Source: an uncultured Gammaproteobacteria bacterium (lineage in GTDB: Bacteria > Patescibacteriota > Microgenomatia > CAZETR01 > Amesbacteraceae). Taken from it: a DNA stretch of 64,000 bases. Made by a program: the position numbers and the translations under genes. The notes beneath the pieces are model-generated. The model made no database searches. It was not told the DNA's origin and worked only from the letters and a program-made list of their open reading frames with translations. Where the stretch lies: NCBI GenBank assembly GCA_964633995.1, contig CAZWKN010000005.1:920-64919 (forward strand). The letters run 5' to 3'. Shown here one piece after another: positions 1 to 64,000 of the stretch (the stretch's first letter is position 1; each line of letters starts with the position of its first letter).

Positions 1-303
1 GAACATCACTCTGTATTTAAACGGGAGGGTGATGATATATATATGGATCACAAAATACCCTTCACCTTGGCTATCTTGGGAGGCGAGACTGCCGTCACAA
101 CTTTGGACGGCCAACTTAAGTTAAAAATTCGACCCGGTACTCAGCCTGGTACCAGTGTCAGGCTAACAGGCAAGGGCGCTCCCCATATCCAATCACTTCA
201 CAAAGACGCTAGGGGAGATTTTTATATCCGCCTGATCATTCAGCTTCCGGATCACATTTCTAAACGCCAAAAGCAGCTCTTAGAGGAGTATGATAAATCA
301 TAA
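1..303 (+). CDS. dnaJ: Chaperone DnaJ, C-terminal fragment (5' end lies upstream of window)
   Basis: Frame-1 ORF is open from nt 1. The translation ...VTTLDGQLKLKIRPGTQPGTSVRLTGKGAP...GDFYIRLIIQLP...QKQLLEEY matches the conserved C-terminal domain of DnaJ. Confidence 0.8.
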   Translation, partial: EHHSVFKREGDDIYMDHKIPFTLAILGGETAVTTLDGQLKLKIRPGTQPGTSVRLTGKGAPHIQSLHKDARGDFYIRLIIQLPDHISKRQKQLLEEYDKS

Positions 304-306
304 GTT

Positions 307-624
307 ATGGCTGAAGTTTTTTGTGACCCCGCTACCAAAACCCAGATCAACACCGCCATCGGTTGTCTGGATATTACCGGTAAAGGCACCATCACTTCTC
401 TACTAAGACTAGGAACTAGCATTGCCAGTGGGGCTGCGCTCGTCTTAATTTTTTATGGGGGTATAAAAATCATTATGGCCCACGGTGACCCCAAAGCCGT
501 TCAAGCCGGCAAAGAACTTATCACCGCCGCAGTCACTGGCCTCGTCCTCATCTCTCTGAGTGTTGTCGTTCTTAACTTTTTCGGTATCAGAATTCTAAAC
601 CTACCCGGTTTCGCCACCCCATAG
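307..624 (+). CDS. Small two-helix membrane protein, possibly VirB2/TrbC-pilin-like; function unknown
   Basis: 105 aa, 4 nt after dnaJ. Two long hydrophobic helices are separated by HGDPKAVQAGKE. There is no prepilin GFTLIE motif. Confidence 0.45.
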   Translation: MAEVFCDPATKTQINTAIGCLDITGKGTITSLLRLGTSIASGAALVLIFYGGIKIIMAHGDPKAVQAGKELITAAVTGLVLISLSVVVLNFFGIRILNLPGFATP

Positions 625-663
625 CTCTCAAAATACACTCAACCACCCCAATCTTATAGTATA

Positions 664-1185
664 ATGGGGTGCATGGGAGCGATTTACGAACAATCAGCCA
701 ACGGCCTTAATGAGTTATATTTTCACATGGGCCATGAAATTGCCGGTTTTTCAGCCACAGTATGCCATTTAATTGATGACTTGGCAGAAGTGGGGCCGGT
801 GGGTAGCGCAGCTTCGTGGAAACCAAGTCCAAAACTACTGGCGCTCCATGAGGACGGTGCAGACATTGGTCGGTTCCTAAGTCAAGGGGCCAAGATAAAC
901 GCTAGCACAAATAGTCTGGCTACCAAGGTAGAAGAAATAACTACCGGATCAGCTTGGGCGATTTCCAGCGTGGCCATTGGTTTGATATTTGGAGAGGAAG
1001 TAGGCAAAACAAACCCCATTTTAAGAACTCTGGGTACACTAATAGGATTTTCCTTAGCGACAATTATGCTGATGCCAATGAGAAGGGCGGGCAAAGAAAT
1101 AGTTCATGGAGTCGTAGGCTTGATTAAATCCGCCCAATTTAATCAATCTCTTAAGGACGCACTCCACTCCGAGGGTTTAAGCTAA
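664..1185 (+). CDS. Hypothetical protein with C-terminal hydrophobic segments
   Basis: 173-aa ORF with no recognizable motifs. Confidence 0.4.
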   Translation: MGCMGAIYEQSANGLNELYFHMGHEIAGFSATVCHLIDDLAEVGPVGSAASWKPSPKLLALHEDGADIGRFLSQGAKINASTNSLATKVEEITTGSAWAISSVAIGLIFGEEVGKTNPILRTLGTLIGFSLATIMLMPMRRAGKEIVHGVVGLIKSAQFNQSLKDALHSEGLS

Positions 1186-1426
1186 GCCCCCAACCAATTA
1201 GTTCTGTTCAGGGTGGCCTGTTGGTATTCCAGGATGGCTCTCGTCTCCGGCGGCTGGCAATGAACTATCCGGGTCGAAGTTTGGTGGATTGTCGTCGTAT
1301 GTTCCACCATCATGACCCGTTCCCGGATTGTCGGGAGCCTTCATTCTGCCGCTTTGATGTTTTGGTTTCTGTGATTCGTGTTTTATTCCCAAATCGGTCA
1401 TATTTTGAAATATATCACGTCCCAAC

Positions 1427-1455
1427 TAGTTCTACCACCCAATTCCTGCTATAAT
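1427..1455 (+). promoter_or_regulatory. Putative extended -10 promoter (TGcTATAAT) upstream of nusA
   Basis: TGCTATAAT at 1447-1455, about 55 nt upstream of the nusA ATG. The -35 is poor. Confidence 0.3.
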
Positions 1456-1513
1456 GACCTCAGTTTAAGAGTTTAAGGTGGGAAGTTAAGCCCGCCTTTT
1501 TTAAAGAAAAATT

Positions 1514-2548
1514 ATGCAAAAACCATCTACATCACGTTCTGACTTTGCGTTAGCAGTTGCCCAAATCGCCCACGAGAGGGGTTTGGACCCCAATATTATT
1601 CTTGAATCAATTAAACAAGCTTTGGTGGCAGCCTTCAAAAAAGACCACCCCGACTCTGTCAAGCCGGACCATGTCTACGATGCCGATCTAGACGCCTCCT
1701 CTGGTGAAGCCAAGATCTTTGAAATTGCAGGCGATGTAACCGAGGAAGGCGAAACAATCACAGTAACCCCCAAAAAAGGTGCTAAAAGAGTCGATATTAC
1801 CCCACCGGGCTATGGTCGAATTGCAGCCCAAACCGCCAAGCAAGTAATTTTACAAAAAGTCCGTGAAGCTGAAAAATCTAATATTATCTCCGAATATGAA
1901 AAAAAGATTGGGTCGTTAGTAACCGGCATGATCATTCGCTTTGCAGGACCAGATATCGTTGTAGACATTGGTAAAACCGAAGCAGTTATGCCTCCCGCTC
2001 ATCAGGTTCACTCTGAAGACTATAGAATTAATGGCCGTTTTACGTTTCTATTACACAGCGTTCGTGAAGGAGTTCGAGGTAAAGAAGTAGTTGTCTCTAG
2101 GTCAGACGATGGCCTAATCAAAGAGCTTTTCCGTCGCGAAGTCCCTGAGGTTGGCTCGGGAAGTGTTGAAATAAAAGTGGTCGCCAGAGACCCAGGCTCT
2201 AGGACAAAAATTGCAGTGTATTCTCATCAGCCCGGAGTGGACCCAGTTGGCTCGTGTGTTGGTCAAAAAGGAGTTCGCGTCCAGGCCGTAATATCCGAAC
2301 TTAATGGTGAGAAGATTGACATAGTTCAATTTAACGAAGAACCAGAAAAGTTTATTGCTTCGGCCCTGGCCCCTGCTTCAAATCTGTCCGTCAAGATAAA
2401 TTCCAAAAAACAATCAGCCGAGGTTACAGCTCCGGCTGACCAACTTTCTCTAGCGATAGGTAGAGATGGTCAAAACGCGAAACTAGCCGGCAAGCTTACT
2501 GGCTTTCACATTGACATCTCGGGAGCAGAGAGTTCAAGCCAGATCTAG
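1514..2548 (+). CDS. nusA: Transcription termination/antitermination factor NusA
   Basis: N-terminal NusA domain, an S1-like segment and a KH region (GQKGVRVQAVISELNGEKIDIV; LAIGRDGQNAKLAGKLTG). Classic nusA-infB arrangement. Confidence 0.9.
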   Translation: MQKPSTSRSDFALAVAQIAHERGLDPNIILESIKQALVAAFKKDHPDSVKPDHVYDADLDASSGEAKIFEIAGDVTEEGETITVTPKKGAKRVDITPPGYGRIAAQTAKQVILQKVREAEKSNIISEYEKKIGSLVTGMIIRFAGPDIVVDIGKTEAVMPPAHQVHSEDYRINGRFTFLLHSVREGVRGKEVVVSRSDDGLIKELFRREVPEVGSGSVEIKVVARDPGSRTKIAVYSHQPGVDPVGSCVGQKGVRVQAVISELNGEKIDIVQFNEEPEKFIASALAPASNLSVKINSKKQSAEVTAPADQLSLAIGRDGQNAKLAGKLTGFHIDISGAESSSQI

Positions 2549-2575
2549 AATTTATAAATTAGTAATTAGAAATTT

Positions 2576-3967
2576 ATGGAAACACCCCGTCCTCCTATTG
2601 TCGTCATATTAGGCCATGTCGATCACGGTAAAACCAGCCTATTGGACTATCTACGCAAATCAAATGTTGCCGCTCACGAAGCAGGGGGAATTACTCAGTC
2701 TGTCCGTTCGTTCAAAATCCCCCAAGGTACTTTTATCGATACCCCAGGACACGCAGCGTTCTCAGGTATGCGATCACGGGGAAGCTTTTTAGCGGATGTA
2801 GCCATTTTGGTTGTTTCCTCAGTGGATGGGGTTATGCCTCAAACCAAAGAATCAGTCGACTTTATTAAACAAGCCGGGATTCCGTTCATAGTGGCAATCA
2901 CCAAATCAGACCTTGATACTCAAAATCCCGATAGGGTCAAAACCCAACTCACCGAAATTGGAGTAATTGTGGAAGATTTTGGTGGAGAAGTTCCTGTGGT
3001 TTCGATTTCTGCCAAAACCGGCAAGGGGATTCCGGAACTACTCGAAATGCTTGAACTTATTACATCCTTAAATCCTCCTCTGTCGGACCCCTCATCGCCT
3101 TCGCAGTCCATAGTTCTTGAGTCGAAATTAGACTCAAAAAAGGGTCCACTAGCTTTCGTTATTGTTAAAAATGGCACCCTTTCTATTGGGCAACCTCTTT
3201 TTGGTTCAGTGCCTGTAGGAAAAATACGTGCTCTGATAAGTTCCACCGGTGAAAATCTTACAGTTGCCCCCCCTTCCACTCCAGTAGAAATATTAGGACT
3301 GACCTCCGTCCCCGAAGTGGGTTCTACCCTAACCTCCGCTCCGGTTTCTATCTCGTCAAAGCCGTCTTCGACTTCAAAAATAGGAGGCGACAAAGCGGGT
3401 AGCCTGAACATCATTTTGTGTGCAGATGTCGCTGGTTCTTTGGAGGCTATTTTTGTTTCGCTTCCATCTGGAGTTAATGTTGTTTCCTCTCATACCGGGG
3501 ATGTTAACGAAACAGATATCACCAACGCCATCGCTTCAAAAGCCAGAATAGTTTGTTTTGGTTCAAGAATTCCCAACTCAGTCTCAAAGTTGGCCGAAGT
3601 CGAAAAAATCACTATTGATAACTTTTCCATAATTTACGAATTACTGGATCACCTTTCTAAGTTGGTAAATTCCCGTGTTACAGAAACTATTTTAGGCAGG
3701 TCTATTATTTCCGCTGAATTCAAAATTGGTCCTGATAGGGTAGCCGGTTGTAAATGTGTCGAGGGGATTATTTCCAAACAAGACAAAATTCGGATAGTTA
3801 GAGGAGATAAAATAATTTCCGAGTCCAAGCTAAAAACTCTAAAATCCGGTAAACAAGACATAGACAAAGTAAAATCAGGAACTGAATTTGGAGCCGTGTT
3901 TAGCCCTTATGTTGATTTTAAGCTTGGAGATAGTATAATCTCATACGAATTACATGGCCAAGCCTGA
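2576..3967 (+). CDS. infB: Translation initiation factor IF-2, short form beginning directly at the G domain
   Basis: P-loop GHVDHGKTSLLD, DTPGH and TKSD (NKxD-like) motifs. The C-terminal beta-barrel domains are present. 463 aa, with no N-terminal extension. Confidence 0.85.
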   Translation: METPRPPIVVILGHVDHGKTSLLDYLRKSNVAAHEAGGITQSVRSFKIPQGTFIDTPGHAAFSGMRSRGSFLADVAILVVSSVDGVMPQTKESVDFIKQAGIPFIVAITKSDLDTQNPDRVKTQLTEIGVIVEDFGGEVPVVSISAKTGKGIPELLEMLELITSLNPPLSDPSSPSQSIVLESKLDSKKGPLAFVIVKNGTLSIGQPLFGSVPVGKIRALISSTGENLTVAPPSTPVEILGLTSVPEVGSTLTSAPVSISSKPSSTSKIGGDKAGSLNIILCADVAGSLEAIFVSLPSGVNVVSSHTGDVNETDITNAIASKARIVCFGSRIPNSVSKLAEVEKITIDNFSIIYELLDHLSKLVNSRVTETILGRSIISAEFKIGPDRVAGCKCVEGIISKQDKIRIVRGDKIISESKLKTLKSGKQDIDKVKSGTEFGAVFSPYVDFKLGDSIISYELHGQA

Positions 3968-4832
3968 CACCGCACAAATAGCAGTACTGCTTGAGCCTGC
4001 CCGCTCCATAGCCCTGCTTTTTCCAGAAAATCCCACACATGATGTGGTGGCTTCTGGACTGGCTCTCAAACTAGTTTTAGAAAAAGCTGGAAAAGTAGTC
4101 CACGCCGCCTGTGTGCACCCCATGACCGTGGAGTTTAACCGGTTAGTAGGAGTGGAGTCGATCGTTACTTCCTTTGGGGGGCGTAACTTGGTTATTACCT
4201 TCCCGGGTCAAACCGAACATGTTGACAAAATAAGCTACAACATTGAAGCAGGGGAGTTGCAATTGGTCGTTACTCCCAAGCCCGCTTCACCCGGATTGGA
4301 CCACAGAAAGCTCAAATTTGTCACTGGACCGTCGCAAGTTGATCTGTCAATTTTGGTGGGGGTTTATCACACTTCGGAATTAGGAAGTCTTTACGAAGAG
4401 ACCAAAGACCTAATGTCCAAGTCCAAAATTATTGGACTTACGCTTTCCGAACCCCACGAAAAATACGCCCACCACCATGTTATAGACACCCAATCCGCCT
4501 CGCTTTCAGAATTAGTTTTCCAAATAATCGAGACGGCTCGTCTCAAACTAGATCCCGATTCAGCATCCAATCTTTTTTCCGGTCTCAAAGACGCCACCGA
4601 CAACTTCCAAACTTCAAAAGTTAGTATCATCACGTTCGAAACAGCAGCCAATCTTTTGCGCCAAGGGGCTCAGAAACACGATGTTTTATCGGCTTCCGAT
4701 TTTCCGGAAGGATCAATTCCCGCCGCTGCCCCTCAGTCCACAGACTTAGGATTTGGTACCGACAGCCAACCCAAAGCCCCTTCACCAGACTGGTACGAAC
4801 CAAAAATCTACCAAGGATCACAACTGGTGTAG
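3954..4832 (+). CDS. Hypothetical protein in the NrnA/DHH-like position after infB, with degenerate motifs
   Basis: 292 aa. N-terminal ...LFPENPTHDVVASGLAL... weakly resembles NrnA motif I (HxNPDGDAxGS) but lacks the acidic residues. No clear DHH triad. Call is based on position and weak similarity only. Confidence 0.3.
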   Translation: MAKPDTAQIAVLLEPARSIALLFPENPTHDVVASGLALKLVLEKAGKVVHAACVHPMTVEFNRLVGVESIVTSFGGRNLVITFPGQTEHVDKISYNIEAGELQLVVTPKPASPGLDHRKLKFVTGPSQVDLSILVGVYHTSELGSLYEETKDLMSKSKIIGLTLSEPHEKYAHHHVIDTQSASLSELVFQIIETARLKLDPDSASNLFSGLKDATDNFQTSKVSIITFETAANLLRQGAQKHDVLSASDFPEGSIPAAAPQSTDLGFGTDSQPKAPSPDWYEPKIYQGSQLV

Positions 4833-4925
4833 TTGTGTGATATAATTACCCAACTTAACGACTTACTAACGAAAGTTTGTCCGCCAATTAGGTACTCACT
4901 TTCGCCCTATGTCTAAGTCTTCTTT

Positions 4926-5195
4926 ATGGCTTTAGATACCAAATACAAACAAGAAATTATCAAAAAATTTGCCACTGTAAAAGGTGACACTGGCTCGCCA
5001 GAAGTTCAAGTTGCCCTTCTAACCGAAAAGATAACCAAGCTCACAGAACACCTTAAGGAGCATAAAAAAGACAATCATTCCAGAAGGGGACTTATCAGCA
5101 TGGTTTCCAAGCGTCGCAGATTACTGTCATATCTACAAAAAAAAGACGCCAAGAGGTATCAGGTGGTCGCCAAAAAACTTGGCCTAACTAAATAA
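4926..5195 (+). CDS. rpsO: 30S ribosomal protein S15
   Basis: 89 aa. [37 protein letters not shown] is a typical S15 sequence. Sits upstream of pnp. Confidence 0.95.
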
Positions 5196-5308
5196 TTTAA
5201 TCTGTTATATAATAAATCACAACACAGCGTCCAAAGGTTTTTTAAGAGGTGCGAAGAGAAGTAGTTACTCTTCTTCAGACTTCTTAATAACCTCAGGAAA
5301 TAAGCGTT

Positions 5309-7498
5309 GTGGATCGTTTCATGAACAACCAAGTTGTAACCAAATCAGTTGAAGTAGCAGGAAGGACACTTTCTTTCGAAGTTGGCCGTCTTGCGCCTCA
5401 AGCCACCGGTTCCGTTCTTGCGAAATATGGCGATTCCGTTGTTTTGGCAGCGGTAACCATTGGAGCTGAAGATACAAAAAAAGACTATTTTCCGTTGTCA
5501 GTGGAATACCAAGAACGCCTCTACGCTGGTGGTCGCATCAAGGGATCACGTTGGGTCAAGCGCGAAAGAAACACTGACGAAGAAACTCTCTCCGCCAGAT
5601 TAATAGATAGATCCATTCGCCCTCTCTTTCCCAAATGGTTCAAAAACGAGGTTCAGGTAATAGTCATGGTCTTGGCCACAGACACAGATAACGACACCGA
5701 TGTTTTAGCCGTTAACGCTGCCTCAGCTGCAATAGCAATTTCACCGATTCCATGGAACGGTCCAATTGGCTCATGCAGAGTAGGTATTGAGGCCGGTGAG
5801 CTGGTCATAAATCCTAAAAACGGCAACCGTGAAGGAGTCGATTTAGACTTAGTAGTCTCGTCAACCAACGATCTAATTCCCATGCTTGAGGCCGGTGCCA
5901 ACCAGATACCGGAAGATCAAATGTATCAGGCCTTTGAATTGGCTGTTCAAAACAATAAAAAAATCATCACCGCCCTTAATGAATTGGCAGTAGAAGTTGG
6001 CAAGCCCAAAATTTCATTTAACCGTCCCAGCCTCGACGCCTCGTTTGTAACTGAAATAGAAAAAAAGGCTTTGCCATTGGTTGAATCCTATCTCAAAGCT
6101 TCTTCTACTAAAGAAGGCAACAGCTTAACTGATATCGTGTCTCAATTGAGTTCAGAATACGAGCCAGCTCAAAAGTCCGCTATTCCCGCCATCATTGAGG
6201 AATTAGTCTATAAAACGCTTCGTACTAACGTAACCAAACATTCTCTTCGCGCAGACGGTCGAAAATTAGACGAGATTAGGCCACTTAATGTTCAAGTAGG
6301 GGTCCTTCCAAGAGTTCACGGATCTGCAATTTTTCAGCGTGGACAAACTCAGGCCCTGACAGTAACAACCATTGGTGCTCCGTCATTAGGCCAAACGCTA
6401 GAGTCTGCAGAGGGCGAAGAGGTAAAAAGATATATTCACCATTACAACTTTCCGCCCTTTTCAACTGGAGAAACAGGAAAAGTAGGATCTCCTAAACGAC
6501 GCGAAATAGGTCACGGAGCCTTAGCCGAAAGAGCTATTTTTCCTGTCATTCCCCCCGAGTCAGAATTTCCCTACGCGATTCGTGTGGTTTCAGAGATAAT
6601 GAGCTCAAATGGTTCGTCCAGCATGGCCAGCACTTGCGGATCGACCATGTCTCTAATGGATGCCGGGGTGCCAATTTTAGCCCCAGTGTCTGGAATTTCT
6701 ACAGGATTAATAGACGGTGTTTTGCTAACGGATATTATTGGTCTGGAAGACCACTATGGCGACATGGATTTCAAAGTGGCAGGAACTACCAAGGGCATCA
6801 CCGCCATTCAGCTCGATGTTAAAATCCCCGGACTTACTTTAGACATCTGCAAACAAACTCTAGCAAGAGCCAGAACAGCCAGGCTTCAAGTATTAGATGC
6901 CATGCTTAAAGCTTTGGACAAACCCAGACCAGAACTTTCGCAGTTTGCTCCCAAGATCCACACTGTTCAAATCCCCACCGACAAGATAGGTGAACTTATT
7001 GGACCAGGTGGAAAAAATATTAAGAAGCTTATGGCCGAAACTGGTACCCAAATTGACACGCGCGACGATGGGTACATATTTATTTCGGGGATTGACCCAG
7101 AGGGTGTTTCCAGAGCCGTTGACTACGTTGCCGGATTAGCCAAGGAAGTAAAAGCTGGGGAAATCTATGAAGGGACTGTCGCCAGAATTCAGCCGTTTGG
7201 GGCTTTTGTAAACATCCTTCCTGGTAAAGACGGCCTAGTTCACGTATCGCAAATGGGTCAAGGTTTTATCTCGGACCCTGCCCAGGTGGTACATGAGGGC
7301 CAGCAAGTTAGGGTTTGGGTTATCGAAATAGACAGCCAGAACAGAATTAGTCTTAGCATGCTATTTGATGAAGCTGGCCAACCGTTGGTTAAAGCCAGAG
7401 AAGAGCGGGCTCCTAGACCTTTTACCCCAAGGCCAGATGATTCCTTCCGCGGCCCTAGGCTTGCCGGGCGCGACCGTGGTCCCCGTCGAAGATTCTAG
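5309..7498 (+). CDS. pnp: Polynucleotide phosphorylase (PNPase)
   Basis: Two RNase PH domains plus KH (IGELIGPGGKNIKKL) and S1 domains, with a C-terminal R/G-rich tail. rpsO-pnp synteny. Confidence 0.95.
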   Translation: MDRFMNNQVVTKSVEVAGRTLSFEVGRLAPQATGSVLAKYGDSVVLAAVTIGAEDTKKDYFPLSVEYQERLYAGGRIKGSRWVKRERNTDEETLSARLIDRSIRPLFPKWFKNEVQVIVMVLATDTDNDTDVLAVNAASAAIAISPIPWNGPIGSCRVGIEAGELVINPKNGNREGVDLDLVVSSTNDLIPMLEAGANQIPEDQMYQAFELAVQNNKKIITALNELAVEVGKPKISFNRPSLDASFVTEIEKKALPLVESYLKASSTKEGNSLTDIVSQLSSEYEPAQKSAIPAIIEELVYKTLRTNVTKHSLRADGRKLDEIRPLNVQVGVLPRVHGSAIFQRGQTQALTVTTIGAPSLGQTLESAEGEEVKRYIHHYNFPPFSTGETGKVGSPKRREIGHGALAERAIFPVIPPESEFPYAIRVVSEIMSSNGSSSMASTCGSTMSLMDAGVPILAPVSGISTGLIDGVLLTDIIGLEDHYGDMDFKVAGTTKGITAIQLDVKIPGLTLDICKQTLARARTARLQVLDAMLKALDKPRPELSQFAPKIHTVQIPTDKIGELIGPGGKNIKKLMAETGTQIDTRDDGYIFISGIDPEGVSRAVDYVAGLAKEVKAGEIYEGTVARIQPFGAFVNILPGKDGLVHVSQMGQGFISDPAQVVHEGQQVRVWVIEIDSQNRISLSMLFDEAGQPLVKAREERAPRPFTPRPDDSFRGPRLAGRDRGPRRRF

Positions 7499-7513
7499 TG
7501 TAGAATAGATTAA

Positions 7514-8557
7514 GTGGACGAACAATTTTCTACCGACATAAAAAGACTTTCTTCGCTTGTTGATTCGGCTAATCTTCCAGATGAATTAAAGACCAAAATA
7601 ACTGAAATGTTGGCTCGCCTAAATCGCCAGGCGAAATATGGTAATTATTCCGGCGAATTCGAACAGGCTCAACATTACATTGACTGGATAGTCAATCTGC
7701 CTTGGGACAAAACCTCAAAAGACATTCTGGATTTAACTTTTGCCAAACAGATCCTGGATAAACACCACCATGGTTTAACAGACGTCAAGCAACGGTTTTT
7801 AGAGTATCTGTCTGTTCTCATTCTGAATGAAACAAAAAATCCTGATTTCCACGCTCCTGTCCTATTGTTAGTAGGTCTTGTTGGAACTGGCAAGACCACT
7901 TTTGCCTACAGCCTTGCCGAAGCATTGGGTCGAAAGATTATTCGTATCCCCTTTGGGGGTATGAGTTCGGCCTTAGATTTAAGGGGTCTATCCAAATCCC
8001 ATCCCGAGGCAGAGCCTGGTCAAATAGTCAAAAACATCCGTCGGGCAGGCGTCAAAAACCCGGTGATTCTATTAGACGAGATAGACCGGGTTTCCGACAC
8101 CGCCCGTGGCGAGATTATGGGTGTATTGGTCGAGCTGTTAGATCCTAGTCAAAATATGGCTTTTTCTGATCATTACATAGACTTTCCTCTGGACCTGTCA
8201 CAAGCATTATTTGTGGCTACCGCCAACAACACATCTAATATTTCGACAGCCGTTATGGATCGTCTGGAAGTTATTACCATGCCCAGTTATACCGACGAGG
8301 AAAAAATCAAAATCGCCAAAGATTTTGTGCTTCCTCAGGAAATCGCCAAAGCGGGTTTGCCGGCGGGTTCGTTAACCATAGACGAAACAGTCTGGCCCAA
8401 AGTGGTTCGCCCACTAGGATTTGACGCCGGAATTCGCACATTAGAAAGAACCATCCAGGGAATAGTTCGTAAGGTGGCTATGCTAATAGTACAGGGTAAG
8501 GGTTCCAAGTTTTATCTGACTCAAGACAATGTCAAGGATTTCCTCCCCACATACTAA
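7514..8557 (+). CDS. Lon-family AAA+ ATPase module lacking both the LON N-domain and the S16 protease domain
   Basis: GTG start. Walker A GLVGTGKTT and Walker B ILLDEIDR. The Lon-specific flanks (WIVNLPW...LDKHHHGLTDVKQRFLEYLSV, DPSQNMAFSDHYIDFPLDLSQALFVATAN, MDRLEVITMPSYTDEEK) align with the Lon AAA+ region. Only 347 aa. Confidence 0.75.
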   Translation: MDEQFSTDIKRLSSLVDSANLPDELKTKITEMLARLNRQAKYGNYSGEFEQAQHYIDWIVNLPWDKTSKDILDLTFAKQILDKHHHGLTDVKQRFLEYLSVLILNETKNPDFHAPVLLLVGLVGTGKTTFAYSLAEALGRKIIRIPFGGMSSALDLRGLSKSHPEAEPGQIVKNIRRAGVKNPVILLDEIDRVSDTARGEIMGVLVELLDPSQNMAFSDHYIDFPLDLSQALFVATANNTSNISTAVMDRLEVITMPSYTDEEKIKIAKDFVLPQEIAKAGLPAGSLTIDETVWPKVVRPLGFDAGIRTLERTIQGIVRKVAMLIVQGKGSKFYLTQDNVKDFLPTY

Positions 8558-8563
8558 ACAATT

Positions 8564-9070
8564 GTGAAAGAATTATTCGACTCACCTTGGTTTAAACGAT
8601 TCTATTTTAGTATCTCTTTGGTGTTATTGGTGGTTGGTTTATATTCGGCCATCAAACCTGACCTCTTTTTAAAATTCGGATATGTGGGTATTTTTGTTTT
8701 TAACCTACTCGGAGGCGCGGGTGCATTGTTAATCCCTGCTTTATCGTCCAAGATGAACATCCTTTTATTAGCTGCTGTCACTGCATTGGGTATGGGGATA
8801 AACGATAGCATCGCCTGGTTGGCGGGCAGGGGTGGTTCGGAAGTAATTTACAAGTCGGCCTGGGTCCCAAGGATAGAAAAGTTTCTGGACAAATACGGGT
8901 GGAAACCTTTATTTGTTTTATCAATACTACCGTTTCCTTACGACATTATAGGTTTGGCAACCGGTTATCTTGGCCTGGATTATTTAAAGTTTTTTATTCC
9001 CACCGTAGTTGGAAAATACATAAGAGTGATATTGATTGCGTATGGATACCAATGGATAATTAACCCATGA
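8564..9070 (+). CDS. DedA/SNARE-associated (TVP38/TMEM64-like) membrane protein
   Basis: 168 aa with multiple TM helices. DedA-like core ...GINDSIAWLAGRGG... and C-terminal GYLGLDYLKFFIPTVVGKYIR. Confidence 0.6.
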   Translation: MKELFDSPWFKRFYFSISLVLLVVGLYSAIKPDLFLKFGYVGIFVFNLLGGAGALLIPALSSKMNILLLAAVTALGMGINDSIAWLAGRGGSEVIYKSAWVPRIEKFLDKYGWKPLFVLSILPFPYDIIGLATGYLGLDYLKFFIPTVVGKYIRVILIAYGYQWIINP

Positions 9071-9708
9071 CAATTTCCGAAATCTACGATACATATCGAA
9101 TCCCGCCCCAACTCCGACTCCATCAACTCCGGGTGGCCGCAGTTGCCAAAATACTTAGTCAAAGTATTGCCGGTTTCAATGAATGCACTGGAGTAGTGAG
9201 GGCCATGCTGCTTCATGATATGGGCAACATTATCAAATTCGATCTGCAAAAATTTCCCGAGTTTCTGCAACCCGAAGGACTCGACTACTGGGGTCGAGTC
9301 CAACGTGAATTTATTTCTAAATATGGACCAGATGAACACGTTGCCACGCTTCGCATCGCCCAAGAAATTGGCGTGTCGGAACGCATAATTGATCTTATAA
9401 GCTGTGTAGGTTTCGACAAAGCAGAACTTAACAAAAATACAACCGACACGGCAAAGAAGATATGCGCCTATTCTGATCAACGCGTTGGGCCTCATGGCAT
9501 ATTGTCGTTGGCCCAAAGACTCGAGGAAGGTCGGAAAAGATACGCCGATCACCCCAAGATTGCCCTGAGCTCTCCTGAAAAATACACTCTTCTAAGCACC
9601 AGCCTTTTGAGCATAGAAAAACAAATATTTTCACTCAGTTCTATTCAACCGGAAGATATCTCCGATTCCCAGGTTACGTCCGTAATTGAACAAGGACTGG
9701 TTTTATGA
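9067..9708 (+). CDS. HD-domain phosphohydrolase
   Basis: H...LLHDMGN motif and HD-domain layout. 213 aa. Confidence 0.6.
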   Translation: MTISEIYDTYRIPPQLRLHQLRVAAVAKILSQSIAGFNECTGVVRAMLLHDMGNIIKFDLQKFPEFLQPEGLDYWGRVQREFISKYGPDEHVATLRIAQEIGVSERIIDLISCVGFDKAELNKNTTDTAKKICAYSDQRVGPHGILSLAQRLEEGRKRYADHPKIALSSPEKYTLLSTSLLSIEKQIFSLSSIQPEDISDSQVTSVIEQGLVL

Positions 9709-10310
9709 CCACCCAAGAAAAAATTACTGCATTACAAGAGATAGCTTCGGAAATAATCTCATTTAAAGGCCTTGTTATAGCCAAAAATGCCCTTCATCCC
9801 GTGCCGGGAGAGGGTGATCCCGACGCCGATATTTTAATGATTGGTGAAGCCCCTGGAGAGTTGGAAGACAAAACCGGCCGACCTTTTGTGGGCAGATCAG
9901 GTCAACTAATGAGAACAACCCTTACCGAGGTAACGGGTATAACTCCAAACGAAGTTTTTATCACCAATATTGTTAAATACCGTCCCCCAGAGAACCGGGA
10001 TCCTACCGACGAAGAAATATTAGCATGTAAAAACTGGTTAGATCGTCAAATTCAAATCATTAAGCCTCAGGTTATTGTAACTCTAGGTCGTTTTAGTATG
10101 GCCAAATTCATTTCCGGTATCACCATATCCAGAATCCATGGCCAACCCAGAATTGTAGACTTCTATGGGGTACGTTATACTGTACTTCCAATGTATCATC
10201 CGGCCGCTGCGCTTAGGGGTACTACTGTGTTAAACGAGTTCAAAGCAGATTTCCAAAAACTCACAGGATTACTAAAGCCAAGGGCTTCCACCCAAACAAG
10301 CCTTTTTTAA
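9705..10310 (+). CDS. Uracil-DNA glycosylase, family 4
   Basis: Motif A GEAPGELEDKTGRPFVGRSGQLM and motif B HPAAALR. 201 aa. Confidence 0.85.
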   Translation: MTTQEKITALQEIASEIISFKGLVIAKNALHPVPGEGDPDADILMIGEAPGELEDKTGRPFVGRSGQLMRTTLTEVTGITPNEVFITNIVKYRPPENRDPTDEEILACKNWLDRQIQIIKPQVIVTLGRFSMAKFISGITISRIHGQPRIVDFYGVRYTVLPMYHPAAALRGTTVLNEFKADFQKLTGLLKPRASTQTSLF

Positions 10311-10313
10311 ATT

Positions 10314-11996
10314 ATGCAGTTTATTAATTCAAAACCCAAAAAACCAATACTAAGAATTCTCTCGCTAGGGGGGTTTGGTCGGGTTACCTCAAACATGTTT
10401 GTATATGAGTATGGCTCGGACGTGTTGCTCGTGGATTGTGGCATGGGGTTTCCAACCGAAGACATGTTAGGCGTGGACATTCTCATTCCAGACATAACAT
10501 ATCTCAACCATAAATTGCCAAATATTCGCGGTTTGGTTATCACTCACGGCCACGAAGATCACACTGGAGCACTTCCGTACATACTCCCCCAGCTAGGCAA
10601 TATTCCTATCTATGCTTCAAAACTGACGGCCGCCCTCATTATGGAAAAACTAGCCGACTATCAAAATATGCCCAAAAAAGTCAACGAGCTAATACCAGGA
10701 AACCCTCTAAAATTGGGCGTATTCACGGTTGAGTCAGTTAGAATATCGCATTCAATTCCCGATGCCACTAATTTAATTATTTCAACCCCAGAAGGGACGA
10801 TATATCACGGCAGCGATTTTAAATTTGATTTTACGCCAGTAGACGGCGTACTCCCTGACGTCGGTCGTATCGCACAGGCTGGTAATTCCGGAGTCCAGTT
10901 GTTATTTTCAGATTCGCTTGGTAGTGAGCGCAGAGGATTGACCCCGTCTGAAAAAACGCTCACTGATACCTTTGAAAGAGAAATTGCGTCGTGCCAAGGC
11001 AAATTCATCATGACCACAATGAGTAGCAATATCAGCAGGTTCAGACAAGCCGCTGAGACCGCCATTCGACATGGTAGGAGAATCGCCATTTCCGGTAGAA
11101 GCATAGAAAGAAACATTCAAGTCGCAACCCGATTGGGGTACTTAAATTTACCTAAAAACGCATTCATAGAATTAAAAGATATCAAAAAACTTCCTCCCAA
11201 AAACATATGCATTCTTATAGCCGGTTCCCAAGCTCAACCCGGATCGGCTCTTGAGAGAGTGGCCACCCAGGATCACAAAGATATTAACCTGGATCCGGGA
11301 GATAAGGTGGTCTTTTCTTCCGACTATATCCCAGGCAATGAAAGCGCTGTTCAGGCCCTGATAGATTCTTTAGCCCGTTTGGGGGCCACTGTAGTTTACT
11401 CTGGACTTATGGACAATTTGCACGTCTCTGGTCATGGTAGCCAGCAGGATTTGCTTCTAATGATGGCTCTTGTCAAGCCTAAATTTTTAATTCCCATCGG
11501 TGGAACATATCGCCATATGGTTCAGTATTCCCACCTAGCCCAATCTATGGGCTACACACCCGATAGGATTTTATTACCCAGTTACAATCAAACAATTGAG
11601 GTCTCAAGTGGTCAGGTCACTCTCGGTCCAACAGTAGAAGTCAAAAATGTTATGGTTGACGGTTTGGGTGTGGGCGACGTAGGCAGCGTTGTTTTAAGGG
11701 ATCGTCAACATCTGGCCGAAGAGGGAGTGTTGGTTGTTGTGTTGGAGTTAGACCAAAACGACCTAAGCCATTTGACAGATGTAGAGTTAATCAGTCGGGG
11801 CTTTGTCTTTGACCGCCAAAACACTGGCCTGTTAAATGAGGCCTCTCAGCTTGTTAAGCAAACTTTCCTCAACAAAAAAGGAAAAATCGAGTCCGATCGT
11901 CACGCCAAGTTGTTAGTTGCCGATACCCTGGAGCGTTTCCTTTTTGACCGCACCCACCGCCGCCCCATGGTCCTCCCTGTTGTTGTTGAAGTATAA
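10314..11996 (+). CDS. rnj: Ribonuclease J (metallo-beta-lactamase/beta-CASP)
   Basis: VITHGHEDHTGALPYIL (HxHxDH motif), beta-CASP region and C-terminal domain. 560 aa. Confidence 0.9.
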   Translation: MQFINSKPKKPILRILSLGGFGRVTSNMFVYEYGSDVLLVDCGMGFPTEDMLGVDILIPDITYLNHKLPNIRGLVITHGHEDHTGALPYILPQLGNIPIYASKLTAALIMEKLADYQNMPKKVNELIPGNPLKLGVFTVESVRISHSIPDATNLIISTPEGTIYHGSDFKFDFTPVDGVLPDVGRIAQAGNSGVQLLFSDSLGSERRGLTPSEKTLTDTFEREIASCQGKFIMTTMSSNISRFRQAAETAIRHGRRIAISGRSIERNIQVATRLGYLNLPKNAFIELKDIKKLPPKNICILIAGSQAQPGSALERVATQDHKDINLDPGDKVVFSSDYIPGNESAVQALIDSLARLGATVVYSGLMDNLHVSGHGSQQDLLLMMALVKPKFLIPIGGTYRHMVQYSHLAQSMGYTPDRILLPSYNQTIEVSSGQVTLGPTVEVKNVMVDGLGVGDVGSVVLRDRQHLAEEGVLVVVLELDQNDLSHLTDVELISRGFVFDRQNTGLLNEASQLVKQTFLNKKGKIESDRHAKLLVADTLERFLFDRTHRRPMVLPVVVEV

Positions 11997-12004
11997 TATC
12001 TCCG

Positions 12005-14125
12005 ATGCCCGCAAAACGCTCTCTCCTTGGTCGAAAAAAACATCAATTGCGTCTCAAAAAAACCACAGTTAATTCTATTGGGGCCATAATGCTCTTTGGG
12101 TTGGCGGGTTTAGTCTGGGTTTCGTTCATCCGTCAAGGACTTCTTCTAGTCAAGGTAAACAATCTATTAATGCTCCATTTTGGGTTAGTCCCACTTCTTT
12201 TTCTACCCTTTCCGTTTATTGTCGGTGGGTTGATGATTACCAAATTCAAGTCTTCTTTGGCAGAGCCAAACGTGTTTGCGGGCAGCCTCGTTGTCCTGGC
12301 CGTTTTAACGGGCTTGTTTCACCAGGGAGATTTAGGTGCAGAGTTTTGGCGCAGCACCTCCGCACTTTTGTCTCCAGTGGGCTCGTTTTTATTCTTACTT
12401 GTTGGTCTTGCAGTTGGTTTGATAATCATGTTTAACGTCCCCTTTGAGGATGTTATTGGGTTTATTGTAAAACTTTTCACTTTTGAAAAGAAAAGTCCTA
12501 CTGCTATTTCACCCAAGCCCATCAAAATGTCTGGCATGGCAGTATCCAATCCATCTATCCCCACCCCTATCCGTCAATCAGAAATCAAAACTACAGGCAT
12601 TGGTACAAAACCAACTAAAAATTCTCCTACCCAACTATCTATTCCATCTGCACCATCTGCCGCCTCCGATTCTGTCTGGCATTATCCCTCCATGGCCCTT
12701 TTATCGGAAAACATCTCAGGGAAAGCGGATCGTGGGAACGTAAACAATAATGCAGACATAATCGAGAAGACTTTAGATGCGTTTGGTATCACTGCCAAGG
12801 TAGTCGAAGTAAATCTTGGTCCGGCGGTTACTCAATATGCTCTCGAGGTGGCAATTGGTACCAAGCTCTCAAAGATAAACGCATTAAGTAATGACTTAGC
12901 CCTCGCCCTAGCGGCACCTACTGGCCAAATTCGGATCGAAGCACCTATACCAGGTAGATCGCTCGTGGGCATAGAACTCCCGAATCGTACTCCGGAGTTT
13001 GTCAGCTTAAGAAAAATTTTAGATTCTGACGCCTTTAAACACCATAAAAGCAAGCTCTCTGTTGCTCTCGGTTTGGATGTGTCCGGAAGTGCAATCGTTG
13101 CCGATATTGCCAAGATGCCCCACATTCTCATTGCAGGATCTACTGGTTCAGGTAAATCGGTTTGTATTAATGCTTTTATTGCCTCGCTACTTTTCCGTTG
13201 TAGCCCCCAGGAGTTAAATCTCATCATGGTCGATCCCAAGCGGGTCGAGTTAACAGGCTATAACGGCATTCCGCATTTGTTAAGTCCGGTCATAGTTGAA
13301 CCAGACAAGGTTCTATCTGCTCTCAAGTGGGCAACCGGGGAGATGGATCGCAGATATAAATTATTCGCCGAGGTCGGAGTCAGAAATTTGGAAGCCTATA
13401 ACGACCTTTCCGGCTTTCAGGCTCTACCCTACATAGTTATTCTGATCGATGAATTGGCAGATATCATGCTCTTTGCCCCCGTTGAAGTGGAAGATGCCAT
13501 AACTCGTATAGCTCAAATGGCCAGAGCCACGGGTATTCATTTGGTAATTGCCACTCAACGTCCGTCAGTCGATGTAATAACCGGCCTTATTAAAGCAAAC
13601 ATCCCCGCCCGCATGGCTTTTGCAGTCTCATCAATGATTGATTCGCGTGTCATCATCGACCAACCTGGCGCTGAGAAACTCCTTGGTCGGGGCGATATGT
13701 TGTACGTTCCGCCCGATCAGGCAAAACCAAGTCGTATTCAAGGTGCATTTGTCTCCGACAAAGAAATACACCAACTTATCGACTTTATAAAAAAACAGGG
13801 CATTGCTCCACATTACACCGAAGAAGTTCTCACTCAACAAATTTCGACCGGCAAGCGCGGGGCCAATCGTGGATCATCGTTTATTGCCCCCAATGGAGAT
13901 AGTAGGGATGAGCTGTTTGAACCAGCACTTCGAGTTATTGTCCAAAACAACAACGCCTCAGCATCGTTTTTACAAAGAAAACTTAGTGTTGGTTATGCAA
14001 GGGCAGCAAAAATCCTTGACGAGCTACAAGCCGCCGGGGCTATTGGACCTGCCAACGGTGCAAAACCCAGAGATATTCTCATCAACGATGTTACTGGTTT
14101 CTTAACTCCCCCGGCATCGGGATAG
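12005..14125 (+). CDS. ftsK: DNA translocase FtsK/SpoIIIE
   Basis: N-terminal TM helices, then linker and motor domain with Walker A GSTGSGKSVCIN and Walker B IVILIDELAD. C-terminal winged-helix gamma domain. Confidence 0.9.
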   Translation: MPAKRSLLGRKKHQLRLKKTTVNSIGAIMLFGLAGLVWVSFIRQGLLLVKVNNLLMLHFGLVPLLFLPFPFIVGGLMITKFKSSLAEPNVFAGSLVVLAVLTGLFHQGDLGAEFWRSTSALLSPVGSFLFLLVGLAVGLIIMFNVPFEDVIGFIVKLFTFEKKSPTAISPKPIKMSGMAVSNPSIPTPIRQSEIKTTGIGTKPTKNSPTQLSIPSAPSAASDSVWHYPSMALLSENISGKADRGNVNNNADIIEKTLDAFGITAKVVEVNLGPAVTQYALEVAIGTKLSKINALSNDLALALAAPTGQIRIEAPIPGRSLVGIELPNRTPEFVSLRKILDSDAFKHHKSKLSVALGLDVSGSAIVADIAKMPHILIAGSTGSGKSVCINAFIASLLFRCSPQELNLIMVDPKRVELTGYNGIPHLLSPVIVEPDKVLSALKWATGEMDRRYKLFAEVGVRNLEAYNDLSGFQALPYIVILIDELADIMLFAPVEVEDAITRIAQMARATGIHLVIATQRPSVDVITGLIKANIPARMAFAVSSMIDSRVIIDQPGAEKLLGRGDMLYVPPDQAKPSRIQGAFVSDKEIHQLIDFIKKQGIAPHYTEEVLTQQISTGKRGANRGSSFIAPNGDSRDELFEPALRVIVQNNNASASFLQRKLSVGYARAAKILDELQAAGAIGPANGAKPRDILINDVTGFLTPPASG

Positions 14126-14146
14126 GCTGTGGTAACATGACATCAA

Positions 14147-14788
14147 ATGAAGACCACAGGACAAATTCTTCAGGCCGCCAGGGTAAGATCGTTGCAGGAT
14201 CTTTCGGAGATTTCCAAAATAACCAAAATTCGTGAACAGTTTTTACAAGCCCTGGAGTCGGATGATTATTCGGTACTACCCAGTGGTACTGTCGCCAGGG
14301 GATTTATTAAAAATTACAGTACTTTTTTGGGCCTGAATCCAGATTATGTATTAGCGATTTTCCGCCGTGATTTTGTAGAAAATGCCAGTGGGCAAATAGT
14401 GCCAAGGGGTATGGTTGAATCCGTTTCCAAGGTAAGCTTTTGGACTCCAAAATCTACCATCTTCCTTTTTGTTATTTGTATTTTCACCCTATTTTTGGGT
14501 TATCTTTTTTTTCAGTATCGCACATTAACTGGCCCACCAGCGTTAAAAATTATTTCTCCCAGTAATGGTTATACAACCAGCGAAGACACTGTAGAAGTAA
14601 TAGGAATTACAGATCCTGAGGCGACTATTTCAGTTGCCAATCAATTGGTTGCACTGGATAAAGGCGGTCGTTTTTCGTTTCGCGTTCCCTTGAAACCCGG
14701 TCACAACACCATTGCCGTGGTTGCAATTGGCAAGTCAAAAAAAACAGCAACAATTGAACGGGATGTCAACTTGACAACAAGTCCATAA
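14147..14788 (+). CDS. rodZ: RodZ-like cytoskeleton protein (HTH-XRE N-domain, single TM, C-terminal beta domain)
   Basis: TGQILQAARVRSLQDLSEIS...LESDDYSVLP...GFIKNYSTFLGL is a RodZ-like HTH. It is followed by a TM helix and an extracytoplasmic domain. Confidence 0.65.
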   Translation: MKTTGQILQAARVRSLQDLSEISKITKIREQFLQALESDDYSVLPSGTVARGFIKNYSTFLGLNPDYVLAIFRRDFVENASGQIVPRGMVESVSKVSFWTPKSTIFLFVICIFTLFLGYLFFQYRTLTGPPALKIISPSNGYTTSEDTVEVIGITDPEATISVANQLVALDKGGRFSFRVPLKPGHNTIAVVAIGKSKKTATIERDVNLTTSP

Positions 14789-14814
14789 AACCTATAACCT
14801 ATACCAATCAAGCA

Positions 14815-15162
14815 ATGACGACTTTCGTTCAATTATTGATGGGGATAGTTATTACCACTATGACATTTTTGGTTGCAGTGGTTGGCATTCAGGTATTTCA
14901 CATACTCCATGAATTTCGGATACTGCTTCAAAAAACCAATCGAATTTTGGATAATACTCAAACATTGTCGGAAGCCAGTGCTAAGCCAATCGCAGCCGTA
15001 AATGAGTTTTTTTCCGAGGTCAAGGATTTGGTCAACACAACCCAGGATGAAATCATAAATCAAACTCCTGACAGGGTTATTCAACCCGTAACTCGCACTC
15101 CGCAACATATTTCCAAATCCCATTTCTTCAGACGATCTGGCCTTCCTCTTCGACCTTCATAA
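14815..15162 (+). CDS. Hypothetical membrane-anchored protein (N-terminal TM plus predicted helical region)
   Basis: 115 aa with a hydrophobic N-terminus. Confidence 0.4.
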   Translation: MTTFVQLLMGIVITTMTFLVAVVGIQVFHILHEFRILLQKTNRILDNTQTLSEASAKPIAAVNEFFSEVKDLVNTTQDEIINQTPDRVIQPVTRTPQHISKSHFFRRSGLPLRPS

Positions 15163-15189
15163 TCATTACCTTGAGGTATAATTATTCAC

Positions 15190-16941
15190 ATGCTTTCAGG
15201 TAACGCTATTCGTGCAAAATATTTAGCTTTTTTTAAAAGCAAGGGCCATGCTGTAATTCCTTCGGCTCCACTGGTCCCGGAAAACGACCCCACAACCCTC
15301 TTTACAGGCTCCGGCATGCAACCCATGCTACCGTTTTTATTAGGTCAGCCATACCCACATGGCTTAACTCGTCTTGTGGATTCTCAAAAATGTTTCCGCG
15401 CCCAGGACATAGAAGAAGTTGGAGATAATAGACACGACACTTTTTTTGAAATGCTCGGCAATTGGTCCTTGGGGGATTACTTCAAGCAAGAGCAGTTAGC
15501 GTGGTTTTATGAGTTCTTAACCACCGAACTTTCCCTCCCCAGCGACAAGTTATATGTTTCATGTTTTATCGGCAACTCAGAGATACCAAAAGACGAAGAA
15601 GCAGCAAATATATGGAAAAAGTTAGGCATAAAAGAAGATCATATTTTCTATTACGACACGAAAAAAAATTGGTGGGCCAGATCAAACTATGAATCAATGC
15701 CAAATGGTGAACCCGGCGGTCCCGATTCAGAGGTCTTTTTTGACTTCGGCACCCAACATGATTCTAGTTTTGGTGACATCTGTCACCCCAATTGTGATTG
15801 TGGACGTTTTATGGAAATAGGCAACAGCGTGTTTATGACTTACCAAAAAACCTCATTAGGATTTATTCCGTTAGAAAAGAAAAATATTGATTTTGGTGGT
15901 GGACTTGAGCGTCTTACAGCAGCAGTAAACAATAACCCAGATATTTTTAAAACAGATCTCTTTTTAGGGATTATTCAATATCTAGAGACTTGTTCCCTTA
16001 AAAAATATTCAGACAACGCCCCCGCTATGCGGATAGTGGCCGACCACCTCAGAGCGTCTGCCTTTTTAATTTCAGACGGGATTTTTCCATCCAACAAAGC
16101 TCAGGGTTACTTTTTAAGACGTTTGCTTCGACGTGTTTTGGTAAAGCTTCAACAGCTTGGTATTTCTAACCCCGATTTTACAGCTTTGGTCTCAACTATT
16201 TTTGAAATTTACGCCGACTCTCCTTACTTCAAATCATCCTCAGTCTCAGATGTTTCCAAAGTTATCTCCGAAGAGGCTTCCAAGTTTTCAAAAACTCTTA
16301 CTGATGGGCTTAAAAGAATTGCCAACACTAGCCCCTTTGATCTTTTTCAGACCTTTGGATTCCCTCCTGAGGTAACAGAAGAATTGTTAAAGCAACAGGG
16401 CAAAACCTTGGATTGGGATGAATTTAACAAACACAAAGCGCTACATCAGGAGCTATCTCGCACGGCAGGCAAGGGTATGTTTAAAGGAGGCCTTCAAGAT
16501 CAATCTGAAATTACTACCAAATATCACACCGCCACTCACCTTATACACGCGGCTCTCAGACAAATTTTGGGGACTCGTGTCCAGCAAAAAGGAAGCAATA
16601 TAACATCAGAAAGACTCCGGTTCGATTTTTCCCACGATTCAAAAATGACTGAATCACAAATTCGCGAAGTTGAAACTCTGGTCAATCAAAAAATCGCGGA
16701 AGATATTCCTGTCACAAAAATTGAAATGAACAAATCTCAGGCTATTGCAGAAGGCGCAATGGCTTTTTTTCCAGAAAAATATCCTGATATCACCAACGTA
16801 TATTCTATTGGTAAATTCTCAAAGGAACTTTGTGGTGGACCCCATGTTCATTCGACAGGGGAAGTGGGACGTATTAAGATAATAAAGGAAGAATCCGCTG
16901 GAGCCGGAGTTCGTCGTATTTATGCATCTGCCCTTCTTTAA
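15190..16941 (+). CDS. alaS: Alanyl-tRNA synthetase, truncated form (catalytic plus editing core, no C-terminal linker or C-Ala domain)
   Basis: N-terminal AlaRS class II catalytic motifs (FTGSGMQPMLPF, FEMLGNWSLGDYFK). Editing-domain zinc motifs HTATHLIH and CGGPHV lie near the C-terminus. Only 583 aa. Confidence 0.85.
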   Translation: MLSGNAIRAKYLAFFKSKGHAVIPSAPLVPENDPTTLFTGSGMQPMLPFLLGQPYPHGLTRLVDSQKCFRAQDIEEVGDNRHDTFFEMLGNWSLGDYFKQEQLAWFYEFLTTELSLPSDKLYVSCFIGNSEIPKDEEAANIWKKLGIKEDHIFYYDTKKNWWARSNYESMPNGEPGGPDSEVFFDFGTQHDSSFGDICHPNCDCGRFMEIGNSVFMTYQKTSLGFIPLEKKNIDFGGGLERLTAAVNNNPDIFKTDLFLGIIQYLETCSLKKYSDNAPAMRIVADHLRASAFLISDGIFPSNKAQGYFLRRLLRRVLVKLQQLGISNPDFTALVSTIFEIYADSPYFKSSSVSDVSKVISEEASKFSKTLTDGLKRIANTSPFDLFQTFGFPPEVTEELLKQQGKTLDWDEFNKHKALHQELSRTAGKGMFKGGLQDQSEITTKYHTATHLIHAALRQILGTRVQQKGSNITSERLRFDFSHDSKMTESQIREVETLVNQKIAEDIPVTKIEMNKSQAIAEGAMAFFPEKYPDITNVYSIGKFSKELCGGPHVHSTGEVGRIKIIKEESAGAGVRRIYASALL

Positions 16942-19057
16942 AAAACCAATAACGGCCCCCTCCCGGGAGTATTTTTTTGCGTTGGAAATTGACCATCATG
17001 CCGTAAAAAGTGCAGTCTGGACTGTCGCCAACAGTAAAACCCAAATGGTATCCACTGGAAATGTTGTTGCCTGGGACGACAGATCCATAGACAGTCTCAT
17101 CGAAGCCTGTGACCAAACCTTATCAGACTCGGCCAACCGTCTTGATCCGTCGGGTAAGACCCAGCCGGAAAAAGTCATTCTAGGTCTTCCTTCTGATTGG
17201 ATGGGCGAGGACAAAATAATATCCGACCGACTCAAATACCTTAAGGCCATGACCCAAAAACTATCACTTAACGCAGTAGGTTTTGTAGTCAACCCAGAAG
17301 CTGCAGTCCGCTATATACAATCTATAGACGGAGCGCCTCCAACCGCAATCATAATTGGAGTCTGGGACCATCACTTAGAAATAACATTGGTCCGGCTAGG
17401 AAAAATCGATTCAACAGAATTGATTAGTAGAAGCTCTAAAGTAGTCGACGATGTCGTAGAGGGTCTTTCGAGATTTCCCCAAATCAATATGTTGCCATCC
17501 AGAATATTGTTGTATGATTCCGGCCATAGTCTAGAAGAGATAAAGCAACAATTGCTTGCCCACCCCTGGCAAGCTCCTCAAACCAAGCTTCCGTTTTTAC
17601 ACTTTCCCAAGATAGAATCACTGCCTTCAGATTTTTCAATCCGTGCCATCTCGGTCTCGGGAGGAGTGGAGGTAGCTCGTAGTTTAGGTATAATTGCCGA
17701 TGAACCGACTTCCGTGCCAACCCCAGAACCAAATACTGAACCCACCCCGGAGGAATTGGGTTTTTCCACAGTCGATGTTCCATCGCATCCAGAACCTCCG
17801 GCTCTAGAGCAGGACGATTCTATCAATGAAGAGCCGCCCCGTGTCCCTAAGAACCATTTTAAATTCCAATTCCCCAAATTGCCGTCATTTCCAACACTTC
17901 CAATGATCCGTTTACCATACGCCCCTCTGCTGTTTATTATTGCTTTGGTCATTGCTTCAATAGGGCTACTATTAGCTTATTGGTTGCTACCCAGGGCCTC
18001 GGTGACTCTTATCGTAAATTCCCAGGAACTTTCAGCCGATTTTAATCTGACCGCAGACACCCAAATATCCTCCCCCGATTTATCCAAGCCAAGTTTGCCC
18101 GCTCAGATTGTCGAAGTCTCTGTTTCTGCCGAAAAGTCGACTACTGTTACTGGTTCAAAATTAGTCGGTGACAAAGCCACTGGAACGGTCACAGTGATAA
18201 ATGGCACCTCACAACCCAGAACCTTTTTGGCAGGTAGCGTGCTCTCTTCCCCGTCTGGTCTAAAATTCACTACCGATTCGGACATCTCTGTTGCCTCTGC
18301 ATCGGGAACCGCCGATCCAAACTCCTATCAACCTGGCAAGGCCTCCGTAAAGGTTACTGCGTCGTCGATTGGTACAGATAGCAACCTATCTGCAGGAACC
18401 CAGTTTCGGGTTGGTACCTTTGCGTCATTAGATTATGTCGCTAAAAACGATTCAGCGCTATCAGGAGGAAGTAGCAGGCAGGTTAAGGCTGTGTCCAAAT
18501 CCGATTTAGAAAAACTTCGTTCCGACCTGACAGCTTCATTAAAAGATCAGGCAAAATCAGAATTACAATCAAAAGTTGGTTCCGGTCAAACCCTGGTATC
18601 GGATTCGGTCACATTGCAAACTACCACCGAAAACTTTGATCACAAAGAATCTGAAGAAGCAGACGAAGTTAAATTAAAACTCGTTATTTCAGCCAGAGGC
18701 CTAGTTTTAACCAACGCCGACCTAGCTCCAATTGTCTCAGAACAAATTCGTCCAAAAATACCCGACGGTTTTAGTCTGACCGGGGACCCGAAATTCTCGT
18801 TTACTATTAAGAAAGTAGAAAAAAACACCGCTAACTTAATTGTGCATTCCACAGCTTTTGTTTTGCCCAAGTACGATATTCAAAAAATTATAACTGATAT
18901 CTCAGGAAAAATTCCCAATATTGCAGAAGCATACCTTATCAAACTACCCGCCGTTTCATCTACTCACTTCGAATTTCATCCTAAACTTCCAGATTTTCTA
19001 CTTACCCTTCCCCATCAAGCCAAAAACATTAAGCTCACAATTACACCTGCCCCGTAA
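16922..19057 (+). CDS. Large membrane protein: N-terminal actin-fold (PilM/FtsA-like) domain, one TM helix, and a roughly 370-aa Ser/Thr-rich extracytoplasmic domain
   Basis: N-terminal FFALEIDHHAVKSAVWTV...VILGLPSDW...AVGFVVNPEAAVRYI resembles the PilM/FtsA ATPase fold. TM helix LLFIIALVIASIGLLLAYWLL. No LPXTG motif. Confidence 0.45.
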   Translation: MHLPFFKKPITAPSREYFFALEIDHHAVKSAVWTVANSKTQMVSTGNVVAWDDRSIDSLIEACDQTLSDSANRLDPSGKTQPEKVILGLPSDWMGEDKIISDRLKYLKAMTQKLSLNAVGFVVNPEAAVRYIQSIDGAPPTAIIIGVWDHHLEITLVRLGKIDSTELISRSSKVVDDVVEGLSRFPQINMLPSRILLYDSGHSLEEIKQQLLAHPWQAPQTKLPFLHFPKIESLPSDFSIRAISVSGGVEVARSLGIIADEPTSVPTPEPNTEPTPEELGFSTVDVPSHPEPPALEQDDSINEEPPRVPKNHFKFQFPKLPSFPTLPMIRLPYAPLLFIIALVIASIGLLLAYWLLPRASVTLIVNSQELSADFNLTADTQISSPDLSKPSLPAQIVEVSVSAEKSTTVTGSKLVGDKATGTVTVINGTSQPRTFLAGSVLSSPSGLKFTTDSDISVASASGTADPNSYQPGKASVKVTASSIGTDSNLSAGTQFRVGTFASLDYVAKNDSALSGGSSRQVKAVSKSDLEKLRSDLTASLKDQAKSELQSKVGSGQTLVSDSVTLQTTTENFDHKESEEADEVKLKLVISARGLVLTNADLAPIVSEQIRPKIPDGFSLTGDPKFSFTIKKVEKNTANLIVHSTAFVLPKYDIQKIITDISGKIPNIAEAYLIKLPAVSSTHFEFHPKLPDFLLTLPHQAKNIKLTITPAP

Positions 19058-19732
19058 ATGCTTCGATTCAAATCCAAAAAAATTGCCTTTGTTTTAGTTG
19101 GCCTAGGTTTAACAGCCTGGCTTACAATTTTAGTCCCAATACTCATTCATTATTTGTTCTTTGTTACAATCAATCCATTAACAATTCTTGATCCATCTGC
19201 TTCAGTGTACCCCAATCCTATTGTGTTAAACGTCTTGGGTCTGGCCACCTCGGATTTTACTCAAGCATCTACGTGGTTTGAAAATACTTTACCCCCCCAG
19301 GCTTCAAATTCAGCAGGAACTGTCAAATACTATTCTATTTCAATCCCCAAACTAAAGATGTCTGATGTCTCAGTTGAAGTTTATGGCTCAGATCTTAAAA
19401 AAAACGCCATTCAGTACCCTGGCACCGCCCTTCCTGGTAGTCCAGGTAATCCTGTCGTCTTTGGCCACTCAGCCCTGCCCCAATTTTATCAGGCCCGAAA
19501 TCCGTTAACGATTTTTAACCCATTGACAAAAATTGCTATAGGCGATGAGATACTAGTCAACTATGACGGCATCATCTTTAGATATCGTGTTCGTCAGAAA
19601 CAAGAAGTAACCCCCACCGACATTTATGTCTTAGCCCAGCGCTACGACAAAAGAGAATTGACCTTAATTACATGTGTCCCGCTGGGAACCTATTTTCATC
19701 GGCTGGTTGTTCGTGCCGAACTGATAAACTAA
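19058..19732 (+). CDS. Sortase (transpeptidase)
   Basis: N-terminal TM anchor, conserved His in GNPVVFGHS, catalytic TLITC motif and downstream Arg (RLVVRAEL). Confidence 0.8.
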   Translation: MLRFKSKKIAFVLVGLGLTAWLTILVPILIHYLFFVTINPLTILDPSASVYPNPIVLNVLGLATSDFTQASTWFENTLPPQASNSAGTVKYYSISIPKLKMSDVSVEVYGSDLKKNAIQYPGTALPGSPGNPVVFGHSALPQFYQARNPLTIFNPLTKIAIGDEILVNYDGIIFRYRVRQKQEVTPTDIYVLAQRYDKRELTLITCVPLGTYFHRLVVRAELIN

Positions 19733-19737
19733 CTCAC

Positions 19738-20115
19738 ATGAATTATTTAGGTTTAGACTATGGACAAAAAAATATTGGGGTGGCGTTGGCAATCGGCCCA
19801 TTAGCCGAACCATTAATCACTTTTTCCACCGCTAAGTCTATCTCTTTAATCAAGGCTTTGGTAGAAAAACATCATATTGACGAAATTATTATTGGTCAAC
19901 CGGACAAGCTTTTAGAGTCCGAGTTTAAAGGATTTGTTGACCAGTTGTCCATTCTAAATCGTCCACTGTCCATCGTAGACGAAACACTTTCTTCTCACGA
20001 TGCCCGTCAAGCATTGTTGCACACTTCCAGAACCAGGCGTAAAAACTCTGAGCACGCAGTCGCGGCAACCATAATTCTCCAATCATTCCTTGACTATCAG
20101 CTATCAAAAAGTTAA
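19738..20115 (+). CDS. ruvX: Holliday-junction resolvase-like RuvX/YqgF
   Basis: MNYLGLDYGQKNIGVALA... is an RNase H-like YqgF start. Start trimmed to the ATG at 19738; the longer 19672 ORF overlaps the sortase. Confidence 0.8.
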   Translation: MNYLGLDYGQKNIGVALAIGPLAEPLITFSTAKSISLIKALVEKHHIDEIIIGQPDKLLESEFKGFVDQLSILNRPLSIVDETLSSHDARQALLHTSRTRRKNSEHAVAATIILQSFLDYQLSKS

Positions 20116-20123
20116 AGTAAGGC

Positions 20124-20324
20124 ATGTTTAAAAATGTCATTGCCCCAGTTCAAGCTTGGTTGCTTTCGCAAGGTCGCTGTGTAGGCTGTGGAACCGACTT
20201 GAGTACGGCTAAGTCCCAAAAACATGAGGATGGGGAAAAGGTCACTTGTTCAAAATGTGGTCGTATATTTATCAAGGAATCTCCGTCAGGCAAATATCGT
20301 CGGGCATTGTTTGCTGAAGTGTGA
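20124..20324 (+). CDS. Small zinc-ribbon protein
   Basis: 66 aa with CVGCG...CSKCG (two CxxC pairs). Confidence 0.45.
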   Translation: MFKNVIAPVQAWLLSQGRCVGCGTDLSTAKSQKHEDGEKVTCSKCGRIFIKESPSGKYRRALFAEV

Positions 20325-21283
20325 AAAAACTCGCCGCTTTATTAGTCTCCTTACTTTTAGTCGTTGTTGTAGTATCAATTCCAACACTGTGGTATTACAT
20401 TCAAATTTATACTAATCCACTACCCCAAAAACGCTATGCAGAATTTATTATCACCAATGGCTCTCCCGCCTCAACCATAGTAGACAATTTGGTCCAACAA
20501 CAATTTGCTCGTTCCTCTTTGGCGATCAAAATATATCTCCGTCTAAATGGACTTACAAACTCTCTTCGTCCCGGGGGTTATCAAATTTCAAAAGCCTTAA
20601 CCCCAGCGCAAGTTATAAATCAACTCACCAAAGGGCCAGAAGATATCTGGATTACGTTCCCAGAAGGCTGGCGTCGCGAACAAATCGCTCTGAGGTTGTC
20701 TTCACAACTGGCGGATTTTGACATTCAGAGTTTTTTAAGCCTTACGGCTGACCTAGAAGGGCAACTTTTCCCCGACACCTATCTCATTCCGCCCTATGTC
20801 AAAGCTAAAGATGTTGTCGAATTAATGACCAGAAATTTCGTTAATAAATCCAAGCTCAAGCTTCCATTGGATAAAAACATTCTAATCATGGCATCCCTAA
20901 TTGAACGTGAGGTTCGTACGCAGGAGGATAGGGGGTTGGTGGCGGGTATTATGCAAAAACGACTTGAAGCTAATTGGCCGCTTCAGATTGATGCAACCGT
21001 TCAATACGCTCGTGACTCCTATAATTTTAAACTTCATCCCTCAAATTTCAAATTTTGGGAGCCTGTCTTTGATACCAAATTCCCCTCTAGTTACAATACC
21101 TACCTCAACTCTGGTTTGCCACCAGCCCCAATTAGCAACCCCGGTTTGTTTTCGATTCAGGCTGCACAAAACCCCACCCCCTCACCCTATTGGTATTATT
21201 TAACAGACACTTCTGGAACGACCCATTATTCCAAAACACTCTCGGAGCACAACTTCAATGTTGACAAATACCTAAGACCCTGA
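20321..21283 (+). CDS. mltG: Endolytic murein transglycosylase MltG (YceG family)
   Basis: N-terminal TM, YceG-like domain with conserved ...LIEREV... catalytic Glu region. alaS-ruvX-mltG synteny. Confidence 0.8.
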   Translation: MKKLAALLVSLLLVVVVVSIPTLWYYIQIYTNPLPQKRYAEFIITNGSPASTIVDNLVQQQFARSSLAIKIYLRLNGLTNSLRPGGYQISKALTPAQVINQLTKGPEDIWITFPEGWRREQIALRLSSQLADFDIQSFLSLTADLEGQLFPDTYLIPPYVKAKDVVELMTRNFVNKSKLKLPLDKNILIMASLIEREVRTQEDRGLVAGIMQKRLEANWPLQIDATVQYARDSYNFKLHPSNFKFWEPVFDTKFPSSYNTYLNSGLPPAPISNPGLFSIQAAQNPTPSPYWYYLTDTSGTTHYSKTLSEHNFNVDKYLRP

Positions 21284-21331
21284 TATAAGAGAACAAGTTT
21301 ACTAGGCGAAATAAAAATCGCCGAGGGTATT

Positions 21332-24300
21332 TTGCGCACGCTAGCGCATTTTTGTTTTCCAAAACCTTTACAAATGTCGCAGTCAAATCGCCTTTATTGG
21401 GGTAAGAGTTTTTCAAACCTCCCCAAACTAAACCTCAACCAAATCCAGATTGATAGTTGGAAGTGGTTCTTGGAAAATGGCATAAAAGAAAATCTCACCG
21501 AAATTGGCTCCATAGATGATTTTACAGGCAAGAATTGGACTCTTTCTTTTGGAGAACACTCAATTGAGAAGCCCACCATAACTCCATCACAGGCCCTTAG
21601 AAAGGGCCTTACTTTTTCTTCCTCATTGCGTATCCAGACCAAGCTTTTAAACAAACAAACAGGTAAAGAAGCTATTGGGGAGGTGTTTTTGGGCGATCTC
21701 CCTCAAATGACAGATCGTGGCACATTTATCATCAATGGAGTAGAAAGAACGGTCATTACCCAAATCGTTAGGTCCCCTGGTGCATATTTTGGCTCGGAAA
21801 TTGACGCCGCCTCTGGCCGATTAGTTCATACCGCAGAACTTCGTCCAATCCGGGGCACCTGGCTAGAATTTGAAATTTCTCGAGGCGACGTACTTTCAGT
21901 CCGCATTGATAGACGTCGCAAGTTTGTAGTTACTACTCTTCTACGGGCGCTTGGTCTTTCTACTAACCAACAAATCATAGAAGCGTTTTCAGATGTCAAC
22001 TTCGACCCCAATCACCCCTATTTAGATAGCTCTTTGGCCAAAGATACTACCAAAACCACAGAAGAAGCTTTGGTTGAAATTTACAAAAAAATGCGCCCTG
22101 GAGAACCAATCGTTTTAGAAAATGCCCAACGTTTGATTTTTGATCTATTCTTTAATCCTCGTAGATACGATCTGGGCAAGGTGGGTCGTTTCAAGCTCAA
22201 CAAAAGATTAAACCTCTTCTCCGAGTCTCTTATTCTTACTCGTGACGACTTAATCTCGACCATAAAATATTTAATTGGTCTTCAAAACGGCGTAGGCAAA
22301 ATCGATGACATTGATCATTTAGCCAATCGCAGGGTAAGGGGGGTCGGGGAACTCGTGAGTCAAACAGCCTTCCGGGATGGGCTTCTTAGGCTAGAACGGG
22401 CAATTAAAGAGAAGATGAGCTTGGTTTCAACGGAAGAATTAGTATCTCCGACCATGTTGGTAAACGCCAGACCTGTTATTGCCTCCGTAAATGAATTTTT
22501 CAGGAGTTCTCAATTATCTCAAATTCTCGAACAAACCAATCCATTGTCCGAAATTGACCACCTTCGTCGTCTGACGGTGATGGGTCGAGGCGGTATTACC
22601 CGTGAAAGAGCCTCGTTTAGCATCAGAGACGTCAATTCCAGCCAATATGGTCGTATTGATCCAGTCCGTTCACCAGAAGGTGCCAACATTGGACTCGTAA
22701 CCTATTTGGCGTTATACGCCAGAGTTAACGAATTTGGTTTCTTGGAAGTTCCCTACAGAAAACTGAAAAAAGAAGACCTCAATGGCAAGACTCTGGTAAA
22801 AGCCACCGATGAAATTGTTTATCTCAATGCAGACGATGAAGAAAATTTCCGTATTTCCCACAGCGATCTTCACATGGACGAAAATGGTTATGTCAAAGAG
22901 GAGTGGCTTCCAATTCGTTATCAAGGCACTTTTATAGAAGGCACCGCAGCCTCGGTTGATTTCATCGACTCTGTTCCCAGGCAACTTGTTGGCACTTCAG
23001 CCTCGCTTATTCCGTTCTTGGCCAACGACGCTGCAAATCGCGCTCTCATGGGATCAAACATGCAGACTCAAGCTGTTCCATTATTGCGTCCCAACAGTCC
23101 CGTAGTCGGAACTGGTATGGAAAAAGAAGTTGCTGGATTCATGGGTTGGTGTGTATATGCCAGGCATTCGGGTACAGTTTCTTATGTAGATTCTACAAAA
23201 ATTATAATTAAGCTCGACAAAAAACCCGAGTCGGTAGAGGCGGCAGAACATGTCTCAGTCAAGGGGGACCTGGAAACCTACTCTCTCATTAAGTTTAAAC
23301 GGACTTCTCAGAGCTCGTCTTTCAACCAAGAGCCTGTTGTTTCATTGGGCCAAAAAATCGCCAAAGGCCAGTTGCTTATTGATGGTCCATCAACCCAAAA
23401 TGGCGAGCTAGCTTTGGGCCAGAATCTTGTTATCGCCTATGCATCATACGATGGGCTTGGTTACGAAGACGCCATCGTCATTTCTGAGCGCTTGGTTAGG
23501 GAAGATCTTTTAACTTCAATTCACATTGAGGAGTACGAAGCGGATGTTGTAGATACCAAACTTGGCCCTGAGGAACTAACGAGAGATATTCCAAATGTAG
23601 GGGAATCTTTCTTGGCCAATCTTGACTCAGAGGGTATCGTCTCGGTCGGTTCAGAGGTTTCCCCAAATGATATTTTGGTTGGAAAAATTGCCCCCAAGGG
23701 CGAAACTGAACTCTCGGCTGAAGAGCGTCTTTTAAGGGCGATCTTTGGCGAAAAAGCACGCGACGTACGCGACACGTCTCTTCGTATGCCTCATGGGGAA
23801 CGTGGAATGGTTATTGATATTCATGTTTTAGACCGTGAAGCAGGAGATGAACTTCCTCCAGGAGTCAACAAAAGAGTAGTTGTAAAGGTGGCCCAGATAA
23901 GAAAAATAAACGTTGGAGATAAGTTGGCTGGCCGTCACGGAAACAAAGGTGTAATTTCCAAAATTGTTCCCACCGCAGATATGCCTCATCTCGAGGACGG
24001 AACTCCGATCGACATCATGATTTCTCCACTTTCTGTGCTTGCTCGTATGAATTTGGGTCAACTACTCGAAGCAAGACTTGGTTGGGCCATGTCCAAACAG
24101 AACAAGAAAGTAGCAGTTCCTGTTTTTGAAAAAGTTGCAGAAGAACAAATCGCCGATGAGATGCAAAAGGCAGGTCTTCCGGTCTCTGGTAAAACCTATC
24201 TAATTGATGGTAGGACCGGATTGCCATACGAAGAACCAACAGTGGTGGGTATAGGGTACATCCTTAAGCTTCACCACATGGTCGAGGATAAAACTCACGC

Positions 24301-24742
24301 CAGGTCTACTGGGCCATATTCTCTGGTCACTCAACAACCACTCGGTGGAAAAGCCCAAATGGGAGGACAGAGGCTAGGGGAGATGGAGGTCTGGGCGCTC
24401 GAATCTCACCGTGCTGCTTTTACCCTTCAGGAAATGCTTACCATCAAATCTGACGACGTTGTTGGCAGAGCCAAGGCGTTCGAGGCCATCGTTAAAGGCA
24501 CAGACATCCCCACCAGTTCCGTCCCGGAGTCGTTCAATGTTTTGGTTAAAGAACTGCAAAGCCTTGGGCTTCAAGTTATCCCCCAAGGGGTCCAGGTTAA
24601 AGCGTCGGATGATTCTGGAGCCACAACTCCCACTCCCGCAGCGGACGATAATACTGTACAATCAGTTGCTTCAGATGATTTAGTAGACTTAACAGAAGTT
24701 TCAGACGACGAAGCCGTCGAAAAATTACCTGACGATAAATAA
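21332..24742 (+). CDS. rpoB: DNA-directed RNA polymerase subunit beta
   Basis: Full-length RpoB homology (NRRVRGVGEL, GRHGNKGVISKI and others). The start is uncertain: a TTG at 21332 or the ATG at 21374. Confidence 0.93.
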   Translation: MRTLAHFCFPKPLQMSQSNRLYWGKSFSNLPKLNLNQIQIDSWKWFLENGIKENLTEIGSIDDFTGKNWTLSFGEHSIEKPTITPSQALRKGLTFSSSLRIQTKLLNKQTGKEAIGEVFLGDLPQMTDRGTFIINGVERTVITQIVRSPGAYFGSEIDAASGRLVHTAELRPIRGTWLEFEISRGDVLSVRIDRRRKFVVTTLLRALGLSTNQQIIEAFSDVNFDPNHPYLDSSLAKDTTKTTEEALVEIYKKMRPGEPIVLENAQRLIFDLFFNPRRYDLGKVGRFKLNKRLNLFSESLILTRDDLISTIKYLIGLQNGVGKIDDIDHLANRRVRGVGELVSQTAFRDGLLRLERAIKEKMSLVSTEELVSPTMLVNARPVIASVNEFFRSSQLSQILEQTNPLSEIDHLRRLTVMGRGGITRERASFSIRDVNSSQYGRIDPVRSPEGANIGLVTYLALYARVNEFGFLEVPYRKLKKEDLNGKTLVKATDEIVYLNADDEENFRISHSDLHMDENGYVKEEWLPIRYQGTFIEGTAASVDFIDSVPRQLVGTSASLIPFLANDAANRALMGSNMQTQAVPLLRPNSPVVGTGMEKEVAGFMGWCVYARHSGTVSYVDSTKIIIKLDKKPESVEAAEHVSVKGDLETYSLIKFKRTSQSSSFNQEPVVSLGQKIAKGQLLIDGPSTQNGELALGQNLVIAYASYDGLGYEDAIVISERLVREDLLTSIHIEEYEADVVDTKLGPEELTRDIPNVGESFLANLDSEGIVSVGSEVSPNDILVGKIAPKGETELSAEERLLRAIFGEKARDVRDTSLRMPHGERGMVIDIHVLDREAGDELPPGVNKRVVVKVAQIRKINVGDKLAGRHGNKGVISKIVPTADMPHLEDGTPIDIMISPLSVLARMNLGQLLEARLGWAMSKQNKKVAVPVFEKVAEEQIADEMQKAGLPVSGKTYLIDGRTGLPYEEPTVVGIGYILKLHHMVEDKTHARSTGPYSLVTQQPLGGKAQMGGQRLGEMEVWALESHRAAFTLQEMLTIKSDDVVGRAKAFEAIVKGTDIPTSSVPESFNVLVKELQSLGLQVIPQGVQVKASDDSGATTPTPAADDNTVQSVASDDLVDLTEVSDDEAVEKLPDDK

Positions 24743-24747
24743 ATAAT

Positions 24748-27700
24748 ATGGCATCAAACAAAACCGAAACACACGTTGATTCATTCAGAAATATTTTTGA
24801 TTTTTCTGGATTACAACTCAAGCTCGCCTCACCCGACGCAATGAAGTCATGGTCTCATGGTGAGATTACGAAGCCAGAGACAATCAACTACAGAACTCTT
24901 CGTCCCGAAAAAGATGGACTTTTTGACGAGCGAATTTTTGGACCTGTAAAAGATTGGGAGTGTTACTGTGGAAAGTACAAAAGGATTCGATATAAGGGGA
25001 TTATTTGTGACAAATGTGGAGTAGAAGTCACCCACTCTCGAGTCCGTAGAGAGAGAATGGGCCATATTACCCTTGCTTGTCCAGTGGCTCACGTTTGGTA
25101 TTTTCGAGGGGCTCCATCGAAGTTAAGCCTTCTGCTCGATATTTCTCCTAAATCACTAGAGTCTGTAATATATTTCGCCCAATATATTATCACTTCAGTC
25201 GATGTTTCTGCTCAGAACAAGACTGTTGAAAGATTAAAAAAAGAAGCTATCTCCCAAAAAGACGATCTCAAGGCCTCTTATGACGCGAAAATTGAAGCTC
25301 TTCAGAAGGAAATAGATGTTGAGGTGTCTAAAGTACAGGAACAAAATCGAAACATTGACGCAAAAGCAATTGCGTTGGAGCAAGCTTCGCTTAAAGGAAA
25401 ACAACAAATACAAACTTTACGTGATCAACAAACAGCCGAAATGGACAAAACTGTTAGTTTGTATCAAAGACTTGACGAAATTGTTCAAAGTGTTCGCCCA
25501 GCCAGCGTAGTCACAGAAGAAGAATACGCCAAACTAATGGAGTATGGAGCTTTAGACTTCGTCGAGGTGGGGATGGGAGCCGAGGCTGTTCTTGAGGTTA
25601 TTAAAAATCTGGATTTACCGTCGCTTTGTAATGAACTCAGAGGCGAAATCCTCACCTCAACTGGTCAACGTCATATAAAAGCCACCAAAAGACTTCGTGT
25701 TGCAGACGGACTTCGTAGGTCCAATGTTGATCCTGCCTGGATGATTCTCAAGATTCTTCCAGTTATACCCCCTGATTTGCGGCCGATGGTCCAACTTTCT
25801 GGCGGACGATTTGCATCATCAGATCTCAACGATCTCTATCGCCGCGTTCTCAATAGAAACAATCGCCTCAAGCATCTTATGGATCTTGGAGCTCCGGAAA
25901 TAATCCTTAGAAATGAAAAACGCATGCTCCAAGAAGCAGTTGACGCTCTCATTGACTCAGCGCAGCGCGTTACCAGAACCTCCCGCCTGCCGGCAGCTGC
26001 ACACTCCAAATCTTTGTCAGACATGCTTCGTGGCAAGCAAGGTCGTTTCCGCCAAAATTTGTTGGGTAAACGAGTAGATTACTCAGGTCGTTCGGTCATT
26101 GTTGTCGGTCCAGATTTACATATCAATCAATGCGGCCTTCCTAAAGACATGGCTCTCGAGATGTTTAAACCATTTGTTTTAAGACAAATGATTGTTCGAG
26201 GACTGGCTCCAAACGTCAAATCAGCCAAGAATTTGCTTGAATCTCGCCCACCAGAGGTCTTCGATATTCTTGAAGAAATTACTAAAAACCACCCCGTCTT
26301 ATTAAATCGCGCTCCGACTTTGCATAAACTTTCTATTCAAGCGTTCTATCCTATTTTAGTTGAAGGCTCAGCCATTCAAATTCACCCCTGTATTTGTGCA
26401 GGCTTTAACGCAGATTTCGATGGTGACCAAATGGCCGTTCACGTCCCTTTAAGTGAACAATCTATCAAAGAAGTAGAAGCTCTAATGATGCCGGAGAATA
26501 ACCTTAGAAAACCATCTGACGGTACCCCAATTTCAATTCCAGCTACCAAAGACATTGCTTTAGGAAATTACTTCCTTACATCAGTCGATCCGCGTGTCGA
26601 TGTCCATCCGTCAATATTCTCAAACCCCGAAGAAGCAATATTGGCTTATCATACTCAACACATTCGTCTTCGGGGCAGAATAAAATGTCAAATAAATGAC
26701 CAAATTGTGGACACCACCGTGGGAAGATTAATCTTCAATGAAATATTACCCGTCGAGTTAAGATTCATCAACGAAGATGTGAAGAGGGGCACCACAGTAA
26801 ATATTTTCAAGAAGGCCTTTAAGTTATATGATTCCACAGTCATAACCAAGCTAATTGACGACATTAAATCATTAGGCTTTTGGGCAGGTACTATTTCTGG
26901 GCTTTCGGTTGGTATTACAGATAGCGTCATCTTAAAAAACAAAGAGGAGATAATTGCCGAGGCAAACTCACGCGTTGCGGAAATCGAATCCAACTTTTCC
27001 ATGGGTCTGATTACTCAGGAAGAAAAGAAACGACTTTCCCAGGAAATCTGGTTGGAAACTACCGAAAAATTAGCTGACAAAACCTGGGAACTGTTTGAAC
27101 CAACTAACCCCATAAGGTTGATTATTGATGCTCAGGTTGGTCGTGCTTCTCGTGAACAAGTCCGCCAACTTTCCGGTATGCGCGGTTTGGTTGTAGATCC
27201 GTCGGGTCGCATCGTAGATCTTCCTATTAAGAGTAATTATCGCGAAGGCTTTTCTACCTTCGAATATGTCACAGCTTCTCGCGGAGAGCGCAAGGGCTTG
27301 TCCGATACGGCTATTAGAACCGCTGATGCTGGTTATCTTACTCGGCGTTTGGTAGATGTAGCCCATGACGCCATTGTCAGAATTCAAGATTGTAACTCCA
27401 CCAGCGGCTTGTCTATTTACAGATCAGGTCGCCGAGCCAAAGTTTTTGGCAGCCGTATTTTTGGCAGAGTTCTAGCTGCTGATCTACATTCTCCAAATTC
27501 CAAAAAAGTTCTTTTCCCAGCAGGCACTCTGGTCGACGAAGCGGTCTTGGCCAAAATAGAAGCCGAACAGGTTCAAGAAGCAGTCGTCCGTTCACCTCTC
27601 ACTTGCAATTCCAAATACGGGATTTGCGCGGTTTGTTACGGTTGGAGTCTAAGTGCGATGGGCAATGTCACTGTTGGTGACCCGGTGGGTGTAGTTGCTG

Positions 27701-28485
27701 CTCAAAGTATTGGTGAGCCGGGTACCCAAATGACGCTACATGGTAAACAAGGTGCTAAAACCTTAGGTAACGTAGATGTTACGCAAGGGTTACCAAGAAT
27801 AGAAGAGTTATTCGAAGCCAGAACTCCCAAATTAATTTCTCCTCTAGCAGAAATTTCAGGCAAAGTAGAAGTAGTTGAGTCAGAAGATGGCTACAAAGTT
27901 CGCATAAGAAATACCAGTGTTAAACCGGTTGAAGAGCGGGAGTACATTATTCCTTTGGCAGCTGAGCTCAAGGTCACTGATGGTAGCTTGGTCAACAGCG
28001 GTACTCAACTAGCAGCTGGATCCTTGGATATCAAAGAGGTTCTCGAAGTTCGTGGTTTACGTGGAGCCCAGGAGTATTTGATTGAAGAAATTCAGGCAGT
28101 TTATGAATCTCAAGGCGTTCCCATTCACGACAAACATTTTGAAGTAATTGTCAGAAAAATGAGTGACCGGGTTCGAATTCTTACTCAAGGTGATACTACT
28201 GTTTTGCCTGGCGACATAATTGATAGGGCCATTTTTGAAAATGAAAACGCTCGAGTTTTGGCAGCAGGTGGTGAGCCGGCCACTGCTCAGGTCGTAATTT
28301 TGGGTATTACCAGAGCTGCGCTAAAAACAGGCTCATGGCTATCTGCTGCATCGTTCATCGAAACCACTTCTCAGTTGGGAGACGCAGCGGTTGAAGGTAG
28401 AATTGATCCACTTTTGGGCTTGAAGGAAAACGTTATAATCGGAAGACTGATTCCCACCAGTCCAGAACGGGCCGCAATAAATTGA
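24748..28485 (+). CDS. rpoC: DNA-directed RNA polymerase subunit beta'
   Basis: Zinc-binding CYCGKYKR...CDKCGVEV and catalytic NADFDGDQMAVH. 1245 aa. Confidence 0.95.
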   Translation: MASNKTETHVDSFRNIFDFSGLQLKLASPDAMKSWSHGEITKPETINYRTLRPEKDGLFDERIFGPVKDWECYCGKYKRIRYKGIICDKCGVEVTHSRVRRERMGHITLACPVAHVWYFRGAPSKLSLLLDISPKSLESVIYFAQYIITSVDVSAQNKTVERLKKEAISQKDDLKASYDAKIEALQKEIDVEVSKVQEQNRNIDAKAIALEQASLKGKQQIQTLRDQQTAEMDKTVSLYQRLDEIVQSVRPASVVTEEEYAKLMEYGALDFVEVGMGAEAVLEVIKNLDLPSLCNELRGEILTSTGQRHIKATKRLRVADGLRRSNVDPAWMILKILPVIPPDLRPMVQLSGGRFASSDLNDLYRRVLNRNNRLKHLMDLGAPEIILRNEKRMLQEAVDALIDSAQRVTRTSRLPAAAHSKSLSDMLRGKQGRFRQNLLGKRVDYSGRSVIVVGPDLHINQCGLPKDMALEMFKPFVLRQMIVRGLAPNVKSAKNLLESRPPEVFDILEEITKNHPVLLNRAPTLHKLSIQAFYPILVEGSAIQIHPCICAGFNADFDGDQMAVHVPLSEQSIKEVEALMMPENNLRKPSDGTPISIPATKDIALGNYFLTSVDPRVDVHPSIFSNPEEAILAYHTQHIRLRGRIKCQINDQIVDTTVGRLIFNEILPVELRFINEDVKRGTTVNIFKKAFKLYDSTVITKLIDDIKSLGFWAGTISGLSVGITDSVILKNKEEIIAEANSRVAEIESNFSMGLITQEEKKRLSQEIWLETTEKLADKTWELFEPTNPIRLIIDAQVGRASREQVRQLSGMRGLVVDPSGRIVDLPIKSNYREGFSTFEYVTASRGERKGLSDTAIRTADAGYLTRRLVDVAHDAIVRIQDCNSTSGLSIYRSGRRAKVFGSRIFGRVLAADLHSPNSKKVLFPAGTLVDEAVLAKIEAEQVQEAVVRSPLTCNSKYGICAVCYGWSLSAMGNVTVGDPVGVVAAQSIGEPGTQMTLHGKQGAKTLGNVDVTQGLPRIEELFEARTPKLISPLAEISGKVEVVESEDGYKVRIRNTSVKPVEEREYIIPLAAELKVTDGSLVNSGTQLAAGSLDIKEVLEVRGLRGAQEYLIEEIQAVYESQGVPIHDKHFEVIVRKMSDRVRILTQGDTTVLPGDIIDRAIFENENARVLAAGGEPATAQVVILGITRAALKTGSWLSAASFIETTSQLGDAAVEGRIDPLLGLKENVIIGRLIPTSPERAAIN

Positions 28486-28516
28486 TAATTTGGAATTAAA
28501 AATTTAAAATTGTACC

Positions 28517-28951
28517 ATGCCGACGATCAATCAACTAATCAGAAAAGGCCGCCAAAAAAAACATAAAAAAGTTTTAGCCACCGGTCTACGCAAATCCTTT
28601 AACGCCAAGGATCGGGTCTTTACTCCCGACATGAATCCTTTCAAAAGAGGAGTGGTTACCGTTGTTAAAACCATGACTCCCAGAAAACCAAACTCGGCCA
28701 TTAGAAAAGTGGCTCGTGTCCGACTTTCAAACAAAATTGAAGTCACTGCTTATATCCCCGGCATTGGTCATAACATTGCCGAACACGCCATTGTCATGGT
28801 TCGTGGTGGTCGCGTCAAAGATTTACCGGGTGTAAAATACCACATCGTTCGAGGCAAATATGATGCCTCTGGAGTGGAGAACCGTAAACAAGGCAGATCG
28901 CGTTATGGTACCAAATCGGTTTCCGGTCCAAAAGCCGCAGCAGCGAGTTAA
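28517..28951 (+). CDS. rpsL: 30S ribosomal protein S12
   Basis: [15 protein letters not shown]...PKKPNSA.RKVARV is a canonical S12 sequence. Confidence 0.95.
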
Positions 28952-28956
28952 AAACT

Positions 28957-29433
28957 ATGCGTTCGAAAAAAGCACCAATCAGAAATATCCAACCAGATCC
29001 GGTTTACAAATCGCTTATGTTAGCGAAACTTATCAATCGTCTTATGTTGTCAGGTAAAAAGACTGTCGCCGAGAAGCAGGTTTACGCCACCATGGATTTG
29101 TTAAAGGCCAAAACAGAGCAAGACCCGTTAGCCGTTTTTACCGAAGCTCTAGAAAACATTAAGCCTCAAATGGAAGTTCGAGCCAGAAGAATAGGTGGAG
29201 CTGCTTACCAGGTTCCTTCCCCAGTAAGAGGTGTTCGCCGTGACTCATTGGCTATTCGTTGGCTAATTATGGCAGCTACCGCCAGGCCAAGTTCCGAATA
29301 CCACACAGTCGCAGAAAAACTCGCAGCAGAAATTATCGATGCCACCAAAAATCTAGGTGGAGCAATGAAAAAGAAGTTAGATATGCATCGTATGGCCGAA
29401 GCCAACAAAGCCTTCGCCCATTTCCGTTGGTAA
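28957..29433 (+). CDS. rpsG: 30S ribosomal protein S7
   Basis: 158 aa with S7 signature regions. Follows rpsL. Confidence 0.93.
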   Translation: MRSKKAPIRNIQPDPVYKSLMLAKLINRLMLSGKKTVAEKQVYATMDLLKAKTEQDPLAVFTEALENIKPQMEVRARRIGGAAYQVPSPVRGVRRDSLAIRWLIMAATARPSSEYHTVAEKLAAEIIDATKNLGGAMKKKLDMHRMAEANKAFAHFRW

Positions 29434-29436
29434 AAT

Positions 29437-30039
29437 ATGGCACACTATACCGGACCAAAAAACAGATTATCCCGTAGAGAGGGCCTAGATTTATTTGGTA
29501 AAGGCAACAAACTTCGTCGAGCTACCCAAGTTCCAGGACAGCATGGTCCCAAGGGTTCCAAGAGAAAAGTTTCAGACTATGGCACCCAGCTTCGCGAAAA
29601 GCAGAAAACTCGCAGACTTTATGGTATAATGGAAAAACAGTTCCGAGGGTACTTTGAGAAAGCGAGAAAAGTTCGTGGCAAGACTGGAGAAGCTCTCCTG
29701 CGCTTGCTCGAAACCAGGTTGGACAACGTAGTCTACCGCCTTAGTTTTGTTCCCACAAGGAACATGGCGCGTCAACTTGTTGGCCATGGCCACATCTTGG
29801 TAGACGGAAAAATGGTTACCATCCCGTCATATCAGGTCAAAGTTGGTCAACAAATTTCACTCGGCAAAAAAGCCTTGGAAATGCCTGTGGTAAAATCTCG
29901 CCTAGACAATCCCGAATTGAGTCTTCCTGCTTGGCTCAAACGCACTGCAGCTGTTGGACAGATCCAAAGTCTTCCTGCCAGGATCGACATCGACAGTCCA
30001 GTTAACGATCAATTAATAGTTGAGTACTATTCACGCTAA
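29437..30039 (+). CDS. rpsD: 30S ribosomal protein S4
   Basis: MAHYTGPKNRLSRREGLDLFGKG... plus the S4 RNA-binding domain. Confidence 0.93.
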   Translation: MAHYTGPKNRLSRREGLDLFGKGNKLRRATQVPGQHGPKGSKRKVSDYGTQLREKQKTRRLYGIMEKQFRGYFEKARKVRGKTGEALLRLLETRLDNVVYRLSFVPTRNMARQLVGHGHILVDGKMVTIPSYQVKVGQQISLGKKALEMPVVKSRLDNPELSLPAWLKRTAAVGQIQSLPARIDIDSPVNDQLIVEYYSR

Positions 30040-30043
30040 ATTT

Positions 30044-30961
30044 ATGTTAGACCCACAATTTACAGTCACCCAAACCGAATCCAAAGGCAATTATGCCAAA
30101 TTCGTAATTGAACCACTTCCACAAGGATTTGGCCACACGTTAGGCAATAGCCTGCGCCGTGTTTTATATTCTTCAATTCCTGGGGCCAGTATTACCAGTT
30201 TGACAATTGCTGGGGCTAATCATCAATTTTCCTCACTCGAAGGTGTCAGTGAAGACGTTGTTAAACTCGTTCTTTCCTTAAAACAACTCAGAGTTTCTTA
30301 CACCGGAGAAAAACCAACCAAAATTTCTCTTTCTGCCAAGGGTCCAGGTGAAGTAACTGCCGCCCAATTTGAACTTCCTGGTGATGTAAAAATCGCCAAC
30401 CCAGAATTAATTATTGCTCACCTTACAGACAAATCTACCAAACTGGATATCGAAGCAGTAGTTGAATCAGGTTTAGGATATTCTCCAGCTGAAGAGCGCA
30501 AAAGCACCACCGTTGGTGTCATTCCCATCGACGCCAGTTTTACTCCGGTTGTCAGGGTAAATTATACAGTTGAAGCTACCCGCGTAGGGCGAGTTACCAA
30601 TTTCGACAAATTAGTCTTAGAAATTACCACTGATGGCACAATAGATGCCAAATTAGCCCTGGAGACAGCTTCCAAGATTCTTGTAAATTACTTTTCAGCT
30701 GTATCCAATCCCCAGACATCTTCATCTTCAGTAACCACATTTTCAGGTGTTCGTGTTGGTGGAGGGGCTAGTTTAGCAGTTGAAGAATTGGATTTACCTA
30801 CCCGAATCGCGAATGCTCTTCAAAAAGCCGGCATGGAAACAGTTGCCCAGCTTCAAGCGGTTCCCAAAGCGGAGTTGGCAAAAGTCAAAAATCTAGGCAC
30901 CAAGTCCGTAAAAATTATTGAAGTAGCTTTACGTGAGCGCGGGCTAGAACTCGCTCAATGA
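30044..30961 (+). CDS. rpoA: DNA-directed RNA polymerase subunit alpha
   Basis: ...FVIEPLPQGFGHTLGNSLRRVLYSSIPGASITS... and C-terminal domain. Start set to the ATG at 30044; the longer 30020 ORF overlaps rpsD. Confidence 0.9.
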   Translation: MLDPQFTVTQTESKGNYAKFVIEPLPQGFGHTLGNSLRRVLYSSIPGASITSLTIAGANHQFSSLEGVSEDVVKLVLSLKQLRVSYTGEKPTKISLSAKGPGEVTAAQFELPGDVKIANPELIIAHLTDKSTKLDIEAVVESGLGYSPAEERKSTTVGVIPIDASFTPVVRVNYTVEATRVGRVTNFDKLVLEITTDGTIDAKLALETASKILVNYFSAVSNPQTSSSSVTTFSGVRVGGGASLAVEELDLPTRIANALQKAGMETVAQLQAVPKAELAKVKNLGTKSVKIIEVALRERGLELAQ

Positions 30962-30964
30962 CAC

Positions 30965-31438
30965 ATGTCTCACAATGTTTTTGGAAAGAAACTCAATCGT
31001 GATACCGGCCAACGCCTCGCACTTCTAAAAGGCCTAGCCGGAGCTCTTATTCGTTCAGAAGCTATTGAAACTACCCAAGCCAAAGCCATAGCCGCCCGTG
31101 GCCTGATTGAAAAACTAATTACCCAGGCCCGCCGTGGTTCATTAACCGATATCAGACAGATCGAATCAATTATTATTCACAAAGATTTGGTAGACAAACT
31201 GGTTCATGATCTGGCTCCACGTTTTGCCGGAAGACCGGGAGGTTATCTTCGATTAATTAAAGTAGGTAATAGAACCGGTGACAATGCTCCCATGGTTAGA
31301 ATGGAATTTGTTTCAGCGGCGGTTGCACCAGTTAAAGTCGAAAAGGAAGAAAAGACAGAAAAAGTAACAAAAGTTGTAAAAAAAGTTGTAAAAACTGCCG
31401 CCAAAAAGCCGGTGAAAAAAGTTGCGAAATCTAAGTAA
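30965..31438 (+). CDS. rplQ: 50S ribosomal protein L17, with Lys-rich C-terminal tail
   Basis: L17 core (LIKVGNRTGDNAPM) plus a K/V-rich extension. Confidence 0.9.
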   Translation: MSHNVFGKKLNRDTGQRLALLKGLAGALIRSEAIETTQAKAIAARGLIEKLITQARRGSLTDIRQIESIIIHKDLVDKLVHDLAPRFAGRPGGYLRLIKVGNRTGDNAPMVRMEFVSAAVAPVKVEKEEKTEKVTKVVKKVVKTAAKKPVKKVAKSK

Positions 31439-31449
31439 CCTCAATCCAT

Positions 31450-31875
31450 ATGAAAAAAACGTTCGTTCCCAAACCAGCTGATATTGCCAGAAAATGGCAC
31501 ATATTTGATGCCAAAGACCAGGTTTTAGGTAGACTTGCCACCAAAATCGCCGTCATTCTCATGGGCAAACACCGCCCTGATTTTGCCAGACATGTTGACG
31601 GAGGAGACCATGTGGTCGTTATCAATGCTTCAAAAGTTGCTGTCACTGGACGCAAAGAAGTTCAAAAACTTTATCATCGTCACTCCGGCTATCCAGGGGG
31701 CATGAAAGTTACGACCCTTGAGCAGATGCGGGCCAACAAACCAGAACAAGTTATAATTCATGCTATTGCCGGCATGCTTCCTGACAACAAGCTTCAGGAT
31801 CGTGTTCTAAAACATCTCCATGTTTACCCGGACGAAACTCACCCATACGAAAAACAATTTAAATCTCAATCATGA
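31450..31875 (+). CDS. rplM: 50S ribosomal protein L13
   Basis: WHIFDAKDQVLGRLATKIAVILMGKHRP is a typical L13 sequence. Confidence 0.93.
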   Translation: MKKTFVPKPADIARKWHIFDAKDQVLGRLATKIAVILMGKHRPDFARHVDGGDHVVVINASKVAVTGRKEVQKLYHRHSGYPGGMKVTTLEQMRANKPEQVIIHAIAGMLPDNKLQDRVLKHLHVYPDETHPYEKQFKSQS

Positions 31876-32276
31876 CTGATTCAAAAATAAAAATTATTTC
31901 CAATGGAGTTGGTCGTAGAAAAGAAGCTATAGCTTCAGTCCGGCTTATCTCTGGCAATGGTGAGGTTACTGTCAATGGAAAAAACGCTTTGGACTATTTC
32001 CCAGGTGAAATTGCTAAACGCAGACTAAACGAACCCTTTACCTCACTCGCAGTTAGTAAATACTCAGCCATTGCCAAAGCTCATGGCGGAGGCAAATTTG
32101 GCCAGCTAGACGCCGTCGTCTTAGCAATTTCCCGAGCTTTAGTAGCTCACAAATCAGACTACAAACCAGCTCTTCGTAAAGCAGGCCTAATGACCAGAGA
32201 CGCCAGGGTTCGCCAAAGGCGTCAAGTTGGTACCGGCGGCAAAGCCCGAAGACGCAAACAATCCCCCAAGCGCTAA
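31872..32276 (+). CDS. rpsI: 30S ribosomal protein S9
   Basis: GRRKEAIASVRL... and basic C-terminus ...RRRKQSPKR. Confidence 0.93.
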   Translation: MTDSKIKIISNGVGRRKEAIASVRLISGNGEVTVNGKNALDYFPGEIAKRRLNEPFTSLAVSKYSAIAKAHGGGKFGQLDAVVLAISRALVAHKSDYKPALRKAGLMTRDARVRQRRQVGTGGKARRRKQSPKR

Positions 32277-32599
32277 CCTCTCCTTAGCGCCGCAAAAAAG
32301 CCTAGAGCCAGTAGTGCTATTGCAATTCCATTTGCCCAAACCGATACCCTGTTTTTCATCCAAGCATGGGCCATTGTACTTATTACAATAGCCACACCCG
32401 GAAACCCGATTACAATTACAATAATTACCAAATTTCCCCAATACGTCTGGCTGAATTTGTCAATAAACGTATCAAACAAATAATCAGTTCCCAGCCCGGC
32501 ATACAGCATTATCGACATCCAAAACAAAATTGCCGGTGCCAATAGGACCACATTTATAATCGCCAACGCCTTCGTCGAAATTTTTTTACTTTCCCCCAC
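32273..32599 (-). CDS. Small multi-TM membrane protein, hypothetical
   Basis: 108 aa, almost entirely hydrophobic. Convergent with rpsI. Confidence 0.4.
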   Translation of the reverse strand: MGESKKISTKALAIINVVLLAPAILFWMSIMLYAGLGTDYLFDTFIDKFSQTYWGNLVIIVIVIGFPGVAIVISTMAHAWMKNRVSVWANGIAIALLALGFFAALRRG

Positions 32600-32662
32600 A
32601 CTCCCAATTTATCATTACTCGACCTTCTCTGCTACCATTCCTATCCTATCAAACTCACTTTG

Positions 32663-32733
32663 TCGGGGCGGGCAGAATTGAACTGCCTCCACACGCACCC
32701 CATGCGCGCATTCTACCGTCAAACTCCGCCCCG
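32663..32733 (-). tRNA. tRNA-Pro (anticodon GGG)
   Basis: A 71-nt cloverleaf read on the minus strand. Acceptor CGGGGCG/CGCCCCG (C1:G72) with A73, the tRNA-Pro identity pattern. Anticodon stem CGCGC/GCGTG with loop ATGGGGT (U33, GGG, G37). T-arm GGCAG-TTCAATT-CTGCC. The D-stem is weak (GTTT/GAAT) and position 8 is G. CCA is not encoded. Confidence 0.6.
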
Positions 32734-32792
32734 TACGTAAGTTATTTTATCATGGAGCTCCGCTGGCAATACGATCATGCTAAAATAACCTT

Positions 32793-33572
32793 ATGCTGGC
32801 CACATTTAGGGAAACAGTCAAAAGCCTCCAGGACAAAAAATACGGCCCCACTATCATTTCAAAACCCATGGGCCAGGTACTTTGGTACTGGTCCAAATAC
32901 CTTCTCTTGCTTGTTGGGATTGGTTTTGTTATAGGAGCTAGTCTGATCGTCTATTCCACTCCCCAGGTTCCCAAACTTCTCAAATCCAATCTTCCCGACG
33001 CCACCATAAGTATCAAAGACGGCAAATTTTTATCGACACTAAAAGAACCTTATATCGTTGGTTCAACTGAGTTTTCTCTCGTTGTGGACTCGCAAGGTTC
33101 CGCCAAGGATTTAGATAAATATACATCCGGAATTCTTGTTTTGTCGGACGCATTATTAATAAAAAACCCGGACGGCAAAGTCGAATCCAGAAAACTGTCT
33201 GACTTTGGCGATTTCAGTACCAGTAGAGCGGAGTTAGTTTCGTGGACCTCAACTCACAATCTCAAGTTAGCAGGTATTGGAGTAGGCCTTCTTTTGGCAC
33301 TTCTTACGGTCTATTCATTATTTTATTGGTCTTCCAAACTCATCGGATTTTTTATAACAGGCCTAATCTTTTGGCTTATTGCTAAAGTTATCAAACGCCA
33401 ACTGGACTTCCAAAATTCAGTCAAAATTGTTATCTACGCCTCGGTACTTCCTCTTTTGCTAGGAGCTGTTTTGGCCATGGCCCCAAACCAAATACTATCT
33501 TACGTTAATCTGGCTATTTTTCTTTACTTTGGCCTTACTTGGGTTTGGAATTTATCCACTTCTAAATCATGA
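32793..33572 (+). CDS. Hypothetical membrane protein (several TM helices with an extracytoplasmic loop)
   Basis: 259 aa with hydrophobic segments at the N- and C-termini. Confidence 0.45.
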   Translation: MLATFRETVKSLQDKKYGPTIISKPMGQVLWYWSKYLLLLVGIGFVIGASLIVYSTPQVPKLLKSNLPDATISIKDGKFLSTLKEPYIVGSTEFSLVVDSQGSAKDLDKYTSGILVLSDALLIKNPDGKVESRKLSDFGDFSTSRAELVSWTSTHNLKLAGIGVGLLLALLTVYSLFYWSSKLIGFFITGLIFWLIAKVIKRQLDFQNSVKIVIYASVLPLLLGAVLAMAPNQILSYVNLAIFLYFGLTWVWNLSTSKS

Positions 33573-34288
33573 TTTCTCCACTAAATCTCCTCAAACAATC
33601 CATCCGTCTTTTTTTCTCCAATTTTACTTATCTTTTAAAATTTTATTTTGTTAGTGTAGGTGTTTCTCTGCTTGCTTTCTCCCCACTGGCCATTCTTCTT
33701 ATCGTCTTGGGAGTTGCTTATGGTGGACACGCTGAGGTGCTCAACAAAACTCTGCTTATAGCATTGGGGGCGTTGGGTTCAATTCTGGGGGTATTGGCCA
33801 TGATCATATTAAATGTAGCCAGCTTTGTTCAGTACAAATCGATTGTTAGCAACGAACGTCTATCGATTAAAGACCTTTTCCTTCAGGCTAAAAAACTTCT
33901 ATCACCATTCTTTTCCACCGGCCTACTTTCAGGTTTGGCCATCCTGGGTGGCACGTTATTTTTTATCATCCCTGGCATAATCTTCTCCTTCTGGTTTTAT
34001 TTTTCCACCATGGTCGTACTCTTCGAAAACATTTCTGGAGTACCTGCGTTATCGCGAAGCAAACAAATAGTTCGTGGTCGTTTTCTCAAGCTTGTTTGGT
34101 ACTCAATTTTCCCCGGTTTGATTCTTGCCTTGTTATCGCTCGTCATTGGTATGTTCTCAGCCATATCCAAACCCCTTGGTACATCCGCCGATTTACTATT
34201 TTCACTAATTACCATGCCCTTCGGAGTAATCAGCACGATTTATTCTTTCTTGGTATATCAACAATTTTCTTCTTCAGCGCAAAACTAG
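33569..34288 (+). CDS. Hypothetical multi-TM membrane protein
   Basis: 239 aa, about 6 TM helices. Overlaps the upstream gene by 4 nt. Confidence 0.45.
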   Translation: MISPLNLLKQSIRLFFSNFTYLLKFYFVSVGVSLLAFSPLAILLIVLGVAYGGHAEVLNKTLLIALGALGSILGVLAMIILNVASFVQYKSIVSNERLSIKDLFLQAKKLLSPFFSTGLLSGLAILGGTLFFIIPGIIFSFWFYFSTMVVLFENISGVPALSRSKQIVRGRFLKLVWYSIFPGLILALLSLVIGMFSAISKPLGTSADLLFSLITMPFGVISTIYSFLVYQQFSSSAQN

Positions 34289-34329
34289 CCCTTGCAAATT
34301 TTTTATAGGATTGTATATTTGGGTTAACT

Positions 34330-35370
34330 ATGGCAAACGATCAAAAGAACCAGGCGATAAAAACCGCCATGGAACAAATCGAAAAACAATTTGGTAAAGG
34401 CTCGATCATGAAGTTGGGTGAAAAGTCAGAAAAGTTTCAGGTCGATGTTATCTCTAGTGGCTCAATCGCTCTTGACGTAGCTCTCGGCATTGGCGGCTTC
34501 CCCAGAGGGCGTATAACCGAAATCTACGGCCCAGAAGCTTCAGGTAAGACGACAATCGCTCTGCACTGTATCGCCGAAGCCCAAAAAGCCGGGGGAACCG
34601 CTGCTTTCATCGACGCCGAGCACGCCCTAGATCCCAGTCGGGCAGATGCCATCGGTGTAGACCTGGACAACTTATATATTTCCCAACCAGACACTGGTGA
34701 ACAAGCGTTGGAAATAGTAGAGACCTTAATTCGCTCAGGAGCTATCGACGTTATTGTTATCGATTCCGTAGCAGCCCTCGTTCCCCGCGCCGAAATCGAA
34801 GGCGAAATGGGGGATTCTGTCATGGGTGTTCAAGCTCGTCTAATGTCTCAGGCGTTGCGAAAAATTACCGGGGCCATTTCCAAATCCAAAAGCGTCGTCA
34901 TCTTTACCAACCAACTACGCATGAAAATTGGCGTTATGTTTGGTAACCCCGAGACCACCCCCGGAGGCATGGCTCTCAAATTTTATAGTTCAATAAGGAT
35001 CGACACCCGAAAAATTGAAACCCTCAAAGACGGGGATGTAGTGATCGGTTCTCGTCATCGGGCCAGGGTAGTCAAAAACAAAACCGCCCCTCCATTCCGT
35101 GTAGCCGAATTTGATATTTTAAACAACGGTGGTATTAGTAAAAGTGGCGGTCTTTTGGATGTGGGTCTTGAATTGGGCATCTTTACCAAAAAAGGTTCGT
35201 TCATATATTTTCAAGAAGCTATTATCGGTCAAGGTAAAGAAGCCGCCAGAGCTTATTTGGACGAGAATCACAAAATAGCCAAGCAAGTCGAAGAAGCAAT
35301 TTGGAAGACAGTCAAAGACAACAAAAAACCTCTTCCCAAACAGGTCGGCACCGAAATGCCCGAGGAATAA
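34330..35370 (+). CDS. recA: Recombinase RecA
   Basis: Walker [10 protein letters not shown], the RecA signature [11 protein letters not shown], and L1/L2 loop regions. Confidence 0.95.
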
Positions 35371-35376
35371 TCACCC

Positions 35377-35829
35377 ATGAACGATGTCCAAAGACTCCAG
35401 GATTTAGGACTCAAGTTTCTCAGTTTTCGCCCCCGTAGCAAAAAAGAACTAGAAACGTATTTATCAAAGAAAACTTCAGATCAGGATTTGGTAGCTCAAA
35501 TTATAAAAAAATTCGAAGATCAAAAATTGATCAACGATCAGGAATTTGCCACTTGGTTAATCGAATCCAGATCTCGCTCCAGTCCCCGCGGAAGTAGGCT
35601 GCTAAAACAAGAGCTAAAACAAAAAGGCATCGACTTAGAAACAATCAACGACTATCGTATGACCACAAATGACGAAATCGTCTTGGCAAAAAAAGCCATG
35701 GAAAAAAAACTAAATTTATGGAAAAAACTTTCAAAAAGGGAAGTTGAGATTAAGGCAAAGCGATTTCTAATGACCAGGGGCTTTTCCTGGGAGACGATTG
35801 AGAAAGTCGTCAAATCAGAGTATAATTAG
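35377..35829 (+). CDS. recX: Regulatory protein RecX
   Basis: 150-aa helical-repeat protein immediately after recA. Confidence 0.7.
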   Translation: MNDVQRLQDLGLKFLSFRPRSKKELETYLSKKTSDQDLVAQIIKKFEDQKLINDQEFATWLIESRSRSSPRGSRLLKQELKQKGIDLETINDYRMTTNDEIVLAKKAMEKKLNLWKKLSKREVEIKAKRFLMTRGFSWETIEKVVKSEYN

Positions 35830-35855
35830 ATCATGTTAACTAAACATCTACTTTT

Positions 35856-37034
35856 ATGGCCACTGATCCCCGGGAAGAGTATTTAACAAAGCTAGAAAAA
35901 CTATCTGGGTTGTCGCGTGAAGAAGCCAAAAAACTTTTATTGGCAGAAGCCGAAAAATTATTTGCTTCGGATCTGGCCAAGCAAATCGAACAAACCAGGG
36001 CCGATTACACCAGCCGGGCCAACGAGTTAGCCCAAGATATTATTGTCGAAGCCATGCTTCATGGCGCGACTGAATACACAGCTGAATATACCGTTTCGTT
36101 GGTTACCCTTCCAAACGAAGGCGTAAAAGGCAGTATTATCGGCAAGGGTGGTAACAATATTGCCGCTTTTGAACGCGCCACAGGAGTCGAAATAGAAATA
36201 GAAGAGGGAAATGCTATCAGATTGTCATCCTTTGATTCACTGCGACGCGAAGTGGCCAGAAGATCGTTAGAGTTTCTCATCAAAGATGGTCGTATTACCC
36301 CATCCCGCATAGAAGAAGTTGTTATCCAGACCAGAAACCAGTTGGATCTTACCCTCATGGACGAAGGCCGGAAAATTTGTGCCGCTTGTGGTGTTTACAA
36401 TTTGGATCCAGAACTTATCAAGATTATCGGCCGCTACCGTTTCAGATTTTCCTACGGTCAAAACTTGGGTATTCATACTATTGAGGAAACCAAAATCGGT
36501 GTCCAAATTGCCCACGAGATTGGCCTCTCCGAATCTCAGATTCAAAATGTCAGGTTGGGCTGTCTTTTGCACGATATTGGTAAAGTAGTAACAGATGAAG
36601 AAGGTACCCATGTCCAACTTGGTGTCCAACTACTCAAAAAATTCAATTTCGCGGACGAGGTAGTCAACGCAGTCGCCGAACATCATGAAGACAAGCCTTT
36701 CTCGTCAGTTGTCTCCCGCATCGTTTGGGTCGCGGATGCAATTTCAGGATCCAGGCCAGGTGCTAGATACGAACCTCACGAGTCCTATGTCAAAAGGCTA
36801 GAAAAAATCGAAGAGGTCGGCCATTCTTTCCCCGAAGTTGCGGAAGTTTTCGCTTTTCAAGCCGGCCGTGACGTCAGAGTTATTGTGAGACCTGAGGCAG
36901 TTTCAGATGCAGAGCTCACTATGCTTGTTTCAAAAATTCGTCAAAAACTGGAAAAAGATGCCCAATATGTGGGCCAAATAAAGATAACTGCCATCCGCGA
37001 AGTTCGCGCTACAGACATTACCAAGGCCAAATAG
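35856..37034 (+). CDS. rny: Ribonuclease Y (KH plus HD domains), short form without long N-terminal region
   Basis: KH motif VTLPNEGVKGSIIGKGGNNIAAFE, linker ...RREVARRSLEFLIKDGRITPSRIEEVV, and HD motif LLHDIGK. recA-recX-rny order as in Firmicutes. Confidence 0.88.
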   Translation: MATDPREEYLTKLEKLSGLSREEAKKLLLAEAEKLFASDLAKQIEQTRADYTSRANELAQDIIVEAMLHGATEYTAEYTVSLVTLPNEGVKGSIIGKGGNNIAAFERATGVEIEIEEGNAIRLSSFDSLRREVARRSLEFLIKDGRITPSRIEEVVIQTRNQLDLTLMDEGRKICAACGVYNLDPELIKIIGRYRFRFSYGQNLGIHTIEETKIGVQIAHEIGLSESQIQNVRLGCLLHDIGKVVTDEEGTHVQLGVQLLKKFNFADEVVNAVAEHHEDKPFSSVVSRIVWVADAISGSRPGARYEPHESYVKRLEKIEEVGHSFPEVAEVFAFQAGRDVRVIVRPEAVSDAELTMLVSKIRQKLEKDAQYVGQIKITAIREVRATDITKAK

Positions 37035-37121
37035 AAACTCCCGCTTGACTTCCTCTCTCACTTATAATATTTTTGGCTAAGATATGTGGTTTTTTAAAAT
37101 AGCGAAAGGGGGTGAAGATAA

Positions 37122-37394
37122 ATGACCAAACAACAAATGTTCGAGTTGGTAGCCAGAAAAGCTCACTTGACCAAAAAAGCCGCTCGTGAATCAGTTGAGA
37201 CATTACTAGACGAGATCAAAAAATCTCTTTCCAAAGGAGACAAAGTAGTTCTCTCGGGTTTCGGCACTTTCAAAGTAGTCAGTGTCAAAGACAAACCGGT
37301 AATCATCCCCGGTACTTCTGAAAGAAAAATGGTCAAAGGCCATCGTGCCGCTCGCTTCACTCCGGGTAAGACTCTCAAAAAAGCAGTAAAGTAG
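37122..37394 (+). CDS. hup: DNA-binding protein HU
   Basis: 90 aa: ...VVLSGFGTFKVVSVKDKPVIIPGTSERKMVKGHRAARFTPGK. SD AAGGGGGTGA upstream. Confidence 0.93.
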   Translation: MTKQQMFELVARKAHLTKKAARESVETLLDEIKKSLSKGDKVVLSGFGTFKVVSVKDKPVIIPGTSERKMVKGHRAARFTPGKTLKKAVK

Positions 37395-37413
37395 TAGAGT
37401 CTGCATCGGAATT

Positions 37414-37439
37414 AAAACGGGGCCAAGGCCCCGTTTTTG
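37414..37439 (+). terminator. Rho-independent terminator after hup
   Basis: Hairpin ACGGGGCC-AA-GGCCCCGT followed by TTTTT. Confidence 0.7.
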
Positions 37440-37454
37440 GTAAAATCTTTCCAT

Positions 37455-38240
37455 ATGCGCAAATATTGGAGATTTTTTACCGTCGAGTTTCAACAGTCCG
37501 TCAACTACCGACCTGAAGCCTTCGTTTGGTTTCTATTAGAATTGGCCCCCATGTTGATAATGGTCAATCTTTCTGGATATCTTCAATCAACAGGTCGGTT
37601 AAACCACCAGCAATACAGTCAGTTTATTTTATATTTTGTCGTCAATCTTTATGTTTCCAGGCTTACCGCAGTGCATTTTGAGGACAATCTTATAGATGAC
37701 ATCAAAGACGGTAAGATAAGTTCAGGGCTCCTCAAGCCCTTTTCCTTTTATTGGCATTTACTATTTAGGGAATTTTCATGGAGACTGTCCGGGCTCATGT
37801 ATCTTATTCCAACGTTTTTATTATTAATTCCGCTTATCAATACATTAATACTTCCTCATACTACTCCAGGGATAATCTTGGCGCTTATTCCAGCTCTTGT
37901 AATCGCATATTTACAACGTTATTTTCTTGGCTGGATAATCAGCCTTCCCGCCTTTTGGTTTGACCAGTCGAAGGTCTTGGTCCATTTGCGTTGGATGGCC
38001 GAGGGAATTCTTGGTGGCGCCTGGTTACCCCTCTATCTTTTCCCCGCCTGGTGGCAGTCTTTTGCCCGACTAACACCGTTTTATTATTGGTTTTATTTTC
38101 CTACCCAGTTATTTCTCGGCAATATTACAAACATAGCCGGTCAATTTCTAATAGCCATTTTATGGGTTTTTATTCTTTATTTTATTTCTTCCTGGTTTTG
38201 GAATTTCGCTGTCAAAAGTTATTCTTCGGTTGGGGGTTAA
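37455..38240 (+). CDS. ABC-2-type transporter permease, paralog 1 of 6
   Basis: About 6 TM helices and a shared motif (I/V)SxGxLxxLLKPxSFY. Start chosen at MRKYWRFF to match the MKKY/MRKY starts of the paralogs. Confidence 0.7.
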   Translation: MRKYWRFFTVEFQQSVNYRPEAFVWFLLELAPMLIMVNLSGYLQSTGRLNHQQYSQFILYFVVNLYVSRLTAVHFEDNLIDDIKDGKISSGLLKPFSFYWHLLFREFSWRLSGLMYLIPTFLLLIPLINTLILPHTTPGIILALIPALVIAYLQRYFLGWIISLPAFWFDQSKVLVHLRWMAEGILGGAWLPLYLFPAWWQSFARLTPFYYWFYFPTQLFLGNITNIAGQFLIAILWVFILYFISSWFWNFAVKSYSSVGG

Positions 38241-38243
38241 TAT

Positions 38244-39032
38244 ATGCGCAAATATTTATCACTCTTTGCAAAATTTATCAGCCTTTCTTGGATGAGTGCC
38301 ATGGAATATCGCGCCAATTTTATTTCCTGGATGCTTGTTGATCTCGGCTGGTCGTGCATGGACTTACTGTTTACTACAGTACTTATCAACTTTACTCAGG
38401 TCATGGGATCGTGGAACAGGGGCGAAATGTTGGTTGTTTTGGGCGTTTTTCGCCTATTGGTAGTACCTGTCTGGGGTTGGATGTATCAAAGTTTTAATCT
38501 TGTTCCTAGGTATATCTCAGAAGGCCGGCTTGATTTGTTTCTTACAAAACCAGCAGATAGTCAATTTTTAATTTCGTCCCAACAATTTGGATTTTCCATT
38601 ATTCCGTCATTTTTTACTGGTATCGGGTTTGTCATATATGGATTTTTTCTCCTAGGAAAATTTCCCTCGTTTCCTTCAGTAATGTTGTCTATCTGGCTGC
38701 TTGGAGTTTCTACTCTTTTGGCGTATGGAGTATATTTCTCCATGATCGCCTATAGTTTATATGTAGAAAGATTAAACAATATCCAGCACATTTTTACTTC
38801 GCTTTACGAAGCCTCTCGTTACCCTGCCATCATTTTTTCTCCTGTACTAAGATTTATATTCTTGACTATATTGCCGATTTCCGTAATTGTTACTGTTCCC
38901 GCCCAGGCGTTATTTTCGCATGTTAAATTTTTCGACCTTGTTAGTTTTCATCTCCTGGCCATAATATTTTTCTTTGTAAGTCGCTTTATTTGGAACCGGG
39001 GTTTACGTCGTTACAGTAGCGCCTCATCATGA
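38244..39032 (+). CDS. ABC-2-type transporter permease, paralog 2
   Basis: MRKYLSLF start, motif ISEGRLDLFLTKPADSQF, C-terminal ...RRYSSASS. Confidence 0.7.
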   Translation: MRKYLSLFAKFISLSWMSAMEYRANFISWMLVDLGWSCMDLLFTTVLINFTQVMGSWNRGEMLVVLGVFRLLVVPVWGWMYQSFNLVPRYISEGRLDLFLTKPADSQFLISSQQFGFSIIPSFFTGIGFVIYGFFLLGKFPSFPSVMLSIWLLGVSTLLAYGVYFSMIAYSLYVERLNNIQHIFTSLYEASRYPAIIFSPVLRFIFLTILPISVIVTVPAQALFSHVKFFDLVSFHLLAIIFFFVSRFIWNRGLRRYSSASS

Positions 39033-39799
39033 AGAAATACTTTGTTCTGTTTAGCCAGCGCTTCTCCGAATACTCCACTTATCGCGTCAGGCTTCTGGTT
39101 ACCCTGCTGCAGGGATTCGTCACTCCATTGTTTTTACTTTTGGTTTTATCTCATGTTTCGCCCAGACCCGGTTTTACCACCTCGGGTCTAGTTAGCTACT
39201 TTTTATTAGTAGGTCTGATTTATCCACTAACCAAATCCAAAGTAAACGAATTTGTCGAGGAATATACCACGTCGGGCGACGTAAATAATTTTCTGGTCAA
39301 GCCTTTATCATTTTACAAATACATGTTAGCAAACGATCTGTCTTGGAAAATTCTCAACCTTCTAACCGTATTGCCGTTTATCATCCTTACTGGTTTTTTT
39401 ATCTTAAGAGACAATCCTGTCAATTCAAACGTGTTGGTAATTGGGACAACTGTCCTTACCACGATTATTTCGTTTTTAATTTCATTCAACTTCAGTTATC
39501 TGGTTGGCCTGTTTTCGTTTTGGTTGGACGAATTTTGGGCAATAAATAATGTTAAATTCGTAGTTGTAAATTTATTGGGTGGGGTAGTTTTGCCATACAC
39601 TTTTTTCCCTGGTTGGGCCACCCTAGTTTTAAAATATTCCCCCTTCCCGTACATGATTACTTGGCCAGTTAGGGTTATTCAGGGGCAGTTCGAGTCGCTC
39701 GAGCTATTAGTATCGTTCATCTGGCTCATCGTCTTTGCGATTTTAATCAGGTTCTTTCAAAACCAGGCCATTCAAAAATATTCGCATACTGCTAGTTAA
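39029..39799 (+). CDS. ABC-2-type transporter permease, paralog 3
   Basis: MKKYFVLF start, motif TSGDVNNFLVKPLSFYKY, C-terminal ...QKYSHTAS. Confidence 0.7.
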   Translation: MKKYFVLFSQRFSEYSTYRVRLLVTLLQGFVTPLFLLLVLSHVSPRPGFTTSGLVSYFLLVGLIYPLTKSKVNEFVEEYTTSGDVNNFLVKPLSFYKYMLANDLSWKILNLLTVLPFIILTGFFILRDNPVNSNVLVIGTTVLTTIISFLISFNFSYLVGLFSFWLDEFWAINNVKFVVVNLLGGVVLPYTFFPGWATLVLKYSPFPYMITWPVRVIQGQFESLELLVSFIWLIVFAILIRFFQNQAIQKYSHTAS

Positions 39800-39800
39800 T

Positions 39801-40589
39801 ATGAAAAAATATCTTAAATTATTTTGGGTTGTTCAACGTTCTGGTGTTGCCAAGGAGATTTCTATGCGGGGCAATTTCTTAATAACATTATTAGGTTCGG
39901 CCTGTTTTTTCTATCTCCACGTCATTTCGTTTAATTTGCTTATTAGCAAATTTGATTTTTTAGGTTGGGAAACTGGTAACCTATGGGTTATGATGTACAC
40001 GTTTGAAATCTTTACTTACCTGGCGTTTTATTTTTTTTGGAAAGGACTTCAAAAAACACCTCAGGAAATTGGCACGGGAGCGTTTGACATCATTTTAGCC
40101 AAGCCTTTTAACACCAGGTTCGTTGCCCTTTTCAGAAATGGCTCACTTCACAATTTAATCTGTGCGTTGTTGGGCGTTTGTTATCTGGTTTATACTTTGC
40201 GTTATTACCATGTTCCAACGACATCTTTGTCAGTTGTTGTGTACGTTTTGTCCCTGGCTGTAAGTCTGTGGATTTTCCACTGCCTATCTGTTTTATTCAT
40301 TTGCCTGAACTTTAAAAATGGTTATGTTCCCGGGACGTCAACGGCGCCTTTTGAGATTCAAGAGGTTTTCAAATATCCAGCATCAGTTTTTGAACAATCG
40401 GGATTGCTTCTACGCATCTTGATTATCCCCTTCGCGCTCCTAGTTACCGTCCCCACCGCCAGTTTGATATCAAAACCCTTATCGCCTTCGCTTTTATCAA
40501 CCTATCTCCTCACCTTTGTCGTTTTGACCCTCTGGTCTGGTTGGACTTGGAAGTCTTCACTTCGTCACTACAGTAGCGCCTCCTCGTAA
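39801..40589 (+). CDS. ABC-2-type transporter permease, paralog 4
   Basis: MKKYLKLF start, motif GTGAFDIILAKPFNTRF, C-terminal ...RHYSSASS. Confidence 0.7.
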   Translation: MKKYLKLFWVVQRSGVAKEISMRGNFLITLLGSACFFYLHVISFNLLISKFDFLGWETGNLWVMMYTFEIFTYLAFYFFWKGLQKTPQEIGTGAFDIILAKPFNTRFVALFRNGSLHNLICALLGVCYLVYTLRYYHVPTTSLSVVVYVLSLAVSLWIFHCLSVLFICLNFKNGYVPGTSTAPFEIQEVFKYPASVFEQSGLLLRILIIPFALLVTVPTASLISKPLSPSLLSTYLLTFVVLTLWSGWTWKSSLRHYSSASS

Positions 40590-40608
40590 TTTGGGATAAA
40601 ATCACCAC

Positions 40609-41592
40609 ATGTCTATCATTTCTGTAAAAAATCTCAAAAAATATTACAAGGTCCACCAAAAGGAGCCTGGTCTTTCTGGTTCGTTCAAATCGTTATTTCA
40701 CAGAAAATATTACGACGTCAAAGCCGTCGACGATGTTTCTTTCCACATCGACGAAGGCGAGTTAGTCGGCTTCATAGGTCCCAACGGCGCAGGCAAGACC
40801 ACCACCCTAAAAGTTCTCTCGGGCCTTTTGTACCCCTCCTCGGGTGATGTGTCCGTTTTGGGATTCAGACCCTGGGACCGAAAACCGGCTTTTCAAAAGC
40901 AATTTAGTCTGGTCATGGGTCAAAAGAATCAACTGTGGTGGGATTTGCCGGCTATCGAGTCGTTTATTCTCAATAAAGAGATTTACGAAGTTCCCAACGC
41001 CCAGTACAAAAAAACGCTTGACGAACTTGTGGAATTATTAGAAGTCTCAGATTTTCTCAAAGTTCAGGTTCGCAAACTATCTTTAGGCCAGCGTATGAAA
41101 ATGGAACTGATAGCGGCCCTCATCCATTCTCCAAAAATATTGTTTCTGGATGAACCCACCATAGGACTTGATGTGGTCATGCAAAAAAAGATGCGCGATT
41201 TTATCAGAGACTACAATCAAAAATATAATTCCACAATCATCCTTACCTCTCATTACATGGATGATGTGAAGGAATTATGTAAACGGGTGGTGGTTATCGA
41301 TAAAGGCAAGCTTCTTTTCGACGGAGCTTTGGATGAGATAGTTAAAAAATATGCTAATCATAAACTAATCACTGTCATTTTCGACAAAGAAGTAGCCAAA
41401 ACAGATCTAAAAAAAATCGGTGAAATCAAAGAGTTCTCCTATCCCAAGGCAGTGATAATGGTCAAAAGAGACCTGGTAAACACTTCAGCCTCCAAACTCC
41501 TGCAGGATTTTCCGGTAGCAGATTTGAATATCGAGGAACCTTCCATTGAAGACATCATTCGGGAGGTCTTCACCGGCAAAGACCTTGCATGA
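40609..41592 (+). CDS. ABC transporter ATP-binding protein (single NBD with a roughly 90-aa C-terminal extension)
   Basis: Walker A GPNGAGKTT, signature LSLGQRMK, Walker B ILFLDEPTIGLD, H-loop TSHYM. Confidence 0.9.
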   Translation: MSIISVKNLKKYYKVHQKEPGLSGSFKSLFHRKYYDVKAVDDVSFHIDEGELVGFIGPNGAGKTTTLKVLSGLLYPSSGDVSVLGFRPWDRKPAFQKQFSLVMGQKNQLWWDLPAIESFILNKEIYEVPNAQYKKTLDELVELLEVSDFLKVQVRKLSLGQRMKMELIAALIHSPKILFLDEPTIGLDVVMQKKMRDFIRDYNQKYNSTIILTSHYMDDVKELCKRVVVIDKGKLLFDGALDEIVKKYANHKLITVIFDKEVAKTDLKKIGEIKEFSYPKAVIMVKRDLVNTSASKLLQDFPVADLNIEEPSIEDIIREVFTGKDLA

Positions 41593-42389
41593 AAAAATAC
41601 CTCACAATTTTCTCCCTCTCGTTTCAAAACGAATTTACCTACAGATTCAACTTTATCCTTTGGCGTTTAAGAAATGTTCTTAGGGTTTGCATGACTATTT
41701 TTTTGTGGAATGTTGTTTTCTCTGCCAGAAGTTCTGCCTTTGGTTATTCCAAGGCACAACTAATGGGTTACGTATTTTTAGTTCTTATTGTTCAGGCCTT
41801 TGTTACAGCAGCTCCGTCAAACGACAATATTGGAGGGGAAATTAGCAATGGTGACCTTTCAAATTACTTAGTCAAACCCGTAAATTACATAAGTTATTGG
41901 CTCACCCGTGATCTTGCCAGTAAACTGTTAAATATTCTTTTTGCGGTTTTGGAAATTACAGTAATACTCTTTCTTTTCAGACCCGAAATTAGCATTCCCC
42001 TGGTACTGCAATCGCTTGTTGTAGGAGTTATGGTATGGTTCATTGGAGCGGGTATATTTTTCTTTATTACCAAACTTGCGGTATTCACTGCTTTTTGGAT
42101 ACCCGAAAACACCTGGGGGTTAATGTTTACCGTAATGGTGTTCTTGGAAATGCTGTCAGGGAGCATGTTTCCCTTAGATGTTTTACCTCATTCTCTTCAA
42201 TCCGCATTACAGTTTACACCGTTTCCCTATCTAGTTTATTACCCTATAGGTATTTTAATCGGCCATATTCGAGGTCAGGCAATGTTGCAGGTTTTGCTTG
42301 GGTCGGTTGTATGGTTGGCTATCTCCTATTTTTTGTCACAAAAAGTTTGGCATGCAGGATTAAAAATTAATTCGGCTAACGGTAAGTAA
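41589..42389 (+). CDS. ABC-2-type transporter permease, paralog 5
   Basis: MKKYLTIF start, motif ISNGDLSNYLVKPVNYISY. Confidence 0.7.
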   Translation: MKKYLTIFSLSFQNEFTYRFNFILWRLRNVLRVCMTIFLWNVVFSARSSAFGYSKAQLMGYVFLVLIVQAFVTAAPSNDNIGGEISNGDLSNYLVKPVNYISYWLTRDLASKLLNILFAVLEITVILFLFRPEISIPLVLQSLVVGVMVWFIGAGIFFFITKLAVFTAFWIPENTWGLMFTVMVFLEMLSGSMFPLDVLPHSLQSALQFTPFPYLVYYPIGILIGHIRGQAMLQVLLGSVVWLAISYFLSQKVWHAGLKINSANGK

Positions 42390-42390
42390 T

Positions 42391-43170
42391 ATGAAGCATC
42401 TAAGAGTCGTCCGATTATATTTCTCAAACTCCTTTCAGGGTATGATTACCCACCCAATTGGTTTTTTGATTTTTTTCTTTAGCAAAATAACTAGATACTC
42501 GCTTTTTATCGCGTTTTTAATCTTTCTTACCAGAAGCATTTCTAATGTAGGTGGATTCACCTCCTCGCAAATATTGATCTTTTATCTAACCTTCAATTTA
42601 ATTGATACCATAGGGCAAATGCTTTTTAGGGAAGTCTATCGTTTCCGGCAATTAATTGTATCTGGGGACTTCGATATGGTTCTGGCCAAGCCCTTTCCAC
42701 CGCTACTAAGAGTATTAGTTGGCGGGCCGGATTTTATCGACATGGGCATTTTACTCATTCTTATTAGTGTCATGTGTTACTACTTTTTGTTTGTAGTTCA
42801 TCCATCGCTAAGTTTGATTCTTTTATATTTATTGCTGATAGTCAATTCGCTGGTGATTTCCACCGCTTTTCACATACTTATTTTAGCCGTTGGGATATTG
42901 ACTACGTCAATTGATCACTTGGTAATGATTTACCGGGACATCACAGCTCTCATGCGCATTCCAGTAGATTTTTTTCCCGGATCACTGCGCATGTTATTCA
43001 CTTTTGTGATTCCCATCGGAATAATGTTTACTTTTCCGGCTAAAGCCCTTATGGGTCTGCTTTCTCCTCAAAACATGTTACTTTCGCTTGTCGTCGCGTT
43101 CGTTTTTTGTTACTTATCTTTTACTCTTTGGAAGTTTGCCCTTTCTCGTTATTCATCCGCCGGTTCGTAG
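42391..43170 (+). CDS. ABC-2-type transporter permease, paralog 6
   Basis: MKHLRVVRLYF start, motif VSGDFDMVLAKPFPPLL, C-terminal ...SRYSSAGS. Confidence 0.7.
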   Translation: MKHLRVVRLYFSNSFQGMITHPIGFLIFFFSKITRYSLFIAFLIFLTRSISNVGGFTSSQILIFYLTFNLIDTIGQMLFREVYRFRQLIVSGDFDMVLAKPFPPLLRVLVGGPDFIDMGILLILISVMCYYFLFVVHPSLSLILLYLLLIVNSLVISTAFHILILAVGILTTSIDHLVMIYRDITALMRIPVDFFPGSLRMLFTFVIPIGIMFTFPAKALMGLLSPQNMLLSLVVAFVFCYLSFTLWKFALSRYSSAGS

Positions 43171-43174
43171 TATC

Positions 43175-43816
43175 ATGGTTTCAGTGCCTAAGTGGAAAAA
43201 ATTAGTTGTTGGGTTTGGTACTGCCACGGCCATTAGTATCGCCAGTTTGCCTTATTTCATTGGTGAAAAAGTAGTCGATGTTAAAGACGGCGATTCTTTT
43301 GTCTTACAAAATAGACAAATGGTCAGGTTGTTTGGTGTCGACGCCCCCGAGAAAGGGAACTGCTACTCCGAGGAGTCAAAAGCCTATTTGACCAAACTAA
43401 TTATGGGAAAAAGGATAATTTTGCGCCAACCCATAACCGACCAATTTCGTAGAGTCGTTGCCTTAGTCTATCTGCCCAATGGCAAATTGATTAATGCAGA
43501 AGTTGTAAGAAATGGCTTTGCAGTATTTACCAGGAGTGGTCAAGGCGAAACCATGGATATGAAATCAGCCAACGAGTATGCACGGGCCAACAATCTTGGA
43601 ATATTTAGCGCCAAGTGTTACGGCTTTAATCCTCCCGACCCCACGTGTGTTATCAAGGGCAATTTGGATCGGGACAAAAAACAATTAACATACATGCTCC
43701 CCGGCTGTTCATATTACGCCAAAACAGCCATTGAGCAATTCCGGGGTGAAAAGTGGTTTTGCACAGAAACGGAAGCCCAAAAATCCGGCTTTACGAAACA
43801 TTTTACTTGCAGGTAA
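43175..43816 (+). CDS. Membrane-anchored or secreted thermonuclease (SNase-like) with a Cys-rich C-terminal domain
   Basis: N-terminal TM, then SNase motifs DGDSFVL...VRLFGVDAPEKG...RRVVALVYLPNGKLINAEVVRNGFA. A C-terminal roughly 70-aa segment carries 4 Cys. Start trimmed to MVSVPK. Confidence 0.7.
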   Translation: MVSVPKWKKLVVGFGTATAISIASLPYFIGEKVVDVKDGDSFVLQNRQMVRLFGVDAPEKGNCYSEESKAYLTKLIMGKRIILRQPITDQFRRVVALVYLPNGKLINAEVVRNGFAVFTRSGQGETMDMKSANEYARANNLGIFSAKCYGFNPPDPTCVIKGNLDRDKKQLTYMLPGCSYYAKTAIEQFRGEKWFCTETEAQKSGFTKHFTCR

Positions 43817-43828
43817 TCAACTCTTTCA

Positions 43829-43869
43829 TCCCTCTCCATAATTGTGGAGAGGGGCAGGGGGTGAGGTGG
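43829..43869. repeat. Palindromic repeat element (CCCTCTCC-ATAATTGT-GGAGAGGGG plus GGGGGTGAGGTGG tail), intergenic copy upstream of miaA
   Basis: A 9-bp inverted repeat flanks an AT loop, followed by the G-rich tail. The same architecture recurs at least 12 times in the window. Confidence 0.85.
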
Positions 43870-43884
43870 TTGAGTTAAAATGAG

Positions 43885-44799
43885 ATGATGGTGTCCAAAG
43901 TTCTCATTATCAGTGGTCCTACTGCGACAGGAAAAACTAAATTTGGGTTAGAAATAGCCAAACAGTTCGACGGTGAAATTGTCTCCGCCGACTCTCGCCA
44001 GGTCTACATAGGTAAAAACATAATTCATGGCAAAGATCTCCCCGTCACTGTCAATTGTCAATCGTCAATTGTCAATTGGAGAGGGAGACGTTTAAAATAT
44101 TATGTAGTCGATGGTGTCAGGGTGTGGTTGTATGACGTAGTCAATCCCGGTGAAGACTTCAGTGTGGCTTTTTGGAAAGAATGCGCCGATTTGGTAATAG
44201 CAGATATTGTTTCGCGCAACAAATTGCCAATTATTGTCGGCGGTTCAGGTCTTTACATCAAATCACTTACCCAAAACCTGTCCCAGGTTTCAGTACCCCG
44301 CAACGAGAAACTAAGAGATCAGCTCCTAAATAAATCTGTCAAATACCTGTTTAATTATTTAAATCGTATCGATTCTTTCCGTGCCGCAGCCCTAAATCAT
44401 TCTGATAAAAACAACCCCCGTCGCCTTGTCAGGGCAATTGAATTATCGTTGTCAAAAGAAAAGTTACACCCCTCTCCTGAATTAAAGAGAGGCCTGTCTG
44501 CCGGCATGGCAGGGGTAGGGGGTGAGGTTTTGCAAATTGGTCTCATTGCCCCCCGCGATTATCTTTATCAGCTCGTAAATCACAGGGTCTCAGATCGCAT
44601 TGCAGCCGGCGCTGCCGCCGAGGACGCAAACTTAGCGAATTCACCAGTTCTTTGGCAAAATCAGGAACATGCCATTATTCGCCACCAACTCACCTGGTTC
44701 AAAAAACAACCCAACGTGACTTTTTTTGACGTTTCAGCTCCAAATTGGCAGGCAAACGCAACGACTTTTATCAAAAATTGGTATAATAACTCTACATGA
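43885..44799 (+). CDS. miaA: tRNA dimethylallyltransferase MiaA (carries in-frame repeat-derived insertions)
   Basis: P-loop ISGPTATGKT and SADSRQVY motifs. The ORF includes the heptamer tract at 44050-44078 and the palindromic element at 44468-44529. Confidence 0.85.
   Translation: MMVSKVLIISGPTATGKTKFGLEIAKQFDGEIVSADSRQVYIGKNIIHGKDLPVTVNCQSSIVNWRGRRLKYYVVDGVRVWLYDVVNPGEDFSVAFWKECADLVIADIVSRNKLPIIVGGSGLYIKSLTQNLSQVSVPRNEKLRDQLLNKSVKYLFNYLNRIDSFRAAALNHSDKNNPRRLVRAIELSLSKEKLHPSPELKRGLSAGMAGVGGEVLQIGLIAPRDYLYQLVNHRVSDRIAAGAAAEDANLANSPVLWQNQEHAIIRHQLTWFKKQPNVTFFDVSAPNWQANATTFIKNWYNNST
44050..44078. repeat. Tandem heptamer tract (TCAATTG x4, one variant) inside miaA
   Basis: tcaattg tcaatcg tcaattg tcaattg encodes ...VNCQSSIVN... 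in a region absent from typical MiaA. A similar tract lies in recJ at 56334-56378. Confidence 0.6.
44468..44529. repeat. Palindromic repeat element copy in frame within miaA (encodes ...HPSPELKRGLSAGMAGVGGEV...)
   Basis: CACCCCTCTCC-TGAATTAA-AGAGAGG plus a CTGCCGGCATGGCAGG palindrome module and a GGGGTAGGGGGTGAGG tail. The reading frame avoids the TGA and TAA in the loop. Confidence 0.85.
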
Positions 44800-45782
44800 A
44801 TTCAAAGATAGAAGTTTCCTACAAAACGGTTATTTTTTCGTTAGTTTTAATCCTATTGGCATGGGTAGTGTGGCACATTTCAGACATCATTCTCATGCTA
44901 TTTATTTCGGTCATCCTCATGTCAGCCCTAAGTCCGGCTGTCGACAAACTGGAAAAGCTAAAATGTCCCCGTTGGTTAGCCATCTTGCTGATTTATTCAC
45001 TTCTGTGGTCATTGGTGGGTGTAGTCATAGCAGGTCTTGTTCCATCCCTGGTGGACCAGACCGCAAAACTTATTGGTTTGCTTCCGGAAGCCATCGGCAA
45101 AATTGAGTTCCTAAATGACCATCAACTGGAAATTAGTCAGGAAATCCTCACCCAGATAGGCGGCTTACCTGGAAACATTCTTAAGTTTACGGTTTCACTC
45201 TTTAGCAATTTGATCAACGTCCTGACCACTATAGTGTTCAGTATTTATCTGTTGTTGGAACGCAAAAATCTAAACTTCCATATGGAAAACTACTTTACAG
45301 AACAGACTTCAACCCGTGTTATTAATTTAATCAAAGCCATTGAGCGCAGATTAGGCAGTTGGGTTAGGGGAGAATTGGTACTTATGCTCGCCGTTGGTGT
45401 CCTAAGTTATATAGGGCTACTGATTTTGGGAGTAGAAATAGCATTGCCTTTGGCTATCATCGCCGGTATTTTAGAGATCATCCCCAACATTGGCCCCATC
45501 CTTTCAGCCGTTCCAGCGGTTATCGTCGCTTTTTCAATTCACCCCATGCTAGCATTGGCCACGATCGCCTTATATTTCTTGGTTCAATTTTTAGAAAATC
45601 ATTTCTTAGTCCCCAAAATTATGGAAAAAGCAGTTGGAGTCAATCCGCTTGTAAGTATCGTTGCCCTCATGGTTGGTTTTAGATTTGCGGGTCCTCTTGG
45701 GGCAGTACTGGCAATTCCTATCATCATTGTTGCGCACTCAATTTTTTCTGAGTTCTCCCCAAAACGCTCCTTGGGGTTATAA
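44796..45782 (+). CDS. AI-2E family transporter (PerM/YhhT-like, UPF0118)
   Basis: 328 aa, about 8 TM helices, typical AI-2E N-terminal region and conserved ...LEIIPNIGP... segment. Confidence 0.75.
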   Translation: MNSKIEVSYKTVIFSLVLILLAWVVWHISDIILMLFISVILMSALSPAVDKLEKLKCPRWLAILLIYSLLWSLVGVVIAGLVPSLVDQTAKLIGLLPEAIGKIEFLNDHQLEISQEILTQIGGLPGNILKFTVSLFSNLINVLTTIVFSIYLLLERKNLNFHMENYFTEQTSTRVINLIKAIERRLGSWVRGELVLMLAVGVLSYIGLLILGVEIALPLAIIAGILEIIPNIGPILSAVPAVIVAFSIHPMLALATIALYFLVQFLENHFLVPKIMEKAVGVNPLVSIVALMVGFRFAGPLGAVLAIPIIIVAHSIFSEFSPKRSLGL

Positions 45783-45793
45783 GTTATAATTAC

Positions 45794-46096
45794 TCCACCT
45801 GGAGACCGTGCGTCTATGCCTCCACAGTCCGGCTTGCCGGATGAAGGGGTAAGGAAAGTCCGGACAGCAGAAGGCAGGGTACCCCGCCGATGAGGCGGGG
45901 ACGCGCAAGCGCTAGATAGTGCCACAGAGACAACGACTCATCCCGCCAATGGCGGGAAAGAGGGTGAAAAGAGGAAAACCTTACCCGCTGCAACCTCCGA
46001 AATGGGTGGGTAGCCTTCCCCAATACCCAAAAGCTTGAGGGCGCAAGATAGATTGACGCATTAAAACAGAATCCGGCTTACCAGTTTCCAGGTGTA
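45794..46096 (+). ncRNA. rnpB: RNase P RNA (bacterial type A), compact roughly 300 nt
   Basis: Conserved P4 strands GGAAAGTCCGGAC (5') and ACAGAATCCGGCTTA (3'). P1 pairing CACCTGGA/TCCAGGTG at the ends. Also ...GCCACAGAGACAA...CCCGCCAATGGCGGG...AGGGTGAAAAGAGG... and GCTTGAGGGCGCAAGATAGATTGAC. Confidence 0.9.
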
Positions 46097-46106
46097 TAAT
46101 ATCTAC

Positions 46107-46268
46107 ATGGATTTCACTGTGCTTTTAACTAACCGCACAGCCCTTCAGGGAGCAATCTCTGTAGTTTTTGGTTTTTTGGTTCTCATGTTTCCCAAATTGC
46201 TTAACTACTTAATTGCTTTTTACTTCATTATCTCTGGCCTATCCCTTCTCCTGCCCCACCTACGCTAA
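46107..46268 (+). CDS. Small membrane protein (53 aa), hypothetical; below the ORF-track size cutoff
   Basis: MDFTVLLTNRTALQGAISVVFGFLVLMFPKLLNYLIAFYFIISGLSLLLPHLR has two hydrophobic helices. Its stop abuts the next gene's ATG. Confidence 0.4.
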   Translation: MDFTVLLTNRTALQGAISVVFGFLVLMFPKLLNYLIAFYFIISGLSLLLPHLR

Positions 46269-46832
46269 ATGCCGTTCTTGCTGGATCCCAAAGGCATTAA
46301 CTTTCGTGATCGCCCCATTCTGTTCATCGACCTAGAAACCACCGGCCTGGATCGACATCATCACGAGATTGTAGAAATTGCCGCCTTACTGGTTTCCCAG
46401 CCAGATTTTACCGTTACCAACTCTTTTTATACTAAAGTTATTCCGACCCATATCGAAACTGCCGATCCAAAAGCTCTCAAAGTGATCAATTATTCACCAG
46501 ATGATTGGCAGGAGGCTATCCCCCTAAACCAGGCTATGGAAGAATTGTCCAACTTTGCTCCTGGTTGCATCTTGGCTGGCTGGTCAGTCCAAACCGAGTG
46601 GGATTTTTTATGCCAATCGTTAGAAGCATGCAAACTCCCGTATTTTTTTACCCACCGGCTATTAGAGGTCTATACTCTGGCTTTTGCCAAATTTTACAAC
46701 GATCAATCCATTTCGTTTCTCAATCTGCCAAATGTTTGCAAAGCTCTAAATATTCGGCTAGATCAGCACAAACCAGATTCGGATATCCGTGCCACCTACG
46801 AGATCTTCAAACGCCTTTTCCCGTCCCCATAA
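46269..46832 (+). CDS. DEDD-family 3'-5' exonuclease (DnaQ/oligoribonuclease-like)
   Basis: Exo I motif ILFIDLETTGLD, Exo II and III regions with H/Y and D. 187 aa. Confidence 0.75.
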   Translation: MPFLLDPKGINFRDRPILFIDLETTGLDRHHHEIVEIAALLVSQPDFTVTNSFYTKVIPTHIETADPKALKVINYSPDDWQEAIPLNQAMEELSNFAPGCILAGWSVQTEWDFLCQSLEACKLPYFFTHRLLEVYTLAFAKFYNDQSISFLNLPNVCKALNIRLDQHKPDSDIRATYEIFKRLFPSP

Positions 46833-47262
46833 TTTCTCTAATTTTTTCAACCACTTTCTCTGTATCACTATCCACCTCCGCATTCCATACTTCCAGCAAG
46901 TTAATTCCAAAAGATTCTAAATATCTTCTTCGATAACAATCATATTTTTTATTGCTCTCGATTTTATGTACACTTCCAAGCAATTCAACCCCAAATCTTT
47001 TTTCCGGGCAATAAAAATCTATCACATATCCATTCACGCTATATTGTCTTCTAAATTTCACACCCAATTTGCCATTTCTCAGACTTTCCCACAACAACTT
47101 CTCTGCCTTTGTTGATTTCTGTCGCAAATCCCTTCTCCGCGCCTTCAATTCTGTACGGTAATACACCCTTTTTCTGTCGTCCACATTTCTAATTTTACTC
47201 TCCCAAAACCCCCCCTCTCCATAATTATGGAGAGGGGGTTGGGGGGTGAGGTGGAAGACCAT
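46807..47262 (-). CDS. DUF559 (Vsr-like endonuclease-fold) domain protein, copy 1; N-terminus runs into the palindromic repeat
   Basis: ...LWESLRNGKLGVKFRRQYSVNGYVIDFYCPEKRFGVELLGSVH... matches the DUF559 core. The first roughly 20 codons (..PPLHNYGEGG..) are encoded by the repeat element at 47210-47240. Confidence 0.7.
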   Translation of the reverse strand: MVFHLTPQPPLHNYGEGGFWESKIRNVDDRKRVYYRTELKARRRDLRQKSTKAEKLLWESLRNGKLGVKFRRQYSVNGYVIDFYCPEKRFGVELLGSVHKIESNKKYDCYRRRYLESFGINLLEVWNAEVDSDTEKVVEKIREIMGTGKGV

Positions 47263-47338
47263 GCGTCACAGTTGGGGTTGGGGGGTGAGGTGGAAGACCA
47301 TATGTCACAGTTGGGTGATGGGGGTGGGGTTGAAAAGG
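47210..47338. repeat. Palindromic repeat element cluster with an internal tandem duplication (about 39-nt unit x2)
   Basis: CCCCCCTCTCC-ATAATTAT-GGAGAGGGGG, then GGTTGGGGGGTGAGGTGGAAGACCAT(G/A)(C/T)GTCACAGTTGG twice. The listed minus ORF 47225..47437 (PPHPPTP repeats) is derived from this repeat. Confidence 0.85.
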
Positions 47339-47354
47339 GTTTAGTAGCCTACCA

Positions 47355-47385
47355 CCAAAAAACCCCGCCATCGGCGGGGTTTTTG
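47355..47385. terminator. Bidirectional rho-independent terminator
   Basis: AAAAAACCCCGCC-ATCG-GCGGGGTTTTT. Lies 18 nt downstream of the minus-strand zinc-ribbon gene. Confidence 0.75.
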
Positions 47386-47402
47386 TGATCGAAAAGCAAG
47401 GC

Positions 47403-47546
47403 TTAGGCAGCACCGATCTTATACATACCGGTTCCACAAACTGGACATTTGCCCTTCATTGCGGCCTTACCATTTTTCATCGTTACTTTTTGGGCACTAG
47501 GATCTTCTCTTTTGGTTCTACATTTTACGCAAAACATTGAAGCCAT
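47403..47546 (-). CDS. Small zinc-ribbon protein (47 aa; two CxxC pairs)
   Basis: MASMFCVKCRTKREDPSAQKVTMKNGKAAMKGKCPVCGTGMYKIGAA. Strong SD GAGGAGGTGAGG 7 nt upstream of the ATG. A terminator follows. Preferred over the overlapping + ORF 47449..47727. Confidence 0.6.
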   Translation of the reverse strand: MASMFCVKCRTKREDPSAQKVTMKNGKAAMKGKCPVCGTGMYKIGAA

Positions 47547-47821
47547 GACTGCCTCACCTCCTCTCGATTCTCAAATTTGTAATAATGATTTAACACTTTG
47601 CCATCCTCCATGGTCTAGCCACCTGGCCAAAGCTAATTGTAAAAGCAAGGCAAGGATAGTCACGATCCCGGTTCTTGTCAAGTCGAAGACTATTTGCTTC
47701 ATCGGCAAATTTAGCTCGGGTGTATAAAAACTTCCCTTCATCACCCAACCATACCACACCTATTCAAGCACGGCAACGCAGCACTGGAAAACTCTGCCTT
47801 TTTAAGTTATCCTTAACAAAC

Positions 47822-49003
47822 ATGTTATTAAACAAGAAAACACTCGGCTATGTCTTAGGGGCTATTTCTATTTTTTCGCTTTCAGCCATTGTCTCCTTTA
47901 GTATTTTCAAATCTGTAAAAAGTTATCCGTCGCAAGTTGTTCCCGTTCCCACCCCAGCAAAATCAACTTCTAAAAAATCAAAAATAGACCCCAAGATTCC
48001 CAGGACCGAAGTTTGTCCTATCAATGGCTTGCTTTATACCAAGGGTGAAAAAGACATCTGGGTCACCAGAAGGCCCATCGCCGCCATGATAGAAAATCAT
48101 GAAGACTCTCGTCCCGCTTCGGGATTGAGTAGCGCGGATGTGGTTTATGAAGCCGTAGCGGAAGGCGGGATAACTCGTTTCATGGGCATCTTCTACTGCA
48201 ATATTTCAGAAAACACGACCCTGGCTCCTGTCAGGAGCGCCCGTATTTACTTCGTCAAACTTCTTTCGGAATACGATCCTCTGTATAACCATGTGGGCGG
48301 TGCCGGAAATTGCGATGATCCCACCGTCGATGATCGTGCCAAAGCGCTATGTTTTCTAAGGAGAAACAATATCAAAGACATGGATCAATTTGGTCGTGCT
48401 GGGGATTTTAAGACCTGTCATCGGTTAACCAATCGACTGGACCAGGACGTCGCCTATGAGCACACCATGGGCTGTTGGACAGACGAGCTGTACAAGGCCG
48501 CCGCCAAAAACGATTGGACAAATGTCGACGAAAAAGGGGTCCCTTGGGACAAAAATTTCAAACCCTGGAAATTCAAAGATGATTCCAAGCAAGCTGGGAT
48601 TGTTAATCGCATAGCCTTCGATTTTTGGAAATCCAAGCAACTTTACTCTGTAGTTTGGAACTACGACTCAGGAAGTAACTCGTATCTTAGAGAAAATGGT
48701 GGTCAAAAGGCGATTGATTTAAACACCGATGAACAACTCGCCGCCAAAAACGTTGTCATCCAATTTGTCCCAGAGACAGGGCCATTGGATGAACATCTTC
48801 ACATGTATTATGAGATAACCGGGACCGGCAAGGCTCTAATCTTTCAAGATGGGGGAGTAATTGCAGGAACATGGTCCAAACTATCTCTCTCATCCAGAAC
48901 CAGATTTTATGACGCCAAAGGCGTGGAAATAGCGCTAAATAAAGGCCAAACATGGGTCGAGCTTCTTCCCAAAGGCAACGCCGTAGACTATCCTCAACCA
49001 TAA
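47822..49003 (+). CDS. DUF3048-like (YerB-type) secreted or lipoprotein-like protein
   Basis: N-terminal TM or signal, then ...VTRRPIAAMIENHEDSRPASGLSSADVVYEAVAEGGITRFMGIFY... resembling the DUF3048 core. Start set at MLLNKK (47822) rather than 47675. Confidence 0.55.
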   Translation: MLLNKKTLGYVLGAISIFSLSAIVSFSIFKSVKSYPSQVVPVPTPAKSTSKKSKIDPKIPRTEVCPINGLLYTKGEKDIWVTRRPIAAMIENHEDSRPASGLSSADVVYEAVAEGGITRFMGIFYCNISENTTLAPVRSARIYFVKLLSEYDPLYNHVGGAGNCDDPTVDDRAKALCFLRRNNIKDMDQFGRAGDFKTCHRLTNRLDQDVAYEHTMGCWTDELYKAAAKNDWTNVDEKGVPWDKNFKPWKFKDDSKQAGIVNRIAFDFWKSKQLYSVVWNYDSGSNSYLRENGGQKAIDLNTDEQLAAKNVVIQFVPETGPLDEHLHMYYEITGTGKALIFQDGGVIAGTWSKLSLSSRTRFYDAKGVEIALNKGQTWVELLPKGNAVDYPQP

Positions 49004-49071
49004 CTGCTCACACATTGTCCTCAATCCTCTTGATTTTCTCAACACTTCTGGTATCTTCAACTTAACAAACT

Positions 49072-49650
49072 ATGCTAAAAGATCTATTCATCTCCAAGGC
49101 CCGGGTTCACATTCTCGAAACATTTCTTTCTGATCCCACTCAAATGTTTCATGTGCGTGATTTAGTCAGAAGAACAGGGGAAGAAATAAATGCTATTCGT
49201 CGTGAATTGTTGCGCATGGAAGAAGCTGGTATGGTCAAGAAAGAACCTCGTGGTAACAGGCTTTATTACTGGTTTCGGAAAGATTACGTTTACTATTCGG
49301 ATCTATTAAGTTTAGTTGCCAAAAACGTCGGTCTTGGTGCAGACCTCATTAAAAACAAATCTAAATTGGGTAGGGTTTCATTCATCATGCTTTCAGGTCG
49401 CTTCGTCCGCCATCAGCCCAAAAAAACTCCCGACGAAGTAGAGTTATTAGTTGTTGGTGATATCGTTCTTCCTGAATTGGCCAGTATTGTTAGGGCCGAA
49501 GAGACCAAACGGGGTCAGGCAATTAATTACACACCCATGACCGACGACGAATTAAAGTTTAGAAGAAGCCGCAGAGACCCGTTTCTTCTTGGCATTTTGA
49601 CCGGAGGTCGGGTTATAATTCTAGGGTCCGAAGAAGACCTGGTGGGTTAA
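49072..49650 (+). CDS. Winged-helix transcriptional regulator-like protein with an uncharacterized C-terminal domain
   Basis: N-terminal wHTH-like segment (ARVHILETFLSDP...VRDLVRRTGEEINAIRRELLRMEEAGMV). 192 aa. Confidence 0.4.
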   Translation: MLKDLFISKARVHILETFLSDPTQMFHVRDLVRRTGEEINAIRRELLRMEEAGMVKKEPRGNRLYYWFRKDYVYYSDLLSLVAKNVGLGADLIKNKSKLGRVSFIMLSGRFVRHQPKKTPDEVELLVVGDIVLPELASIVRAEETKRGQAINYTPMTDDELKFRRSRRDPFLLGILTGGRVIILGSEEDLVG

Positions 49651-49833
49651 ATGCAACATAAAATACTAAAAACAGGCCACAGTCTTTGTGTGACAATTCC
49701 TGCAAATTTCGCCCAGGTTTTGGGTCTAAAGCCCGGACAGCCTGTCAAAGCCGAAGTTAACATGCTAGACCAAACTCTTACATACAAATTTACCAGCGTA
49801 GGCCAGCTTACCCTACTGCCGTCTTCAAAATAA
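49651..49833 (+). CDS. AbrB/MazE/SpoVT-family swapped-hairpin DNA-binding protein
   Basis: KTGHSLCVTIPANFAQVLGLKPGQPVKAEV matches the SpoVT/AbrB fold motif. 60 aa. No toxin gene follows. Confidence 0.55.
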   Translation: MQHKILKTGHSLCVTIPANFAQVLGLKPGQPVKAEVNMLDQTLTYKFTSVGQLTLLPSSK

Positions 49834-49834
49834 T

Positions 49835-51124
49835 ATGCGTTTTTTTCTGCTGATTTCGTTCTTGCTCACATTTCTTTTGCTGGTTCTAATGCCAAAAAGT
49901 TTTAAACTCGGGCCTCGTACTTTTTATCGCCCAGTGATCAACGTGGGTTTTCAAAATTTAAAGTTCCAACGCGATTTAGACTTTCGTCTGGGCTTAGATC
50001 TCCAGGGGGGGACTCATTTAGCTTATCAAGCCGACGTCAAAAAAATTCCCGCCAAAGATAGAGATCAGGCAATTTCCGCCACTCGCCAAAACATAGAACG
50101 GAGGGTCAATTTATTAGGTGTCTCGGAAGCGCTTGTCCAGACATCAAAAACCGGTGATGACTATCGACTGATTGTAGAGTTGCCGGGAGCAAAAAACATC
50201 AAAGCGGCCTTACAAACTATCGGAGCTACCGCCCAGCTGGATTTTCGGGAAGTAGATCAGGCGACACCCGGCGCCGAACCGGTATTTACCCCCACCGATT
50301 TAACCGGTAAAGAACTTCAATTAGCCCAAGTTCAGTTTGGGGCAGGGGGAAATTCCGTAGGTAGCGAACCCTCGGTAGCCTTACAATTTTCAGAAGAAGG
50401 TGGTAAAAAATTTGCCGAAATTACCAAAAAAAGCATTGGCAAGCCATTGGCGATTTTTCTTGATGATCAAATTATAACCGCCCCAGTAGTCCGCGATGCC
50501 ATTACCGATGGCCGGGCCGTTATTAGTGGTAAGTTTAGTCTCGAAGACGCCAAGAGACTGGCAATTCAGTTAAACGCCGGAGCCCTTCCGGTTCCTATAA
50601 AAGTTATTGAACAAAGGAGTATCGGGGCTACCTTGGGAACGGAATCCATCGCCAAAAGTTTATTTGCGGGCTTGGTCGGTCTTCTTGTCATTTGGGCCTT
50701 CATGCTAATCAATTACGGTTTCAAGGGCTTACTTGCCAACATTGCCCTCACCATTTACGTATTAATCTCACTGGCCGCATTCAAATTAATCCCCGTTACC
50801 CTAACATTGGCTGGCATCGCCGGATTTGTCTTGTCGGTGGGTATGGCCGTGGATGCCAATATCCTTATTTTTGAGCGCATCAAGGAAGAAGTCCGCTGGG
50901 GTCGTCCCCGTCATGCCGCGCTGGAACTAGGATTTCACCGGGCCTGGAGTTCGGTTCGGGATTCAAACGTTAGCTCGCTTATTACAGCCGGTATTCTTTT
51001 CTGGTTTGGTAGTGGGCCGGTTAGGGGTTTTGCTCTGACCCTGATCTTTGGTATTTTAATTTCGCTATTTACATCCATTACCATCACCCGGGGATTGTTG
51101 AGAGCTACAGGAGGTAGGGCATGA
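49835..51124 (+). CDS. secD: Protein translocase subunit SecD
   Basis: N-terminal TM, periplasmic domain LGLDLQGGTHLAYQAD, and C-terminal 6-TM bundle. Confidence 0.9.
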   Translation: MRFFLLISFLLTFLLLVLMPKSFKLGPRTFYRPVINVGFQNLKFQRDLDFRLGLDLQGGTHLAYQADVKKIPAKDRDQAISATRQNIERRVNLLGVSEALVQTSKTGDDYRLIVELPGAKNIKAALQTIGATAQLDFREVDQATPGAEPVFTPTDLTGKELQLAQVQFGAGGNSVGSEPSVALQFSEEGGKKFAEITKKSIGKPLAIFLDDQIITAPVVRDAITDGRAVISGKFSLEDAKRLAIQLNAGALPVPIKVIEQRSIGATLGTESIAKSLFAGLVGLLVIWAFMLINYGFKGLLANIALTIYVLISLAAFKLIPVTLTLAGIAGFVLSVGMAVDANILIFERIKEEVRWGRPRHAALELGFHRAWSSVRDSNVSSLITAGILFWFGSGPVRGFALTLIFGILISLFTSITITRGLLRATGGRA

Positions 51125-52014
51125 TGGGTATTCCATTCATGAAATACAAATGGGCTTACTTTGCCATTTCTTTATTGGTGCTTATTCCAGGATCAATTTC
51201 TTTGGTCGTCTTCGGTCTTCGCCTTTCGGTCGATTTTACCGGAGGAAGTCTTTTGGAAATTCAATCCAAATCTGCCATTTCCCAGCAGGTATTCAAAGAC
51301 ACTGCAAGCAAGTCGCATCTGGAACTTTCCTCCGTAGTTACCTCAAGCGATCTTGTATATTTACTTCGTTTCAAGCCGCTTACTCAGGCTCAAAACGACA
51401 CTTTCAAATTAGAGTTGGAAAAAGCAGCTGGAAAAATAACCGAACGGCGGTTTGAAACGGTTGGCCCGGCTATTGGTTCCGAATTAACCAAAAAAGCTAT
51501 CTTGTCAATTGTTGTGGCCTCGCTGTTTATTATTCTTTACATCTCCTGGGCTTTTAGGACAATTCCCAAACCGTATACTTCGTGGAAATTTGGTGTGTCA
51601 GCGGTCGTTGCCCTTATACACGACGCCCTGGTTGTCTTGGGTATATTTTCCATTTTTGGTCATTATTATAAAGTCGAAGTCGATTCCTTGTTTATTACCG
51701 CCCTCTTAACAGTTATCGGTTTTTCGGTTCATGACACCATAGTTGTTTTTGACAGGATCAGAGAAAATATGCCCAAACTTCCCAAAGCATCATTCTCGGA
51801 CGTAGTCGATTTCTCTCTTACTGAAACCCTTGGTAGATCGTTAAACACTTCGCTTACCGTGGTGCTTACACTTACTTCCCTGCTTCTTTTTGGAGGAGAA
51901 ACAACTCGCTGGTTTGTAACCGCTCTTCTTGTTGGAGTTGTGTCAGGCACCTTCAGTAGTATCTTCAACGCCGCCCCACTGCTTGTCTTGTGGGAAGAAA
52001 AAGGTAAAAAATAG
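51121..52014 (+). CDS. secF: Protein translocase subunit SecF
   Basis: SecF topology and conserved ...SVDFTGGS... region. Overlaps secD by 4 nt. Confidence 0.88.
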   Translation: MMGIPFMKYKWAYFAISLLVLIPGSISLVVFGLRLSVDFTGGSLLEIQSKSAISQQVFKDTASKSHLELSSVVTSSDLVYLLRFKPLTQAQNDTFKLELEKAAGKITERRFETVGPAIGSELTKKAILSIVVASLFIILYISWAFRTIPKPYTSWKFGVSAVVALIHDALVVLGIFSIFGHYYKVEVDSLFITALLTVIGFSVHDTIVVFDRIRENMPKLPKASFSDVVDFSLTETLGRSLNTSLTVVLTLTSLLLFGGETTRWFVTALLVGVVSGTFSSIFNAAPLLVLWEEKGKK

Positions 52015-52028
52015 TCTAGAATGACTTT

Positions 52029-52388
52029 GTGAACCTCAGATATAACAGAGTTTCTCTTAAACCACGTCGCAGACAATTAAGAAAAAATTCAACTCATTGT
52101 GAACAGTTGTTATGGGGAGAAATTAGAAACAGGAAGCTCAAATATAAATTTATTAGGCAGTATAGCGTAGATGGTTATGTAATGGATTTTTATTCACCGG
52201 AAGCAAGATTGGGAATCGAGATCGAAGGGGAGATTCATAAATTTACAAAGAAATACGATAAATATCGAGAAAAATATATAAGTGCGTTTTGGATAAAGAT
52301 TTTAAAATTTAAGAACGATGATATCCAAAACAATATTACCTTTGTCGTGGAAACAATAAAACGAAACCTTGACTCCCCCTCTATTTAA
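52029..52388 (+). CDS. DUF559 (Vsr-like endonuclease-fold) domain protein, copy 2; C-terminus and stop are supplied by the repeat loop
   Basis: ...LLWGEIRNRKLKYKFIRQYSVDGYVMDFYSPEARLGIEIEGEIH... The last codons ..SPSI plus TAA lie inside the palindromic element at 52375. Confidence 0.7.
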   Translation: MNLRYNRVSLKPRRRQLRKNSTHCEQLLWGEIRNRKLKYKFIRQYSVDGYVMDFYSPEARLGIEIEGEIHKFTKKYDKYREKYISAFWIKILKFKNDDIQNNITFVVETIKRNLDSPSI

Positions 52389-52487
52389 CTAAAGAGAGGG
52401 GGGCTGGGGGGTGAGTTAAACACAAACAAATCAAGTTTTCTCCCCCTCTATTTAACTAAAGAGAGGGGGGCTGGGGGGTGAGTTACA
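52375..52487. repeat. Two tandem copies (about 66-nt spacing) of the palindromic element, variant loop TATTTAACTAAAG
   Basis: CCCCCTCTA-TTTAACTAA-AGAGAGGGGGG CTGGGGGGTGAG occurs twice. Confidence 0.85.
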
Positions 52488-53685
52488 CCTTCAACTTCCC
52501 TTTAGTAATCTCCCCCAAATTAGCCAAAATATTTGATTTAAAGTTAAAAGTTAATTGCGACTTTTCTTCATATCTTTTTTCAGCCAGTGCTATCAACTTA
52601 TCCAAAAAGCTGGCATAAGTGTAACCCGATGCAGTCCATAGGAAATGCGCCAAACTTCCGGGAATGGTGTTCAATTCGTTTATATAAATCATTTTCTCAT
52701 CCCGGCTTACTAGAAAATCTGCTCTAGTAAAACCAAATCCGTCGATAGCCGAAAAAGCTTGTTTAGCAAAGTCACTGATCTTTTTCAAAGTACCAGGTTT
52801 TATTGGAGCCGGAATAATGTGTTGGCCCGACGCCATGCCGGCGTTTTTTAGCCCGGTTTTTGTCCCCTTAGACATGTATTTGTCCTCATATGACAGAAGT
52901 CCTTTAGAAGGTACATATTCGCACACAGATGTTTCCAATTCGTCGCCAGAATTACCCATCACCGAAATATTTATTTCCATAAAATTCTCCGCCGATTCCT
53001 CGACCAAAATTTTTCGGTCATAAAAGCACGCCACGTCAATCGCATCTTTCAATTCGGTGGTGGTAGTGGCTCTGGAAATACCAATACTGGATCCACCATT
53101 GCACGGCTTTACATACACCGGCAATTTAAGTTTAGTTAATTTGCGCAATATCATTTCGGCATTTTCTCTCCAGTCCTTCCTGAAAAAATACTGATACTTA
53201 ACTTGTGGGAGGCCGGCCTGAGTAAAAATTTGTTTTTGGATGATTTTGTCCATCCCAAGCGCGGATCCCACTACTCCACATCCTACATATGGCACATTTA
53301 ACAACTCCAATAGTCCCTGTGTGCAACCATCCTCGCCGTTCGTGCCATGAAAAATAGGGAAAATTACATCAGCCTGTTCCAGGGTCTGTATCAGGTTGGT
53401 AGACCCAATCGCCCGAATCTGTTTTGCCAACTTGCCCTTGTCGCTCAAAGAAATCGTCACGCCCGGATTGTTTTCTTCCAATGAAACCAAATCTTTATAT
53501 TTATTGGGGGAAAGAAAAGCATCGTTGCCCAAAATCCACTTACCCGATTTACTGACATAAATAGGTACCAGGTCATACTTGGACCTGTCCAGGTTTTCCA
53601 TTGCTTGGAGTGCCGAAATAATCGAAATCTCATGCTCAGTCGACTTTCCTCCAAACAACACCACCAATCTCTTTTTGGTCATCAC
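52483..53685 (-). CDS. ddl: D-alanine--D-alanine ligase
   Basis: N-terminal LVVLFGGKSTEHEISIISA and an ATP-grasp domain. 400 aa. Confidence 0.85.
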   Translation of the reverse strand: MMTKKRLVVLFGGKSTEHEISIISALQAMENLDRSKYDLVPIYVSKSGKWILGNDAFLSPNKYKDLVSLEENNPGVTISLSDKGKLAKQIRAIGSTNLIQTLEQADVIFPIFHGTNGEDGCTQGLLELLNVPYVGCGVVGSALGMDKIIQKQIFTQAGLPQVKYQYFFRKDWRENAEMILRKLTKLKLPVYVKPCNGGSSIGISRATTTTELKDAIDVACFYDRKILVEESAENFMEINISVMGNSGDELETSVCEYVPSKGLLSYEDKYMSKGTKTGLKNAGMASGQHIIPAPIKPGTLKKISDFAKQAFSAIDGFGFTRADFLVSRDEKMIYINELNTIPGSLAHFLWTASGYTYASFLDKLIALAEKRYEEKSQLTFNFKSNILANLGEITKGKLKV

Positions 53686-55049
53686 AACGATTCTAGCACA
53701 CCGATCAAAACTTCTCTTTCATTGGCTATCCCATTATTTACCACCTCGTCAAACAATTGTTGCAGATATTTACCCACTTCTGGGCCGGGGCCTATTTTCT
53801 TAATCTCCATCACATCTTTTCCGCTTACTTTCAAGTCAGGTATGGCAAAAGGTTGTACCTGTACTTCTTCAATTCGCCTCTTGTATTCTTCCAGTCTCCA
53901 GCTCGTTTCCCTAGCTCCACCTCCCAATCGGTCGCCGGTTCTAAGAGCCAGCATGTCAGAGATATTATCTTTACCCACGTTGACAATAAATCTTCTAATT
54001 GCCGAATCAGTCTGCCGCTCATCTACGCTAAACTGGTGCCACCTCACCAATCTGACAAACTTATCTTTTTGGTCGTTTGAAAACCTTAATCTCCCGGCAA
54101 TGTCCTCTGCAATTCTGGCCGATTCCATCTCGTGGTTATAAAAAGTTATCCTGCCGTCAGGATATTTACGGCATGTTTTCACCTTACCTACATCGTGAAT
54201 CAGTGTTGCTAGACGGGTAATTGGATCTGTGCTGGTACACGTTCTTAGTGATTCCACGCAATGTGTCCCTACGTCATAAATATGATGTCTTCCGGGGCTT
54301 TTTTGTTCGACTCCAAATGTTTTTTCCATTTCAGGCAAAATAATTTGAGCCAACCCGGTGTTGCGGAGCAATTTATATCCGTCTGCAGGAAACTCACACG
54401 CCATAATTTTAAGCAGTTCGTCTCGGATTCTTTCAAAAGAAACTTGGCCAATTTTTTCAGAATTAGTTTTAATGGCTTCAAATGTACCTTCTTCAATAGC
54501 AAATCCCAGTTGAGCCCCAATTCTAACCGCCCTCATCATCCGCAGGGCGTCTTCAGAAAATCGGTCGTTTGGGTTCCCCACTGTCCTAATCATTCTATTT
54601 TCCAGATCATTTTTCCCATCAAACAAATCAACCAGTTCAAACTCCTTAGCACTTTGCCCTTCACCCTTCGCACTTTTTTTGAGTGCCATCGCGTTGATCG
54701 TAAAATCTCTTCGGGCCAAATCTTCGGCCAAGTCGTTTCCCCATTTCACTTCATCGGGATGTCTGCCGTCCGAATACCCATGCTCAGTACGAAATGTAGT
54801 AATTTCCAGTGGCTTACCGTCGGTTTTTACTCCCACAGTCCCAAATTTGTTGTCATAAAATCCGTTTTCGCCCACCAGTTCCAATATTTCCTCCGGCTTG
54901 GCGTTAGTTGTAAAATCCCAGTCACCCAATTCCCGTTTCAAAAAAATATCCCTGACCACTCCGCCTACTACGTATATTTCAAAACCGTTTTTTTTAAAAA
55001 GATGCAGGATATGTTGAACTTGGTCTGGTACGTCAATTTTCAATAACAT
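53682..55049 (-). CDS. cca: CCA-adding tRNA nucleotidyltransferase / poly(A) polymerase family protein with HD domain
   Basis: Pol-beta NTase head (IYVVGGVVRDIFL...GDWDFTT) and an HD domain (LIHDVGK). Confidence 0.8.
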   Translation of the reverse strand: MLLKIDVPDQVQHILHLFKKNGFEIYVVGGVVRDIFLKRELGDWDFTTNAKPEEILELVGENGFYDNKFGTVGVKTDGKPLEITTFRTEHGYSDGRHPDEVKWGNDLAEDLARRDFTINAMALKKSAKGEGQSAKEFELVDLFDGKNDLENRMIRTVGNPNDRFSEDALRMMRAVRIGAQLGFAIEEGTFEAIKTNSEKIGQVSFERIRDELLKIMACEFPADGYKLLRNTGLAQIILPEMEKTFGVEQKSPGRHHIYDVGTHCVESLRTCTSTDPITRLATLIHDVGKVKTCRKYPDGRITFYNHEMESARIAEDIAGRLRFSNDQKDKFVRLVRWHQFSVDERQTDSAIRRFIVNVGKDNISDMLALRTGDRLGGGARETSWRLEEYKRRIEEVQVQPFAIPDLKVSGKDVMEIKKIGPGPEVGKYLQQLFDEVVNNGIANEREVLIGVLESL

Positions 55050-55066
55050 GCTGTTAAAATCATATC

Positions 55067-56683
55067 ATGACTCTCGACTCTATCATCCAACTTCTTCTCA
55101 AAAATCGCGGTCTGACGACCAAAAAAGCTATCGCGGATTTTTTTTCACCTCCCCATCCCAACGATATCATCTCACCCTTTGACTCCAAACCTGCTATCGA
55201 CTTAATTCATAGTCACATAGCTCAAAATAACCCCATTGCCGTTTATGGCGACTACGACGTCGATGGTATCTGTTCAACAGCAATTTTGTGGGAGACGTTG
55301 CATGCAGAATATCCGCATGTTTTTCCCCACATTCCTCACCGAAGGCTTGAAGGTTACGGCTTGTCTATTGCCGGGATCGATCATTGTCTTGCCCAGGGTG
55401 CCAAACTAATTATTGCTGTAGACAACGGTATTACTGCCGTGGATCAGGTTAAGTATTGTCGTGACCATGGATGTGACATTTTAATCATCGACCACCACGA
55501 AAAAGGTTCAACGCTTCCGGATACGCAATATGTACTACACGCTACGGATTGTTGTGCCGCCGGCCTGACCTGGTTTTTCTGCCGAGACTACATTAAAAAA
55601 TTCCCCTCTCCTGAATTAAGGAGAGGGGGCAGGGGTGAGGTTTTAGAACTAGTCTCTCTCGCCACCATATGTGACATGGTTCCTCTAATTGGCACCAACC
55701 GTTCTTTTGCCAAATTTGGATTAGAGCAATTAAACCACACCACCCGCCCCGGCCTCCTTGCCTTATTTCAAAAAGCCTCTCTAACCCCTAACACCCAACC
55801 CCTAACCACCTATCATATCGGTTTTCTCATCGGTCCTCGTCTCAATGCCATGGGTAGATTGGAGCACGCTATCGACAGTCTCCGTCTGCTTTGTACCAAA
55901 GATCCGATCAAGGCAGATTCAATCGCCACTTTACTAAACGACACCAACAAGCTTCGCCAGGATCTTACTGAGTCAGCCGTAAAAAACGCAACAAATTCAC
56001 TATCCCCTAGCTCCCTATCCCCAGTAATAGTTGTCTCCAGCTCGGATTACGACGAAGGGGTTATCGGGTTAATCGCTTCCAAGTTAGTTGAAAAATTTCA
56101 TCATCCGGCAATCGCTATTAGTGTAGGGGAGACCGTGTCCAAAGGTTCAGCCAGATCTATTCCCGGTTTTGATATTACAGCTCATTTGCGCCAGTTTTCC
56201 GGTTTGTTGGTAAGCATAGGTGGTCACACCATGGCCGCTGGTTTCACCATCGAAACCTCAAGGATCCAGGATCTAGTATCTAGCATCTCCCATCCAGATA
56301 TCCCCAAGGAGTTGTTGCAAAAAACCCAACGTGTCGATTGCGAAATTCCATTGTCGATTGTCAATTCTCAATTATCAACTGCACTCAAATCTTTCGAGCC
56401 ATTTGGCCTTGGCAACCCCACTCCGGTTTTTCAATCACAAGCCGAAATTTCATCGATCAAAACCATGGGCAGTATGGGACAACATGCCAGGTTAACTCTA
56501 AAGGATTGTCCATTCGATGCCGTCTGGTTCAACGCCACATTCCCCTCTCCTGAAATGAGGAGAGGGGGTAGGGGTGAGGTTGTGGGAGAAGTTTGGAACA
56601 TAATTTATACTCTCTCCGAAAACACCTACAACGGCCAAACCAAACTCCAGCTACTCATCAAATCCGTTACCCCCTCTCCATGA
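55067..56683 (+). CDS. recJ: Single-stranded-DNA-specific exonuclease RecJ (DHH/DHHA1), carrying two in-frame palindromic-element insertions
   Basis: DHH motifs (VYGDYDVDGICS; ILIIDHHE) and a DHHA1 region (GGHTMAAG). The stop TGA lies in the loop of the repeat copy at 56670. Confidence 0.85.
   Translation: MTLDSIIQLLLKNRGLTTKKAIADFFSPPHPNDIISPFDSKPAIDLIHSHIAQNNPIAVYGDYDVDGICSTAILWETLHAEYPHVFPHIPHRRLEGYGLSIAGIDHCLAQGAKLIIAVDNGITAVDQVKYCRDHGCDILIIDHHEKGSTLPDTQYVLHATDCCAAGLTWFFCRDYIKKFPSPELRRGGRGEVLELVSLATICDMVPLIGTNRSFAKFGLEQLNHTTRPGLLALFQKASLTPNTQPLTTYHIGFLIGPRLNAMGRLEHAIDSLRLLCTKDPIKADSIATLLNDTNKLRQDLTESAVKNATNSLSPSSLSPVIVVSSSDYDEGVIGLIASKLVEKFHHPAIAISVGETVSKGSARSIPGFDITAHLRQFSGLLVSIGGHTMAAGFTIETSRIQDLVSSISHPDIPKELLQKTQRVDCEIPLSIVNSQLSTALKSFEPFGLGNPTPVFQSQAEISSIKTMGSMGQHARLTLKDCPFDAVWFNATFPSPEMRRGGRGEVVGEVWNIIYTLSENTYNGQTKLQLLIKSVTPSP
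55601..55641. repeat. Palindromic element copy in frame within recJ (encodes FPSPELRRGGRGEV)
   Basis: TCCCCTCTCC-TGAATTAA-GGAGAGGGGG CAGGGGTGAGG. Confidence 0.85.
56334..56378. repeat. Degenerate tandem heptamer tract (TCGATTG/TCAATTN) inside recJ
   Basis: tcgattg cgaaattccat tgtcgattg tcaattc tcaatta tcaa encodes ...DCEIPLSIVNSQLST... The heptamer family matches the miaA tract. Confidence 0.5.
56541..56581. repeat. Second palindromic element copy in frame within recJ (encodes FPSPEMRRGGRGEV)
   Basis: TCCCCTCTCC-TGAAATGA-GGAGAGGGGG TAGGGGTGAGG. Confidence 0.85.
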
Positions 56684-56995
56684 TTATGGAGAGGGGGGGC
56701 CTGCCCGCCGGCAGGCGGGGGTGAGGTGGAATATTATGTCATCGCTAAACCCGCCCTGGCGGGTGTGGCGATCTTGGGTAGAGATTGCTTCTCTTCGTTC
56801 GCAATGACATAAAACTGTTCGTGCACCCCCCTCTTAAATTAAGAGGGGGGAAGGGGGGTGATATCTCTCTTATGGTGTCATCGCGAACCCGCCCCGGCAA
56901 TCCCATATTGTCATCGCGAACCCGCCTTGGCGGATGTGGAGATCTACATCTCCCTCTCCTGAAATGAGGAGAGGGAATAAGGGAGAGGTCATAAT
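56668..56995. repeat. Dense composite repeat cluster: three palindromic-element variants plus three copies of a second repeat (TGTCATCGCGAACCCGCC-YTGG-CGGRTGTGG) and an inverted partial copy
   Basis: Element variants at 56670-56730 (loop ATGATTAT plus a GCCTGCCCGCCGGCAGGCGGG module), 56826-56865 (CTCTTAAATTAAGAG) and 56948-56992 (CTCTCCTGAAATGAGGAGAG). TGTCATCGC... copies at 56737, 56876 and 56908, with an inverted GCAATGACA copy at 56801. Confidence 0.8.
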
Positions 56996-56998
56996 AAG

Positions 56999-57184
56999 CT
57001 AAGTTCTAGCTGTTCTTGCTCTTTGTGCGACCTTTTTATCTTCTTCAGCTCTTCTCCTTTGCGCTTCAGTGGGTCTGAATTGTGGCACTAGCCCCAAAAC
57101 CGCATTCATAATCATATCTCTCATGGGCAACCCCGCTTCGTGAGCGCAACCAAATTTTGCAGGTTTTGCTTCTGTTGCTGCCAT
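56999..57184 (-). CDS. Small hypothetical protein (61 aa) with basic C-terminus
   Basis: Canonical SD AAGGAGGTGA 7 nt upstream of the ATG (minus strand). Confidence 0.5.
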   Translation of the reverse strand: MAATEAKPAKFGCAHEAGLPMRDMIMNAVLGLVPQFRPTEAQRRRAEEDKKVAQRARTART

Positions 57185-57205
57185 ATTTTTTCACCTCCTT
57201 CAACT

Positions 57206-57228
57206 AAAAAACCCCGCTTTTTGCGGGG
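57206..57228 (-). terminator. Intrinsic terminator-like hairpin (CCCCGC-AAAAA-GCGGGG plus TTTTTT on the minus strand) 9 nt upstream of the small gene's SD; possible attenuator
   Basis: GC hairpin and U-tract read on the minus strand, placed between the upstream leader and the RBS of 56999..57184. Confidence 0.5.
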
Positions 57229-57362
57229 TATTTGTAAAAAATAAATAACGTTTCTTACATTCCCCCGCGGATTGCCCAGTTAAGGACAATACGAAGCCCG
57301 CCCTTAATAATGGCGTGCTGGGAAAATGTATGCATCAAAGACATGTGAAACATTTTAATATC

Positions 57363-57391
57363 TTGACTTAAGTTTAGTCAAGAACGATAAT
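57363..57391 (+). promoter_or_regulatory. Sigma-70-like promoter (TTGACT-N17-GATAAT) directed toward aspS; -35 embedded in a palindrome TTGAC-N10-GTCAA
   Basis: Near-consensus -35 and -10 hexamers with 17-nt spacing, about 190 nt upstream of the aspS ATG. Confidence 0.5.
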
Positions 57392-57537
57392 ACCCTCAAA
57401 GCGTTATTAGTCTGCCGACACCAGACGAGCTTCCCGAAAAAACCGGGACGGACCCATCCGTAAAAGTGGAAATCAAGACCCCTGATGTGGATGGCACCTT
57501 GGATCCGCACCATTAAAGGGTCTTTTTTGTTTTTATT

Positions 57538-57580
57538 TCCCCTCTTAGATTAAGAGGGGAACCCGAAGGAGGGGTGATAT
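57538..57580. repeat. Palindromic element variant (CCCCTCTTAGATTAAGAGGGG plus GGAGGGGTGA) overlapping the aspS ribosome-binding site
   Basis: The tail AAGGAGGGG ends 9-11 nt before the aspS ATG. Confidence 0.75.
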
Positions 57581-57583
57581 TTT

Positions 57584-58900
57584 ATGAACCGTACTTTAAT
57601 TAATCAAACCATCTCAAAAATTGGAGAAACAGTCCTTCTTAAAGGCTGGGTAAACAGTAGGCGGGATCATGGCAAGATCGTTTTTATAGACTTGCGTGAC
57701 AGGACGGGTCTAATGCAGATAGTTTTATCGCCGGAATTAGCCGCCGATCTTCATGTTGAGGATGTTGTCCAAATATCTGGATTAGTCAAAGCCCGGCCTG
57801 AAAAACTAGTTAATCCAAAGCTGGTTTCAGGTACGGTAGAGCTGGAAGCCAAAGAGGTTGTCGTGCTTAGTAAATCAGCCGAATTGCCTTTCGACCTGGG
57901 TCAGGAAACATTGGACCTACAGCTTCCTACCCTTTTGGATTATCGGGCGCTTACTCTCAGGCATCCCAAAGTTCAGGCGATTTTCAAAGTTCAGGAGGTA
58001 GTCATTGATAGCTTTAGAAAAGCGCTACAAGCGAGGGATTTTAGAGAGTTCCAAGCACCAAACATCATTTCCTCGATTCCCGAGGGGGGGGCCGAAGTTT
58101 TTGAGGTCAAATACTTTGACCACAAAGCTTATTTGTCCCAGAGCCCTCAGTTATATAAATCATTGTTAGTAGGGGATTTTGAAAGAGTCTTTAGCGTCAA
58201 CAAAGTTTTTAGGGCCGAACCCAGTGTCACGACCCGTCACCTAACCGAAGTAGTAAGTTTGGACGCAGAATTTGGCTTTTTGGAGTCCTGGTTAGATGTT
58301 TTGGAGATGGAGGAATACGTAGTCAGATTTATCTTTTCAGAAGTAGAAAAAAAGTGTCAGGCTGAGTTGGCATTATTCCAGGCTACCTTGCCCAAATTGG
58401 CAGATAAAATACCGTTGGTGAAACTCAGGGATGCCCAAGAAATAATTCTTCAAAGAACCGGGCGAGATTCCCGACACGAAAAAGATCTTTCACCGGAAGA
58501 CGAACGCGAAATCTGTAGATGGTCACTCGAAGAACATGGGTCTGATCTGGTCTACGTTTCACATTTCTTAACTGCCAAAAAACCTTTTTACATCCAACCA
58601 GATCCGGAAAATCCAGAGTTTGTTTTAAGCGTAGATTTGTTGGGACGAGGGGTAGAATGGTCCAGTGGGGGCCAAAGGCTCAATGATTATGACCACATAC
58701 GAAAAAACATCAAAGAGTGGGGATTAAAAGAGGAAGATGTGGCCATGTATCTTCAAGCATTTAAATATGGCGTGCCTCCTTTGGGGGGTTTTGCCTTGGG
58801 AGCGGAAAGAGTGACCATGCACATTTTGGGTCTACAAAACATTCGTGAAGCCTCTTTGTTTCCCCGCGATATGGAAAGAGTAGACTTCCGACTTTCATGA
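57584..58900 (+). CDS. aspS: Aspartyl-tRNA synthetase, short (archaeal/eukaryal-like, likely non-discriminating) type
   Basis: N-terminal OB anticodon-binding domain and class II motifs (FRAE..; GLDRLVM-like GAERVTMHILG). 438 aa with no GAD insertion domain. Confidence 0.88.
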   Translation: MNRTLINQTISKIGETVLLKGWVNSRRDHGKIVFIDLRDRTGLMQIVLSPELAADLHVEDVVQISGLVKARPEKLVNPKLVSGTVELEAKEVVVLSKSAELPFDLGQETLDLQLPTLLDYRALTLRHPKVQAIFKVQEVVIDSFRKALQARDFREFQAPNIISSIPEGGAEVFEVKYFDHKAYLSQSPQLYKSLLVGDFERVFSVNKVFRAEPSVTTRHLTEVVSLDAEFGFLESWLDVLEMEEYVVRFIFSEVEKKCQAELALFQATLPKLADKIPLVKLRDAQEIILQRTGRDSRHEKDLSPEDEREICRWSLEEHGSDLVYVSHFLTAKKPFYIQPDPENPEFVLSVDLLGRGVEWSSGGQRLNDYDHIRKNIKEWGLKEEDVAMYLQAFKYGVPPLGGFALGAERVTMHILGLQNIREASLFPRDMERVDFRLS

Positions 58901-59805
58901 CCAAGAAATTTCTTATCCGCAAATTCAAGCTGCTATTTCATAAATCCAAAAAAAAAGATTTTTCTCACCTGGCGGTCTTTTTATTGACGGTTTTAATCGG
59001 TCTAAATCTTTCATCACCATCAAAAATCCCGGTTACTAGGCAGTCGGTTTTAGGGCAATCATCAAAATTTCTCAAAGCCTCGCCACCCGTCGTTTCCGCT
59101 AAAAGCGTTTTTATTCTCGATATAACTTCTGGGGAAGTGGTCTATCAAAAACAAGCAGATTCCGAGGTCTACCCGGCATCCACCACCAAAATGATGACAG
59201 CTGTAATTGCCAAAGAAACTTTCGACCCGAATCAAGTCCTCACCATTTCCCGTCTATATAATCTTGGGAGTCAGGATCTCAAATTGCCGGTAGGCGGGAA
59301 AATTACTATAGAAAAATTGCTGTACGCTCTCCTGGTTTCTTCTTCAAACGATGCGGCCGAAATACTTGCCGAAAATTACCCCGGAGGAAGAACCGCTTTC
59401 GTTGAGGCCATGAATCGCAAGGCTTCGGAACTGTTACTTCACCACACTCATTTTGAAAATCCTACCGGCTTGGACCAAATAAACCATTATTCATCCGCAG
59501 CCGATTTAGCCAGGTTGGCCAAACATCTGATTTCAGTTCCGGAATTAGCCAGGATCGTTGGGACTCAAACCGCCGTCCTTTCCACCGTCGACTTTTCCGG
59601 GGTCTACACGGTCACAAATGTAAACCAGCTGTTGGGTAAAGTGCCTGGCGTTATGGGGGTAAAGACTGGTTTTACAGATTTAGCAGGCCAGGTCTTAGTG
59701 ACTTACGTCAATCGCGAGAACAGACCTCTAATCATTAGTGTCCTGGGCAGTTTAGACCGTTTTTCTGATACCGAATCCCTCATCACCTGGGCCTATTCGC
59801 AATAA
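58897..59805 (+). CDS. D-alanyl-D-alanine carboxypeptidase (S11 family, PBP5-like)
   Basis: SxxK ASTTKMM, SxN SSSND and KTG KTGFT motifs. N-terminal TM or signal. Confidence 0.8.
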   Translation: MTKKFLIRKFKLLFHKSKKKDFSHLAVFLLTVLIGLNLSSPSKIPVTRQSVLGQSSKFLKASPPVVSAKSVFILDITSGEVVYQKQADSEVYPASTTKMMTAVIAKETFDPNQVLTISRLYNLGSQDLKLPVGGKITIEKLLYALLVSSSNDAAEILAENYPGGRTAFVEAMNRKASELLLHHTHFENPTGLDQINHYSSAADLARLAKHLISVPELARIVGTQTAVLSTVDFSGVYTVTNVNQLLGKVPGVMGVKTGFTDLAGQVLVTYVNRENRPLIISVLGSLDRFSDTESLITWAYSQ

Positions 59806-60130
59806 CAACTTCTCCACAACCTTGTCCATATCCCTTTCAACTTCATTATTCCAAAATTCCAGTACAACTATGCCAAACGCCTCTAAATATTTTTTTCTGT
59901 AACCATCATATCGATCCCCAATCTTTTTTCCGGACAATAAAAATCCATTACATACCCATTCACGCTGTACTGTCTTCTAAATTTTACCCATAATTGATTG
60001 TTTCGCAATTTTTCCCAAAGCAATTTCTCTGCATTCGTCGATTTTTGTCGTTAATCTCTTCTTCTGGCCTTGAGTTCAGTACGATAATATACTCTTTTTC
60101 TATCGTCCATGCCATAATTTTACTCTTCTT
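59752..60130 (-). pseudogene. DUF559 gene copy 3, disrupted (frameshifted); only a 61-aa C-terminal ORF remains
   Basis: Nucleotide sequence 59905-60125 is near-identical to 46925-47205 (DUF559 copy 1) but with a broken frame. The remnant ORF ...KKYLEAFGIVVLEFWNNEVERDMDKVVEKL matches the copy-1 C-terminus. It is followed by the same palindromic element. Confidence 0.7.
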
Positions 60131-60133
60131 ATT

Positions 60134-60300
60134 TCTCCCCTCTCCACAATTGTGGAGAGGGGCAGGCCTGCCTGCCGGCAGGCAGGGGGTGAGGTGGTAC
60201 GCGTGTCGCGGAATTATTGTGAAGTTATGGTTACAGCGTGTGGGCAGGGGGTGAGGTGGTACACACGTCGCGGAACTATTGTGAAGTTATGGTTACAGCA
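60134..60300. repeat. Palindromic element (loop ACAATTGT plus GCCTGCCTGCCGGCAGGCAGG module) followed by a diverged tandem duplication (about 62-nt period x2)
   Basis: CCCTCTCC-ACAATTGT-GGAGAGGGG, then GGCAGGGGGTGAGGTGGTAC..CGTCGCGGAA.TATTGTGAAGTTATGGTTACAGC repeated at 60181 and 60243. Confidence 0.85.
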
Positions 60301-60313
60301 TTGGGTTTCTACT

Positions 60314-61351
60314 TTATTGTACAAACTTCGCATCCACTGCCTGCACGTATCCCATAAACCCTCCGTCGCCCTCAAATACAAACACGGGTTGTAAAAAATC
60401 CTGGGGGTCGTTGGACTCGTAATATGCCAAACTTGCTCTTCGGACAATAATTTTATTTCCAGCCTTTTTAGCCACATACCCTTCACCCTTCATTAGTTGT
60501 GACCAAGCCAATTCGACCGATTTAAGTGGATATGTCTCAAAACTGGTATCGACCGTGTCAGAGTACTGTGAGTTGGCGGCAATCACTCGTTTAATCCCCG
60601 GAAGCCTAGACAAAACTACACTAACAGGAGATGTGTCACCTCCGGTTGTTACAACCCTCATCTTGTCTTTATCGGCCCTCCAAAGATCAACTCTTGCAAA
60701 ATTAGCCTCGTAAAACGAATCCGTCGGTATCATGGCTGATCCGGTAGCCACCAAGTAAGTTATCTTATATTGCCCGGACCTTAGGTCCTCCTGCAAATAT
60801 CCAATGTTGTTTAAAAATTCCCTGGCCTGCGTCAAAGCCTGATCGCCAGTAGGCACGGCCTTCGTGGTATAGGCCAGTTTATCTGTTGTCCAGTCAAATT
60901 TATAGCTCATGGATCCGGTAATGATGTTACTGACAATGCTGATTGGAGCCCCGGGATAAGCAAACTTATAATTTTGCTCATCCAACATTTCCGGATCTAC
61001 TGTAAAACCTTGGGTTCGAAGCTTGGATTTTATTCTGTCCAGGGTAAGTAATCTGGATTTATTAATTCCCACTACATACACTCGGCCCACGTTTGGTAAT
61101 GCCGGCAACCTTCCGTCAATAGTAATCAAAGAATACTCAGGCGTAGCCTCCGATGCATTTGCCGGAAAAGCAATTTTAGGCAATTTTCCATAACGGGCAG
61201 TCGGTTGTGGCGGTGGAGGGGGGTTAAGTTTTAAGTAATATAATCTGGCTGCCCTAAAAACAAACGGTATTATCGACAGTACAACCACCACCACCGCCCC
61301 CCATTTGATACCCTTGCGGGCAATTACGCTTACCTCAGTCAGTGTTGCCAT
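60314..61351 (-). CDS. Hypothetical secreted, membrane-anchored protein (N-terminal TM, Pro-rich linker)
   Basis: Start trimmed to MATLTEV (61351); the longer ORF would overlap gltX. TM WGAVVVVVLSIIPFVF, then PPPPPQP. Confidence 0.5.
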   Translation of the reverse strand: MATLTEVSVIARKGIKWGAVVVVVLSIIPFVFRAARLYYLKLNPPPPPQPTARYGKLPKIAFPANASEATPEYSLITIDGRLPALPNVGRVYVVGINKSRLLTLDRIKSKLRTQGFTVDPEMLDEQNYKFAYPGAPISIVSNIITGSMSYKFDWTTDKLAYTTKAVPTGDQALTQAREFLNNIGYLQEDLRSGQYKITYLVATGSAMIPTDSFYEANFARVDLWRADKDKMRVVTTGGDTSPVSVVLSRLPGIKRVIAANSQYSDTVDTSFETYPLKSVELAWSQLMKGEGYVAKKAGNKIIVRRASLAYYESNDPQDFLQPVFVFEGDGGFMGYVQAVDAKFVQ

Positions 61352-61368
61352 GCTAAAATTATAATACC

Positions 61369-62682
61369 ATGATCCGTACTCGTTTTGCCCCATCTCCCAC
61401 CGGTTTTTTGCATATCGGTGGATTACGCACCGCCGTCTATGCATATGCCCTGGCCAAACACTCACAGGGTCAGTTTTTGCTTCGCATCGAAGACACCGAT
61501 CAAAAACGGGAAGTTGCTGGTGCCACCCAAGCTCTCAAGGACACGCTTTTAAAATTTGGTCTTGTCTGGGACGAGTTGTATGTTCAGTCAGACCGGGCCA
61601 AATCCGGGGTTTACAAAGAAGCCGCCGAAAAATTAGTAAAAAATGGTCAGGCCTTTTTCTGTCAGTGTCCCGCCAAAAACGCCAAACTGGATGGGTTTAC
61701 CACCATTCTTAGGGATCCCTGCCGGGACAAAAACTTTACCTCAGGGGCCATTAAGCTCAAGGTTCCCGATGGTCAGATCGTTAAATACCGGGATTTTGTC
61801 CACCGCAAAGAAATTTCCTGGGAGACAAGTAAGGTTTATGACGCCACGCTTTTAAAATCAGACGGCTTTCCCACGTATCATTTGGCAGTGGCCGTAGACG
61901 ATTTAGATATGGGTATTACTCACATCTTAAGAGGTCACGACTGGCTTCCATCGACCCCTATCCATTTATTAGTCTTTTCATATTTAGGTTTCACCCGACC
62001 GGAGATTGGTCATCTTTCGGATATTCTGTCAGTTCAAACCGGCAAGAAACTATCCAAACGTCGCGACTCTGTTTTCGTAGAACAATTTTTAGCCGATGGA
62101 TACTTGCCGGAAGCGCTGTTAAATTTCATCTTTTTATTAGGTTGGGCGCCCAAGGACAACCGGGAATTGTATACGTTAGATGAATTTGTCCAAGCTTTCG
62201 ACCCCAAAGGGTTTCAGGAAGCCAACCCCCATTTCTATTCCGAAAAATTAAATTGGTTCAATGGTCAATACATTCGTCGCAAATCGGATGAAGAGCTAGT
62301 TCAATTAATTAAACCACATTATGCTGATCCAAAACTGCCCCAAATCCTACCTCTTATCAAAGATCGGCTTGTTTCCCTGGCCGATTTCCCAAAACTAGCA
62401 AAAGTGTTTACTGAAAGGCCGGCTGTTTCGGCCGACCCTGCCATGTCTCCCAGTCATCTGACTTTTGCAATCGCAAATATTGATGCTCTATTACGAGGTG
62501 AATTGGTAGAATCTGTAAAATCCCAAGGATGGAAAGTGGGGGATTTCTTTATGTCTCTTCGTCTTGCCATCTGCGGTTCCCGCCAGACCCCTCCGCTTAC
62601 CGAAACCATGCAAATTCTAGGCAAAGAAGAATCGCTCAGCCGTCTCTCCCTGGCATTAAATTTATTAGCAATTCGCAATTAG
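61369..62682 (+). CDS. gltX: Glutamyl-tRNA synthetase (class I, HIGH motif), short form
   Basis: RFAPSPTGFLHIGGLRTA (HIGH), a KMSKS-like KLSKR, and the Glu/Gln-RS catalytic core. 437 aa. Confidence 0.85.
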   Translation: MIRTRFAPSPTGFLHIGGLRTAVYAYALAKHSQGQFLLRIEDTDQKREVAGATQALKDTLLKFGLVWDELYVQSDRAKSGVYKEAAEKLVKNGQAFFCQCPAKNAKLDGFTTILRDPCRDKNFTSGAIKLKVPDGQIVKYRDFVHRKEISWETSKVYDATLLKSDGFPTYHLAVAVDDLDMGITHILRGHDWLPSTPIHLLVFSYLGFTRPEIGHLSDILSVQTGKKLSKRRDSVFVEQFLADGYLPEALLNFIFLLGWAPKDNRELYTLDEFVQAFDPKGFQEANPHFYSEKLNWFNGQYIRRKSDEELVQLIKPHYADPKLPQILPLIKDRLVSLADFPKLAKVFTERPAVSADPAMSPSHLTFAIANIDALLRGELVESVKSQGWKVGDFFMSLRLAICGSRQTPPLTETMQILGKEESLSRLSLALNLLAIRN

Positions 62683-62699
62683 CAATTAGTAATTTTTAG

Positions 62700-63593
62700 A
62701 TGTCTGCCCACACTCTTAACACCTCTCTTTTAAGATCCAGGCTCAAACTCAAAAGCCTTCAGTCGGAATCAATCCTGTCCGCCCATCACCCCCAAGCGGT
62801 TGCGGTTTTAGAATCAGCAGGTATCAGGCCGGGAAAGATTCGTCATCATGCCCAAAAATTGCTTCTCTCCGCAGCCACAGCTGCCTCCATTATTTCATCC
62901 CCTATGCAATCTCTTGCCGCCAACCAGTCAAATCTCCCCGACACTTCCAGGTTCGCACTGGTCTCTTCTTTGGATTTACACGCTGCTATGGCATCGCAAC
63001 TCGCTAGTATTCTTCCTAAAATTGTCCGCCCCCTCCGCCCGGATGAGGAGTCGCAAATTAGTGATCTATTCAAAAAAATATACGGCATAACCGCCACACC
63101 CGAGTTGGATAACAATAGGTTAAATACCGATTATGGACTTATTGGTTTAGAGCAACATTTAGCTAGATTTCCGGGGGATATCGTACCCGATATGGCCCCG
63201 GGGCGAGGTGCCTGGGGTTATTTTGCTCCCTCAAAAGACCAGCTGACCGAAGAGCTAGTGCTTACCGAAAAGTATTATGTTGCAGTTCAGACGCTGTATC
63301 TTCCCGATTGGAATACGAGGTTGGCCTACCTAAGGGATTGGTATAAATACCGTCGGGTAGTGTTGGCAAATCCGAAAAATGGCAAGGTTATAATAGCAGC
63401 GGTAGCCGATTCTGGTCCTGCTGCCTGGACTGGTAAACATTTTGGTGGCAGTCCCGAGGTTATGGAATACTTGCACATGAAAGACGGCCGTCAAAAAGGA
63501 CCGGTCGTCCTATTCTTTTTAGATGATCCGAAAAATCAGGTTCCGTTGGGCCCAGTGGAGTACAATTTAGCAAAAGGACTTCCAATCATATGA
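62700..63593 (+). CDS. Hypothetical protein (possible secreted; unknown function)
   Basis: 297-aa ORF following gltX. No confident motif. Confidence 0.4.
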   Translation: MSAHTLNTSLLRSRLKLKSLQSESILSAHHPQAVAVLESAGIRPGKIRHHAQKLLLSAATAASIISSPMQSLAANQSNLPDTSRFALVSSLDLHAAMASQLASILPKIVRPLRPDEESQISDLFKKIYGITATPELDNNRLNTDYGLIGLEQHLARFPGDIVPDMAPGRGAWGYFAPSKDQLTEELVLTEKYYVAVQTLYLPDWNTRLAYLRDWYKYRRVVLANPKNGKVIIAAVADSGPAAWTGKHFGGSPEVMEYLHMKDGRQKGPVVLFFLDDPKNQVPLGPVEYNLAKGLPII

Positions 63594-63937
63594 GTCACAT
63601 TTTTTATGATCACTTAGTCAATCGGCACGAACTAACAGCCGAGATTGATAACTATGAATTAGAAGCCGAAGATCGGCAGGAGTTGTTGGATTTGATAGAT
63701 GAAACTCTTCACCATCACATTCTAAATGTCATATTAAATCATCTCCCTAAAGATCATCATGTCGAGTTTATGATCCTATTAAAAACCGCCCCGCACGATC
63801 CCCAGATCTTGGAGTTTGTTAAATCCAAAATTACGATCGATATCGAATTAGAGATATCTACACAAGCAACCAAGGTAAAAAAAGATATCATAACCGAGAT
63901 TACCAAATCCCGTCTCAAAAAACCTCTTCGCAAATGA
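63590..63937 (+). CDS. Hypothetical acidic protein
   Basis: 115 aa. Overlaps the upstream gene by 4 nt. Confidence 0.35.
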   Translation: MSHIFYDHLVNRHELTAEIDNYELEAEDRQELLDLIDETLHHHILNVILNHLPKDHHVEFMILLKTAPHDPQILEFVKSKITIDIELEISTQATKVKKDIITEITKSRLKKPLRK

Positions 63938-64000
63938 GAAACAGTGCCCGTTCTTTAGCAGTTTTATCACTGGAAATTCTGTTGGGGATTCTTATTACCG

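Follow-up and report, generated by a model that had tools for sequence, protein, structure and literature searches.

In the stretch of DNA analyzed here (64,000 nt; referred to as the window), recJ and a DUF559 gene both have their stop codons inside copies of a short dispersed repeat. The best overall explanation, which we consider probable, is that a BoxC-type repeat with built-in stop codons ends both genes, recJ through a solo copy and the DUF559 gene through a copy that belongs to a cassette. Repeats of the BoxC/PIT/TM kind have a history of about 30 years. They are widespread and abundant in bacteria and have been linked to genome instability; to our knowledge, no function, origin, or spreading mechanism is known for them. 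The two stop overlaps are an entry point to this larger question. What is new is that the repeats are tolerated within coding sequences in one frame and turn up at the same loops of a protein in many CPR lineages, and that, as tests in both directions show, they bracket DUF559 endonuclease genes across phyla, E. coli ycjD included.

A family of three-armed repeats

The window holds 12 copies of the repeat, all 12 on the + strand and spanning 43.8 to 60.3 kb. The motif CCCTCT-N6-16-AGAGGG has 11 matches (0.01 expected) and GGGGTGAG likewise 11 (1.5 expected), in both cases on the + strand only, and the family is not due to chance. Its layout consists of a pyrimidine (Y) arm, a complementary purine (R) arm, and a further purine arm mirroring the R arm. 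BoxC-type repeats have a Y arm of about 9 nt (CCCTCNCCC-like) separated by a short loop from its perfect purine complement; in the window, 11 of the 12 copies have perfect arms of 8 to 12 nt. The third arm, 3′ of the hairpin, has the mirror symmetry of class II (G*G, A*A, and T*A triads). Under maximal pairing, 9 of the 11 copies with perfect arms have a loop 1 of 3 to 6 nt, and the two of the DUF559 type one of 12 nt; this loop is A/T-rich and often contains stop codons. For loop 2, the usual length is 2 to 4 nt; one copy has about 11 nt, and three (44466, 56670, and 60137) have about 20 to 30 nt, with a second GC hairpin standing between the purine arms. The published TM_ECO pattern has a loop 1 of 3 to 6 nt and a loop 2 of 3 nt (PMC4666352).

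The third arm covaries with the stem, such that AGGAGAG stems go with TGAGGT, AAAGAGAG stems with TGAGTTA, and TAAGAG stems with TGATA. Across 21 copies, triad compatibility beyond the G-run is 91%, compared with 82 ± 2% after permutation of the third arms, and none of 5000 permutations reached 91%, a result that, the copies being related, is not a strict probability. Folded as single-stranded DNA, the 63-nt unit at the recJ end forms two hairpins at -23.5 kcal/mol (z = -5.1), a value equaled by none of 200 shuffles.

With its Y arm, complementary R arm, and mirror R arm, the window repeat qualifies as a BoxC/PIT/“TM” potential intrastrand-triplex (hairpin/G-quadruplex) repeat, in a Microgenomates (CPR) sub-family. 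The TM_ECO pattern and the history of the family as BoxC and PIT (Bachellier; Hoyne & Maher 2000, 2002; Holder et al. 2015) are given in PMC4666352, and the G-quadruplex-hairpin-duplex switch of HPG1/HPG2 represents another reading of a BoxC-type repeat (Kaplan et al. 2016, PMC5100583). Scanning GTDB species genomes with CCCTCTCY-N5-12-RGAGAGGG-N2-8-GGGGTGAG gave at least 120 loci, the matches listed including Enterobacter, Pseudomonas, Xanthomonas, cyanobacteria, Chloroflexota, and Planctomycetota; one pattern fits the window copies and those of Enterobacter, Pseudomonas, and Xanthomonas. An Rfam scan of 42–62 kb and of 57.18–57.6 kb returned no family for the repeats.

Built-in stop codons and reading frames

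Five of the 12 window copies overlap sense-strand coding sequence, three of them in frame inside genes (two in recJ, one in miaA) and two at sense-strand stop codons; one further copy reaches a stop codon of the opposite strand. Stops are an integral part of the repeat, as TGA or TAA in loop 1 and as G-TGA-G in the third arm, and a copy that abuts a gene end therefore closes the ORF inside itself: the repeat ends genes by its own built-in stops. Read in the sense direction, 9 of the 12 copies leave a single frame open, and the two associated with DUF559 leave none. A copy with one open frame can thus survive inside a gene only in that frame, and the three internal copies use exactly their single open frame. 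All 12 copies are uniformly +; the antisense orientation would leave more frames open. As possible causes of the strand bias, KOPS/Chi-like polar motifs and RNA structure were weighed and set aside, both orientations occurring side by side in other genomes.

Beyond the recJ and DUF559 stops, overlaps were observed at the two in-frame recJ copies, the in-frame miaA copy, and the ddl stop. The internal recJ copies lie at 55600..55643 (+; peptide FPSPELRRGGRGEV, aa ~179–192) and 56539..56582 (+; peptide FPSPEMRRGGRGEV, aa ~491–504), and the miaA copy, which has a second hairpin, at 44466..44531 (+; peptide HPSPELKRGLSAGMAGVGGEV); another copy is intergenic, upstream of miaA (43830..43870, +). The ddl gene (52483..53685, −) has the complement of its TAA stop (52483–52485) inside the tail ..GTGAGTTA of the copy at 52442..52488 (+). 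Three RecJ loops receive in-frame copies repeatedly, each in at least 8 to 9 of 120 orthologs, and the in-frame copies of the window sit in variable segments, as judged from the indel pattern of the orthologs and a PDB alignment. Their flanks read TT..TT around the two recJ copies and CA..TT around the miaA copy. The copy at recJ site 1 is found at the orthologous place in locus L001, with an identical loop.

The 3′ end of recJ

The recJ ORF (55067..56683, +; 538 aa; Pfam DHH, DHHA1, and RecJ_OB) ends ..LLIKSVTPSP*, and its last three codons and stop lie within the repeat copy at 56670..56729 (+). The preliminary description, which had located the stop TGA (56681–56683) inside the repeat, is borne out on this point. 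The codons P-S-P (56672–56680) form the pyrimidine arm of CCCCCTCTCCAT-GATT-ATGGAGAGGGGG (56670–56697), which divides into a Y arm (56670–56681), the loop (56682–56685), and an R arm (56686–56697); an inserted second hairpin (~56699–56716) and the mirror (reverse-Hoogsteen) arm GGGGGTGAGGTGG (56717–56729) follow. The loop had been drawn as CCA-TGATTAT-GG. A loop involving the stop stands, whereas its exact extent does not: maximal pairing leaves GATT, and the TGA is made up of the last stem base and two loop bases.

Among 120 orthologs, the conserved part of RecJ ends at ..LQLxIKxV and is followed by an unconserved tail of 0 to 17 aa; the 4-aa tail of the window protein has the modal length. 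Element-free orthologs end in ..KTVT* (L003), ..KDIQSSP* (L007), ..KDVRPSS* (L128), or, in L006, with a 13-aa tail overlapping relA. Element-bearing ends with the stop in loop 1 are those of L001 (KEVSPSL*) and L005, which has the same copy with a nested insert; in L130, the element lies two codons further on in another register, and its third arm supplies the TGA stop. In a neighbor-joining tree, the window RecJ is not sister to the two other element-bearing orthologs; for the register to be shared, the element must have inserted at one spot more than once or been lost more than once.

These orthologs give some substance to a reading in which recJ kept its ancestral terminus and recombination or template switching joined the element to an existing pyrimidine-rich tail (..TCT TCT CCA TGA / CCC AGC TCT TGA) that served as a microhomology or seed, with no notable coding change. 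L007 and L128 stop in the same alignment column as the window KSVTPSP*, and the L007 recJ end shares 9 identical nt, TCTCCATGA, with the window, and the terminus may therefore predate the element; the modal length of the tail and the presence of P-S at internal insertion sites in element-free orthologs (VPS-LELV, APS-LELV) agree with this. On the other hand, L003, with a relA-less gene order like that of the window, ends ..KTVT*, which fits plain insertion after V-T. The Y arm is a full 12-nt family consensus, not a local sequence, and the hairpin is identical at 27 of 28 positions to that of the copy at 47211. The offset in L130, moreover, implies that the junction was hit in more than one register. 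On balance, we regard an ancestral terminus with a fitted element as unlikely.

Insertion had been proposed to give recJ a new 3′ end and to exemplify active remodeling of coding termini. The part that holds is that the last three codons and the stop are element sequence; the new terminus and the remodeling are poorly supported, given the unconserved tail, its modal length, and the same-column stops in element-free orthologs. A comparison of RecJ C termini had been suggested as the means of deciding: element-free orthologs do exist, and the two that stop in the window’s alignment column tell in part against the insertion claim. An ancestral stop in frame beyond the element, also suggested, is not recoverable, as the ORF minus the 60-nt copy runs into the next repeat (..KSVKYYVIAKPALAGVAILGRDCFSSFAMT*). 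Repeats make up almost all of the 315 nt that separate recJ from the following gene, among them a copy at 56826..56866 (+; stem CCCCCCTCTTA, third arm GGGGGGTGATA) and a degenerate one at 56952..56990 (+), both intergenic, so nothing ancestral is left there. Orthologs at 58% to 65% protein identity are too distant to delimit a target-site duplication or an exact empty site. Small ORFs downstream of recJ, sought as anchors, had no obvious similarity between the window and L003. In the same search, L129 had no clean reading frame downstream of recJ.

We read the recJ end as a solo copy right behind the last conserved residues, with P-S-P and the stop apparently replacing a short tail that is variable in all orthologs. 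At the protein level, both stop-codon overlaps would amount to a few unconserved residues of little consequence, and are presumably neutral.

DUF559 genes and the repeat cassette

DUF559 copy 2 (52029..52388, +; 119 aa; Pfam DUF559, E = 1.7e-25) ends ..RNLDSPSI* within the repeat copy at 52375..52418 (+), its TAA (52386–52388) lying in loop 1 of CCCCCTCT-ATTTAACTAAAG-AGAGGGGG, which agrees with the preliminary description. The accompanying claim, that this 3′ end was newly acquired by insertion, fails: nearly all close homologs have element-derived tails, among them SLSLPKRGIKG*, NSPSL*, and NVPSL*, and E. coli ycjD ends ..RRSPSP* in a hairpin of the same kind. Copy 2 is syntenic with a DUF559 gene located after secF in L003 and L128 and absent in L001. 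The neighboring repeat at 52442, whose tail reaches the ddl stop, is 98% identical to the 52375 copy and lies 67 nt further downstream.

Stop overlaps could also arise by chance or from errors in assembly or ORF calling. The contig is metagenome-assembled, and repeats can produce mis-joins; against this, the same arrangement is seen in independent assemblies (L001 and L002, L005, L130, L003 and L004, and L128) and in finished E. coli K-12, and the RecJ alignment ends exactly at the repeat. We attach next to no weight to such an origin.

The three DUF559 copies of the window and its 12 repeats fall within one 16.5-kb stretch, the other 47.5 kb being devoid of either. Copy 1 (46807..47184, −) has a repeat copy immediately upstream, followed by a tandem duplication of that repeat’s own tail (47211..47312, +). 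Copy 3 (59797..60109, −), a pseudogene with internal stops, likewise has immediately upstream a repeat with a second hairpin and a duplicated tail (60137..60260, +). Copies 3 and 1 share 76% DNA identity, and the similarity continues into the adjacent repeat.

We extended the comparison to a DUF559-selected set of 80 loci, obtained with a CPR alignment query and covering one DUF559 sub-family. A complete element lies within 150 nt of the gene in 72 of the 80, and element density is 2.78 per kb beside the gene compared with 0.17 per kb elsewhere in these loci. Where a downstream hairpin is present (46 loci), the ORF ends inside the element in 35. Copies stand on both sides of DUF559 in 33 of the 80 loci, with opposed RH strands (minus upstream, plus downstream) in 20 of the 33, and the copies flanking a gene on its left and right resemble each other more than copies from separate loci do (p = 1e-7). 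In the reverse direction, among the 120 element-selected matches listed, DUF559 was the only neighboring family with all its members (6 of 6) within 300 nt of a copy. Solo copies are present in the window and in all related loci.

The element-derived tails of homologs, the 35 of 46 ORFs ending inside the element, and ycjD all point to the terminal DUF559 copy as an old, constitutive part of the cassette rather than a fresh insertion, with only the exact position of the stop sliding. The cassette is conserved and consists of a repeat, the DUF559 gene, and an inverted repeat, the downstream copy normally overlapping the stop. The DUF559 profile matches an endonuclease-like protein (PDB 3HRL) and a mobile intron protein (PDB 3R3P, E = 3e-4), and in two Betaproteobacteria a DUF559 cassette lies in frame inside metG. 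Given the association, DUF559, as a Vsr-like PD-(D/E)xK endonuclease related to a homing endonuclease, would recognize the repeat, and solo copies would derive from, or depend on, DUF559 cassettes. We tentatively propose, as a conjecture somewhat more apt to fail than to hold, that BoxC/PIT/TM repeats have DUF559 (YcjD in E. coli) as their cognate enzyme, with [repeat]-DUF559-[inverted repeat] as autonomous or master units, or with DUF559 as a homing gene targeting repeats, and with solo copies (recJ, miaA; metG as a whole cassette) as non-autonomous derivatives. This link, which touches both an orphan repeat and an orphan protein family, may point to the enzyme behind the repeat; if true, a REPtron-like system on another nuclease fold would extend from CPR bacteria to Proteobacteria. 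We found no paper in the open-access literature linking DUF559 to BoxC-type repeats.

Copies at gene ends and upstream of an aminoacyl-tRNA synthetase gene

The copy at 57539..57580 (+) lies between a terminator-like hairpin and the ribosome-binding site of a class II aaRS gene, its third arm supplying GGAGG ahead of the start codon, and the same copy occurs at the same place in L003 (5348–5390). A T-box upstream of this gene was considered and dropped, the Rfam scan having returned none there. Retention of this copy in L003, and of the recJ site 1 copy in L001, at orthologous places could reflect selection for a cis function rather than mobility.

More broadly, gene-end copies might be selected cis structures, that is, mRNA 3′ stabilizers, terminators, or devices for translational coupling or occlusion, with the stop overlap itself functional. 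The GGAGG of the 57539 copy is in keeping with this, and so is the retention of some copies at orthologous places despite ~40% protein divergence: ahead of the aaRS gene in L003 as in the window, at the end of recJ in L001 and L005, and at the DUF559 3′ end. However, the hairpins have no following T-run, copies are missing in many orthologs, and such roles make no sense for the mid-gene in-frame copies; for the E. coli family, neither triplexes in vivo nor any activity as promoter or terminator was detected (PMC4666352). A selected cis role thus appears distinctly unlikely, and we retain a repeat that ends genes by its built-in stops as the preferred explanation.

Comparison with known systems

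The closest likeness is to BoxC/PIT/TM_ECO, with which the window repeat shares the three-arm layout with nearly equal arms (CCCTCTCC / GGAGAGGG / GGGGTGAGG), the class II purine-motif mirror symmetry, short loops, many dispersed copies, clustering with rearranged regions, and the lack of a transposase nearby. It differs in that 5 of 12 window copies overlap sense-strand coding sequence whereas E. coli BoxC-type copies are all intergenic (PMC4666352, PMC5100583), a descriptive rather than structural feature, as well as in the A/T-rich loop 1 with frequent stops, the extra GC hairpin in loop 2 of three copies, and the single orientation throughout the window. The link to DUF559 is unreported in either of these papers.

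Rickettsia palindromic elements (RPEs), intragenic MITEs (PMC10969869), and Coxiella QMITEs (PMC5896051) are likewise short palindromes kept in frame in housekeeping genes, where RPEs and intragenic MITEs add a peptide segment in loops or produce fusions or altered ends (PMC10969869, PMC5896051). RPEs, however, are ~100–150 bp long, confined to Rickettsia, and unrelated in sequence, whereas the window repeat is 40–65 nt long, has a third mirror arm, and occurs across bacteria; in-frame persistence is the one feature in common, and the repeat is not an RPE by length, sequence, or host. MITEs have terminal inverted repeats plus a target-site duplication; a single unit of the window repeat is a hairpin plus tail and not a TIR pair, and among its in-frame copies a TT..TT flank occurs only at the two in recJ.

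Vsr-like EDxHD homing endonucleases (I-Bth0305I, PDB 3R3P) resemble DUF559 in the profile match, a weak similarity at E = 3e-4, in the presence or absence of the gene at a fixed site (after secF in the window, L003, and L128 and not in L001), and in the in-frame cassette within metG; they differ in that DUF559 has no intron or intein context. REP/REPIN-RAYT systems (“REPtrons”; PMC3116915, PMC3337134) have an HUH Y1 (IS200-like) transposase as the partner, whereas the sole family consistently beside the repeats is DUF559, a predicted Vsr-like PD-(D/E)xK endonuclease, and the repeat lacks a GTAG or CGTC tag. They resemble the system described here in that inverted hairpin repeats flank a small gene of nuclease type, the same genome contains many additional copies of the repeat, solo or paired, and inheritance has long been vertical.

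Distribution of the repeat in the window

The window carries 12 copies of a three-armed repeat (a pyrimidine Y arm, a purine arm, and a mirror third arm), all located within 43.8-60.3 kb and all with the third arm on the + strand. This abundance greatly exceeds chance expectation: 11 matches to the hairpin pattern were found where 0.01 would be expected, and GGGGTGAG, found on the + strand only, occurs 11 times against 1.5 expected. The copy at the recJ 3' end (56670-56729, +) comprises a first hairpin, CCCCCTCTCCAT-GATT-ATGGAGAGGGGG (56670-56697, +), a second GC hairpin, and GGGGGTGAGGTGG up to 56729; computed folding of this unit as single-stranded DNA gave two hairpins (-23.5 kcal/mol, z = -5.1). 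Its first hairpin is 27/28 identical to that beside DUF559 copy 1 (46807..47184, -), and its second hairpin is common to the repeat beside DUF559 copy 3, a pseudogene (59797..60109, -). Three copies are translated in frame, two of them inside recJ (55600-55643, +, as FPSPELRRGGRGEV, and 56539-56582, +, as FPSPEMRRGGRGEV) and one inside miaA (44466-44531, +), and two contain a sense-strand stop, that of recJ in one case and that of DUF559 copy 2 in the other. The D-Ala-D-Ala ligase gene ddl (52483..53685, -) ends in a TAA whose complement, TTA, is part of the tail GTGAGTTA (52483-52488, +) of the copy at 52442; the remaining copies are intergenic. Separately, miaA contains a short in-frame tandem repeat of GTCAATTGTCAAT-like units (44045-44085) encoding a segment, ..VTVNCQSSIVNW.., missing from solved MiaA homologs, and a bacterial class A RNase P RNA was detected at 45798-46096 (113 bits, above the gathering score).

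A repeat adjoins each of the three DUF559 copies, which share the 16.5-kb stretch with the repeats; neither repeats nor DUF559 genes were found in the other 47.5 kb of the window. This co-clustering is consistent both with local spread and with the concept of an "instability hot spot" put forward by Holder et al. (PMC4666352). Beside the two repeats preceding the minus-strand DUF559 genes, the third arm and ~30-50 nt of flank are tandemly duplicated (47235-47312 and 60181-60299; duplicated tails 95% and 93% identical).

The recJ terminus

The recJ gene (55067..56683, +) encodes a 538-aa protein with DHH, DHHA1, and RecJ_OB domains and ends in ..KLQLLIKSVTPSP; the P-S-P codons and the TGA stop (56681-56683) lie within the first hairpin of the terminal repeat. 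Similarly, DUF559 copy 2 (52029..52388, +) ends in ..RNLDSPSI, with its TAA (52386-52388) in the loop of CCCCCTCT-ATTTAACTAAAG-AGAGGGGG. Both overlaps reported in the preliminary description are thereby confirmed, whereas its interpretation, that insertion gave both genes new 3' ends, is partly supported, for recJ in a narrow sense and not for DUF559 as a recent acquisition.

In an alignment of 120 RecJ orthologs from Microgenomates/Amesbacteria-type CPR (best non-self match, 63% identity), conservation stops at ..LQLxIKx(V/I), which aligns with residue 557 of the solved RecJ 8Y30. Beyond it, the tail varies from 0 to 17 residues with no conservation, and the modal length, 4 residues, is that of the window protein. 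The recJ 3' DNA was compared at nine orthologous loci; L002 duplicates L001, and L004 duplicates L003. In L001 (P0002), which ends in KEVSPSL, the stop lies in the first hairpin loop (loop 1) of a terminal element in the same register as in the window (CTT TGA TTA AAG versus CCA TGA TTA TGG), and all three arms differ coordinately from those of the window copy. L005 (P0003) has an L001-type copy with a 26-nt nested insert and the stop again in loop 1; in L130 (P0041), the element lies two codons further on and is read through to the third-arm TGA (..SNPSPEFRRGERKG); and L129 (P0006; ..TFPSPIN) retains only a Y-arm-like remnant. The recJ 3' ends of L003 (..KTVT), L007 (..KDIQSSP, with an ATGA overlap with relA), L128 (..KDVRPSS), and L006 (a 13-aa tail overlapping relA) are element-free. 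Thus, the terminal codons and stop of the window recJ are element sequence, and element-free termini exist. However, the stop of the window RecJ falls in the same alignment column as that of two element-free orthologs, and L007 shares TCTCCATGA with the window, a pattern that corresponds in part to the one named in the preliminary description as refuting its interpretation.

The ancestral stop sought downstream of the element is not visible: when the 60-nt copy was deleted in silico, the open reading frame (ORF) continued into the next repeat (..KSVKYYVIAKPALAGVAILGRDCFSSFAMT), and the 315-nt gap to the next gene consists almost wholly of stacked repeats. In a neighbor-joining tree, the window RecJ forms an isolated branch and P0002 and P0003 group with the element-free P0009 and P0011, indicating that the junction was hit repeatedly or that the copy was lost repeatedly. 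Furthermore, relA/spoT follows recJ in L001, L006, L007, and L128 and is missing there in L003, L129, and the window (56684-57583), where small minus-strand ORFs and repeats are found instead, a pattern which indicates that the junction has been rearranged. We read these results as the swapping of a short, neutral tail, a real but minor effect, and "actively remodel coding termini" overstates the case; the effect on the RecJ and DUF559 proteins is negligible.

The 315-nt pile also contains a second repeat family (56730-56825 and 56867-56950; TGTCATCGCGAACCCGCC..GGCGGGTGTGGCGATC and GAGATTGCTTCTCTTCGTTCGCAATGACA) interleaved with the triplex-type copies; related peptides (SCHPERSRGI..SLSRDDK) occur in frame in RecJ orthologs P0012, P0015, and P0032. 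The region upstream of a class II aminoacyl-tRNA synthetase (aaRS) gene is conserved and leader-like and contains a terminator-like hairpin (..AAAGGGTCTTTTTTG; window 57350-57583, L003 5200-5400, L129 3340-3515). It matched no Rfam family, T-box included; in the window and L003, a repeat copy just precedes the aaRS ribosome-binding site.

Reading frames of the repeat

In the sense orientation, 9 of the 12 window copies are open in just one frame, the two DUF559-type copies in none, and one in two. Frames are closed by TGA or TAA in the A/T-rich loop 1 and by the third-arm G-TGA-G. The single open frame is exactly that used by the three internal copies in recJ and miaA; in antisense, the copies would have more open frames. 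These frame properties account simply for both situations: an intragenic copy survives only in its open frame, and a copy at the extreme end of a gene closes the ORF within itself. The same three RecJ loops carry element-type peptides (PSPELRRGxGGEV, PSPSLELREGLGVS, PSTESGEGKGVR) in at least 8-9 of the 120 orthologs per site, and at recJ site 1, loop 1 is identical in the L001 and window copies despite diverged flanking coding DNA. These in-frame copies are more striking than the terminal overlap.

Association with DUF559 genes

The repeat copy at the DUF559 3' end belongs to a cassette. DUF559 copies 1 and 3 share 76% DNA identity, with the similarity continuing into the adjacent repeat, and almost all of the 14 closest DUF559 homologs have element-derived C-terminal peptides (tails SLSLPKRGIKG, SLSLPKRGTKG, LNPLSLIKERGTKGVS, NSPSL, and NVPSL). 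In L003 and L128, the syntenic DUF559 gene lies behind secF and continues through the hairpin to a stop in the third arm, GGG-TGA-G; the L001 post-secF site has neither gene nor repeat.

One genome per GTDB species was scanned with CCCTCTCY-N5-12-RGAGAGGG-N2-8-GGGGTGAG. The matches listed, at least 120 loci, include Planctomycetota, Chloroflexota, Cyanobacteria, Verrucomicrobiota, Acidobacteriota, Alpha-, Beta-, and Gammaproteobacteria (Pseudomonas, Xanthomonas, Enterobacter, Acinetobacter), Saganbacteria, and others. These loci were selected by the repeat pattern alone; after unbiased all-against-all ORF clustering with repeats masked, DUF559 was the only family among them with all members within 300 nt of a copy (6/6), with repeats on both sides in 5/6; the hosts are a Saganbacteria MAG, Gemmataceae, Acinetobacter portensis, Beijerinckiaceae, Variovorax, and another betaproteobacterium. 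In seven loci from unrelated genomes (L012, L043, L062, L085, L107, L112, and L118), the repeat lies in or beside the same conserved multi-gene operon.

Conversely, 80 metagenome loci were selected by DUF559 homology alone (38-62% identity). In 72 of them, a complete element with all three arms is found no more than 150 nt from DUF559; 59 loci have one upstream, 46 have one at the 3' end, and 33 have both. Element density is 2.78 per kb next to DUF559 and 0.17 per kb in the remainder of these loci. The association therefore runs both ways. Two-sided loci usually carry an inverted pair with third arms outward (20/33), and similarity between the two copies of one locus (0.82) exceeds that between copies taken from different loci (0.72; p = 1e-7). 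Of the 46 loci having a downstream hairpin, 35 have the DUF559 stop in the element: in 22 it falls within the hairpin itself, and in 13 it falls in loop 2 (between the purine and third arms), the third arm, or just beyond; with the element-derived homolog tails, this argues against a terminus newly acquired by insertion.

Two Betaproteobacteria (L011 2-2161, Variovorax MAG; L026 1777-4515, uncultured betaproteobacterium) carry the entire [repeat]-DUF559-[inverted repeat] cassette within metG, in frame and between the anticodon-binding and C-terminal tRNA-binding domains of a continuous ORF (tRNA-synt_1g, Anticodon_3, DUF559, tRNA_bind). The DUF559 profile matches the endonuclease-like protein 3HRL (E = 3e-32) and, more weakly, 3R3P ("mobile intron protein", the I-Bth0305I homing endonuclease; E = 3e-4), and the residues of the catalytic core do not vary across members from CPR to E. 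coli.

Relationship to BoxC/PIT/TM repeats

The three arms of the window copies are those of TM_ECO, defined as CCCTCNCCC-N3-6-GGGNGAGGG-N3-GGGNGAGGG (Holder et al. 2015, PMC4666352), which corresponds to the earlier BoxC and PIT and forms a class II purine-motif intrastrand triplex stable in vitro (PMC4666352); the same sequences have also been read as a G-quadruplex/hairpin/duplex switch (Kaplan et al. 2016, PMC5100583). In the window, the third arm is a mirror image of the purine arm and changes together with the stem sub-type (AGGAGAG with TGAGGT, AAAGAGAG with TGAGTTA, TAAGAG with TGATA). Third-arm compatibility beyond the G-run was 91% versus 82 +/- 2% permuted (21 copies; 0/5000), which is support rather than a strict probability because the copies are related.

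E. coli K-12 itself offers a parallel: its DUF559 gene, ycjD, ends in ..RRSPSP, with the TGA in the loop of a BoxC-like hairpin, CCCTCTCCC-TGAAAG-AGCGAGGGGG (NC_000913.3 1351390-1351430), and a canonical BoxC lies ~170 nt beyond (1351200-1351245), the copy between fabI and "yjcD" in Table 1 of PMC5100583. Part of the ycjD 3' end is also duplicated just downstream. Among the open-access papers searched, none connects DUF559 or ycjD with BoxC/TM-type repeats.

DUF559 cassettes may be the source of the solo repeat copies or be required by them, and the repeat may be recognized by DUF559, which could act either as a mobilizing nuclease, by analogy with RAYT and REP, or as a homing gene targeting repeat sites. 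The link with DUF559 adds interest: through it, the origin of a long-known orphan repeat family becomes directly testable. The E. coli copies are all intergenic, none within an ORF, have no associated transposase or known function, and are connected to local genome instability (PMC4666352, PMC5100583). Given the shared arms and pattern, the window repeat is of this already known kind, as a sub-family which, unlike the E. coli copies, sits in coding sequence, has an A/T-rich loop 1, and optionally carries a second hairpin: a known family in a new setting, the coding sequence of a CPR lineage.
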